From positions 496,001-560,000 of the forward strand of contig NW_026782045.1 in assembly GCF_031769215.1 (NCBI RefSeq): a stretch of DNA of 64,000 bases. The letters are read 5' to 3'. The position numbers and the translations under genes were made by a program. The DNA comes from Ylistrum balloti. Lineage: Eukaryota. The notes beneath the pieces are model-generated. The model saw nothing but the letters and a program-made list of their open reading frames with translations. It was not told the origin of the DNA and did not search any database. Shown here in pieces: positions 1-64,000 of this stretch. Position 1 is the first letter of the stretch. Every line of letters starts with the position of its first letter.

Positions 1-94
1 AAAAGACTTATCAGTGATGCTATAAACTTTATTTTACAACAGTTGCGAAACAAGTTATTTCAACTTATACTAATCACTCTTGTTGACCAGCATG

Positions 95-241
95 CGAGGG
101 GTTTTATTGTGGGAGGAAACCGGAGTACCCAGGGAAAACCCTCGTGGTCAGGCAGGTACCTTTTCACGTCCGTTCCAGGAGTCGAACCCCGAACGGCTAG
201 ACGAAAGGCGAGTACGTTACCACTGCGCCATCCGACCACCC
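95..241 (-). mobile_element. tRNA-derived SINE with a V-domain core (V-SINE type)
   Basis: The minus strand reads a tRNA-like head with an A box (TGGCGCAGTGG, 230-220) and a B box (GGTTCGACTCC, 188-178). This is followed by GGGTTTTCCCTGGGTACTCCGGTTTCCTCCCAC (about 141-109), which matches the conserved V-SINE central domain. Confidence 0.75.
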
Positions 242-1092
242 AAACTGATGCTGAAGATCTAGGATATACATCTCTAGAAAGCGAGTCGTGAAATCTAATG
301 TAGACCAAACAATGTGTTAAGATATATCTGGGTGGAGGTAATTTTTAAAAGAGTGTCAAAAGTTAAACACGAATGAATATTAACTTAACTACACAGATAA
401 GATAAAAACGGCCACTCACCATAAGTCTGACAACGACCACTACGAATGGGGAGCTATACAGAAATAAACAATAGTGATAGATATCTTACGAACTTTTAAC
501 GAAGCATAGCAATGTATCACGTGAAATCTGTATATTAATGCCCTAATTTAAGACTTTTATGAAACACGTGTTAATATCGATTTCCTCTCCTGATATCCAC
601 TATTAACGTACAAAATGTAGGATATATATACGGGTTTTGGATCTTTTTTAATTATCGATTAATAGATTCTATCATATACGATGTCCTGACCACTTGAAGA
701 TTATTCACATATATAGTAAATTTCCCATTTAGAGTAACATTAATTAATGTTTATCTATATGTGTATTCAAGCCTATCGCTATGGTATAAGTTATTGCAGT
801 GGAAATTTCCATGACGTATGTGTACTATTCTGTCTATAATGATGTTTTTTTTTTTAATTTTTTTAACCTTTTACGTTTTACGCATCGCTGGTTCTTTTGA
901 AATTCTGAACAAACCACAGCGTAACACATATCCATAGCTAAATATATACGTTATGGGGTTTCCACTTTCAGTTTGATGAAAAGGGATGAAGGTCTTCCTC
1001 ACGTCTCCAGAATACTGACGTTCGTTGGTGAGACCATTCTTGTGCACGGGAGGTGACACGGAGACTGAAAAACCCGTCAATCAATTAGTTAA

Positions 1093-1154
1093 CCAATCAC
1101 TTTCTGTTGAAAGATATAAACTCCAGTTCTGTCAACACTGTATTAAAGGTAAGT
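1093..1154 (+). promoter_or_regulatory. Candidate promoter and non-coding first-exon donor for the 3885-4907 gene
   Basis: CCAAT at 1093, TATAAA at 1115 and a perfect AAG|GTAAGT donor at 1148/1149. A strong T-tract+CAG acceptor lies at 3835-3849, 35 nt before the ATG at 3885. The pairing of this donor and acceptor is inference. Confidence 0.3.
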
Positions 1155-2599
1155 AATATATTATTGTTAATGTAACATTTAGCTAATATATATATTTATG
1201 TTATTTATTGATAAAACACGCTAGTGTTATCTTTTTCAAAATTAACTTAAGTCAAATCACTATCGAGAGGTCCATCTATCTATCTGTCGATTTTAGTTAA
1301 ACAACTTCACCCTTGTATGATATGTATTTTGCTTACGTGAAAATTAAGTTTAAAATGAAGTCATTTTGGGGCCGAACTCTCTGAGTGATGATAACTTTTC
1401 TAATCAAAAGTAACACTTTCCTTATCAAAATTAACATTGCATAGAACCTTTTAATAAGTTCCGTATCATTTGATTTCTTTAAAAACTTACCATATACATA
1501 ATCTAATCTAAATGTTTGCCTGCTTATACCATTATAGAACTAAGGTTAAATTTTATGGTACTCAAGGATGGCAACTTATATAATGTTAATACCAATTTAC
1601 TTATGGGGAAGAGTTCAGAAGTTGCTAGAACTTGTCTCTGATCCATTTATCTGCTACTGATGATAAAATATACTTAAATCAAGCCAGCAATTCTGCATTT
1701 CAGGGGAGACAACTGCAGCCTACGTATATTAAGTAAATACAAAAGAGATATTTACATGTTTGTTAATGGTTATTTCCACTTTAATCGCGTTTTATAACGC
1801 TGTCAATAAGTGAAATGTATATCTCAATATACCTAGTATTCCACGGTGTCAGGAACTAGGTGTCTAGGTGCAGCTCTTTGACAAGAAATGATCAGGATTT
1901 TCTTACCCAGTGTTTTCGTGGTGCTTTCCCAAGTATTCGTCGCTTCGGTGGTAGCTATATCCGGTCCTTGTACAGTGTTTTCGGGAATTTTGTAACATCA
2001 CATACTTAACGGCACAAATAAATGAGGACCCTACAAAGAAGGAACTAAGGCAAAATAAAGAAACAGTGAATTTGCTTGAACAGGCTTCAATATTACCCTT
2101 CAAATATCTGCACACAAAACCATATGTGAAATATCTAGAAAATAAATATTCTAGGAAAGGCACAGATCACCTTTCAATACAAATCACATGTAGAGCTACA
2201 CTGATTAGAGTCAAATAAATAAGTTCTTCTACTCATTAGTGATGCTAAAGTTAGAAGCCTAGAAGGCGACTGAGGAAAATCCAAAGAGCTCAAAGATAAT
2301 GTCAAAATCTAGATGACGATATGCACACGCCCTTTACTTCGATAAATTCAGTACTTTTCCTAAATTTGATAATTTTAGAACAACGGCAGATCCATTTTCA
2401 ATTTTATAATTTGTGTATGTGTATGTTGTATATGAAAATCTCAAAATAAAGTAGTGTTTAAACCAACGGCAGGTAAATGCACATATTCCTAAACGTGCCA
2501 TTATTTAAACGTGGTATGCAGGTTATGAATCTATGAATGAAAGATTCTAAAAGAATGTGAGCAGTCTAACGTTCGTTATCCATTACCCTGACACTGATG

Positions 2600-3150
2600 T
2601 CTGCCTTTGTCAGCCTTGCGTTTAATGTCACTTTCAAACATATGAATGACATCTGTAAATAACGAGAGATTTATTTGTCCATCGTATATACGATTTTCGT
2701 ACAAAAATCGTCAACTAACGGACTCATAACACACGATTTCAGAAGATGTAGATTGATGGAAATTATAGGGGAGTTTTATGGTCGTCATGGTGATCTCGTT
2801 GCGAAATATTTTATTTCTTGAAGCTGGACGTGTTTGATGTTCGTTAGTTTGTCTGTTGGTTCCGTTGTGTGATATGAAGCTGGACGTGTTTGATGTTCGT
2901 TAGTTTGTCTGTTGGTTCCGTTGTGTGATATGAAGCTGGACGTGTTTGATGTTCGTTAGTTTGTCTGTTGGTTCCGTTGTGTGATATGAAGCTGGACGTG
3001 TTTGATGTTCGTTAGTTTGCCTGTTGGTTCCTTTGTTGAGTAACATGCTATCATTTGAGAACGTGACATTACTTGCTTGCATTGACCAAGATTAACATGG
3101 CGGATGTCGTCGATGGAGCAGAAGGCGCTTATTCTTCAACAACACCTGGT
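2600..3150 (+). mobile_element. Decayed Penelope-like retroelement fragment interrupted by a tandem array
   Basis: 2772-2810 translates as FYGRHGDLVAKYFIS, like the KFYGRHHDLVDRY C-terminus of Penelope-type RT ORFs. 3085-3150 (ttgaccaagatt..catggcgg..acacctggtctta) resembles 54659-54730 and 6906-6960 in this window. Confidence 0.5.
2820..3031. repeat. 56-bp tandem repeat, about 3.8 copies
   Basis: The unit gaagctggacgtgtttgatgttcgttagtttgtctgttggttccgttgtgtgatat starts at 2820, 2876, 2932 and 2988. Confidence 0.95.
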
Positions 3151-3884
3151 CTTATTCTCCATGTATTTTTGCAATAGTTTCTGTGTAAATGTTACCTTTT
3201 TTCTTATTTTTCCCCTGTTTTATTAAATTTGAGCCTAGATTATGAATATGTCGACATGACAGTATTTTCTTTATGTTTTTGTATAACTTTTGCATCGGAT
3301 TCCATTTAACTGAAAAACGTGAAAGGTGTCGTATATAATGGGCGTTTTCTGTCACCATATCATACAGACCTTTTAGAGGCAGCCTTTCTAAAATTTGTGA
3401 GAAATTGTGCAAAAGAGTATCAGAAGTAAAGCTCGTTGACTTTCCACTCATTGGTGTAAACACAAGAAGTTCTATAAATCTTACGCTCACTGATTTATTT
3501 ACAAATAACATAAAAATGTTTCTTTTATCATTCTAATAAAGTTTCCTCGCAATTCATTAATTGGCAAAAAATGACTCACAAAAGACAAGTGATGACTTGT
3601 ACATGATGAGAAACGGAGTAGGACGATTCTAGGTCTCATTACCTTACACGGTGCTTGGTACGTCAAATGTCCAAATACCACAGAAAATAAAACGATTGTT
3701 TATCGATATGTATGTTATACAAGAAAATAAAGAAAGACATCTTCAGTCCCATTCCACATTGTAAAGCGTCGATCTACAGGAAGCACATGCTTCAACATGT
3801 CTCAGGAATACCACGCCAATTGATATCCTTCCTTATCTTTTTTTTTCAGAAATTCTCTCAAGACATTCACTCCACGAGAGAAAC

Positions 3885-4907
3885 ATGCGTTTGGTAGGAC
3901 TGCTTGTGTTTTGCCTTGTTACAGATAATGTGGAAGGATTTTTTGGCCTCGGAAGGTTTGTGAATTCTGGAAGGAAATCAATGAAAAGACTAGTCGGCAT
4001 GGTTGACCAAGAAGCGAAAGCGTATCGCCGAATTTTCGAACAGGACGTCATCCCTGAGCTTAAACAAACGATGACGCAGGTTAGAACGTCAATAAACGAC
4101 GTCGTGGTAATAGCTGACCGGATCGAGCATAGATTAGAGGAAACACTGCAGAAAGTTGATGAACTGATCGGGCAGATTGGTTTTAAAATTAACAAAATGG
4201 CTGATTTAATCATCATTTTATTCATGGCTTTCTTGTTTGTTGTTATCGGCTCACTCTGTGACAATAAACAGTTCATATTATTGTACTACTCGTTCCAATT
4301 TATCCGAGGAGTTTGTGTGATTACAGCTATGACGTTACTGGTTCGTCTGGACTTCGAATTGGTACTCCGTGTGGATATGAACACTGCGTCTACTATCAGG
4401 TATTGCTTAATATCTCCTGTCGTCTTTGTGCTAGTATGTGCTGGTTTAAGTATAGCTTACAAAGCGCTTCGACAAGGAGGATTCGCTGTGGGTTTTATCC
4501 TACAGGGCCCACGTTTAATCATTTACTGCACTGTTGACGGACCGTGGAGATGGACATATGGTGCCTACAAGTATGGACAAGAATCGAAATCAAAGACGGG
4601 ATTATTATTGTCCATCTTTTTGCCATGGTTGTCGCTATTGATCTGTTTTGGGGTGTTCTGTTTGTTCGCAGGTGATATCGATGATGAAAAGTCTGAGCAA
4701 AACGCTATGTTACTTGGGATCATCACAGCGTATGTATTCTTTTTAACGTTCGCTAATCACCTTCGTATGTTCCATCTCCGCCCCGAGCCACAGACGCACA
4801 TGAGGAACATCCAAAACCAGAAATATCACAAAATTCAACCGAATGCTCTTCCACCTGCTCAGGGATCAACACGGCCAACCACAGAACACACTCGACTTCG
4901 ACGTTAA
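3885..4907 (+). CDS. Uncharacterised 340-aa secretory-pathway membrane protein (signal peptide, helical ectodomain, about 5 TM segments), single coding exon
   Basis: Non-repetitive 1023-nt ORF in AT-rich DNA. Hydrophobic N-terminus ending VEG|FF, a helical region at aa ~40-105, and hydrophobic segments at about aa 107-125, 130-153, 173-192, 239-262 and 274-290. A splice acceptor lies just upstream (3849). Family not recognised. Confidence 0.75.
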   Translation: MRLVGLLVFCLVTDNVEGFFGLGRFVNSGRKSMKRLVGMVDQEAKAYRRIFEQDVIPELKQTMTQVRTSINDVVVIADRIEHRLEETLQKVDELIGQIGFKINKMADLIIILFMAFLFVVIGSLCDNKQFILLYYSFQFIRGVCVITAMTLLVRLDFELVLRVDMNTASTIRYCLISPVVFVLVCAGLSIAYKALRQGGFAVGFILQGPRLIIYCTVDGPWRWTYGAYKYGQESKSKTGLLLSIFLPWLSLLICFGVFCLFAGDIDDEKSEQNAMLLGIITAYVFFLTFANHLRMFHLRPEPQTHMRNIQNQKYHKIQPNALPPAQGSTRPTTEHTRLRR

Positions 4908-5270
4908 AGCATTACCTTTTATCCAGAATCGACCCGTGTTTTATATATAAGGTATCGATAGTTTTCCTTGTTTTTCTTCATTTGACAGTTGACGTTGCAA
5001 CGATTTGGACCGAGGTGTGGTTAAAGATGGACTTTGCGTCATCGTGTCGTGAAAATTAACCTTATCGACTGTTTATATTCAGCAATTACTTTTGCTGCAT
5101 CACTTGTACGAATCTTTCTTTTATCAACCCATCGATATGAAATGCGCAATGGTTTCAAAGTGCTACTTGGAAATTTTGCATTTCAAGAATTGTACGAAAG
5201 AAATACAAATGAATTGCACATTTCGGTACAAATTTAGAATTCGATAGTGTAGAGCCAAACAATCAAACTG

Positions 5271-5312
5271 CATCATACAGCCGTTTCTCCCTTCAAGGAC
5301 TCATCAGTGGTG
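5271..5312 (-). ncRNA. Degenerate minimal type I hammerhead ribozyme motif
   Basis: Minus strand: CACCA CUGAUGA GUCC-UUGAA-GGGA GAAA C-GGCU-G UA UGAUG. The core boxes and GUA triplet are intact, but the 10.1-11.1 pair of stem II is broken and stem I has a C-A mismatch. Confidence 0.55.
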
Positions 5313-5842
5313 ACAAGGGCATATTTTGTGAAAACTCGGAAGTGACTCATTAACCGAAAGAAAAGTGAAAATTGTCAGTGAAGCAACGAGCCTGAATAAA
5401 AGAAATGATGATAACTTGCTACCTATATAGTGTTTACTACCTGTAGTTGATTTGATATCCAATGTCAGAATTACACCGACAGATAACGAGGAGTCTTTGT
5501 ACGTCATCAGGTTATATTATTTCGTGACATTACCTGTGTTGAGTACTGATCCAGATTAGCATAAGAAGGTGTTGTCGATGAAGCAGGAACACAACACCTT
5601 TTTAAAATCTTATTTTTCGCCTGCCTTTCCTTTATTTTAATGTCGTCCTCAATTGACTTGTTTAATATGAATGACGATATAGTTGATATGTCGTTGTTCA
5701 GTTTTTTTACTGTTATTCTTGATGTGAAAGCAATTTAACCAAGTGGACAACATTATGAAGCATTTAAAACAATCTTTGTTTACATTTAAGCATTGTAAAC
5801 AAAGTCTATTTTAACGTATGGTTTTTTTTTTTTTTAGAAATA

Positions 5843-5948
5843 TGACGTCATGTCATTAGGACTTTCTATAGACTCATTGGAAGTACAGTTTTAATACGAC
5901 TTTCCGTTCAGGAGGAATAGTGATTTTCAACATGGCGTCTGGGTAAGT
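5843..5948 (+). promoter_or_regulatory. Housekeeping-type promoter and first-exon signature of an unidentified transcript
   Basis: CRE TGACGTCA at 5843-5850, reverse CCAAT at 5876-5880, ETS-like TTCCG at about 5902, and a YY1/Kozak-like aacATGGCG at 5929-5937 followed directly by GG|GTAAGT (donor 5943). Confidence 0.4.
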
Positions 5949-6269
5949 TTGATTCGCTTTTGTTGTAAAAATGGCTGTCGCTGTAAGCTGTCCGCATAAC
6001 AGTAACGGAAATACTGCGGTACAAAAGCAATGACTATCGCTATTTTCTCTTCATATATCCGTCGCAGTATCTTCGAATGTCAAGGTACATTGTTTATAGA
6101 AAACCAGTTGACAGGTCTCGAGGTCTGTAAATATGATTACATTGCCCAGGCAATTTTAACTTTTTGAGATACTCGTCAAGCGACATGTTATACGCACGTA
6201 TATGTATCAATATAACAGATATGAAATATATTCATCCCTTCAGCAACATCAGAATGACTTTGTGTTATT

Positions 6270-6990
6270 TATAAACAACGAGTAATTAATATTCCTGTGC
6301 CATATATTTAGTGTTAAGATCTGCCAACAGACCATTGGCATACCTATGGACACAAACAGTACTCATCCCGAACGTGATTTCTGTGTATTTATTTCTTAAT
6401 CTATTTTCTACAAACCAAAATTATCGCAGAGCTTATCAAACAGGCAACAAAGACTTCCATTTCCCTTTCTGATATATTGATGATGTCTTGAAATAACTGA
6501 CCACGTTCATCGTATATACCAACCCCAGAACTTTGAAAATCAAGGACACGGCCGACCGATTTACATCAGTCGCTTATCTCGATCTTTTCCTACAATGAAA
6601 AATGACAGGAAAAACTTTCCACAAAGCTGTATGATAGACAAAGTGATTTCAGTTTCCTTACTGTGAATACTCCATCTCTGGAAAGCTACATTCCTGTATC
6701 CCCAATGTTTACATGTCTCAGTTGATCAGATATTCAGGGGTTTCTTTCCAGATATCATGATTTCCATGATATCGGCAGCTGATAGAAAAATCACTTCATA
6801 GGGTTTCCATCGAATCTCATTAGGAAATATTGGATGTATTTGTTGTTCGTTAGTATGATGGCTCTGTTGTTATTCTCATAGGTGACATTACTTACTTGAA
6901 TATTCACCAAGATTTTGCAAGGCGGGTTTCGTGCATGAAGTAGAAGCTGCTTATCCACATGAATAATACTTATTTTGTGATCAGTCTCAT
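6270..6990 (+). mobile_element. Decayed Penelope-like retroelement reverse-transcriptase fragment
   Basis: Translates piecewise as QQTIGIPMDTN (about 6326), YIDDVL (6473-6490), IKDTA..SVAYLDLFL, KLYDRQSDFSF..IPVSP and SQLIRY. These are the ordered motifs of Penelope-type RT, here with stops and frameshifts. Confidence 0.8.
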
Positions 6991-8170
6991 TAAATTTTTA
7001 CGATAAATCTGATATCTGAATTGTATATTTCAATAATTTGAAGGAACGACTTAATTTGTGATATTATTTTCAATGAATTGTTTTTCATCTATTGATAGGT
7101 TAAATGTTCTACTTACAGTGAACAGCTGCGTTTCTTTTAACATTAACAGGTCTAATATGTATTCATAACAGGGACACATTAAATAAAACAGGTATGCACT
7201 AAAACATCAGGGTTTCTGCCGATTCAAATGCAATTTTGACACACAGTCTTCATACCTTTCTGATGGACTTGTCATCAACAAAGAAATGGGGGGGGGGACC
7301 ATGTGCTCTCCATCTTAAAAATTAAAATGGTAGCGATTTCTGTATGAAGATAACACCCCTCATTAATCTATTTTAATTGAGGTTGAACATTTCATCTTAG
7401 CTGATATTTTACATCTCTCAACACACCTTTTTATTGAGCTTATTTCAGCTAGCGAGTGAAGTGAGTGACAAAGAGTCCTTACTATTAAGTGTTGGAAATA
7501 AGGTAGAATGTCACCTCAAAGTTGAATGTATCTTTAGGATTATAAAAGGTCACATATAAAAGAGTAATCAAGTCATGGAATTCATTTTTCTTTTCTGTTC
7601 ATGTTCATTTCCCAGCAAGCGACATATACAGTAAACACACTAAAATATTACCTGTCATCATTAGTCAAGTATATTTAAACTGGACAAGGTGAACTGAAAT
7701 AGACGCCCTTTCGTAGTAAATCACCACACCTCTTTGGCTGAACTCCATGTACTTTTTTGAGAAAATATATTGTGTGCTTTAAGAATTTGTGGATGCAAAC
7801 ATTAACAGACGAAGTCCACGAAAGCAAAGCTGTGGCAGTTATGTATCACAGAATAATCTCAAAATTGAACTTGTATGTGTACCTCTTAAGGTACTTGTAT
7901 GGATTTGGTGTTCTTCAAACAGTCATAAGTAAATAATAGGTCAGCAGCTGATGGGTCACTGGTACCTTTATATGATGTGTAAATCACAATCATATATAGT
8001 GCTATCATACCGAAATGTCTTAATCTGCCATAAGCCAGTGAGATTCCAATACCAGGTTATCAACACTGCACAACTAGGAACAAAGTGTGAGAAACATTCC
8101 AAGTTCATCTAAGGAAATCTACTCATAAAATATCATAGTGTTTAAAAAAACATTGTTCCAGCAAAATAAG

Positions 8171-8176
8171 TTTATT
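8171..8176 (-). terminator. Probable polyadenylation signal of the GST gene
   Basis: AATAAA on the minus strand about 230 nt after the GST stop codon (8405). Confidence 0.5.
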
Positions 8177-8404
8177 CAAGATTTTAATCAGAAGACAAGT
8201 ATGATAAAAAGAACTCAGTACAAATTCAGACAAGAAGGATCAGTACGTGTCAAGTAACTATATATAAGATTATTGTAGATGTAAGGTATCTGTCTCTAAA
8301 AACCATTTCATGATTCAGGCTTTCTCTTTAGTCTTTGTCAGAAAATCTAGTTCCAATCTCAAAGTGAAAATCTGAAGCACTAACAGTTCAGACAACCAAT
8401 GTTT

Positions 8405-11400
8405 TTACAAAGCTCCTTTAAATAACAGTTTCTTTCCCTCCAATGGCCCTTCTTTCCAATGTGGTGGGAATGTTTTTGCAATACTAGGCCGCTCTCCTAA
8501 ATTCTTGTAATACTTGAGGAGGTTTGGATAGTCGTCGAGGCTGCTGCCAAATCGTACCAAATATGCCACAAATGTATACAATACCACATCAGCCAAGGAG
8601 AAAGCTTTTCCACCAACATGGCCACTTTCAGACTTAAAACAATGAAACAAAGAATCAGTATCTACATTAAGCACTTTAGACATGAAAGGTCAATACTGTT
8701 TTTCAGTATCTACCAAAAAATGGATATATACAGAACCCTGAAAAGTACATCATGACTCTCTCAAACAACAGACAGATACGGTTTGTTTTACTCACCTGGT
8801 TTATTTTGCTCAAAATTAATTAATCTAAACTAAAGAAAAAGCATTTAAAATGAATGTATCACCTCCCTCCTGCCCCACAGGGCCAAGACAATATCAACAA
8901 AATTGATTCCTATTCACCTAAGAATGCCTAAGACCAAATTTGGGCAAAATCCAATCATTCCTTCAAGAGAAGAAGGATTTTAAAGAATCTGCGCTATTTC
9001 CACTACTTGGCCCTTATACATCAACTTCTCAACTTGACAACTGACAACTAAGCTTACTTAGCCTGTTGGACCAGGTACGCTAAAAAAAAACAATCCACAC
9101 ATGAACTCATAGGTCCTTGACAAACACAGTGTTTAGGGAAATAAGGTTAAAGGTCAACAATGGTAACCTTGGCAACTAATTTAACAAATATTTATTACAC
9201 TTCTTACCTCTTTAACATGTTTTTCCCAAATCTTGAGTTCCTCTTTCAGATCTTTGATGTTATTTTCAAAAGCTTCAATAAATTCCTGAAATACAAAGAG
9301 TTTAGATCTTCAATATTTAAACAAGAAATACACAGTATGGGAGTATCATATTATATGGATTTGTCTTATTATTAATTGAAGGAGGGAAGGGACACACATA
9401 TTAACTCCGATCCAAGGAACACTTTGGTTTGATAATGATCCCTAATTAAGCTTGTGAAAATAAATTACAGTTTAAATTATCTTAGCAGATAAGATATTCT
9501 CTATACTTAAGTAAGACTCACGTTGTGGTCCATATTGCAACAAGCCATCAAAAAAAACATATATACATACTTTTCCCTCCCTCTTTTCTTCTGGAGTCAT
9601 CCACGTGAAGTAGATGCACTTTATCATAATCTTCATATTGAGGTTCTCTTGTGCCTGTAGGTGAGTTGGATTAAGAAATATATACATGATGTTAATATTT
9701 TTGACAATCTGAATAAGCCGTCACGGAACATCCAGGTTCACAGACAAGCAGGGCTTAATGTCCAGTTAATCGAAGTATCTTTGCTCTGTAGGCCAACTAT
9801 GTCAACAAATAAATGTTAATCTACCAACAAAACAAGGATTTAATCATAACATGAGGCCCAATGGGCTTGCATCACTCACCTGGTATTTGATATTCATCGA
9901 AAAAAGAATTGGTGTTAATGTCACAAATATATTGACATGTATGTACATCTTTGTCAGAACAAACAGCTTCTAATACTCAATTCTAAATAGTGACAGTTAT
10001 CATCCATTCTTTGTAATTAAAGTTGGTTGGGCTTTGACGATTTAATCCTAGGAACCAATCACTCAAATATCATGCTTCTGCATCTTTATTTTAATCAGAG
10101 AAAGTAATTTAAACAAATTTGGCCCCTGTGACCTTGAACATTAGTCAAGGTCATTTCATTTCACAAACTTTCTCTGGCTTCATCCTAGGAACACACCTGC
10201 CAAATACCACGCCTCTAGGCCTTTAAGTTCATGAGCAGAAGCTGTTTAAATATTTTAACAAATTTGACCTGTGTTACATTGAAGGTCAAGGTCATTTATT
10301 TTCACAAAGCTTGTCAAGCTTCATCATTGGAACATACCAGCCAAATATCATACCACTAGGTTTTTTAGTTCATGAGCAGAAGTTGTTTAAATGTTTTAAC
10401 AAATATGACCCTTGTGACCTTGGATATGTCAAGGTAACTTCTTTTCGCAAACTTTGTCAGGCTTCATCCTAGGTAGACGCCAGCCATATATCAAAACATT
10501 TGGTCCATAGGTTATTGAGAAGTTGTTTAAAGGAAGGAAAAAATAGACACCGCATGATGGACAGATGATGAAAGAACAACAAACGCAACCCCAAAGATAA
10601 GCTTACTATGCCCTGCAGACCCGGTGAGCTAAAACCAAGACCAAAATAATGAGATTTTTGGAGGATTTTGCTGCTCACCATTGAATGACTATTATTGGTT
10701 CCATTCAAAAAAAATTTTTTTTTTTGTATTCTCCCTTTCTTTCCCCTTTCCTTAATATTTCATAATTAGGGAATCCCACATTGGAAATCTTCAAAAGATT
10801 TAGATCAGTTCACGGATTCAAAACATATCTTGTACACAAGCTTTTTATTTCCAAAGGGGTCAATGGTGACATCTGACCTTTAACCTTCAACAATGACAAC
10901 CAAAATCTAATCAGGTGTAGACCTTGTTGTTGTGCTATTATGGTGTGAATCAATGACATTTGACCTTTAACCTTGAGAAACAGCAATGACAACTAAATCT
11001 AATCAGGTGTAGATATTATTATTTCACCACAAATTCAAGATGGCCAACAATTATCAGACCATTTCATGGCAAGGCATTATATTACTGTTTAATTGTTGCT
11101 TACATCCTATTAACAGCATTTGTGGTGGGGTAGGGCCCGAATCCCCGGAGAAAAACCACCAATCTGCAGCCAGTACCTGGCACCCACCATTGCCTGGTCT
11201 TCATTTGTTCTTTAAAATCAAAATCTTCTCCCTTCTACTGTTCTGTCTACTCTTGCTCTTATTACAAAGAAATTTAAAATTTTGTCCAGAACTGGTGACA
11301 ATAATCTATATTTGTATAATCAAAGATGGTTTCCTGTCAGCCAGTCTGTTTTTCTGATCAGTCTCAAAATCGAAAAGTGCACAACATAGGACTGAAGTCA

Positions 11401-14400
11401 AGTAAGCTGTACTTACCTCTATTGCAAGTTGAATCACCTTGGCATAATCAGCTACCTCTTCTGGCAGAAGCTTTGTTCCACTATTTGGGTATGCTTTCTG
11501 CAAACACAAATTGATAAATGCAACCTTCATAACCTTGGTTTCTTATGTTATCAAATGGCAGAGATGAATAGTTTAGCCAATATGTAAAGCTTAGGTCTAG
11601 CCACATGTTTCTGTTTCTGGTAACTCTAACTACCCTAATATTTTGTGCCTACTTTAAACATCCAGTCAATTTTTCAAAGTTGAAGTCAAGATTTCTCTTC
11701 TTAACAAACCACATAAATTTATTTGTTAAAACAAAATTTTATCATGCCTACACACCTACCCTAATTTTTTACAATATGTTAAAAGAAACACATGTAGTTT
11801 TTTTTATCCTTTTTTACATAGATCTTCTCTAAAACAACGAACAGAGATATAAATGTGAACATTATCTGTTTACCATACACAAGTTTTCAATTGATGCGAT
11901 TTAAAAAGAAAAGACACCTGTTGTCTAATCCCTTTGTACAACTTTGTGCCATAAAAGTTGTTGAAATGAAAAATGTTATTCATCAATCAAATTTTTTATT
12001 TTAGATGGTTCATAAATCCCCTACTAAAATGTAATAAATTATTTAAGCAAATATTGTAGAATACAGACACTTCTACATCAAACTTGAACTGAATTTTCCT
12101 CCATGATTCTTATACTACAACACATTATTTCAGTACATAATATTATCTTATTTACATATTATTTGAGTGTGTGACATCCTTTGATTATCTAAATTTGGTG
12201 TCAAAAAAGTTTATTTTACACATGTATCAAAATAACAGGCAAAAATATTACATATAGCAAACTCAATGCAGTCATATTATAGTTTTAATCGTCGGGACAC
12301 AATGTAAGGGGAGACAACTGCTAATAACATACTCAACTTTTACATAAGTGCTGCATAGTGATGGGACAAATTGTTTAACCTCTTCTGTTGTGATGATCAA
12401 TTGTACTTTTCCATGATTGATCATCAGTCCCTGAATATTTTCTTGTGTTTCAGTAAAAACAACATTCATATCATGCCTAATAAAGATGCCAATTGCCATT
12501 AATATTTATTCTCTGCAAATTCTAGGTAAGACATCTGACCTTTAACCTTCAACAATGACAACCAAAATCTAATCAGGTGTAGACCTTGTTGTTGTGCTAT
12601 TATGGTGTGAATCAATGACATTTGACCTTTAACCTTGAGAAACAGCAATGACAACTAAATCTAATCAGGTGTAGATATTATTATTTCACCACAAATTCAA
12701 GATGGAAGGATGGCCAACAATTATCAGACCATTTCATGGCAAGGCATTATATTACTGTTAAATTGTTGCTTACATCCTATCAACAGCATTTGTGGTGGGG
12801 TAGGGCCCGAATCCCCGGAGAAAAACCACCGATCTGCAGCCAGTACCTGGCACCCACCATTGCCTGATCTTGATCATCATGCCCTGAATATTTCTTGTGT
12901 TTTAGTAAAAACAACATTCATAACATGCCTAATAAAGATGCTACTTGCCATTAATATTTATTCTCTGCAAATACTAGGTAAGAGTGGTATTTTAGGTCAA
13001 AGTTAAAAAACAAAGATCAGAATAGTGCAACGATGAATACATTTACTTTCTATAGATATTGAACACACTGCCAGCTGTTTACATAATTGATTAGTCTCCC
13101 ATTTTAACCAGTAATTGATTATATATTTTGACTGATTTCCCATCACTAGTGTTACATATTTCCTACAAAAATCAGAAGAGGTGGACAAATAACATGTTAT
13201 TCAAAATCGGTGAGTGGGCTTATTATCCTGAAGCAAGTCAAGGGAACAGACACATTACCTCTGGCTCAAAGTCGGGGTGGGCTTATCACAGAACTCTCTG
13301 AGGGCCAACACATTACCTTTGACTCAAAAGTCAGTCAATGGGCTTATTACAAAACCACAGGGGGCCAACACAATACCACTGACTTATGTCAGTGTGTGGA
13401 CTTATTACAAAATCTCAAAGGGGCCAACACATCACCTCTGACTCAAAGACAGGAGGGGCCTATTACAGGACATCAAGGACCAACCCATTACCTCTGACTC
13501 AAAATCAGGGGGTTGGCTTACTACAGAACCTTCTGAGGGACAACACATTACCTCTGATTCAAAATTCAGTTAGTGGGCTTATTACAAAACCACAGGGGGC
13601 CAAAACATAACCTCGGAATTAAAGTTGGGGAGCAGGCTTATTACAAAACCTCAGGGTGCCAACACATTACCTCGGAATTAAAGTTGGGGAGCAGGCTTAT
13701 TACAAAACCTCAGGGTGCCAACACATTACCTCGGAATTAAAGTTGGGGAGCAGGCTTATTACAAAACATCAGGGGGCCAACACAATACCTCTGACTAATG
13801 TCAGTGAGTGGGCTTATTACAAAATCTCAGGAGCCATCACATTACCTCTGACTCAAAGACAGGAGGGGTCTATAACAGGAAATCAGGGACCAACATATTA
13901 CCTCTGATTCAAAATCATGGGGTGGGCTTATTATGGAACCTCAGAGGGGCCAACACATTACCTCTGACTAATGTCAGGAGTGGGCTTATTGACACAAAGA
14001 CAAAATCAGGGACCAAAACATTACCATCACATTACCTCTGACACAAAGACAGGAAGTGGGTCTCTTACAGGAAATCAGGGACCAACATATTACCTCTGAT
14101 TCAAAATCAGGAGGTGGGCTTATTACGGAACCTCAGAGGGGCCAACACATTTCCTCTGACTCAGAGACAGGAAGTGGGTCTCTTACAGGACATCAGGGAC
14201 CAACACATTACTACTGACACAAAGACAGGAAGTGGGTCTCTTACAGGACATCAGGGACCAACACATTACTCTGACTCAAAGACAGGAAGTGGGTCTCTTA
14301 CAGGACATCAGGGACCAACACATTACTACTGACACAAAGACAGGAAGTGGGTCTCTTACAGGACATCAGGGACCAACACATTACTACTGACTCAAAGACA

Positions 14401-17400
14401 GGAAGTGGGTCTCTTATAGGACATCAGGGACCAACACATTACTCTGACTCAAAGACAGGAAGTGGGTCTCTTACAGGACATCAGGGACCAACACATTACT
14501 ACTGACACAAAGACAGGAAGTGGGTCTCTTATAGGACATCAGGGACCAACACATTACTACTGACTCAAAGACAGGAAGTGGGTCTCTTACAGGACATCAG
14601 GGACCAACACATTACTACTGACTCAAAGACAGGAAGTGGGTCTCTTACAGGACATCAGGGACCAACACATTACTCTGACTCAAAGACAGGAAGTGGGTCT
14701 CTTACAGGACATCAGGGACCAACACATTACTCTGACTCAAAGACAGGAAGTGGGTCTCTTACAGGACATCAGGGACCAACACATTACTACTGACTCAAAG
14801 ACAGGAAGTGGGTCTCTTACAGGACATCAGGGACCAACACATTACTACTGACTCAAAGACAGGAAGTGGGTCTCTTACAGGACATCAGGGACCAACACAT
14901 TACTACTGACTCAAAGACAGGAAGTGGGTCTCTTATAGGACATCAGGGACCAACACATTACTCTAACTCAAAGACAGAAAGTGGGTCTCTTACAGGACAT
15001 CAGGGACCAACACATTACTCTGACTCAAAGACAGGAAGTGGGTCTCTTACAGGACATCAGGGACCAACACATTACTACTGACTCAAAGACAGGAAGTGGG
15101 TCTCTTACAGGACATCAGGGACCAACACATTACTCTGACTCAAAGACAGGAAGTGGGTCTCTTACAGGACATCAGGGACCAACACATTACTACTGACTCA
15201 AAGACAGGAAGTGGGTCTCTTACAGGACATCAGGGACCAGTCAGTCTGACAATATCTTGTCAAAATATTGAAATTATAAACCGATCTTACATTCAGTTCC
15301 ACTTTGTGATATCATTTCATTTATGAACCTTGTCAAAATGACCTAAATATCTGAACAGTTCAGTTAGTTTTGCAGAATTTTTTTTCAGGTGAGTCTAGAA
15401 CATATTTATGAAATTTTGGTGAGTCCCATTACTAAGGGATTTTGTGGGTCCTCAAAATTTGAGGGAGTCCCAGAGGAAAATCACGAGTCCAGGACTTGAA
15501 TATCTGAATCCGGCAAAAAACACTGAAACTTAGACCCTAGATGCAAACTTGTTTGTATAATACATATATATATACTATTACAAGATTAGACCATTTAATT
15601 TTCACTCTGTACTGAATCTCACTCCAAATTTCTATGATAAATAAGAGGGTTTCTTTTACATGCCAAGATAACATATATGTTACTATATATCAAGCGGATA
15701 TCATTGTCAACAACAGTTGTAACATCTTCCAACACACTACGTATTGTCATAGCATGTGGAAATAAAAGCCCAGTTACTGTTCCCTTCCCCTGGTTCGTTT
15801 CTATATTCATACCAGTCTGAATTTATCACGTTTATTAAAACATATAACAAAACATTATTTTTTGGAACTTCAACAATTGAGTCCTGTACTCATACATTTT
15901 CTGTGCGACTCACTCAAATTTTTAGACCTCACTATATCTGATAGCTCTGGAACTCATCATAACTTTGAAATGGTCTTTTGCACTGGCTATAAAAAAAACT
16001 GACAAAAACTCCTGACAAAGACCTTTTGAAGTCCTTTAACTGATACATATATTATGAAACATCCTTTCCTAACAATAAATTAAAACAAATTAGCCATGTT
16101 CATTGTATAATGCTGACTGGTATTGGAAATTAAGGACATGAGAAGACTATTACCTGTTTAACCCTAAATATGTATTAGTGTAACCAACCCTGTGGAAGAC
16201 AACTATAATGGTTTCAATTTTCCTAAAGTGAACTTTCCATTTCTTGATAGCAACAACTATTATTACCAAATCTATGGTGTTTTTTCTAAGTTGACTTCCA
16301 GGAAGTCATTACCGGTACTTAAGTTATCACTTACCTCCAAATAGAGACAAATCGCCATGGACTCGTTCACAATGATGTCACCATCTTTGAAGGTTGGAAC
16401 CTGTCCAGAAACAAATGAAAAGTGAATATGACTGGACTGTACAGAATAGATGGGTTTGACCACTGTTATAGGAACATCAAGATGACAGAAGTGATCAGTA
16501 AAGACAGCAGTAACTAGTCAGTTAACTAACAGACAAGGTCAAGGTCATTTATTTGTAGAGTCAAACACATTATCTAAACTGGTTTCTTACCAAATATCAT
16601 GACCTTGGCCTTTTGATTACATAAATTTGACCCCTATACCTAGAACAGGATTAAGGTCATTCATGCATAAACGAAGGTATATCAAGTCTGATCAAATTTG
16701 TCCAGCCAAATATTGACTCGGGAGTCTTTGAGTTTTTGAAAAAAAATCCTGTTTGAAGATCTTGTTGCGACTTCTGTGACATTGAAATATCTCAAGATCC
16801 TTTATCCAATTATAGTACTGGCCAAATCGCATCACCCTTTGCTTGTTTCTATGATCACAAAATATTGTTGGAATTGTAAAATCAAGATAATTCATTTAAA
16901 CAAACCTCGAAAATAGGCAATAACTTAGTAATCAAGGAGTTGCAGGTCTTGGCTTTGTACACCAGGCATTGTTTTTTAATGACTGATGTTTACCTCATGT
17001 TTTTAAATGTTGGTCAAGTTATGTTCTGGACACAAAATTTTAACAAAGGGCAATAACTCTGTAATTAAGGAGTTGCAGGCCCCAACTTAGTTGCACTGTA
17101 CAATGTCTTTGTATGATAAATGTATACTTCCAATTTCATTATCCTAGCATAAATGAAAGTAGAGTCATGCTCTAGACAAGAAATTTTAACATAGGGCAAT
17201 AACTCTGTAATTAAGGTATTGTGGGTCTTGAATTTGGTATGCAAAACCTCTTATAATGATCAGTGCATACACAAATTTCTAACGTATTTTTAATTCAAGC
17301 AAAGCTATGCTCCAGATAAGATATTTTAACAAATGGCAATTACTCTGGAAATGAGGGTTCTGAATTAGGTATTTTCAGGTAGCATAAAAATGTTGGTAGA

Positions 17401-18631
17401 TATTAAGTTATTTGATCCCTATGTTCTTAAATAGGACTAAGGTTGTCCATTTGAACAAACTAAAAGCTCAGCATTTAATAAGCTATAGGCGAATTATCAC
17501 AGCTCTGAACCTTATATTTGTTTGAAAATCTAAGCAAAGATATCAAAACGTCTGTTACTGAAATTTAAAACATTTCACCAATGTGACCTATGACAGTTAT
17601 TCATGATTTCATCCTTGTCCGATTGGATTTCACCGATTAACCCAGCATGCTAAAGGCCAAATATCATGTTCTGATTATCGGAGATAATTTATAAAGGTCT
17701 GAATACATTTGACCCTGACCTTCATTTGAAAAATCTTGCTCCAAACATTTCATTGGTCATAATTTCACAAAATAATGTTGAGACGCTAGTATAAGCTTGC
17801 AGGTCCCTGAAATGACGTATGACTTATAAGTTCTGTTTGGTTATCAATAAGCATGTGCCGTCTTTCTTTTTTTATCGGAATGGAGAACTACTTGGTAAGC
17901 AAATATTATTGACCAACTAACGAAAAAAACATAGCTTAAGCGTCGTCATCCATCCCTCTAGGACTAGAACATGAATGTGATTTTTTTATTATTGTCCAGG
18001 AACAGGGAAAATACACATTGCTATTGAGTGCCCAGGAACTGAACCCGAGTCTCTGACGTAATAACTGACCGATTCTACCAACTGAGGCAAAAAACAAGCT
18101 CTGTCAGCTGAGTGACTGTATTTAACACTATATACAAGTCACACCAACCTCCTCCTAGTGAAATATATTATCAAGAATAAACCATTTTTATTTTGCAAAA
18201 ATAACAACCAATGTATTTACTTCAACATCTGGACGTTATAAAATACTCTATTCTTAATAAACTTACGATATTTTATATTTGAAGAAAAAAAATCATTCAT
18301 TTTCACAAGCACCTGTGCGGACTTGGGGATAATCTTGAAATGGTCAGTAATCTAGCTCGCGGCTACCACACCGAAGCATCCGAATTTGTGCATAAATTCT
18401 TCATTATCAATAAGATCAACGAATGCAGCAAGTGGGTGTTTATCGGTAACTATATCTTACCTGGCCTCTACTGTTTAATTCCATAACTTCCTTACTCTTA
18501 TGTCCCTTCTTTGAAAATTCAATTAATGTTTTTTCGATGTCATCGAATCCTTTCTCAGCGAGGGCAATCATTGCTTTCCAACAGGGTCCGCTTCCGGATC
18601 CCCAAATCAGATGCATGTCTTCTTTACCCAT
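8405..18631 (-). CDS. GSTR: Glutathione S-transferase, rho class (fish GST-A-like), 6 coding exons, 235 aa
   Basis: Exons 18631-18461, 16400-16335, 11497-11417, 9654-9571, 9285-9208 and 8632-8405, all GT-AG and all phase 0, splice to an open frame. The N-terminus MGKEDMHLIWGSGSGPCWKAMIALAEK..HKSKEVMELNSRGQVPTF..NES and the C-terminus SLADV..RPSIAKTFPPHW match rho-class GSTs. Strong Kozak context accATGG. Confidence 0.93.
9845..10634. mobile_element. Non-autonomous interspersed element with about 143-bp internal repeats (HINE/Helentron-like, bivalve type)
   Basis: Starts with gaggcccaatgggc..ctcacctg and ends with ccggtgagctaaaa (subterminal inverted repeat). Three degenerate internal units start near 10112, 10257 and 10399 and are rich in tgacctt/aaggtca. 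The family name is from memory. Confidence 0.45.
10868..11201. repeat. Recent local duplication, copy A (about 334 bp; copy A' at 12530-12871)
   Basis: Near-identical to 12530-12871, with about 4 substitutions and one 8-bp indel. It ends in a degenerate SINE core (ccccggagaaaaaccacc..cagtacctggca). Confidence 0.95.
12417..12983. repeat. B-A'-B' structure: copy A' flanked by about 115-bp direct repeats
   Basis: 12417-12531 and 12870-12983 are about 93% identical and bracket copy A' (12530-12871). Confidence 0.9.
13190..15240. repeat. 57/58-bp minisatellite in GST intron 2, degenerate on the left and homogeneous on the right
   Basis: Unit ctgactcaaagacaggaagtgggtctcttacaggacatcagggaccaacacattact(a). 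About 19 near-identical copies at 14155-15240; diverged relatives at 13190-14155. Confidence 0.97.
16915..17360. repeat. Degenerate about 140-bp tandem repeat (about 4 copies)
   Basis: The motif (a)agggcaataactctgtaattaagg recurs near 16915, 17045, 17190 and 17333. Confidence 0.6.
18028..18090 (-). mobile_element. tRNA-derived SINE head (degenerate)
   Basis: Minus strand: GCCTCAGTTGGTAGA (A-box-like), then GGTTCAGTTCC (B-box-like). No intact cloverleaf. Confidence 0.5.
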
Positions 18632-18732
18632 GGTGAATATTGTAGTTGGAAGCTGGATACTCGTGCAGGTAAGCTCTCAGTAAATCTGGTACTCGTCCAG
18701 GTAAGCCTACACCTTTTAGTGTACGATACCGG

Positions 18733-18957
18733 TATATATATTCACCCGGTGTCGTGGGAATATGTTTCCACTGACGCTATTGTTCCGGTTGTTAGGTTAT
18801 ACTATAATACAGTATAACACCGTAAAATATATCGTTTTCTCTGTATGGGTTATGTAGTTCCCTAAAAGACAAGACTATTATTCGACAATGACATCAGATT
18901 TTGTCATGCCAAGACAATCATTTGACGTCATCAAGACGTGACTTATTTATGACGTCA
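18733..18957 (-). promoter_or_regulatory. GST proximal promoter candidate: TATA-like element and two perfect CRE palindromes
   Basis: TATATATA at 18733-18740 (about 100 nt upstream of the ATG). TGACGTCA at 18923-18930 and 18950-18957. Confidence 0.45.
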
Positions 18958-19254
18958 CAATAGTGTAATTACACATGTGCCCTGTGATATGTATGATATA
19001 GCGGTATGGCATTATACAACAGTTTAAAACAGGACTAATTAATGTTGGGGGAAAGCAAGAGAATTTTACTACCATTTTTATCGTATTTTGTTGTCTGTCT
19101 CAGCTGAGCCGTCATTTCATTTCATTTTGAGATACATGGCGAGAGGACAAAAGCTTAACTTAAATTTATCATACTAAACATGCATAATTAATACAAGATA
19201 TAAATATACTTGAGGTAGAAGTGTTTGGCGATTGGTGAGATAAAGTGTTGGACA

Positions 19255-19445
19255 AACTCTAGCGTATAGAGCTAGCGTATATGGATTTTTGGGCATACGC
19301 TGAAACACGCCAGTGGTAAGCTGGAATACGTTTTTAGTACGCCGGGGTACGTCGATGTACGCTGATGTACGCTGACGGCCAAAATATTTTTTGAACATGC
19401 ACAAAAATGTTTAGCGTATACCAACGTATGAATTTTACGCCCCTC
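19255..19445. mobile_element. Degenerate foldback/MITE-like element
   Basis: CpG-rich block with repeated agcgtat / atacgct inverted motifs and a ttttgaacatgcacaaaaa quasi-palindrome. Confidence 0.3.
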
Positions 19446-20281
19446 ATTCGTTCCACATACGCTTATATGAAGATCGTTCCTAATGGCGTGTATAGGGAGA
19501 AGGAAACGGGTGTCTGAATGTTACATCTGATATTTAGGTCGACTGTTAATATCGAGAACGAATAAATTTGTTGCAAAAAAAAAAAAAAAACAAAGTTTAT
19601 TGTCTAATTGTCACAGACTTTTATGGATATTTCAACACACCGATTCATTTACATTATCAACAAAAAATTCAATACCTAGTGAACAATCTTACTCCGATAA
19701 GATATATCTTGAAAAAAATGCCAAGGTGATTATCGGGCGAGGTCATTAACCATGCTATGTATGACTGGAAAACATCTACCCGAACGAATGCCAACATGTT
19801 GGGCTAGCGTTATATAAATTAACCCTGCGGTGTCATGGGAATATCTCACAATTTGTTTTTTATCCGTCTGAACAAATCACCGTCGTGGTTTTTATTCATT
19901 TATTTAAACAAACCTGTGAAGATATATTGATATCTCGGTTAATAACAGGTTTTAAGACGATAATTGATTTAGCCACACCAAATTCTTACTTCACGTGTTC
20001 TTAGTATTACTCGGCAGTGTATAAATTCCGTTTCATGTAAGCCTGCTTTTACAAGAGGATTGTACGAAAGTCTTTTAACATTGAAAAATTAAAAGTTTCA
20101 GTTGTAAGAAAACCGAAAACCATCTGCAGACTTAAAGCAATCTACCTCCCAATCCCTATCTCATGGAAATAAAGATAAAAGTCGCTGACAGGAAGTCAGA
20201 ACCCTTCAGACTAATAATACATATATGGACAGGAAACACCATCAAAAAGACAATCAGGCAAAATAACACCCCCCCCCCTCC

Positions 20282-20535
20282 TGTACAACCCAAAACTAGA
20301 CTCCTGCACAACCCAAAACTATACTCCTGCACAACCCAAAACTATGCTTCCGCACAACCCAAAACTATGCTCCCGCACAACCCAAAACTATACTCCCACA
20401 CAACCCGAAACTATACTCCTGCACAACCCAAATCTATACTCCCACACAACCCAAATCTATACTCCCACACAACCCAAAACTATGCTCCCGCACAACCCAA
20501 AATTATAGTCCCACACAACCCAAAATTGTACTCCT
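20282..20535. repeat. 23-bp minisatellite, about 11 copies
   Basis: Unit gcacaacccaaaactatactcct, with starts at 20306, 20329, 20352 and onward. Confidence 0.93.
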
Positions 20536-23500
20536 CTCCCGGTGGGAAGTTAAGTAGGGAATCTGTTATAACAGATACCAATGGTTTTGCAGAACAAAAA
20601 TTACAGACAAAGCATATATCAGGTATATAGCCTTTATTCATTCTCTCTGTAACATAATAATGCACCCGCATTCAAAGGTGTTCACCGAATATACATCGTC
20701 AACATTAACATGACATTTTCTCTTCTGAACACTAAAACCGCAGTTTTCAAAAACTTGCAGTAAGTGCCATCATATTATATCTATTCTTCTCAGATAACAG
20801 AGGGCACTAAAACTTGACTGAAATATAAGGCACGGCCAAAATCTGGATTCCTGGCCAAATTACATAACACCACTAGAATAACATACTGGAGCACAGAAAA
20901 TAAATCAAAAAGTGACAGCCGACTACATCTTTGTGGTCACAACAACAATTATAATTAACAAAACTGTTTTAACAACTTTTAACAAGGCGACATTTCACAT
21001 CCAAAAAAATGCCAACATTACTTTTAAATGTGATTTATATGTCCTTGGGTCACCACCAGTATCTCCTGCACAAATTGAAATGATACAGTTTGACTTCTTA
21101 TATATTACACAAGAGCTGTGATGACATTGATCATATAATCTTTGTTCCAAAGACGTTTGTAAAAGTAGCTATAAAACTCCAGTCTTTCCAAAAGTGCAAT
21201 GTGATGTGTTGGAGACCACAATCCACTGTGGGAGAGATTGATAAAACAGTATTTAAAATCTGATGACATTTTTATTGTGATTTAAATGTTAAGCAGTGAT
21301 AAGGTGAAAGGTTAAGGTCAAATAAAGGTGAAAGGTCAAATGAATTCAGTGCTGAACATGATCAAATATTTCACTATAGCACATTTATGGATACAAGGAC
21401 TTGGTATGATTTCCCAACCTAACCTGAACCATAGGAAAAAGAATTCATTCCAGGTCCCTGTGGTTATGATCAAGTAATGCTCTAATTGATCGATTCAAAT
21501 AATTTAAACTGACTCTTATTACAACACACGAAAAAAAAAATTACAAAATGAAGGATAAATCACTATGTAATAAACACACAAACGTCAAACACCTGACAAC
21601 ATTTTAGCTCATTTGCAATCATTTTCAAAATGCTTCCAATGTATGGTGAAGATTTTTCTTCACTGTATACCTAAATTGGCAAATAATTACATTCCTTCTC
21701 AGGATCTGGAATAAAGCTACATAAAAAGTGTAAACAGAGCTTGTCTGACCAGTAGGTAAACCCGTAAATATGGAAACCTGACTTCTAATCACAGTAAAAG
21801 TACATCATTCTTTTCTTTAAGTTATAGTCTGCATTCGAACTGAACAGACACAATATTCACATTGGTGAAGGAAAAAATAACAGTTGGTCTAATTTTAGAC
21901 CCATATACTATACCAACTCACAGGTACCTGTCACAAATAGATTTTCCTACAGAATTGCTGAGATATTTAGAAGTACAATACTGAACTTACCCTGTAATAA
22001 ACTTGAGGGCAACCACTTCACTTCTGACTCAAAGTCAGAGATTGTGACAGGACAATAAAATAGTAGATGTTAGTAAATCTACTTAAAAGTCATAGAACGG
22101 GTTTATTACCAGACATGGGCTTATTGTCTGGCAAATATAGTTTGTATAATTGTATGATAATTTCTACATAGCTCCTCAGAAAATCAATTTTGACTGGTAC
22201 CTGTGTTAAACTGTTGGCTGACAATATCACTTGTATAAACAGTAATGTGTCACAAAATCTCTGCTGTCAGTATTTTTAGTGTCTAAGTCCCTGTGTTTGT
22301 GTGTACAAAGCTCAATTCCCAACACAAGCATCCATGTCTCATGAAATACATATGAAAAGTGTTCGGTTGACTAAGAGATCTGATACATATTTCCGATGCA
22401 TGGGTCACTATCTTAAAATATGATATTATGTAGCTATGAAAAGTGCATTTAATTAGTATATATACACATGGGTTTTGTGACCAAATGGACTCGATAAAAC
22501 TTCCAAAACCATGGGTCTAAATGTAGAACATGTTTTTATGTAAGTACAGGTATTTGTAAGACACATCGGACAGGATTAAGTATAAAGTCCCTGTTTTATG
22601 TGTACATCAACAATAAGGTGATATAGATCTAACAAAAATATAAGTAAATTGTATACAATAGGAAACCTAATGACCCATATTGCAGAAACACAAGAATTGA
22701 AAGGGTTACAACTTTCACCATACAAAACAACTGTTTTTACTGAAAAAAAATCATGTATGTATTTGAACAAAGTATCGGAGCTTTACTTAATCTGACAATA
22801 CTATAGTCTCACCGCTAAATTTTAAAAGGTTTTGTAAAACCTTGTAAAATATGTTCCAACTTTATCATATAACTGATGCAGATTAATCGCAGAAGGAAAC
22901 TGATACAAAATTACAACACAGATTAAGACCATTATAAATATTTTTAAAAAATGGTAGAAAAAACAAAATATAATAGAATTAAAATACATTGACAACCTTA
23001 TTGCTTGAAATGAGTTTAAAAACAACAGTTAAAACAAAATCTTTGTATAAAAAGGAACGGCTGTATGTCATCTTGGCTACCAACAGCGTAATACTTCCCT
23101 GCAGTACAGATAGAAGTTTGTAACAGAGGTATATAAAAATTTTGAGGAAAAAAAATTTAAATATATTTTCCCATTATTACTCTGATTCATCTATTCATTA
23201 TCATCTTTTTTTCTGACAAGAATGTGATGTTAAATGCATTGAGTCAGTACGATTAAAATCAGATGTTGTATAGCTAAGCTTACAATCACCAAAACCCCCT
23301 GATTAACGGTTGTTTTGTTCAATGAAGATCTTTGCATTAGGGAAACCATAATACTGAATAACAACTGTACCCTTATCACGCTATCTTACAAAAATCTTCT
23401 CACATTTGAGATGTCTGCATAGCAAAATGCTTGCAACAAATAACTTTTATTTTTATTGAAATTAATGGCAACCAATCTGTCTAATTTGCAATGATAAACT

Positions 23501-26050
23501 CCCCCCCCCTCCTTTTTTTCCCCTTCAATAGCACAAATTTGAGAAAGCAAACTGCGAAAGGAAGACAGTTGGTTGACAGCACAAGGTCACTATTATTTCC
23601 AAAGTGGTTCTCTGTGGGAAGATTTTTTATAATCAAAGGAACTGCCAAAAGTTACAGAATATTTCTGAAACAGGGGCCCGATTTTAATAGATATATACAA
23701 TGCTGTAAGGTTCAAAATACGGAACGTATCCTCCTCCTAACCAACTTCCTGAAGAAAACACAACTGACTGACAAAAGAGTTTACAGAAATAATCACAGAA
23801 AAACATAGCGACAAAAATAAACAACTCAACAGCCTACTGGTAACAGGACTCGCCAATCAATAACATCGTCTTATTTCACACCTTTAACAAACCCTTAACA
23901 TGCTATACATTTCACGAAAAATGAAAACAGCATTTGTATATACATTAAAGCTTATGTCGAAATGATTGTGGCATTTTTTGGATTTAGCAAATAGGTAATA
24001 TGTACAATTAATTTATCAAGCATTATAGTGAATACTAGTTAAATAAATAAAAGAATTAAGGATATTTCCAATCAAGAAATGTTCAGTTGTCTTTCTTCAT
24101 TAGCAGCAATCACACTTCAGCAGTTTCATCGCAAATTTGGATAGTGCTAAATTCTAATATACAATGCTCCACTCAAAATGATTTGCACACTTATACGTAC
24201 TATTGAGAGGGAAAAGTTTCTGCAGGAATTGTGTTTAGGCTTTTCATTTTGGAAGTAGAAAAAACAATTTCAATTAAAAATGAAAAAAAAAAAGGAAGAA
24301 AAATTAAACTGAAGCAGAAAGATAAATGCAGAGTCTAGGACTTAAGCCATATCACTTTTTGGAAGGGTATATGGAAGGGAAAGAGTTGAATGTTTGAATA
24401 TTCTACATATGTTTGTTGATAAGTGAAGCAACAACCTTATACTCCTTCCAAGGAGAAAAATTGAAGCCGGATAGGGGCTTATAGCACGGAAGTGTGTTTA
24501 TTATTGTGAATACAGTATCAATGACCTGTCTAGGTACAATAGCTATATGTATTGCTAAATTGTGTTGTCTAGGGCTCTGTGTTGCTAGGTCAACCTGATT
24601 TTGGATTTTAATCAAGAAAAAAATGCTGGAGTCACACGACAGTTCATAGACTGGTCATATGTTTACCAAGGGGAGGTAATCAAAATTTCCATAACCAGTG
24701 GTTTACAATTGTACAACTTCACTCCTTAAAAATGTTGCAGACACATTAATTACAGTGTTACATTTAATACACATTACACCAATTTTCTACTTCAATATGA
24801 CTGGTATCATTCAAACAAATTATAGATACAGGTAAATGTATTGTCCAATATCAGTCATCAAGTTTGGTTCCTTTATTGCATGAAACTCTCCTTTGAACAT
24901 ATGTATCTCAATTTTAAAGACTAATGTACAATTAACATTTAATACTATTTAATAAGCTGATTTTTCATTTATTTATAAAAACTGAATTTATTTGATTAAA
25001 CAAATTTCTGTTTACTTTTTGTGTTCCTATTTTAGCCAGGATGATAAATTCTTTCACCCACTAAAAATGTGATCTATCTATATTTCATAAATTCTGGTAA
25101 ATTAGTTTATCAAAATTCAATATTTGACAAAAAAGGCAATGACACCTTGTGAAAAATGAAGTTCTTACTTCAATATCATAAAATAATCAGTTCCTTAAAG
25201 GAACTTATATTCAAACTTTTCACATGAAATTTTGGCTAGAATTGGCTAGTAGTAAGATTTAGTTTACATTTATATCAAAGGCAATACTATAGTAATCAGA
25301 AATCATATCATATCTTGTACGTATTTCATACGTAGCAAATACAATAAATACAATGCTGTACAATTATTCCATGCCAAGCAAAACTTTAACAATCAATCAT
25401 GTACAAATAAGAAATTCAGGAACAAAGTCTTCATGCAACTTCATACAGCACTATTTCTTGTCATCTCATACAAACACAGCTAATAACCAAGTTGGGCACA
25501 AAATGAATTAATTATTCCATCAATCAACTGAAATCTAACTAATACTATATTCAAAGTTTTCTAAGATGAACAACTTTTTAAATTTATAGAAGTTTGGAAC
25601 CATTTCATTTGTATTTCCCATACTTGAATTCAATAGCAAATATCTATAACTTACGTAATTTAATTCATCGGGAAACAAATAATCACTGCACCGAACATCT
25701 GCTTTATATATGTTACAGGGACCTGGCATAGAACCCTAACATAGTAGTTCACATATATAAACAGATAGTTATAATATATATCTGGCAATGGACGCCGAGT
25801 CACTGGGATATACATATTTTTGCTTTAAATGTTTATTTCCAGGAAATCTCATTAAGAACCCAATCTCAGAAATAGAAAGTTTTAAGACAAGTATATATTC
25901 AATATGTCTTCCACACGAGTCAATCGTGCATTAACGGATTAATCATTTAACTGGCCGTTTAGGATACATCAGCATCTTCTTGCAAGGAACGATGTACCAA
26001 CACTAACACATGATCATTCACACTTATTTCACACCTAATTCAAACCTTCA

Positions 26051-29000
26051 TCAATCAAAAGGAAATGACACGTCTTTGTTACTAGCACTCTTCAGATTTT
26101 CTGACTTTTTAAAATCTATTTGAGCATATGATAATGTCGGACAAGCTCCTGGTTCATCAGCAGAAGAATGTCGACTTTTTATTCGAGGGGATTTTGGATC
26201 GTTGCTATCAACGGTCTCTGACGATCCTAAGTCCAATGAAGCATAATGTAACTGTGTACAACCTGGGGGCGTCAGCTGCTGCTGTGAGGATGACTGTTGG
26301 TGGCCAGATTCTAAATTATTCCCCGATGGGTAAGTCATTTGTTCATATGCCCCAGTGAGGTCTGAACAACTATGCCTACTCCTTGGATTGTTAAAGAAAC
26401 TATTCGTGCTAATAGCAGCACATTGAGCAGGTGCCTCGTCAGCAACCGGCAGAGTCATGCATGGCATACTCTTTTGTTTGTGGAGTTCCGAACCCATTGG
26501 ACTTTGTCCATTCCCTGCAGCACTGTTTGTTTGCCCTTCCATTGAGTCACATGACCCCTCTTCTTTCTTTCCATTGGTTGCTTCATCACCTAGTGAAGAC
26601 ACACTCCCCTTCCGCACTGGCGACATTCTAACATTTGCTGCCAATTTCTGGTTATATTGCCCGATTGTTGAAGTACTGGCCTTTCGATTATGAGGTTGTC
26701 TTTCTGTTCCATCATCTGATTTACTGTCGTCAAGTCCTGATAAAGACACAAGACGTTTTATCGTTACCTTGGAAAGTGACCCCTCAATGTCGCATATCTC
26801 ACTACGCACAGGTAAAGGACGAAGGTTGTCCACATCCGACTCGATCAACTCCTCCACTGGATCATCTACAGATTTTCTAGAGTTACTGAAATTTAAACCC
26901 ACATATCCATCATCATCTTCCTCTTCGTGGACAGGAAGTACTGATGTAGCCAGCGACTTAATTTCTAGACGTCTTTCCACAGGTTTGTCATTAGATTTTA
27001 CCAGTTTTCCTGACCTAGTTTTTGGACTATCACATTTTGGTTTATCTGTAGTGTTACTTTCAGGTTTATTAATGCTAGCGTGCTTTATTGCCACTTTTGT
27101 TGAGTTTGGCTGTTCATTTGAAGATTTTGAAACAGTCTTGCTTGACCCAGAACCTGATATATCACTTTCTTCACTGACCTTGCTACTAATGCTAAATTTA
27201 TCAGACTGACCTTGAACAATTTGACTTTTGGCAATGCTTTGGTTAGAGTTATCTTCAATACAATCTTTTTCCATAGATTTTTCAGCAATGTAGGATCGGA
27301 CACGGGTAGGATTTTTAACATCTGCTTCACTTTCCTCGATCTGATGAGTAGATGGATCAAACTCCATATACTGATACGACTCCCCTGCCACTCCTCCTGG
27401 ATTGGTCGGTGTTTTCTCTTGATCCTGATTGGCTAGAGAATTGTCACATGTCTCTCGTTGATTTTCCCCAGATGTTAATGGAGCATGAGTCATATAATCC
27501 TCCATGCTTCCTAACGAGAAAACAACCGATTCTTTATTCTCAGACTTAGAACTTGGAGAAGATTTTTGACTGGAGTCTTTACTTTTCTTGACATCTGATT
27601 GGCTACACTTGATCACATTTTTGTCCGAGGAAACCTCCGGCTCGAAGTCCATGTAATCACTACTAGGAGAGAGTACAACTGGAGCAGATTTAGATGTGTA
27701 TGAGGGGACTGATTCAGGCTTCTTCACTGCCCTGGAAAACTCTGCTGGTTTATCACTTTCTTCAGACAGTGTCATTCCAGGTTCATACACCAGGTAAACA
27801 TCATCTTGAACACTTGTTGTCTTTTGAAATTTGGATTCTGACTTCGGGCTTTGTTTTCCATCTTTTGGACTTATTCTCCCTAACTTTTTACTCTCAGAGC
27901 TTTCTTTTTCTTTCTTCTCTTTTTTATCTGAAGATTTCTTTTCACTTTTGTCACTTTTATGTTTCTTTTTCTTCAGAGAAAATCTCCCCGAGTCAGAACC
28001 TGAGGAGTCTCTGCCACTAGATCCTTTTAAATTACTGTCAACTTTGTCAGAGGAAGCTGGCTGGTAAGGGACATAACTCTCTTCCTCCGATTCCCTACCA
28101 GAACTTGCTGGACTACGACCTTTGACCGAAGGACTGCGTGATCCACCCGATCCTGAATTAAAAGCCACTGGACTGAAGAGAGCTGCTTGGCTTGGAATTC
28201 CCTCAGTTCCATGCGTGGTGCTTCCTGTATGATGCGATGGAACAAATCCCATCGGTTTTTGTACAACATGACCAGATGCTTTGATAATTTTGATGTCTGG
28301 TGAGGATTTCTCCGGTCGACTAGGGCTAATAAAGCCACTTATAGCTGGTGACGAACTTAAACTCTGTGAGGATGAACTACGCGATGTACCACTACATTTC
28401 GAGCCTGCACTTTGGCCTTGACCTCCAATTGACATATCTATGTATCCACTATTTTCAGAGTTTCGATTCATGTTCATATCAACATAATCTGACTGCTGTG
28501 AAGACTTGGAAGATGTTTCTAGTTTACGCAGCGACTCTGAAGAAGAAGCTTTCGAAGATGTGGTGGAAAACCTGCCAAGGGATTCAAACGATCGCTTATG
28601 TAATAATTCTTTTGAAGTTGTACGTACAGATTCAAAGGATCCCATCTGTTTACCCCCACGAGAACTATGACCATAACTGGATGACCTTGGTCTATGACCT
28701 TGCGCATTGTACATTTTTCCAAAACTTGATGCTCGTGGTCTATACCCATAACTTTCACTTGCAGTGCGCGGACGATAAAAATCCAGCTCCATAAAGGAAT
28801 CTGAATCATCAGATTTGATTGATGCACTGTTTGAAGAGGCGTCCATAGGCATATAGGCTGCAGCCTGATTCTTAATTTTCTGAACTATGAGATGTGGAGC
28901 ACTGGAACTGCGGCCATTGTCTGTGACTTTCAGATTAAGTGGAACAGAGGGTTCTGTGACATGAGTGTGTCGATGCATCATCTTGCTAGCTGGTCGACTG

Positions 29001-32000
29001 CCTAGGGAATAAGCTCTTTTGGGGAACTCACCAGACATTGAGTCATCCGACAGATAACTTACAACCTTGGCTGGCTTCAGATCTGCAGCTGATCTTGGAC
29101 TAATGCCTGTTGGAGTCATGGGAAGATAACTCTCACCACCTTTAAACAGAGATATCAACATCATCAGTGTTATTATTTAGTCTTACAGGTGATTTCTTCA
29201 TTGACACAAATTTCTGTCTAGAATTTCCCAATGACAACAAATTTCAAAGGGAACATTTAAAATATGAATGTTTATTGAAAACAGGACAAGTTGGCTTTGC
29301 TGGACCTGTAGTAAATTTACAACCATATACAGTAAAAACAATTAATTGAATAATAATTCTTATAACAAGACAAGCAGAAGATTAGACTGTAGTGTTTCAA
29401 TGACTACGCCGTCACTTTCACCAGACAAATGACCAGTGTGGAGCATACATTCACTGATATTCATAGTGAGCGGGACGGTACGGAATCAATGTACTGTTTT
29501 GACTATACTATAATCCAATGTACATTAAGGTCGAAGATAGTGTGACAAGGAAATGTTTGGAAAAAAACAACAACCAATCATTATAGGGTTGAGCTAGAAA
29601 AAAGTAAAATGTTAAAGTGTGGTTAACATTTCTTGACACCAGTGATGCAAAATTATGTAAGATATAAGATTGTGCTTTTAATTCTGAAGATTTAATTTAC
29701 TTTGTCAGGGATTTCAAATTTGTAAAAAGTCAATAAGAGCTCCTTTCAATACCAAGATAGCATCTGTTTATTAAAATACCAAGTGCAGTTCTAAATGATG
29801 AAATTAAAAAGTTTTTAATGAGTTTTTAGTCTTTATGAATGACAAATATTAAGTCACTTTGATGAGTTTTTAGTCTTAAGGAATGACAAATATTAAGTCA
29901 CTTTGATGAGTTTTCAGTCTTAAGGAATGACAAATATTAAGTCACTTTCATAAGTCACTTTGATGAGTTTTCAGTTTTAAGGAATGACAAATATTAAGTC
30001 ACTTTGATGAGTTTTCAGTTTTAAGGAATGACAAATATTAAGTCACTTTGATGAGTTTTTAGTCTTGAGGAATGACAAATATCAAGTCACTTTGATGAGT
30101 TTTCAGTTTTAAGGAATGACAAATATTAAGTCACTTTGATGAGTTTTTAGTTTTAAGGAATGACAAATATTAAGTCACTTTGATGAGTTTTCAGTCTTAA
30201 TGAATAACAAATCTTAAGAAACTTTTTCTCTACAAATGTCTTACAACTGCCTGTGTCTGTGCATGTTTGGACAATTTAGTAATATTTGCTCAGAAATTGG
30301 GACGATATTCCTGATTTTGCTTACTTTGGGGAAATAAGACACTTTTCACTACAGGAAGTTAAACCCCAGTTTTTTCATATATATTCCAATAAGACATTGA
30401 CAGAACTAAAACGGTTGCAACTTATTTGTTATAATGTACAGTAACTTACTTCCGCCTTCCTTGACTGTGGGGAGAGGCTGACTAGTTGGCGTCATGTTCA
30501 TATCCATGTACCCAGGCTCTTTAGGACCACGTTGTGGAATTGGAACCGACATGGATGATTGTCGGTTTCCATGGTGACCCATCATCATATAGGAGTTGTC
30601 CATTCCTCCTACAACATTATGTCATGCTTTACATAATCTTGACGAGGAATTTGAATATTGGCTTGGGAATTCAAAATTTGAACATTTGAATATTAAATTT
30701 TACATTTAAAAAAACATCAAGAAAAAATAAAGGAAGAAATGATGAGAAAAAATAATATTGTAAAATTGAATATCTAAGTGGGGTTCATATTTTGTGGTTT
30801 TCCAAAAATTAGCATGGATGAATTTTCGCTAAAAAATTCACTTATATTATAATCCCTGTCAATTTTAATATATTTATCATTTCCTGGACATATAAATTCA
30901 TGGATATAGACCACCCACAAATTTAACAGAAATAAATCCACCACAAAAATTACAGATCTTACAGTAATTAGTGAAGGGAGGTAATTCATCCAGTGTTCAC
31001 ACCAATATCAAAAATTCTTGCATCAAAAGTTTTGCCATACTTAGTTTTCTTTCACCAAATCATAAATTCAGGATCCAAATAAAACCGAGTCATAACATTA
31101 GAGGTTAGCTGTTTTCAGATAATCTTACGTTGTCTTTTCCAGATTTGTATAAAATACCTTGCCATTGTATTATGTAACCATTCATAACTTCAAGAAAGGT
31201 TTTGTAGTGCCACCTGATTGATTTCATCAAAACTTGGCCTTCAGTTAAACATTTTTCACCAAATAACATGACCTTAATAACACATTAAGCCACTGACACC
31301 CATAAAATCTGTCACAAAACGTTTCTCCAACATCATTATGGGAATCATTTGCAAGATTAAAAGTTGTGGATTTTTTTAAGCTATTTAATTTTTCATAAAA
31401 AAGTTATTATTTAAATACTAATAAAATATCATTCCAAAGAAATGCATTCTTTCTCTGCATTGTTTTGTGTCCTTATGACCTGTGTGGTGACCTTATGACC
31501 TGTGTGGTGACTTTATGACCTGTGTGATGACCTATGTGGTGACCTTTTGACCTGTGTGATGACCTTGTAACCTCTGTGGTGACCATATGACCTGAGATGA
31601 CCTTATGACCTGAAATGACCTTATGACCTGTGTGGTGACTTTATGACCTGTGTGGTGACCTTATAACCTGTGTGATGACCTTGTGACCTGTGCAGTGACC
31701 TTATGACCTTGGGTATTACCTTTTTCCTGGGGTAGGTTTATAGCCATGTCCATATAGCCTGTATCACTTCCTCCAACACTGCTTCCTAACGAACTGCTTG
31801 GTTTCATCTCAATGTATCCCTCATGCTTGTTGCCCCCAGAAATCATGATTGCATCAGAGCCTACAAAAAGAGGTATTCATTCATAAATTAACTCCGTAGG
31901 TTTTATAAATCTCATCCTCAAATTATTTCCGATAAGGAATCAAATGGACTTATCAATTACCATCATTTAAACTTAAAATATATTTGTAAAATAGATGTGG

Positions 32001-35000
32001 ATTTATTGTGAAAAATTTTGACAGGTACAAAATATTATCACTAAATTAGTACAATGTAAATAGTGAACAAGATCTTTACATCAGGATGTTAACATTGTAA
32101 TTATCAAAATACTTTTCGCTCTCTATTATTACCAGAAATGGTATCTTACCAATTCTGTCCGTTACAAATGGATGTGGTGGTGAGGGTGTGGTGGATCTCA
32201 CGCCCGCCCCCGGAGACATGTCAAAGTAAGACGACTCCTCTGTGATTGGTGGACGCATCGAATCCGGGGTCATGGAACGATGTGACCTAATGTATAAACC
32301 AATCACATTGATTTCTTTACTACAGAATAAAAAGGTTACAAAAATTGACATCAAGACATTTATATATCACATGCACAGTATTCAATAAATTTTAATAAAA
32401 TTTCTTGGTGGAAATAAAACACTATTACATCAGACTGTTTGCAATGTTAAATGGGTATTGTAATTTAGTTAAAACATCAGATTCCAAGAGAAATTTTTCG
32501 CAAGCACTTATTTCCATTTTGGACTACGAGAAGTTAAAAGTCAAATTTTGAAAGTTCCATCAAATTATTCACAAGAAATACCTAGTTCAATAAGACTTAT
32601 CTTAATTACCAGGTTTATCTGACAATAAACAAATGTCTGGTAATAAGCCCACCTGTTACTTTTAGAATCAAACTGTGTTGGCCCCATTGTAAGATAAATA
32701 TGGGACCTTACATTGACATGTATCTCCCTTTCTCAAAGCGACTCATACAGTTTCATGAATTTTGCTTAACTTTGACTTTACCTTAAAATTAGTCATAAGA
32801 AAGCAGTACATAAGGAAACGTCTTTTAATTCATTTTTTTTCTTAGCTTACTTCAAGCTTTTTTTATGTGCGTTAAGATTTCCTTAAGAGAAGAAAGATTG
32901 ATGAAACTTGGGCTAGAATTGAATTACAAGACTTACAACTGATCGCCTGGGCTGGACCCATATATAGACGTGTCAGGTGACAATGCCAGCTGGCTACATC
33001 GTGACCCATGTGACCCAGCACTGTCTGAACGGACACGATGACCTTGGTGACCTGGCTGAGTAGGAAAACTCAGAGGTGCATGTGCCATGCACTGATTCTC
33101 ATAGAAAGGTGGCTGTGAGGCAACATCAAATGAATGAGGGCTGCAATAATCAAATTATCCCTTTAATAATCTAATAACTGAAACACAAATTCCATTCATT
33201 AATTTTTTTATTTTCCTTTTTCATTCAGATAAATGAGGATTATCTCTATCTTTGTTTTGAAATTGACTACATCTCTATCTAACTCATATATGTATCACTT
33301 CATTCTTCCAGTGTTTTCCGAAGAAGTGATGTAATATTACTGCCTTTTTATAGGTTTTCATTTGATCAATTGTGAAAACTTTCCAAATCTTACAAGAAAT
33401 TCCAGAATTTGCTAAACTCAAATCCTCTAACATGAACAGTTAAAAACTTTTATAAAAGTTCAGAGATTACAATCATTATAGTTTCATTACAGGAAAATGT
33501 TTTACCTACAAAAATATCAGAGAGCATAAGAGAATGAGATGAAGCAGTGTGAAATAAAACAAATCTTAAATTCTGAGGACTTATGAAATTGATTCGATAT
33601 CTTACTGGAAAGAATTTTGTCCCGAAACAATCTGTGGAGCAGCGTTGTCCATGGTTGTATTGGAAGGTCTATACACCATGGATGACATCGGCCGTCGGCG
33701 TGGACTGCCTTGTCCTTGGGTTCGTTGACCTTCACTTCCTGTCCGAGGCCTCAGTGCCGCCTGTCCATTGAAATCATGACTGTTGTCCCTCGGGCGGTTG
33801 ATAGTTGAGGTATTTGTACTGCTGCGCTGTCGGAAATGGCTCTGATCACTACTGGAAGAGGTTTTCATAGCACTGTGGACAAGAACACATGAAATATCAC
33901 AAAATTTAAAAAGACAGGAAACTCCAAATTTTATTCATTTTTGGGGGGTTTAATTTTTCACTTTTCAAGGATGAAATAAAATGAAAAGTAGAAAACAATA
34001 AGACCTTCATACAAAACATCTGCCCTGTTAGCTTCTGATCAGAAATTTAAACCATACAAAACCCAGCTTTACAGAAATGTTATTGTACTGCAGGTGAATG
34101 ATTGTTACTCATTAACACACAAAGAAATGTATTTAAGTTATTAGAACTTACTCAATGACAATATTTTAACCATGACAATTACTTAAGTTCAGGAGAGACC
34201 TTTCCATCTCAAGTTAAAAAGTCTTAATGAAAAACGAACTGCCAACAGTCAAAAACATGTTACAGCTGATATAATAGAGTAACTATACAAGGCCTTTGTC
34301 TTTCTGATGTTGCCATGGTAACTAATGACACATAAATTTTACCAACGCCATCAATTCAAAATCTATGACAATTTGAAAATATCAAGAAGACTTTGAACTA
34401 CGGAAAGACTTACCTTAAAATAACATCATGCATACTCTTGGCAATGACTGTATCCTCTACCTGAATCCAAAGCTCTCCTTCACCAGTTGGGGCTGACCGT
34501 CCAACATCCATGAAGAAGTATCCATCGGAATGACCACACCCTCTGATACTTGACAAAAAAAAAATTGTAGGTGACATAGGTACAATGGTGCCGTTACTTA
34601 CAGAAGCAGGTAATTTTTTTCCAGTTCCGATGCTTTAGAAAGGTTAAATAGTCAGATTTTACTATAGTATTTTATACGATTTGTAAACACGACAAACAAA
34701 AATAGGTATCATTCTTCATGTATGCACAAAATGTAAATAAGAAAAGTCTGATGATTACATTTAGTTCCAAGATTGCTATCTATAAAAACGTTATGAATCT
34801 ATAGGATTCTTTTCATTTCCAGAGACATTGTATGTTCCAAGATGGACCAGTCTTAGAGAGAACCCATCTATTTATAGGCAAATTTCCTCTTTTCAATAAA
34901 GCCTTTGATTTCATCATGGCAATTTTCATTTCTTTCTTCTCTAGTAATAAATAAGGACATAAGTAAGGGATAATTGAATTTTCACTTCTTTTATAGGAAT

Positions 35001-38000
35001 GTCCTTACTTTCTAAATATTTATGAATTTTTTTAAAGTAAGTATTCAGTGTAATTCAAAGTTAAACATTTTACAATAAGCATATACCCATAAAAAGTACT
35101 TAATTTACAATTTATAATTACTCCGTGTTTTACCTGAAAGGTGAACTCGAATACATCCGAGTTGTTTCTGATGAGACAGATGTCATTTGTTGACAGACAC
35201 ATGCGATATGTGCCACTCATTCCTGAGATAGTGTACCCAAGACCCCGCTGTTTGATTGTCACCTGCCATACATAATCTGTAGAAAAAATGGAAAGACGAT
35301 TGCAGGTAACCAAATAATATGCAAAACATGTAGAGTAATGTAACACTGTAAAACAGTCTTTTTAAAATCGGTAATGATAGAATGTAAAAAAATGAAGTTA
35401 TTGGAATGTTGTTTATTGCTGACTCAAAACCACATCTAGCAAATTATCAGGTGCATTCAATCTATAGAGATGTATACTGCCATGTGAAAACTCCTGAACC
35501 TGAATTCACATAATTGTGTTTTGTATGTAATGTTAGCAAACTCACATGTTGATTTTATCTTTGTAATAATATCAATGAATTAAAGCAGTGAAAACTTGGT
35601 GGAGCAACATACACTGACAAGTCACACACCATAACTGATTACTCCACACAACAACTGACCACTCAATACAACAATTGACTTATCAACACAACTGACCACT
35701 TAAGAAGTCAACTGATCAATCATGCATAATTGACCTCTAATCAGAACAAACGACCATTAAAGACAACAAACAACCACGCAATGCAACAACTGATCATACA
35801 ATACAATAACTGACCACTCCACACAACAACTGACCACTCAACACTACAACTGACCACTCAACACTACAACTGACCACTCCACACAACAACTGACCACTCC
35901 ACACAACAACTGACCACTCAACACTACAACTGACCACTCCACACAACATCTGACCACTCCACACAACAACTGACCACTCCACACAACATCTGACCACTCC
36001 ACACAACAATTGACCACTCAACACTACAACTGGTCAATCATCACAACAACTGACCACTCCACACAACAACTGACCACTCAACACTACAACTGACCACTCC
36101 ACACAACAATTGACCACTCAACACTACAACTGGTCAATCATCACAACAACTGACCACTCCACACAACAACTGACCACTCAACACTACAACTGACCACTCC
36201 ACACAACAACTGACCACTCTACACTACAACTGGTCAATCATCACGACAACTGACCACTCCACACAACAAAAGACCATTAAACATGCCAAATGACTGCTCC
36301 ACACAACAATTGACCATTAAACATAACAAATGACCGCTCCACACTACAATTGACCATTAAACATGACAAATGACCACTCCACACAACAATTGACCATTAA
36401 ACATGACAAATGACCACTCCTCACAACAATTGACCATGAAACAAGACAAATGACCGCTCCACACAACAATTGACCAGTAAACATGACAAATGACCACTCC
36501 ACACAACAATTGACCATTAAACATGACAAATGACCACTCCTCACAACAATTGATCATTAAACATGACAAATGACCACTCCTCACAACAACTGACCATTAA
36601 ACATGACAAATGACCACTCCACACAACAATTGACCAGTAAACATGACAAGTGACCACTCCACACAACAATTGACCATTAAACATGACAAATGACCACTCC
36701 TCACAACAACTGACCATTAAACATGACAAATGACCGCTCCTCACAACAAATGACCAGTAAACATGACAAATGACCACTCCATACAACAATTGACCATTAA
36801 ACATGACAAATGACCACTCCTCACAACAATTGACCATTAAAAATAACAAATGACCGCTCCACACAACAACTGACCACTCATCACAAGAACTGACCACTCA
36901 ATGAAACAATTTGTAACTCCACAAAATGTCTGGTCACCACAGCTGACCAGTGAATAAATCCTGAGTACACAACAGATTCTACTCTTTAACTACAAAACAA
37001 TGCGGGCCAGACTCCCACCAATAGTTCAGGAAACTCACCAAAATGTATCCTGGGCGATACAGTAACACCATCTGAATACTCTGTTTGGTACTCCAACAAA
37101 TATTCCAACCAATGATCTTGCTCCATTGTATTTTCTGCGATGACCGAGAAGCAGTCATCTCGCGTGTACAGGGCAATGACATTTTTCACACGTGTATCCG
37201 ACTTTTTGTTGATGTTGAAACATGTATGTAGATGTATAACACGTTTAGGTGGTTGACCATTACGGAACTTTTTTTCGCTATCGTAATACTCAAACCTTGC
37301 CGGTCCACTACTGCTTGTTGACCGCATCAGGAAGAATTTCTTCTTCATAGTCTGAGAAGATAAAATATAGTCAGCAGGAAATTTATTTCTTTGATAAAAG
37401 AGTCCAGTGATAAGAAATCGGTCAAAATCCATAATCAATAATCAGTTATAATCAGATAGGCTTTCCTATAATCAATTACATAATCAGCTGTGTGTTCCAT
37501 ATTCATGGTAATGTCATGTTTTCTTCATTACTTTAAGCTGAATTATCGTACTTACCTAGAATTTGCATAAAAATGAATGTCATTGTCAATTGGAACTTCA
37601 ATATGTGTAATATGAATTTTTTTGGATAATTTTATAATATATAAAACTTAAATAAAACATACTGAGGTAGCGATAATTTATGGAAAATTATCATCAACTG
37701 ATGTATCAGATAATCCATCATATCTGATTGTCATTCCATCACTAAATAAACAAGTCTATAAAATCCTTTTTTTCATTTTTAAAGATGTAACACAAAAACC
37801 TTATAAGGATTAATCATCACACAACTCACTGCATGAAAGAAAATTCAGCAGACTACCTATCACATAGCTTAAATATACTAACAACGACCATTCATAAAAG
37901 TAGAGTGGTTTGGTTGTGTTCTAACTGCTAAACAGCAGGAAGACCACAGAATAATAGATAAAGCTAGTGTCGATCAAATAGATTTAAATAATCATTACTC

Positions 38001-41000
38001 AATGTTATTTGATATCCTAGTTAGGGGAATTTCCTACAGAACTTGACTACCACACTACTGATGGACAACTAACTATAGTTAGGGGAATTTCCTACAGAAC
38101 TTTACTACCCACACTACTGATGGACAACTAACTATAGTTAGGGGAATTTCCTACAGAACTTGACTACCACACTACTGATGGACAACTAACTATAGTTAGG
38201 GGAATTTCCTACAGAACTTGACTACCACACTACTGATGGACAACTAACTATAGTTAGGGGAATTTCCTACAGAACTTGACTACCACACTACTGATGGACA
38301 ACTAACTATAGTTAGGGGAATTTCCTACAGAACTTGACTACACCACTATTGATGGACAACTAACTATAGTTAGGGGAATTTCCTACAGAACTTGACTACC
38401 ACACTACTGATGGACAACTAACTATAGTTAGGGGAATTTCCTACAGAACTTCACTACCCACACTATTGATGGACAACTAACTATAGTTAGGGGAATTTCC
38501 TACAGAACTTCACTACCCACACTATTGATGGACAACTCACTATAGTTAGGGGAATTTCCTACAGAACTTGACTACCACACTATTGATGGACAACTAACTA
38601 TAGTAAGGGGCATTTCCTACAGAACTTGACTACCACACTATTGATGGACAACTAACTATAGTTAGGGGAATTTCCTGTAGAACTTGACTACCACACTATT
38701 GATGGACAACTAACTATAGTTAGGGGAATTTCCTACAGAACTTCACTACCCACACTATTGATGGACAACTAACTATAGTTAGGGGAATTTCCTACAGAAC
38801 TTCACTACCCACACTATTGATGGACAACTCACTATAGTTAGGGGAATTTCCTACAGAACTTCACTACCCACACTATTGATGGACAACTAACTATAGTTAG
38901 GGGAATTTCCTACAGAACTTGACTACCACACTATTGATGGACAACTAACTATAGTTAGGGGAATTTCCTACAGAACTTGACTACCACACTACTGATAGAC
39001 AACTAACTATAGTTAGGGGAATTTCCTACAGAACTTCACTACCACACTATTGATGGACAACTAACTATAGTTAGGGGAATTTCCTACAGAACTTGACTAC
39101 CACACTACTGATGGACAACTAACTATAGTTAGGGGCATTTCCTACAGAACTTGACTACCACACTATCGATGGACAACTAACTATAGTTAGGGGAATTTCC
39201 TACAGAACTTCACTACCCACACTATTGATGGACAACTAACTATAGTTAGGGGAATTTCCTACAGAACTTCACTACCCACACTATTGATGGACAACTCACT
39301 ATAGTTAGGGGAATTTCCTACAGAACTTGACTACCACACTATTGATGGACAACTAACTATAGTTAGGGGAATTTCCTACAGAACTTGACTACCACACTAC
39401 TGATGGACAACTAACTATAGTTAGGGGAATTTCCTACAGAACTTCATTACCCACACTATTGATGGACAACTCATTATAGTTAGGGGAATTTCCTACAGAA
39501 CTTGACTACCACACTATTGATGGACAACTAACTATAGTTAGGGGAATTTCCTACAGAACTTGACTACCACACTACTGATGGACAACTAACTATAGTTAGG
39601 GGAATTTCCTACAGAACTTGACTACCACACTACTGATGGACAACTAACTGTAGTTAGGGGAATTTCCTACAGAACTTGACTACCACACTACTGATGAACA
39701 ACTAACTATAGTTAGGGGAATTTCCTACAGAACTTCACTACCCACACTATTGATGGACAACTAACTATAGTTAGGGGAATTTCCTACAGAACTTGACTAC
39801 CACACTACTGATGGACAACTAACTGCAGTTAGGGGAATTTCCTACAGAACTTGACTACACCACTATTGATGGACAACTAACTATAGTTAGGGGAATTTCC
39901 TACAGAACTTGACTACCACACTACTGATGGACAACTAACTATAGTTAGGGGAATTTCCTACAGAACTTTACTACCCACACTACTGATGGACAACTAACTG
40001 TAGTTAGGGGAATTTCCTACAGAACTTGACTACCCACACTATTGATGGACAACTAACTATAGTTAGGGGAATTTCCTACAGAACTTGACTACCACACTAC
40101 TGATGGACAACTAACTATAGTTAGGGGAATTTCCTACAGAACTTGACTACCCACACTACTGATGGACAACTAACTATAGTTAGGGGAATTTCCTACAGAA
40201 CTTGACTACCACACTACTGATCGTCAACATCATTATCTGATCAAGTGTTGATTCTTGATTTCTTGTATGATTATCCCATCTACTGAGTTAGTAAAATTTT
40301 TTTTCTATGACCAACAATCAGGGCCATTTGAGGATGGATATTACAGGGACACCAACAGTCAGGGCCATTTCAGGATGGATATTACAGTGACACCAACAAG
40401 GGTCATTTGAGGACAGATATTACAGTGACACCAACAATCAGGGCCATTTCAGGATGGATATTACAGTGACACCAGCAATCAGGGCCATTTGAGGACAGAT
40501 ATTACAGTGACACCAACAATCAGGGCCATTTCAGGATGGATATTACAGTGACACCAGCAATCAGGGCCATTTCAGGATGGATATTACAGTGACACCAGCA
40601 ATCAGGGCCATTTGAGGACAGATATTACAGTGACACCAACAATCAGGGCCATTTCAGGATGGATATTACAGGGACACCAACAATCAGGGCCATTTCAGGA
40701 TGGATATTACAGTGACACCAGCAATCAGGGCCATTTGAGGACAGATATTACAGTGACACCAACAATCAGGGCCATTTGAGGACAGATATTACAGTGACAC
40801 CAACAATCAGGGCCATTTCAGGATGGATATTACAGTGACACCAGCAATCAGGGCCATTTGAGGACAGATATTACAGTGACACCAACAATCAGGGCCATTT
40901 CAGGATGGATATTACAGTGACACCAGCAATCAGGGCCATTTGAGGACAGATATTACAGTGACACCAACAATCAGGGCCATTTCAGGATGGATATTACAGT

Positions 41001-42180
41001 GACACCAGCAATCAGGGCCATTTGAGGACAGATATTACAGTGACACCAACAATCAGGGCCATTTCAGGATGGATATTACAGGGACACCAACAATCAGGGC
41101 CATTTCAGGATGGATATTACAGTGACACCAACAATCAGGGCCATTTCAGGATGGATATTACAGGGACACCAACAGCCAGGGCCATTTCAGGATGGATATT
41201 ACAAGGACACCAACAGCCAGGGACATTTCAGGATGGATATTACAGGGACACCAACAGCCAGGGCCATTTCAGGATAGATATTAGAGGGACACCAACAATC
41301 AGGGCCATTTCAGGATAGATATTAGAGGGACACCAACAGCCAGGGCCATTTCAGGATGGGTGTTACAAGGGAAAACACCAACCAGGGTCAAATCAGAACG
41401 GATATTACAGGGACACCAACAGCCAGGGCCATTTCAGGATGGATACTAGAGAGACACCAACAGCCAGGGCCATTTCAGGATAGATATCAGAGGGACACCA
41501 ACAGTCAGGGCCATTTGAGGATGGATATTTGAGGGATATCAACAACCAGGGTCATTTGAGGATGTGTGTTAAAAGGGAAACCACCAACAAGGGTCATTTG
41601 AGGACGGATATTAAAGGGGCACCAACAATCAGGGCCAATTCAGGATGGATATTACAGAGACACCAACAGCCAGGGCCATTTGAGGATGGGTGTTACAAGG
41701 GAAAACACCAACCAGGGTCAAATCAGAACGGATATCAGAGGGACATCAACAACCAGGGTCATATGAGAACAGGTGTAAAGAGGGACACATACAGACAGTC
41801 ATATAAGAGGGTGGATGTTACAAGGGACACCAACAGCCATGGTCGTTTGACGATGTGTGTAAAGAGAGACAAGCAGTGGAAATAAATGATGACAAGAATT
41901 AAGTAGATAAGAATGAAAAAGATTGAGATCGCAAGTGTTACAATCAAATCAGCATCTACCATTTATCCCACAGTAGTCGGCTATTGTTTAGTTAAGTCCA
42001 CGTGGGTACACAACGGTGTTTAGAACATTTAACTTTTAGGTGACTGCGTGAAGTGAAAGGTCATCAGGTACGTTTAATCGCAGTACGCCAGCTTACCTTT
42101 AACTTTTTGAGGTAACCGGCCTTTTTTATGTCCGACCCTGGCCGCTCGAACACAAGGGACATTCTTGAGGCCGAATCCAT
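26051..42180 (-). CDS. IRS1: Insulin receptor substrate (IRS1/2/chico family), 10 coding exons, about 1559 aa
   Basis: Exons 42180-42097, 37351-37039, 35276-35134, 34556-34414, 33872-33606, 33140-32937, 32286-32150, 31860-31720, 30608-30450 and 29139-26051. The phases are compatible (total 4680 nt). PH domain (AGYLKKLK|TMKKKFF..GPARFEYY..CFNINK..ALYTRDD) and PTB domain (YVWQVTIKQRGLG..IRGCGHSD.FF.DVGRSA.TG.GELWIQVED). About 11 YxxM motifs; C-terminal LHYASLDL and LSYAQIDF SHP2-type motifs. All junctions are GT-AG except the exon-4 acceptor. The symbol denotes the family, not one-to-one orthology. Confidence 0.93.
29818..30217. repeat. 44-bp minisatellite, about 9 copies (IRS intron 9)
   Basis: Unit gatgagttttcagtcttaaggaatgacaaatattaagtcacttt. 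Confidence 0.95.
31471..31710. repeat. About 20-bp TGACCT-rich minisatellite (IRS intron 8)
   Basis: Unit tgacctgtgtggtgacctta, about 12 degenerate copies abutting the exon-8 donor. Confidence 0.9.
35640..36950. repeat. 20-bp minisatellite grading into a 40-bp dimeric higher-order repeat (IRS intron 2)
   Basis: actgaccactccacacaaca at about 35800-36260, then attgaccattaaacatgacaaatgaccactccacacaaca at about 36260-36880. Confidence 0.95.
38018..40220. repeat. 58/59-bp satellite, about 38 copies (IRS intron 1)
   Basis: Unit tagttaggggaatttcctacagaacttgactaccacactactgatggacaactaacta; first two starts at 38018 and 38076. Very homogeneous. Confidence 0.98.
40309..41840. repeat. 41-bp satellite, degenerating rightwards (IRS intron 1)
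   Basis: Unit accaacaatcagggccatttcaggatggatattacagtgac with alternating gaggacag/caggatgg variants. Homogeneous to about 41340. Confidence 0.96.
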
Positions 42181-42660
42181 ATCTCGTTTTCAGTAGTTCT
42201 TCACTCCTTCAGAGCTCATCTCTAAACATGTGGCATGTTTGCGTGTGGGTGAGCCCCACCTTCCCGTGGCTGATCAAGTTCATGGTCAGTCCGTCACAAC
42301 CGCATCATGTGAACTAAGACATATTTATAATCTTTAGATTCATGGACACTTTAATGCCACAACTGCAATCCATCTGATCACACCATTACGCCAGATTTAA
42401 GTGGAGAGGTACAGTGTATTCATGTTAGTCAATAACAGACGGGATAAATACACAGCATTGCAGGTGCCCCACTGATCAAGCTTGGGTGTTGATGTCTTAT
42501 TGAGGAAACTTAACGACAATCGGAGATAAAAGAAATCAAACGAATATCCGAATACTTCCCTCTGTCCTAATCACGATAAGATTATATATGCCTGTATTCC
42601 TGTGTTGTCGAAACAATGTTTACTTAAAACCCCAAGGACGGGGCACATCTCAGTAGCCAT

Positions 42661-42722
42661 ATTGGTAGAAGTCACGTGACGAACCGAACAGAGTTGTAAA
42701 CAAGTCCACTTGCGCATGCGTT
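42661..42722 (-). promoter_or_regulatory. IRS promoter motif cluster: CCAAT, CLEAR/E-box, FoxO site, NRF1-like site
   Basis: ATTGG at 42661-42665, GTCACGTGAC at 42671-42680, GTAAACAA at 42696-42703 and TGCGCATGCG at 42711-42720, about 500 nt upstream of the IRS ATG. Confidence 0.6.
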
Positions 42723-43194
42723 GAGGTTGTTGTTTTCATTCAACATTGCATGTCAACAACTGCTTTCCACTGTACACATGACTAAACTTGTGAATGTCGA
42801 GGATTTACGATCACACCTTTGTATTTACCCGATTAGTAATTTACAATACGTTCGTTCTTACAATTAAACTACACAGACATTAGAGCCAGTGACTTTAACA
42901 GTTATTATGCATAATCAATATATATATGTATATATATATATACGACCACATTCTGTGGGGCTAGTTGACTGTTTTGTAGGACCTTGTGTCATGACGATTG
43001 GTAACGTTTTCAATACATAGAGTACAATGGGTAGAAAATTAAGGGTGGCATCAGCTTACAGGTTTTTATTTAGCCCTATGCTACTCAGTTAATTGTACTT
43101 CACGTATAAGTAAATCTATTAATTGGGTGAAAATAGAATTTATTTTATCATATAATTGTATAAAACCACGTGACGTCCACTGGATTTCGTAACT

Positions 43195-43745
43195 TATTAT
43201 TATCATTACAGTCTTAACGGCCTGTCAATATATAAAAGGTCATTAAGGCCATCAACCGGTGAAACACACAACGATCCAAAATGGGAAAAACACCAAACAG
43301 AAAAAGGTAAAAGGTTATATCATCACATAAGATTAAACTGGTAAATCCTAGTCTATAATATAGACCAGTATCTTTCAGATAACCTAGAATTTTACAAAAT
43401 TCAAAAAAGGGTCTTTAGACTTGTAACGTTAGGATAAAAAAATCTCGAGTAGACAGAGCTTGAGGTCAATGCAGTCCTATAAAAATGTTTAACGATGAAC
43501 GGCTCATCACATCCTATGCACCGAGGATTATCTTCGCCTTTCAATATGAATGTGTATGGCCCATAGAAAGATGGGAAAGGACAACTTCGTCTCGGTGGTT
43601 GTGTACAGCATGGAGACCATTCAACGATGATAGCTTTTACGGAGTGCAATATATTATTAGTATATTCCATTGTCTACTCCATTCCTCCTGCCACGGCGTT
43701 AACAAAAACATGTTTGATAAAGGATTTAAAACCACTAAAACGAAG
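43195..43745 (-). mobile_element. 3' fragment of an I/Nimb-clade LINE (ORF2 C-terminus and tail)
   Basis: The minus strand translates as NNILHSVKAIIVEWSPC..ILKGEDNPRCIGCDEPFIVKH..VTSLKTLF. This matches the conserved C-terminal CCHC region of RNase-H-bearing I-clade ORF2 proteins. It is followed by a gatggcc..ggccgttaa hairpin tail and (aat)n. Confidence 0.7.
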
Positions 43746-44150
43746 TTTATAAACAACACTACACTCACAAAACACGAACTCTTGGCAGTGGATACATTAC
43801 ATGTGTGTTATCAGCTTAACATTTGAGCAACTTGATTCACGAGCTGTTTCAAAAAGGCGGAAGAAAATTGCATGCCCGCCATTGTAACGCTTTCACAAAA
43901 CTACAATGCTACTCAGTTTTGACCACTGCACGTTTGGTATTGAAGTAGAGAAGTTAAGGTTGTATAACACATGTAGTTATTTGTCAACAAATTTTGGGAA
44001 AAAATGCCTATTCATAATAGTCACTTTATAGTATAAGATTTAAGGTGGTACAGATATTGGGTAGAATCTGGGTCACAAGTGTCTTTGTCATATCTCATAG
44101 GGAGATGTATGACTAATATGAAACTGGTTATAATTGGTTCGGATTTGCCT

Positions 44151-44414
44151 TCATAAAACAATACTTTCCATTATTTCATAAAAAAGTGGACAATCGAAGA
44201 AAACCTCGGTTAAACTTTCAGAGTGCAATTGTCCCAGTTTTGATGAAATGTGATTATATTCTCTCTCCACAGTTTTATAGTCTTTTTTACGGATAAAAAA
44301 TATTCGAGTATTCGTATAACTTCGGCTGTTCGCACTTATACGTTCAAACAAAAAATCTTCAGTGGGTTTCATGGCTGTTGTCAAGTTATCTTTTAGATGA
44401 AATAATTCTGACAT
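44151..44414 (-). mobile_element. Possible highly decayed L1/Tx1-type ORF2 C-terminal fragment
   Basis: ESLTEVFFDCPLFYEIMES resembles the E(T/S)xxHxFxxCP zinc-knuckle region. Weak. Confidence 0.3.
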
Positions 44415-44612
44415 TGAAAGAAATTGTTTTACTTTCCAGAGTATTCAGACTGTGTCTGTTATTGCTTGTTATCGCCGACTATAAGTGAGGATGAACAAGG
44501 GGAAACTTTTCTTATTAGATTGTGTCTAAAAGACGCTGGAGATTGTTTAGCCTAAAATAATATGCAAGGCGTGGAATGTCTCATTAATAATTCCAAAAAT
44601 GAAAACTCGAAC

Positions 44613-44796
44613 TACAGGGGACCCTCGTTATCTCGAACTCGAATAACTCGAAGACTGTTTCATTCGAAGCATCAGTTTTATCAGGCCTTGATAAGGCTTT
44701 ACACAAAACATTACAACTCCTTTATATCGAACACTACGCTATCTCGAATTTTCCGCGTGACCCCCACCGATTTCGAGATAACGAGGTTTGTGTCTA
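44613..44796. mobile_element. Tc1/mariner (pogo/Tigger-like) MITE
   Basis: Perfect 15-bp inverted repeat CCTCGTTATCTCGAA (44623-44637) / TTCGAGATAACGAGG (44772-44786). The left end is TA|CAG. Internal tatctcgaa/tatatcgaa repeats. Confidence 0.75.
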
Positions 44797-45550
44797 TTCT
44801 TCTGTATGTAGATAACGTTATGGAATTCTCAAATTGTCCAATTCACAAAATGAGGTTTCTCTGTTTAGCGATAATCACGGACGCTGGAAATTAGGTGTTG
44901 ATTAAACAAAGTTTCCAAAAGTAGATTTGTTAATAGAAGCATTTTCTCAACCACAAATGTAGCTAATGAACGTGTGAACAAATTAGGTACTGTATTCTCG
45001 TCGATCTGTTCCTTCCATGACGCTAAAACATTTTTTAAAAACCTCAATTGCTATGTATTATGTTTAGAAAAAAAGACAGAAAAGTTGAATTTATTTATAT
45101 AAGTTATCATAAGGTAAAAAATTAAACCAAGATAACAACTGCAAGCCCATCATGAAGTTTCATACAAAATACTTTGAATGAATGAGGTCTGATGTATGGC
45201 CTTCGAGATAATGTGAACCCACAATACGTAAACTTTAATGTTAAGCAGCACGCGATCAATTTTCGGAAATATATAATAGTGATATCTTAAATTCTTCCAT
45301 AACAGTTTGATACAAAATTTATAAATAATGACTGTAATTTTTAAAATTCTTTGCTATATTAAAAAGAAAATGAAAGAGATTTGAGGCGTGTTTGTGAAAT
45401 GACAAGGAATTGATACAAATCATATAGGTGATGAATTTCATTATTCTTTCAAAGTGTTCATCTTTTTCATTTTTTGTATTCTTTGCGGACTGTTGTAAGC
45501 ACATCGAAATCTTGTAAAGAGAATGAAATAAACAAAGATAATAATTCTCT

Positions 45551-48500
45551 TGTTATAACCAAGTACAGATGTGGTGACACTAAAAGGGACGAGGGATTCC
45601 CACGTCAGGACCAAGGACAGATGTGGTGACACTAAAAGGGACGAGGTTACTTTGTCATATCCTAGAGAAAGACGGAGGGATTTCCCTGTTATAACCAAGT
45701 ACAGGTGTGGTGACACTAAAAAGGACGAGCTTTCTTTGTCATACCCACGATGGAGACGGAGGGATTTCCTTGTTAGGACCAAGGACAGATGTGGTGACAC
45801 TAAAAGGGTCGTGGTTACTTTGTCATATCCTAGTTGGAGACGGAGGGATTCCCACGTCAGGACCAAGTACAGATGTGGTGACACTAAAAGGGACGAGGTT
45901 ACTTTGTCATATCCTAGAGGGAGACGGAGGGATTTCCCTGTTAGGACCAAGTACAGATGTGGTGACACTAAAAAGGACGAGGTTACTTTGTCATATCCTA
46001 GTTGGAGACGGAGGGATTCCCACGTCAGGACCAAGTACAGATGTGGTGACACTAAAAGGGACGAGGTTACTTTGTCATATCCTAGTTTGAGAGGGAGGGA
46101 TTCCCACGCCAGGACCAAGTACAGATGTGGTGACACTAAAAGGGACGAGGTTACTTTGTCATATCCTAGAGAAAGACGGAGGGATTCCACGTCAGGACCA
46201 AGTACAGATGTGGTGACACTAAAAGGGACGAGGTTACTTTGTCATATCCTAGAGAAAGACGGAGGGATTCCCACGTCAGGACCAAGTACAGATGTGGTGA
46301 CACTAAAAGGGACGAGGTTACTTTGTCATATCCCAGAGGGAGACGGAGGGATTCCAATGTCAGGACCAAGTACAGATGTGGTGACACTAAAAGGGACGAG
46401 CTTTCTTTGTCATATCCTAGGGGGAGACGGAGGGATTTCCTTGTTAGGACCAAGGACAGATGTGGTGACACTAAAAGGGTCGAGGTTACTTTGTCATATC
46501 CTAGAGAAAGACGGAGGGATTCCCACGTCAGGACCAAGTACAGATGTGGTGACACTAAAAGGGACGAGGTTACTTTGTCATATCCTAGAGGGAGACGGAG
46601 GGATTTCCCTGTTAGGACCAAGTACAGATGTGGTGACACTAAAAAGGACGAGGTTACTTTGTCATATCCTAGTTGGAGACGGAGGGATTCCCACGTCAGG
46701 ACCAAGTACAGATGTGGTGACACTAAAAGGGACGAGGTTACTTTGTCATATCCTAGTTTGAGACGGAGGGATTCCCACGTCAGGACCAAGTACAGATGTG
46801 GTGACACTAAAAGGGACGAGGTTACTTTGTCATATCCTAGTTGGAGACGGAGGGATTCCACGTCAGGACTAAGTACAGATGTGGTGACACTAAAAGGGAC
46901 GAGGTTACTTTGTCATATCCTAGGGGGAGACGGAGGGATTTCCCTGTTAGGACCAAGTACAGATGTGGTGACACTAAAAAGGACGAGGTTACTTTGTCAT
47001 ATCCTAGTTGGAGACGGAGGGATTTCCACGCCAGGACCAAGTACAGATGTGGTGACACTAAAAGGGACGAGGTTACTTTGTCATATCCTAGTTTGAGACG
47101 GAGGGATTCCCACGTCAGGACCAAGTACAGATGTGGTGACACTAAAAGGGACGAGGTTACTTTGTCATATCCTAGAGGGAGACGGAGGGATTTCCCTGTT
47201 AGGACCAAGTACAGATGTGGTGACACTAAAAAGGACGAGGTTACTTTGTCATATCCTAGTTGGAGACGGAGGGGTCAGGACCAAGTACAGATGTGGTGAC
47301 ACTAAAAGGGACGAGGTTACTTTGTCATATCCTAGTCAGGGATTCCCAAGGAGGACCAAGTACAGATGTGGTGACACTAAAAGGGACGAGGTTACTTTGT
47401 CATATCCTAGAGGGAGACGATTTCCCTGTTAGGACCAAGTACAGATGTGGTGACACTAAAAAGGACGAGGTTACTTTGTCATATCCTAGTTGGAGACGGA
47501 GGGATTCCCACGTCAGGACCAAGTACAGATGTGGTGACACTAAAAGGGACGAGGTTACTTTGTCATATCCTAGTTGGAGACGGAGGGATTCCCACGTCAG
47601 GACCAAGGACAGATGTGGTGACACTAAAAGGGACGAGCTTTCTTTGTCATATCCCAGAGGGAGGGATTCCCACGTCAGGACCAAGTACAGATGTGGTGAC
47701 ACTAAAAGGGACGAGGTTACTTTGTCATATCCTAGAGGGAGACGGAGGGATTTCCCTGTTAGGACCAAGTACAGATGTGGTGACACTAAAAAGGACGAGG
47801 TTACTTTGTCATATCCTAGTTGGAGACGGAGGGATTCCCACGTCAGGACCAAGTACAGATGTGGTGACACTAAAAGGGACGAGGTTACTTTATCATATCC
47901 TAGTTGGAGACGGAGGGATTCCCACGTCAGGACCAAGGACAGATGTGGTGACACTAAAAGGGACGAGCTTTCTTTGTCATATCCCAGAGGGAGGGATTCC
48001 CACGTCAGGACCAAGGACAGGTGTGGTGACACTAAAAGGGACGAGGTTACTTTGTCATACCCACGATGGAGACGGATTCCCCTGTTATAACCAAGTACAG
48101 ATGTGGTGACACTAAAAGGGACGAGCTTTCTTTGTCATATCCCATAGGGAGACGGAGGTATTCCCACGTCAGGACCAAGTACAGATGTGGTGACACTAAA
48201 AGGGACGAGGTTACTTTGTCATATCCTAGAGAAAGACGGAGGGATTCCCACGTCAGGACCAAGTACAGATGTGGTGACACTAAAAGGGACGAGGTTACTT
48301 TGTCATATCCCAGAGGGAGACGGAGGGATTCCAATGTCAGGACCAAGTACAGATGTGGTGACACTAAAAGGGACGAGCTTTCTTTGTCATACCCACGATG
48401 GAGACGGAGGGATTTCCTTGTTAGGACCAAGGACAGATGTGGTGACACTAAAAGGGTCGAGGTTACTTTGTCATATCCTAGAGAAAGACGGAGGGATTCC

Positions 48501-48888
48501 CACGTCGGGACCAAGTACAGATGTGGTGACACTAAAAGGGACGAGGTTACTTTGTCATATCCTAGAGGGAGACGGAGGGATTTCCCTGTTAGGACCAAGT
48601 ACAGATGTGGTGACACTAAAAAGGACGAGGTTACTTTGTCATATCCTAGTTGGAGACGGAGGGATTCCCACGTCAGGACCAAGTACAGATGTGGTGACAC
48701 TAAAAGGGACGAGGTTACTTTGTCATATCCTAGAGGGAGACGGAGGGATTTCCCTGTTAGGACCAAGTACAGATGTGGTGACACTAAAAAGGACGAGGTT
48801 ACTTTGTCATATCCCAGAGGGAGAGGGAGGGATTCCCACGTCAGGACCAAGGACAGGTGTGGTGACACTAAAAGGGACGAGGTTACTT
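45551..48888. repeat. 84-bp satellite, about 40 copies, upstream of IRS
   Basis: Unit ccaagtacagatgtggtgacactaaaagggacgaggttactttgtcatatcctagagggagacggagggattcccacgtcagga. It explains the overlapping 28-aa-periodic ORFs on both strands. Confidence 0.98.
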
Positions 48889-49184
48889 CTAGAGTGTGAG
48901 AAATGGTTATGACAACGTACTTCAAACCAAAGGGGTTGAAATCTTCTTAACTATCTAAGGATATCACTTTCCGATACAGACATTGTGTTTCACGACTATT
49001 CATTTGGCTAAGGACAGAATCATACTACCCTGGTTATAAAGTGGCAAATATATTTTACACGAATCCATCAATTGCAAATAATGATAAATGGTATAATTAA
49101 ACAAGAGGCCCGTTGGGCCTGGTCTACAGATTATATATGCTCGGGCGTCCTTAAAAAGACAACTTTCAGGATTCTCCCAGTTCG

Positions 49185-51755
49185 ACAAGGTTATCTCAGC
49201 TTAGCTTGCTATCACAAACAGCAACAGGGATATCCCAACTTAGCTTGCTATCACAAACAGCAACAGGGTTATCCCAACTTAGCTTGCTATCACAAACAGC
49301 AACAGGGATATCCCAACTTAGCTTGCTATCACAAACAGCAACAGGGATCCCCCAACTTAGCTTGCTATCACAAACAACAACAGGGTTATCCCAACTTAGC
49401 TTACAATCACAAACAGCAACAGGGTTATCCCAACTTAGCCTACAGTCACAAACAGCAACAGGGTTATCCCAACTTAGCTTGCTATCACAAACAACAACAG
49501 GGTTATCCCAACTTAGCTTACAATCACAAACAGCAACAGGGTTATCCCAACTTAGCTTGCTATCACAAACAGCAACAGGGTTATCCCAACTTAGCTTACA
49601 ATCACAAACAGCAACAGGGTTATCCCAACTTAGCTTACAATCACAAACAGCAACAGGGTTATCCCAATTTAACTTACAATCACAAACAACAACAGGGTTA
49701 TCCCAATTTAGCTTGCAATCACAAACAGCAACAGGGATATTCTAACTTAGCTTACAATCACAAACAGCAACAGGGTTATCCCAACTTAGCTTGCTATCAT
49801 AAACAGCAACAGGGATTCCCGAACTTAGCTAACAATCACAAACAACAACAGGGTTATTCAGCTTATATACACAAAATCAACAACGCTATTTGTAACAACA
49901 GGGTTATCCCAACTTTCACAAACAGCAACAGGGTTTTATCAGTTGTTTCTGTGTAATCTCTCTCCAATCACAAACAGCAACAGGGTTATCCCAACTTAGC
50001 TTGCTATCACAAACAGCAACAGGGTTATCCCAACTTAGCCTACAGTCACAAACAGCAACAGGGTTATCCCAACTTAGCTTGCTATCACAAACAACAACAG
50101 GGTTATCCCAACTTAGCAGTCACAAACAGCAACCGTGCAAACCCAATCACAAACAACAACAGAGTTATCCCAAACTTAGGACTATCACATTCCAGTACAA
50201 TCACAACAACACAGGTTATCCCAACTTAGCTTGCAATCACAAACAGCAACAGGGTTATCCCAACTTAGCTTACAATCACAAACAACAACAGGAATCCCCC
50301 AACTTAGCTTACAATCACAAACAGCAACAGGGTTATCCCAACTTAGCTTACAATCACAAACAGCAACATGGTTATCCCAACTTAGCTTACAATCACAAAC
50401 AACAACAGGTGTACAACCCAACTTAGCTTGCTATCCATAAACAGCAACAGTGTGTATCCCAAATAAGCGTTCTATCACAAACAACAACAGGGTTATTCCA
50501 ACTTAGCTTACAATCACAAACAGCAACAGGGTTATCCCAACTTAGCTTGCTATCATAAACAGCAACAGGGTTATCCCAACTTAGCTTGCTATCACAAACA
50601 ACAACAGGGTTATCCCAATTCAACTTGCTATCAAAAACAGCAACATGGTTATCCCAATTTAGCTTGCAATCACAAACAGCAACAGGGATATTCTAATTTA
50701 GCTTACAATCACAAACAGCAACAGGAATATCCCAACTTGGCTTGGTAGATATCTTAAGCTGGTTTGCTTTGACAGTCAGCAACAAGGGATTTCTTATATA
50801 CCAAAATCAACAACGCTATTTGTAAATCGGCTTGCTGCGTTTTATCAGTTGTTTCTGTGTAATCTCTCTCCCAGTCAGCAACACGAGTATCCCAAACAGA
50901 CTTCACATTCCAGTCAGCAACAGAGGCTGTGCAAACCCAAACAGCAACACGAGTATCCCAAACGGACTTCACATTCCAGTCAGCAACAGAGGCCGTGCAA
51001 ACCCAAACAGCAACACGAGTATCCCAAACGGACTTCACATTCCAGTCAGCAACAGAGGCCGTGCAAACCCAAACAGCAACAAGGATATCCCAAGTTTGCT
51101 TTTAATCCAAGTCAGCTATGTGGGAATCCCAAATCGACTTGCTATCGTAAACAGCTACATGGTTCGACAATTGCACTGCTCTCGTAGGTAGCAACTGGTG
51201 TACAACCTTAATTAGCTTGCTATCCTAGCAAAGCACGTGTGTACCAAATAAGCGTTCTATCACTAACAACAACAGGAGGTATTCCAAATTAGCTTGCAAT
51301 CACGAACAGCAACAGGGGTATTCCGAATTGGCTTGCTTTCACGAACAGCAACAGGGGTATTCCGAATTGGCTTGCTTTCACGAGCAGCAACAAGAATATT
51401 CTGAATTGGCTTGCTTTCACGAACAGCAACAGGGGTATTCCGAATTGACTTGCAATCACGAACAGCAACAGGGGTATTCCGAATTGGCTTGCAATCACGA
51501 ACAGCAGCAGGGGTGTTCCGAATTGGCTTGCTTTCACGAACAGCAACAGGGGTATTCCGAATTGGCTTGCTTTCACGAGCAGCAACAGGGGTATTCCGAA
51601 TTGGCTTGCTTTCACGAGCAGCAACAGGGGTATTCCGAATTGGCTTGCTTTCACGAGCAGCAACAGGGGTATTCCGAATTGCCTTGCTTTCACGAACAGC
51701 AACAGGGGTATTCCGAATTGGCTTGCTTTCACGAGCAGCAACAGGGGTATTCCAT
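49185..51755. repeat. Compound array: 39-bp subfamily 1 (49185-50745), 66-bp unit x3 (50870-51090), 39-bp subfamily 2 (51260-51755)
   Basis: cacaaacagcaacagggttatcccaacttagcttgctat versus cacgaacagcaacaggggtattccgaattggcttgcttt. Spacer sequences are also duplicated (about 49865/50795 and 50459/51244). Confidence 0.96.
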
Positions 51756-54324
51756 GGGGTATGATGACAATTTTTCGAGTGTTTCCTTTTCATGTACAGT
51801 ATTAAGAAACAGAGAGAAGATTAAGGACGATAACAAAATCTCCATGTCGTGTTTTCTGAGAGAGAAAAAAACCACACGCACACAGCCAAACAATTTATTC
51901 GACAAATCCGGATTAGGCTATCGTTGAGCAATTGCCTCCTACACAACATGTACACAAGCAGTTACTTATACATAACACCTTTGTTATAGGAAACTGATGT
52001 GTGTAATGGTGGTAAAATACCCTCGTATCTGTAGACATCTAACAACAGATGAAGCTAATATGTTAGTAAGGTAATTTTGTGGTGTGAATTCAATTCTTTG
52101 CTAACTCTTCCTATCGAATTGATCACTTCCGCTCACCTTTTTATCCGAAATGACGAATCAATTCTAAAACAACTGTTTGACTCGTGGAAGTGAAAATCAA
52201 AACATGATTACCGGTTTTAATTTGAATATCATATTTATATAACTGACAACTCCTGTGTAAGTAAATTGTGACCGGTGTCTCAGGGACTGATAGAAAAGAT
52301 GAAAGTAAATAAGATCTAAATATATTTTGGGTTCATTAACCGTGTTGTTTACTTTTAAGTACAGCATGATGCAAAACATCCGGTAGGGCTCACAATTATA
52401 ATGCAGTTTTTGTATATATATGACGTCAATCAAATCACCACTGAAAGAGTTTAAGGTAGAGAGTCCCGCTACTCATTAGTGGACTTCAACAACAGAAGAG
52501 TTCTATTTGATGGTCCATCCATTCAGATTTGTTAATTTAATGACTATATTGTTTAAAGGATCTCTTGATGGAATAGTGACTATGAGAGACTGGTTTTAAT
52601 GGTCAGACTGGTGTTATAGGCAATATTAGAAATCTGACAGTTTTTAAATTAGATATCTCATGTATCAAAAATCGTTATCGAAAGGCATTTTTCTTTCATT
52701 TTTTCCTATTAAATTTCATAATGTTTTAGTAGCATTTTCTGTGTTGGTACTTTTTATCAAAAAATAAAACAAAGCAAAAACAAACAAAAAAATCATACGA
52801 AAAAAAAAAATTGAAAAAATCAAATAAAAAAATCATACGAAAAAAAAAATTGAAAAAATCAAATCAAATCAAATCATATGCGTTCATTGGACCACATTTT
52901 GTACATAAAGATAATTCGTATACCAGGGTTTCCGATGTACATTGTCGAAGTCGGAACGAGATTTCGAACCTTTACTTACATGTGAAAAACGATAGGAGAC
53001 TCTTCCTTAAGACTTTGACAAATGACCGACTTATTCTTGTTTAGTGAGTACTTGCTGAAATAAAAATGTGAAATATCACACTTCATTTTATATTGACAGC
53101 CGTTCTAAACTTTAAAGCACGCCAGCGATACAAAAATAAATCTGCCGCACCTACTCTCTGTAACCGCAATCTCGTAGTCCTAGCTGTTTGCTGATTTATA
53201 TAAATAATTATCAGGCATCTGTCGTCATCAACATGTAACCGGCTGGAACGCAGACCAAAATCTCTACCCTACAAAAAGTGATAAATGGATGTCAATATTC
53301 ACATTTATTATGCGGTTATTAATTTTCAAATTTTTTGTTATTGTATTTTAGAAACGCACTGGAATAGCGTATACTTAGCTAACTATAAAGTCTGGAAAGG
53401 TAAGCGAGGTAATAAACATGTTTTGCTTAGAACTGAACCCAAGATATAAAGGACTGCAGCCATGGTGAACAGATGCATAGATCACAGATAAACAAGATCT
53501 ATGCATATTGTATTGTACCTGTTTATAAGCGAGCTTAATGCCTGTGCATGCTGGATGCATGTCTGCCAGTTTTATAAAAACACCTCATTGTCTCTATAAT
53601 GAGCATTTATCAGTATAAATGTAAATATTTAATGACAGCAGAAGGAACGTGGATATTGAAATTCAATTGCCATTTTAGAGACAAAACTTTTCGACCTTAC
53701 TGCGATGTGTTCTGTGTCCAGGTTAGATAAATCCCATGCGTGGCCCCATCATCTTTGTACACGGTCACTATAGTTATTAAAGTGTATGGCCTTGAATGTT
53801 TCCAAAACGGAAAATAACAAATAAACAAACATTTGTTTGATCTAAGGAAGAAATATCAAACATATGTACGTCATAGGTGTTTGGTTTCAAATGGGGTGAC
53901 GTCGATTTATTTTAATGACTTAAAAATACTTTTAAATCCAATTTTTAAATGTCTCGTGCACAAGGTTGTTTTTGTTTTCTATGCTTGTGCAGTAACATAA
54001 TTGATATCATGTTACCCACAATATGACAAGAAAAGGGATCTAGGTCAAAGCAAACATCCGAAGAAAACAACATTAATTCATGTGACACGAGGTTTTTCAG
54101 AAGAGTGTGGGAAATCATTCTGTTTGCATGTTTACTTCAATATCGTGTAAATCAGTTAAGCTTCTCAAAATGTTTATGTTTCTGAAAGTTCATACCAACC
54201 GACGGAATTAAAAAAAGATATTAATGCCATACAGCTGAAATGGTGCTCGAACTTTTTGTAAATCAAGGACAATACGACTCTTTCAAATGAGCCGCGTACC
54301 TCGAGCTACAACGAAACCAGTATT

Positions 54325-54730
54325 GACAGCTTTCTATCAAACTGTGCGACACGTGTGATGATTTCAATTTCCCTATTGTGAATTTTCCATTTATAGATAG
54401 CAACTTCAGTGAATCCCAATGGTGTTTTTATGTACAGTTGATACAATATTCTAGTGCTTCTCACCAGTATCACGATTTTCGTGCAAGATGGCGATAAACT
54501 CACAAACAGTGTTTCAAGAAAACATCGTTGGCAAGTTTTACGGTTGTCATAGTGATCTCATTGATAAATACTCTGTTTCTTTGAGAGATTTGTACATAGT
54601 GGTTCCATCATTGTTTACTTTTGTTCTTATTTTGGAACGTGGCCATACTTTTTTGGATTGACCAAGATTTGCATGGCGGGTTTCGTCGACGAAGTAGAAG
54701 ACGCTAACTGTTCAGGAACACCTGGTCTTA
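54325..54730 (+). mobile_element. Decayed Penelope-like retroelement 3' fragment
   Basis: 54339 onward translates as KLCDTCDDFNFPIVNFPFIDSN..QLIQY..KFYGCHSDLIDKYSVS, the canonical C-terminal block of Penelope-type RT. It is followed by the same terminal motif seen near 3085 and 6906. Confidence 0.8.
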
Positions 54731-55569
54731 TTATTCTTGTGTTTTTCAGGAGTCTTCGTGTAGTTATTTCTTTCGTTCATATTATGTCCTGTTTGTGATT
54801 GAAGAGAGTAGTGATGCTGAATTTTTTATTTTCATTTTTATTCGTTTGTTTTTTGTTTTGTATGGTTTTTCATCTTTCTTATGAATGAGGCGGCCTATGT
54901 GGACTGCATGGCTAACAAATCTCCGAAGATATTATTTTTTAAAAAGTTCATCTCTAATACCAAGTGTTAGTTGCAAAAGTCGTTATAAAATTGTACAACA
55001 ACTGATAAGATACAGCTCCGGTATACTATTTAGTGGTAAACAAAACTATTATATGATATACCACGATTTACTATATATGCTATTTAAAGGTCATTTACTA
55101 CATGTTAAGGTTGAAGGTGAAATCCGTCGAATTAACATTCCTGTAACATTTCCCAATGTGCATTTAGACTATCAGAAATATGATAATTTCTATTACACAC
55201 AATCTGCTGTCAGATATTTCTCCATAAAGGCCTCTCACATAGATGTAGAAATAACAGCACAACAAGAGGCACAACAGGGTTGTATCCCTCGGCTTGTCTT
55301 GTAGTTTATAAATATGATGTCAGCGAAAAAGTTAACTTTGGTAATTATACTGTTCATCCCATACTTCTTTACCGTATGTTGCAAGTGAAATAATAAGTTC
55401 CAGGCCTGCTTAGTTGTTAGTATATGTAGACTTATCTGAACCTTTTAACATTGTATGTAGATCACAATATTCATTTGAACTTGACAGTCCTTTATGTTAG
55501 CATGTCTTCTAAAGGTCACCACCACCACCACCACAACAGCACAGGGCATTCCATGAACTCAAGTTTCCT

Positions 55570-57150
55570 GCGAAACACAAACCATCCTGTACAGTGATTG
55601 AACCACATACCTGGGATCTTTAACTGAGACACACAAAATATCCTTGGCAGTGATTGAACCCCATACCTAGGATCTTTACCTGAGACACACAAACCATCCT
55701 GGACAGTGACTGAACCACAAACCTAGGATCTTTAACTGAGACACACAAACCATGCTGGACAGTGACTGAACAACATATCTAGGATCTTTAACTGAGACAC
55801 ACAAACCATCCTGTACAGTGACTGAACCACATACCTGGGATCTTTAACTGAGACACACAAACCATCCTTAGAAGTGATTGAACCCCATACCTAGGATCTT
55901 TACCTGAGACACACAAACCATCCTGGACAGTGACTGAACCACAAACCTAGGATCTTTAACTGAGACACACAAAATATCCTTAACTGAGACACACAAACCA
56001 TCCTGGACAGTGACTGAACCACAAAAATTTTAACTGAGACACACAACTAGGTTAATAGTGAGGACCTGAACACATTTCTAGGATCTTTAACTACACACAA
56101 ACCACCTGGGATATTTAACTGGACACACTACTCTGAACACACAAAATAATGACAGAGATCTTTACCTGAGACACACACACTAAAGTGATCAATAACTGAG
56201 ACACACAAACTGCTGGACATGTCTTCTAAAGGTCACCACCACCACCTGAGACACACAAACCATCCTTGGACAGTGCATTGAGACACACAAACCCACCACA
56301 AACCTAGGATCTTTCCTGAGACACACAAACCATCCTGTACAGTGACTGAACCACAAACCTGGGATATTTAACTGAGACACACAAACCATCCTGGACAGTG
56401 ATTGAACAAACTAGGACACTGAGACACACTGGCAGTGGAACCCCATCTAGGATCTTTACCTGAGACACACAAACCATCCTGTACAGTGACACACAAACTG
56501 AGACACACAAACCATCCTGGACAGTGATTGAACCCCATACCTAGGATCTCTACCTGAGACACACAAACCATCCTGTACAGTGACTGAACCCCATACCTAG
56601 GATCTTTAACTGAGACACACAAACCATCCAGGACAGTGACTGAACCACAAACCTGGGATATTTAACTGCGACACACAAACCATCCTGTACAGTGATTGAA
56701 CCACATACCTGGGATCTTTAACTGAGACACACAAACCATCCTGGACAGTGACTGAACAACATATCTAGGATCTTTAACTGAGACACACAAACCATCCTGG
56801 ACAGTGACTGAACCCCATACCTAGGATCTTTAACTGAGACACACAAACCATCCTGGACAGTGACTGAACCACAAACCTGGGATATTTAACTGAGACACAC
56901 AAACCATCCTGGACAGTCACTGAACCACAAGCCTAGGTTCTTTAACTGAGACACACAAACCATCCTGGACAGTGACTGAACCACAAGCCTAGGATCTTTA
57001 TCTGAGACACACAAACCATCCTTGGCAGTGATTGAACCACAATCCTAGGTTCTTTAACTGAGACACACACCCCATCCTGGACAGTCACTGAACCACAAGC
57101 CTAGGTTCTTTAACTGGGACACACAAACCATCCTGGACAGTATTTGAACA
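55570..57150. repeat. 56-bp satellite with a scrambled middle
   Basis: Unit aactgagacacacaaaccatcctggacagtgactgaaccacaaacctaggatcttt. Units are broken at about 55975-56500. Confidence 0.93.
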
Positions 57151-57224
57151 ACATAAAGTCTAGCACTGAAATACAGCACTGATCAAAACCAACATTTCTT
57201 AGTCACTTAACAACAAAGTGATAA

Positions 57225-58521
57225 GCGACAGTGAGAGTAAGCTTTGGAGTATTGAGGATGGGTTGAGGACAGCGACAGTGAGAGTAAGCTTTGGAGTATT
57301 GAGGATGGGTTGAGGACAGCGACAGTGAGAGTAACCTTTGGAGTATTGAGGATGGGTTGAGGACAGCGACAGTGAGAGTAACCTATGGAGTATTGAGGAT
57401 GCGTTGAGGACAGTGACAGTGAGAGTAACCTTTGGAGTATTGAGGATGGGTTGAGGACAGCGACAGTGAGAGTAAGCTTTGGAGTATTGAGGATGGGTTG
57501 AGGACAGCGACAGTGAGAGTAACCTTTGGAGTATTGAGGATGGGTTGAGGACAGCGACAGTGAGAGTAACCTTTGGAGTATTGAGGATGGGTTGAGGACA
57601 GCGACAGTGAGAGTAAGCTTTGGAGTATTGAGGATGGGTTGAGGACAGTGACAGTGAGAGTAACCTTTGGAGTATTGAGGATGGGTTGAGGGCAGCGACA
57701 GTGAGAGTAAGCTTTGGAGTATTGAGGATGGGTTGAGGACAGCGACAGTGAGAGTAAGCTTTGGAGTATTGAGGATGGGTTGAGGACAGCGACAGTGAGA
57801 GTAACCTTTGGAGTATCGAGGATGGGTTGAGGGCAGCGACAGTGAGAGTAAGCTTTGGAGTATTGAGGATGGGTTGAGGGCAGCGACAGTGAGAGTAACC
57901 TTTGGAGTATTGAGGATGGGTTGAGGGCAGCGACAGTGAGAGTAAGCTTTGGAGTATTGAGGATGGGTTGAGGACAGCGACAGTGAGAGTAAGCTTTGGA
58001 GTATCGAGGATGGGTTGAGGACAGTGACAGTGAGAGTAACCTTTGGAGTATTGAGGATGGGTTGAGGACAGCGACAGTGAGAGTAAGCTTTGGAGTATTG
58101 AGGATGGGTTGAGGACAGCGACAGTGAGAGTAACCTTTGGAGTATTGAGGATGGGTTGAGGACAGCGACAGTGAGAGTAACCTTTGGAGTATCGAGGATG
58201 GGTTGAGGACAGCGACAGTGAGAGTAAGCTTTGGAGTATTGAGGATGCGTTGAGGACAGTGACAGTGAGAGTAACCTTTGGAGTATTGAGGATGGGTTGA
58301 GGACAGTGACAGTGAGAGTAACCTTTGGAGTATTGAGGATGCGTTGAGGACAGTGACAGTGAGAGTAACCTTTGGAGTATTGAGGATGCGTTGAGGACAG
58401 TGACAGTGAGAGTAACCTTTGGAGTATTGAGGATGGGTTGAGGACAGTGACAGTGAGAGTAACCTTTGGAGTATCGAGGATGGGTTGAGGACAGCGACAG
58501 TGAGAATGACCTTTGGAGTAT
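57225..58521. repeat. 47-bp satellite, about 27 copies
   Basis: Unit gacagtgagagtaacctttggagtattgaggatgggttgaggacagc. It explains the 457-aa pseudo-ORF 57199-58572. Confidence 0.98.
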
Positions 58522-58589
58522 CACAGATGTGTACTTACATACTTCACAAAACACAAAATAATTCCTGTGCAAAACGGATATTAATCACA

Positions 58590-58630
58590 ACATACTCACG
58601 TGTTACCAATAAGAGGGTGTTTCCTTTATT
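58590..58630 (-). terminator. Probable BLOC1S5 polyadenylation site
   Basis: First AATAAA after the stop codon (58630-58625), a CA about 23 nt later (58602-58601), then a GU-rich GTGAGTATGTTGTG element. Confidence 0.6.
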
Positions 58631-58631
58631 A

Positions 58632-58674
58632 TGTCTACTAGTTTCGCCTCTGAAGTTGAGGCTTCATCAGGACA
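58632..58674 (-). ncRNA. Minimal type I hammerhead ribozyme, intact core
   Basis: Minus strand: UGUC CUGAUGA A GCCUC-AACUUCA-GAGGC GAAA C-UA-G UA^GACA. Stem I is UGUC/GACA, stem II is 5 bp, stem III is the palindrome ACUAGU, and the GUA cleavage site falls between 58636 and 58635. Confidence 0.88.
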
Positions 58675-58999
58675 AAATTTATGATGAATTTATCTCCTGA
58701 AGTACTCTCAGGGAGGAAAACTTTCCATTGTGACGTAATATACAATGGACAATACTGTGACTTATAAATATATAATACTTGATAGTAGGATGGTATGAGT
58801 TGAGTGCCTTTAGGAAGGAGGTTAGTTCCTCTCGGGTGTGGGGCCACACGGATCTGACGGATCCGAGGATGCAGGGGCTCCGATATATATACAATCGTCT
58901 CCTTTTGAAGTTCTTTAAAATAATACCTGAATACAGAGCTGCATTTTTTCTTATATCAGAGAGGAAGAAGTCAAATTTACATTTGTTTTGCAATTTTTT

Positions 59000-61900
59000 T
59001 TACTGTGCTGCCAGGTTTGAAGAATTTGTTAATTTGTCCTCTAATTCATTGTAATGTCTATGTAATGTTTTAACTTGTTCTTCAAAGTCTTTATCAATAT
59101 TTTCACATCTCTTCAGCTGTCTGTTTGTATAAACCTCCCAATCCTTGTTTCGTCTTTGTCTGCCTTCCTCTAGAACTGAGCTCTGTAAAACCAGGCAAAG
59201 TGTGTGAAATTATTAATTGACAACTGAGTGAACTCGAAGTGAATATTTCATCCATTTAATTAAGTTCTTAATAGTTTAAAACTGCAATTCACTGACAATA
59301 GACAGACAATAGTCAGACAAAAGACAGAGGCAGAAGATAAATATTATTATATTAGACAGACAACAGACAATAAATATTCTGATAATAGCAACACAACAGA
59401 GTCAGTAGAATTACATAAGACAGACATCAGGCAGACAATGGACAGAAAAAAGATGTAACAGTCAGTATTCAGACAATAGAGAGACAATCCACAGACAATA
59501 GTCAAAAAGTCAAACAAAAAACAGACAATGGACAGAGACTGTAGACAGATATTACTGTTTACAACAGACAACATACAGTCAGACAATAGTAATACAACGG
59601 AGACAGCAGACAGGGTCAATAGACAAACATCAGACAGACAATAGTCAGACTGTAGACAGATATTACTGTTCACAACAGACAACATACAGTCAGACAATAA
59701 ATAGTAACACAACGGAGACAGCAGACAGGGTCAAAAGACAAACATCAGACAGACAATAGTCAGACTGTAGACAGATATTACTGTTTACAACAGACAACAT
59801 ACAGTCAGACAATAGTAATACAACGGAGACAGCAGACAGGGTCAATAGACAAACATCAGACAGACAATAGTCAGACTGTAGACAGATATTACTGTTTACA
59901 ACAGACAACATACAGTCAGACAATAGTAATACAACGGAGACAGCAGACAGGGTCAAAAGACAAACATCAGACAGACAATAGTCAGACTGTAGACAGATAT
60001 TACTGTTTACAACAGACAACATACAGTCAGACAATAGCAACACAACTGAGACAGCAGATAGGGTCAATAGACAGACATCAGACAGACAATAGACAGACAA
60101 TAGTCGGACTGTAGACAGACAAAATCAGACAATAGACATGGTCAGAAAATAGAGTAAACAGAAACACAACACAAAAATAAAGTTAATGGAAAGCCAACAG
60201 AAACTCAATTCACAGACAACAGACCAGGCAAAAGCCAAAACAAAAGAGAAAAATCAACAGAGGCAATAGCAGACAAAATACCAGAAATTGATAAATAAAT
60301 TGTCTGACCAAAAGACAGACAACTGACAGTCAAGACTGACAACAAATAGACAGACAATAGACAGAGACCAACAGACAGACAATATATATAATAGAGAGAA
60401 TTAGACAAGAAAAAGGCAATAAACAAACAACAGAAAGGACAAGTGACAAAAACATGTAACTGCTGAACAATAGACAGAAAAGCAAAATACAAAAAAAAAG
60501 ACACCAGACCAACAACAGTCGGACAAGTGACACTAAATAACAGAAGATGGATGGAAGAGACAAATAGAATCCTTACCTCAACACTGTTTCCTTTTTCCTC
60601 TATTTTGTAGCAGACTTCTGTGGCTACTTTCACTTTGAAATAAACAAAATTCATGTCTTTTTTTAAATCATGGAATCTACATGATATCGCTTTCATAAAA
60701 TATTTTTCTAATTAAATATAAAAATATATCACTGAAACCTAAATTTTTAAGCCATTTTTATGGCATCATGATACAAATCAGCAAAGAAGCCTAAAGTGTT
60801 TATCTCCAAGTATAAACTGAGTCTGTTACACTATCTTTCCCATTAAAACTTAAGCAGAACTGACACTTATTACATCAAAATCATATATTACATATTTACT
60901 GGTTCTGACTTCGTTTTCTGCTGGAAGCTTTAACACTTACATCACTTAATCATTCAATGAAATCGATGTCACTGAGGTAAAATACTAGCCACAATATACC
61001 CCTTGGTTTGAGAGAACTTCTCTTTAGCTCAATCAGTTGAATGTCAGACTAGCAAGACAGGGGTTCTGGGTTGGAATCCTAGCAGAGGTATTGGAACTTG
61101 GAAATAATACTAAGCATTACTTTCACAAACCTTTACAGAAACTTGAGGACGAAATATTCCCTGGATGGGGAGTATGGATCCCTGGTAAAATTTTAGGTGC
61201 AATATGCGCCTTGGTTTGAGAAAATTCCTCTAGCTTGATCATATTAGTAAACTAGAGGTCCCGGGTTTGAATCATAGTGGAGTTAAAAATCATAAACACT
61301 CACACTTGGCTGATACATTAGCAAGATACACTTGCATGGCATCCAAACTTTCTGGCAGCAACGTTTCGTTCATTTTCATGATCTCTTTTGAAATTTTATC
61401 CAATCTCTCCTGTTCCCTGTCACCTCTCTTCTCCTGTACAGACAAAGGATGGACATAAACCATGAATCTTTTAAAATAAAAATAAAAATTACCAACATTG
61501 ATTTGATAAAAACATGGCATCTTACCTCAAACTCTTTGATGAAGTAGTTGATGTGACCTTGTAATACAGGACGATGATCTAACAGTCTGGCATGAAGTTC
61601 AGAAATATCTAAAAAAGAAATAACGTTTTACTTAACAGTTTTAAAATCACACATATCATCATATGCTTATGGTATCAGAGACATTTTGGACTAAAAAATT
61701 TGGCTCATATTTTTCCTTCAGGAATCCTCTATATTTCTTTGTAACTAGACTCATCAAATTTTTGGAAACAGTGCTATGAAATTATTGGCCATTTGTGTAA
61801 ACTGACATCTGATGTATATTGGCATACAACAATACAACACATGACAATGAGGATAACACAGGAATGAATTTTGAAAAGTTCTACAGCTTCAAATGTAATC

Positions 61901-62637
61901 CTAAATACAAATTTCCAAATGTGTAAGAGTTTCGAGCCATTTGTCCATCAAAATGCCTAAAATTTGGTGTTTGAGCCAGAGAAAACTCGGGTACTAGATT
62001 TAGATATTTATATTTTAAATCAGTCAATATCAGAAACCATTTCCATATCAGCACTGATACCGGATTCATGTGATCGTTTGTTACTTACATCTAAATTGGA
62101 AAAGGAAATCAATTTTGGAAGTTTGATAATTATAAATCATTTTGACACAAAATATACATTCAGATGTGATAACTTTACTGTATGTGTGCGTGTAACAAAA
62201 CCCCATATTTACATCTGGATTTACTGTATGTGTGCGTGTAACAAAACCCCATATTTACATCTGGATTTACTGTATGTGTGCGTGTAACAAAACCCCATAT
62301 TTACATCTGGATTTACTGTATGTGTGCGTGTAACAAAACCCCATATTTACATCTGGATTGTGAACAACTCAAGTAAAAATCTACAGTAAATTATACATCA
62401 TAAATTATAAAGAACGGTCGTATATATAATTTCCAAATTCTAATGTGTGACGTACATACGTGAATTGTACATTTTACTTCATTTTTACTGTGTCGTTTGT
62501 AATACAGAATGGCGTCTGTCACAAGTGAACACAGGTTCACATGCTAACAATAAATCCCCGTTTCAGTGTCTTTATAATATTACGTTACAGTAAAACGTTT
62601 CCTTGTTCTCACCTTTCACGACTTGTTCGTTCAGCAT
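59000..62637 (-). CDS. BLOC1S5: Biogenesis of lysosome-related organelles complex 1 subunit 5 (Muted), 5 exons, 158 aa
   Basis: Exons 62637-62613, 61608-61526, 61433-61304, 60632-60577 and 59182-59000, all GT-AG and in frame. DISELHARLLDHRPVLQGHINYFIKEFEEKRG matches the Muted signature (human DLGEIHSRLLDHRPVIQGETRYFVKEFEEKRG). The C-terminal W..Y...Q and HYNELE also align. Confidence 0.93.
59290..60540. repeat. (CAGACAA)-rich low-complexity tract with a 111-bp unit x5 (59537-60090), BLOC1S5 intron 4
   Basis: gactgtagacagatatt recurs at 59537, 59648, 59763, 59874 and 59985. Confidence 0.92.
61000..61285 (+). mobile_element. Two degenerate tRNA-derived SINE heads in BLOC1S5 intron 3
   Basis: tagctcaatcag..ggttggaatcc (61025-61079) and a second copy, tagcttgatc..ggtttgaatc (61231-61273). 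Each is preceded by ccttggtttgaga. Confidence 0.4.
62174..62359. repeat. 46-bp tandem repeat x4 (BLOC1S5 intron 1)
   Basis: tttactgtatgtgtgcgtgtaacaaaaccccatatttacatctgga at 62174, 62220, 62266 and 62312. Confidence 0.97.
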
Positions 62638-63314
62638 GCTGAGTGGCTATATTATCCTCTTGTTCGGTGCAAAACGAAAGTTGGTGGGCTACTACCCACC
62701 CACCCACCACAGCAATCTACGTCATTTATACGCTTGGCAAATTTTACGTTCAAAATGGGATCACACTAAGTAACTGAGTGATCGCCCGAAAGGATCACAA
62801 CATAACGGACGGATTTGATTCACTTTCCAAATATGAAATAAAAGGGCCTTATTGTTAAAAAACAGAATATATTGGAAACGATTTATGATAATATAGTATA
62901 AAAGGACAACTATTGGTATCTTGCTGTGGTATAAGAGGAAACAACGGCATTATACTGTGATGAAACGTTTTATGACAATGAAAGTGGATGGCGTTAATTT
63001 CAATGTATTTACCTGATTTCAACAGTATCTAAAGTTCTAAGGTATTTTTTGTGCAATGAGACATTAAAGTACTAAGTGCTGTATCTCCAGATCCACATCT
63101 TTTATTTTTTAAGAAAAAGAAAGTATCTCAGTTTATAATGTATTTGTGCTTAATTACATAAATATTTAATTTGATAGCGACATGTGAAAAATCGGGAAAA
63201 GTAACATATAGTGTAGACGAAATATAGGATTTTAAAGGGTAATCTGATTAAAGCCGTTTATCTTGAAAAGGATAACGGGAAGAATAGTTAACATGAGAAA
63301 TAAGTGAAGTTATT

Positions 63315-63545
63315 GTTCTTGTTTGTTTGTTTTTGTTTTTGTTTTTGTTTTGGAGGGTGGGGTTGGGGGGTTGGAGGGAGGGTTTGGTGGGGTTGTTTAT
63401 ATTTGTTTTATTTTGTGTATTTTGTTTTGTTTTTGTTTGTTTGGATTTTGTGAGGAAGGTTGGGCGGGTTTTTTTTTATTTTGTTTTTTTCCCTTAGTTT
63501 TATTTTGTGTTGTTTTTTGTTTTTCTTTTTGTTTTGTTTTTGTGA
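63315..63545. repeat. T/G-rich low-complexity tract
   Basis: (ttttg)n and g-rich runs. It explains the short Phe/Val/Cys-rich ORFs here. Confidence 0.85.
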
Positions 63546-64000
63546 TTTAAACATATTTTATTGCCACAGAATAACAAAGGGATTGGGCACAAGTTATATC
63601 AACATTATCGACGCCCTCTCCCAAAACAATTACAATATACACAATTTGGCAAACAAAAGTACAGGTCACATTAAGAAAAAGACAAAACATATAACTGTTG
63701 GCATTGCTCTCCGAAACTAAAATAATAAGATATATAAGTATAGATATAAGTATAACCTGTCCAAACTTGATCAAAATGCTGGCTGGTTTGTAACAACTAT
63801 AAGTGAGAAAAGTCTAACAAAAGTAAGGCCGGAATAGACAATGATCCGAAATAGACAGGGGTCGGTATGGACCGATTATACTGTATTACTTAATTACAAT
63901 TAAAGAAATTAAAATCTGTTGCTGGTTTTAATAAAATGGTGCACATTTCTAAAAATCATAATATTTGTGTCTATGAGTAGATTTTTGTTTCCTGAAAGTA

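What the first reader, a model, noticed from the sequence alone, without database searches (positions are those of the whole stretch)
58590..59000. Intact hammerhead ribozyme in the predicted BLOC1S5 3'UTR, cutting 5 nt before the poly(A) signal
Seen: on the same strand as BLOC1S5, about 330 nt after its stop codon, lies a complete minimal type I hammerhead (58674-58632). It has CUGAUGA, a 5-bp stem II, GAAA, a palindromic stem III (ACUAGU), a GUA triplet and a UGUC/GACA stem I. I found no AATAAA or ATTAAA between the stop and the ribozyme (only a weak CATAAA near 58682). The first AATAAA begins 5 nt after the cleavage site and is followed by a CA and a GU-rich element at the expected spacing. 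Known: Penelope-like elements carry such minimal hammerheads with palindromic stem III that work best as dimers. An extra A between A9 and G10.1 is tolerated (CChMVd hammerhead). Rodent Clec2 mRNAs have 3'UTR hammerheads that lower expression. Inference: this gene may have captured its 3' end from a Penelope remnant. Self-cleavage would then separate the mRNA from its poly(A) signal or tail, possibly depending on concentration through intermolecular pairing of the ACUAGU palindrome. That would be a ribozyme-gated 3' end on a conserved housekeeping gene.
Basis: partly seen in the sequence, partly recalled or inferred. Interest (0 to 1): 0.85.

Follow-up and report, generated by a model that had tools for sequence, protein, structure and literature searches.

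The report
Penelope-type hammerhead relic after BLOC1S5
The hammerhead ribozyme motif downstream of the BLOC1S5 gene is real, but it is one truncated copy of a high-copy Penelope-type mobile repeat whose lone copies are known to cut poorly or not at all, so it is most likely an ordinary transposon relic rather than a switch on the gene's 3' end.

Summary
On the minus strand, 58674-58632 carries a complete minimal type I hammerhead (HHR): a 4-bp stem I, CUGAUGA, an extra A, a 5-bp stem II with G10.1-C11.1, GAAA, the palindrome ACUAGU, and H17 = A. It starts 326 nt after the stop of a BLOC1S5/Muted gene confirmed by Pfam. The first AATAAA lies 5 nt after the cut site.

It is not a chance match: a relaxed descriptor found 0 hits in 20 Mb of random sequence.

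It is also not specific to this gene. Contigs from three public runs pile up on 58566-58676 at 160-280x depth, against 11x for the flanking single-copy DNA. Their other ends run into unrelated sequence. So the ribozyme and its AATAAA belong to a high-copy dispersed repeat, present here as a ~110-bp fragment with no second copy in the window.

Every feature matches the published Penelope-like-element (PLE) minimal hammerheads. In the tested example single motifs showed no detectable self-cleavage, and dimers cut weakly.

No RNA data covered BLOC1S5, so poly(A) site use remains untested. The "ribozyme-gated 3' end" reading is unsupported and unlikely. A TE-donated poly(A) signal remains plausible.

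This scan had already noted 19 Penelope-type hammerheads elsewhere in this genome.

The parts
58632..58674 (-). Complete minimal type I hammerhead motif (PLE min-HHR type). It has a 4-bp stem I, CUGAUGA, a bulged A, a 5-bp stem II with a 7-nt loop, GAAA, the palindrome ACUAGU in place of helix III, and H17 = A58636. The predicted cut is between 58636 and 58635.
   Evidence: Direct reading. Descriptor scan: 1 hit in the window and 0 in 20 Mb of random sequence. Core alignment to the RAGATH-1 hammerhead model at 14.3 bits.
58566..58676 (-). A ~110-bp fragment of a high-copy dispersed repeat that contains the hammerhead and the AATAAA. Homology to other genomic copies ends at about 58673-58684 on one side and 58566-58584 on the other.
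   Evidence: In read laying, summed contig depth is 160-280 in X2 against 11 for the flanking single-copy DNA. Of 34 X2 contigs, 20 lie only partly on the stretch, with loose ends into unrelated sequence. Some loose ends share sequence, so the family is longer than this copy. There is no second copy in the window.
58625..58630 (-). First canonical AATAAA after the BLOC1S5 stop, 5 nt after the predicted ribozyme cut site. It lies inside the repeat and is nearly invariant among the laid copies.
   Evidence: In one search the only variant in the hexamer is one X1 contig at 58625.
58583..58599 (-). GU-rich run (GUGAGUAUGUUGUGAUU) 26-47 nt after the AATAAA. It is a possible downstream element and also lies inside the repeat.
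   Evidence: Direct reading. No functional test was done.
59000..59182 (-). Last coding exon of BLOC1S5/Muted, with the stop TAA at 59002-59000 and an AG acceptor at 59184-59183.
   Evidence: Translation. Pfam PF14942, 32.9 bits, profile 97-146 of 146.
61299..61609 (-). Two upstream BLOC1S5 exons: about 61609-61523 and about 61439-61299 (Pfam-matched parts only).
   Evidence: Pfam PF14942 at 43.3 and 30.2 bits. ORF listing.
58675..58999 (-). Sequence between the stop and the hammerhead, a putative 3'UTR if the AATAAA at 58630 is used. It has only weak poly(A) hexamer variants. The part 58785-58888 has about 2-3x depth in X2, so it is mildly repeated.
   Evidence: No protein-family, homologue or atlas match for its ORF.
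57224..58521 (.). 47-bp minisatellite (27.6 copies) directly downstream of the repeat fragment. This is context and not part of the ribozyme.
   Evidence: Tandem Repeats Finder.

Best explanation
The motif is a genuine Penelope-like-element (PLE) type minimal hammerhead. It is carried by a ~110-bp truncated copy of a high-copy dispersed repeat, either a pseudo-LTR fragment or a non-autonomous PLE derivative. The copy inserted in sense orientation about 325 nt downstream of the BLOC1S5 stop codon. In its family the ribozyme is thought to process tandem element transcripts, acting as a dimer through the ACUAGU palindrome, possibly helped by the element's protein. Here it is solitary, with no helix III, no loop-loop contacts and no partner nearby, so it is expected to cut little or not at all. 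It is most likely a passenger. The AATAAA and GU-rich run that follow the cut site belong to the repeat and may or may not have been adopted as the BLOC1S5 poly(A) signal. Shown here: the motif, the repeat status and the gene identity. Inferred: PLE origin, low activity and lack of regulatory function.
For: All core and stem features were read directly and are far beyond chance. [quoted passage not shown] It also has the short 4-5-bp helix I. Depth is 160-280 against 11. Dozens of contigs in three runs match only 58566-58676 and then diverge. Variation among copies falls on H17 (A to C or U, never G) and on the stem II loop (indels at 58651-58657), while the core boxes do not vary. Several contigs break homology at 58632-58637, at or near the cut site. 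That same paper says most such motifs occur as single, probably truncated copies, and that the one metazoan example tested (Schistosoma mansoni) gave no detectable cleavage as a single motif and low activity as a dimer. PMC11167929 found that a PLE HHR was protein-assisted and that no RNA-seq reads ended at the cut site. A 2026 preprint reports that Xenopus retrozyme copies overlapping exons lie mostly in 3'UTRs, so this placement is not unusual. There is no second HHR or repeat copy in 64 kb. Predicted homodimer Kd is 3e-7 to 3e-2 M. MFE folds of the native context pair the CCUGA of the core with UCAGG at 58700-58696 instead of forming stem I. The scan holds 19 earlier notes of PLE-type hammerheads in this genome; these are leads only.
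Against: No PLE ORF (RT or GIY-YIG) was found in the window, so the link to PLEs rests on motif architecture and the literature, not on a linked element. No Rfam hammerhead model reaches threshold. The core is fully intact in this copy, which could reflect either recent insertion or selection. Sense orientation and the lack of any earlier canonical poly(A) signal fit the motif being in the mature mRNA. Activity was not measured, and trans partners from the same abundant family cannot be excluded. Depth from contigs is not a copy number.
Confidence: 0.8

Rival explanations
1. Passenger ribozyme with an exapted poly(A) signal. BLOC1S5 transcripts run through the weak upstream hexamers and are polyadenylated at the repeat-borne AATAAA (58630-58625). 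The mature 3'UTR then ends with an essentially inactive hammerhead. The transposon's contribution to the gene is the terminator, not catalysis. This is a sub-variant of the best explanation and differs only on whether the motif is in the mRNA.
For: There is no AATAAA or ATTAAA in the 370 nt after the stop, only GATAAA and CATAAA just before the motif. The AATAAA is followed by ACAC and a GU-rich run at normal spacing. The hexamer is conserved among family copies. Retrozyme copies in Xenopus exons lie mostly in 3'UTRs.
Against: There is no RNA evidence. The only run flagged as RNA (X1) has zero depth over the BLOC1S5 exon and the proximal 3' region. Non-canonical signals closer to the stop could be used instead.
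Confidence: 0.4
2. The hammerhead self-cleaves within BLOC1S5 transcripts, perhaps through intermolecular pairing of the ACUAGU palindrome. This removes the poly(A) signal or tail and tunes expression of the gene.
For: The core is intact, the motif is in sense orientation, and it sits just upstream of the first canonical poly(A) signal. 3'UTR hammerheads in rodent Clec2 genes are an established precedent (Martick et al. 2008, from my own knowledge). Family RNAs may be present in an RNA run at appreciable depth (X1; the library type is only guessed), so trans partners are conceivable.
Against: The arrangement is a family feature of a dispersed repeat, not a gene-specific one. There is no cis partner within 64 kb. 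Predicted homodimer Kd is micromolar or weaker, whereas typical mRNA levels are nanomolar or below; the mRNA levels are from my own knowledge. Single PLE min-HHRs were inactive and dimers weak in vitro (PMC4209133). A PLE HHR left no cleaved ends in RNA-seq (PMC11167929). The native-context fold sequesters part of the core. Stem I is only 4 bp here, whereas most laid copies have G at 58631, which would add a fifth G-U pair. No conservation or expression data exist.
Confidence: 0.06
3. Chance resemblance: the boxes and stems arose by accident in AT-rich non-coding DNA.
For: No Rfam hammerhead model reaches threshold. The stems are short, at 4 and 5 bp.
Against: There were 0 descriptor hits in 20 Mb of composition-matched random sequence on both strands. 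My own analytic estimate, which is no tool result, is about 2e-10 per position. The motif lies in a multi-copy family whose variation spares the core and keeps H17 as A, C or U.
Confidence: 0.02

Closest known systems
Minimal hammerheads of Penelope-like elements (Cervera & de la Pena 2014, PMC4209133)
   Same: Type I topology, a short 4-5-bp helix I, an unpaired nucleotide between A9 and G10.1, a G10.1-C11.1 pair, and no real helix III but a palindrome (ACUAGU) that allows a dimeric active form. It belongs to a multi-copy family and occurs here as a solitary, truncated copy, as most copies do.
   Different: Helix II is 5 bp, against 7-8 bp in Schistosoma and 6 bp in Drosophila virilis. No PLE ORF or pseudo-LTR pair is present in the window. 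A canonical AATAAA directly follows the cut site in this family; I found no mention of this in the papers I read.
Metazoan non-LTR retrozymes (Cervera & de la Pena 2020, PMC7229834; bioRxiv 10.64898/2026.07.22.740005)
   Same: Both are hammerhead-bearing non-autonomous repeats abundant in invertebrates, including mussels. Monomer copies are scattered, and those overlapping exons lie mostly in 3'UTRs (Xenopus). Several contigs break homology at the cut site, as expected if cleaved RNAs are reinserted (suggestive only).
   Different: Retrozymes are defined by tandem units of about 170-400 bp, each with a more canonical type I HHR, which give rise to circular RNAs. Here there is a single ~110-bp fragment, no tandem, and a minimal HHR without helix III.
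Discontinuous 3'UTR hammerheads of rodent Clec2 genes (Martick et al. 2008; from my own knowledge)
   Same: A hammerhead on the sense strand downstream of a stop codon and near poly(A) signals, where cleavage would lower expression.
   Different: The Clec2 ribozymes are full-size, efficient hammerheads with tertiary contacts, split by a long insertion, conserved among orthologues and shown to reduce expression. None of this is shown here, and the present motif is of a weakly active class.
Rfam Hammerhead_1 (RF00163) and other Rfam hammerhead families
   Same: The same catalytic core boxes and type I order of helices.
   Different: It does not reach the gathering score of any of the 4227 Rfam families. 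The best hammerhead alignment is RAGATH-1 at 14.3 bits against a threshold of 56.3, because helix III is absent.

Membership tests
PLE minimal hammerhead (min-HHR) | Conserved core: C3-U4-G5-A6-N7-G8-A9, G12-A13-A14, an A15.1-U16.1 pair, and H17 not G | tested here: met
   CUGAUGA 58670-58664, GAAA 58645-58642, U58637, A58636. Found by the descriptor scan.
PLE minimal hammerhead (min-HHR) | [quoted passage not shown] | tested here: met
   A58663. The trait is listed in PMC4209133.
PLE minimal hammerhead (min-HHR) | A G10.1-C11.1 pair closing helix II | tested here: met
   G58662 pairs with C58646, and the helix is 5 bp.
PLE minimal hammerhead (min-HHR) | Palindromic 15.2-16.2 and loop 3 in place of a stable helix III, allowing a dimeric active form | tested here: met
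   ACUAGU at 58642-58637. Cofolding of two copies forms the 6-bp intermolecular helix.
PLE minimal hammerhead (min-HHR) | Member of a multi-copy consensus family within the genome | tested here: met
   Depth is 160-280 against 11, and dozens of partly matching contigs occur in three runs. Variation is confined to H17 and loop 2.
PLE minimal hammerhead (min-HHR) | Located in the pseudo-LTR of a Penelope-like element (RT plus GIY-YIG ORF) | tested here: not met
   Eight long ORFs of the window, out of 28 of at least 130 aa, gave no RT or GIY-YIG Pfam hit. The ORF next to the motif has no homologue. The literature says most copies are solitary, so this does not exclude PLE origin.
PLE minimal hammerhead (min-HHR) | Self-cleavage at H17 | not testable with these tools
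   This needs in vitro transcription of monomer and dimer constructs.
Non-LTR retrozyme | Tandem head-to-tail units of about 170-400 bp, each with a type I hammerhead | tested here: not met
   There is only one hammerhead and one repeat copy in 64 kb. The adjacent tandem arrays of 47 bp and 56 bp lack the core.
Rfam hammerhead families (RF00163 and others) | Covariance-model score at or above the gathering threshold | tested here: not met
   Searches gave no hammerhead hit. One search gave RAGATH-1-hammerhead at 14.3 bits against a threshold of 56.3.
Regulatory 3'UTR hammerhead (Clec2-like) | Present in the mature or nascent mRNA of the host gene | tested here: inconclusive
   The first AATAAA lies after the motif, but no RNA contig covers the gene.
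Regulatory 3'UTR hammerhead (Clec2-like) | Conserved at the orthologous position in related species | not tested
   Orthologue retrieval was blocked because no stop-free reference of sufficient length exists for the spliced protein. No related genome was reachable.

The most novel reading that the evidence does not exclude
BLOC1S5 mRNA uses the transposon-borne AATAAA and so carries an intact Penelope-type hammerhead 5 nt upstream of it. When family RNAs are abundant (trans dimer through ACUAGU) or the element's protein is present (protein-assisted cleavage, as for the Anolis PLE), the ribozyme cuts. This removes the poly(A) signal or tail and couples expression of a housekeeping gene to transposon activity.
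Probability: 0.04. Interest if true: 0.7.

Novelty: new member of a known kind. Interest (0 to 1): 0.2.

Why it matters
If the ribozyme did act on the BLOC1S5 transcript, it would be an invertebrate counterpart of the Clec2 3'UTR hammerheads and an example of a transposon ribozyme taken over for gene control. As the evidence stands, it is one more solitary copy of a very abundant repeat class. Its main value is as a clean example of how Penelope-type repeats can place a ribozyme together with a ready-made poly(A) signal behind a gene. It is also a reminder that intact-looking minimal hammerheads in bivalve genomes should be read first as repeat copies.

Tried and rejected
1. Rfam at gathering and at permissive thresholds found no hammerhead family above threshold, so membership rests on descriptor and literature criteria.

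2. I guessed from memory that the peptide at 58790-58900 (W-x-H..EEL..FL..LN..HP.IK) was a retroelement RT linker. This was not supported. Pfam gave nothing. HMMER against 1.84 billion proteins gave one unrelated repeat-protein hit. The ESM Atlas gave only noise. The word-indexed search gave no candidate. I dropped the idea.

3. The second CTGATGA..GAAAC match, at 5283-5307, has no G10.1-C11.1 pair and was not found by the descriptor, so I rejected it as chance.

4. Exact-pattern scans of viral and metagenome contigs for the ribozyme gave 0 hits. These collections probably hold no DNA of this animal.

5. The look-up of encoding contigs on three local ORFs found nothing on record. I therefore got no other assemblies or transcripts of the locus.

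6. Poly(A) site mapping failed. The single read-laying run returned one DNA-like run, one sparse run and one possible RNA run without BLOC1S5 coverage.

7. The orthologue test could not be run. The BLOC1S5 exon ORFs (69-83 aa) are too short for the length window of the search for homologous proteins, and I did not type a spliced protein.

8. The chance explanation was rejected (together).
Full report
**What is there.** I read 58400-59200 on the minus strand. The stretch 58674-58632 reads UGUC / CUGAUGA / A / GCCUC-AACUUCA-GAGGC / GAAA / CUAGU / A / GACA.

- This is the order of a type I hammerhead with open stem I.
- Stem I is 4 bp: UGUC 58674-58671 pairs with GACA 58635-58632.
- The 5' core box is 58670-58664, followed by one extra A (58663).
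- Helix II is 5 bp, opens with G10.1-C11.1 and closes a 7-nt loop.
- G12-A13-A14-A15.1 are at 58645-58642.
- In place of helix III there is the 6-nt palindrome ACUAGU (58642-58637).
- U16.1 is U58637 and H17 is A58636. The predicted cut is between 58636 and 58635.

**The gene.** The same strand encodes BLOC1S5/Muted.

- The last exon (59182-59003, stop TAA 59002-59000) translates to a 60-residue C-terminus. It matches Pfam PF14942 positions 97-146 of 146 (32.9 bits, cut-off 26).
- Two upstream exon ORFs match profile positions 3-31 (61609-61523, 43.3 bits) and 29-75 (61439-61299, 30.2 bits).
- A small exon for profile positions 76-96 was not located.
- The hammerhead starts 326 nt after the stop.
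- Between stop and motif there is no AATAAA or ATTAAA, only GATAAA (58694) and CATAAA (58683).
- The first AATAAA is 58630-58625, 5 nt past the cut site. ACAC and a GU-rich run at about 58599-58583 follow it.

**More than chance?** Yes.

- My relaxed descriptor requires CUGAUGA, a 0-1-nt bulge, a helix II of at least 4 bp with G10.1-C11.1, GAAA, 0-6 nt, U-H, and a helix I of at least 4 bp.
- It finds only this site in the window and nothing in 20 Mb of composition-matched Markov sequence on both strands.
- A back-of-envelope product of the constraints, which is my own estimate, gives about 2e-10 per position. That is roughly one chance hit per gigabase-sized genome.
- The only other CTGATGA..GAAAC match (5283-5307) has no G10.1-C11.1 pair and was not found by the descriptor.
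- Rfam does not recognise the motif. There are no gathering-level hits and no hammerhead hit at E<=10 in 3.5 kb. In a 111-nt scan, RAGATH-1-hammerhead scores 14.3 bits (E = 3), aligning the two core boxes with helix III deleted.

**It is a copy of a dispersed repeat.** This is the key result.

- One search found three public runs holding words of 58525-59290. I laid their contigs on that stretch.
- Run X2 behaves like genomic DNA of the same or a very close animal. One contig crosses the last exon and its intron at a flat depth of 11.
- Over 58577-58680 the summed depth rises to 163-283 in X2, 35-54 in X1 and 4-17 in X3.
- Most contigs there match only part of the stretch and then run on into unrelated sequence.
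- Loose ends cluster at 58673-58684 on one side and at 58566-58584 on the other.
- Some loose ends share sequence between contigs and between runs. An example is the letters before 58566 in X1 and X2. The family is therefore longer than the piece present here, and this copy is a ~110-bp fragment.
- The fragment contains the whole hammerhead, the AATAAA and the GU-rich run. The arrangement "cut site 5 nt before a poly(A) signal" is thus a property of the repeat, not of BLOC1S5.
- The hexamer shows a single variant, in one X1 contig at 58625.
- Listed variation within the motif falls where a working hammerhead tolerates it; outside it, other variants lie 3' of the cut site (58631-58616). H17 is A here and C or U in other copies, and G is not seen. 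Indels are confined to the helix II loop (58651-58657). No variant is listed in the core boxes or helix II stems.
- Position 58631 is G in most other copies. That would add a G-U pair and make helix I 5 bp.
- Four contigs from three runs break homology at 58632-58637, at or near the cut site. That would fit reinsertion of cleaved RNAs. With so few break points I treat it only as suggestive.
- Two half-depth X2 contigs (5.8 and 4.3) bridge the 5' part of the motif (58674-58651) into the unique flank up to 58765, one identical to the window and one with 5 differences. I infer that the insertion is probably present on both haplotypes of that individual.
- Contig depth is not a copy number, and the ≥88% identity filter biases the sample towards close copies.
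- Within the window there is no second copy of the repeat or of any hammerhead.

**What kind of hammerhead.** Cervera and de la Pena (2014, PMC4209133) defined the minimal hammerheads of Penelope-like elements (PLEs).

[quoted passage not shown] They also noted a short 4-5-bp helix I.
- All of these are met here.
- They report that most such motifs are solitary, probably in truncated elements.
- In the metazoan example they tested (Schistosoma mansoni), a single motif showed no detectable self-cleavage, and dimers or trimers cleaved weakly.
- For the Anolis PLE (PMC11167929), cleavage needed the element's protein. HHR mutants did not affect insertion, and no RNA-seq reads began or ended at the cut site.
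- Mussel genomes hold thousands of type I hammerheads in retrozyme repeats (PMC7229834).
- In Xenopus the few retrozyme copies overlapping exons lie mostly in 3'UTRs (bioRxiv 10.64898/2026.07.22.740005).
- Earlier first-stage notes of this scan list 19 Penelope-type hammerheads elsewhere in this genome. I used these as leads, not as evidence.

**Can it work here?**

- The isolated 43-mer can form stem I and helix II at -9.6 kcal/mol, near its MFE of -11.0. Two copies cofold through the ACUAGU palindrome.
- The predicted gain is small. Ensemble dimerisation free energies are -2.1 kcal/mol for 43 nt, -6.5 for 91 nt and -9.3 for 201 nt, where any intermolecular pairing counts. These correspond to Kd values of about 3e-2, 3e-5 and 3e-7 M.
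- Typical mRNA concentrations are far below that (my own knowledge).
- In the native context the MFE fold pairs CCUGA of the core box with UCAGG at 58700-58696 in the unique flank, rather than forming stem I.
- With no cis partner in 64 kb, appreciable self-cleavage of a BLOC1S5 transcript is unlikely. It is not excluded. Trans partners from the same family, or a PLE protein, are conceivable.

**What could not be settled.**

- Whether BLOC1S5 mRNAs reach the motif.
- Whether the motif is conserved at the orthologous site. Orthologue retrieval was not possible within the tool rules, and no other assembly of the locus was found.
- Linkage to a PLE ORF. Eight of the window's 28 long ORFs gave no RT or GIY-YIG Pfam hit.
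- My memory-based guess that 58790-58900 encodes an RT-linker remnant failed every test.

**Verdict.** The "Penelope remnant" inference is supported by architecture and repeat status. A transposon-donated poly(A) signal is plausible but untested. The ribozyme-gated 3' end is unsupported, and what is known of this ribozyme class argues against it. This is a new copy of a known kind of element, of low interest unless RNA data show cleavage.

Noticed in passing
window 57224-58521: A 47-bp minisatellite with 27.6 copies at 96% matches begins about 45 nt beyond the repeat fragment. It creates a spurious 457-aa ORF on the minus strand.
   Followed up: partly
window 55568-57141 and 59536-60098: Further tandem arrays: a 56/168-bp satellite downstream of the gene, and a 111-bp x5 array (95% matches) plus 11-bp CAGACA-type repeats inside the last BLOC1S5 intron.
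   Followed up: no
window 26051-29164 (minus): An intronless 1037-aa ORF with no Pfam hit. It is Ser-rich and has several YxxM-type motifs (YMPM, YVDM, YIDM). From memory it resembles the long disordered exon of an IRS/GAB/DOS-type docking protein. There is no exact record in the contig collection.
   Followed up: partly
window 58608-58698: One X2 contig (depth 12.5, shorter side 23 nt) joins 58608 to 58698 and skips 89 nt, including the whole hammerhead. It may be a deletion allele, a paralogue or a repeat artefact, and it remains unexplained.
   Followed up: no
window 58695-58700 with 58666-58671: In MFE folds of the native context, UCAGG(A) in the unique upstream flank pairs with (U)CCUGA of the hammerhead core box. 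This alternative hairpin would compete with stem I.
   Followed up: partly
window 58785-58888: Part of the putative 3'UTR has about 2-3x the single-copy contig depth in X2, so it may be another low-copy repeat. Its ORF has no detectable protein homologue.
   Followed up: partly
window 45441-50426: A cluster of long overlapping ORFs on both strands (up to 396 aa) has only sub-threshold Pfam hits and looks like low-complexity or repetitive DNA.
   Followed up: no
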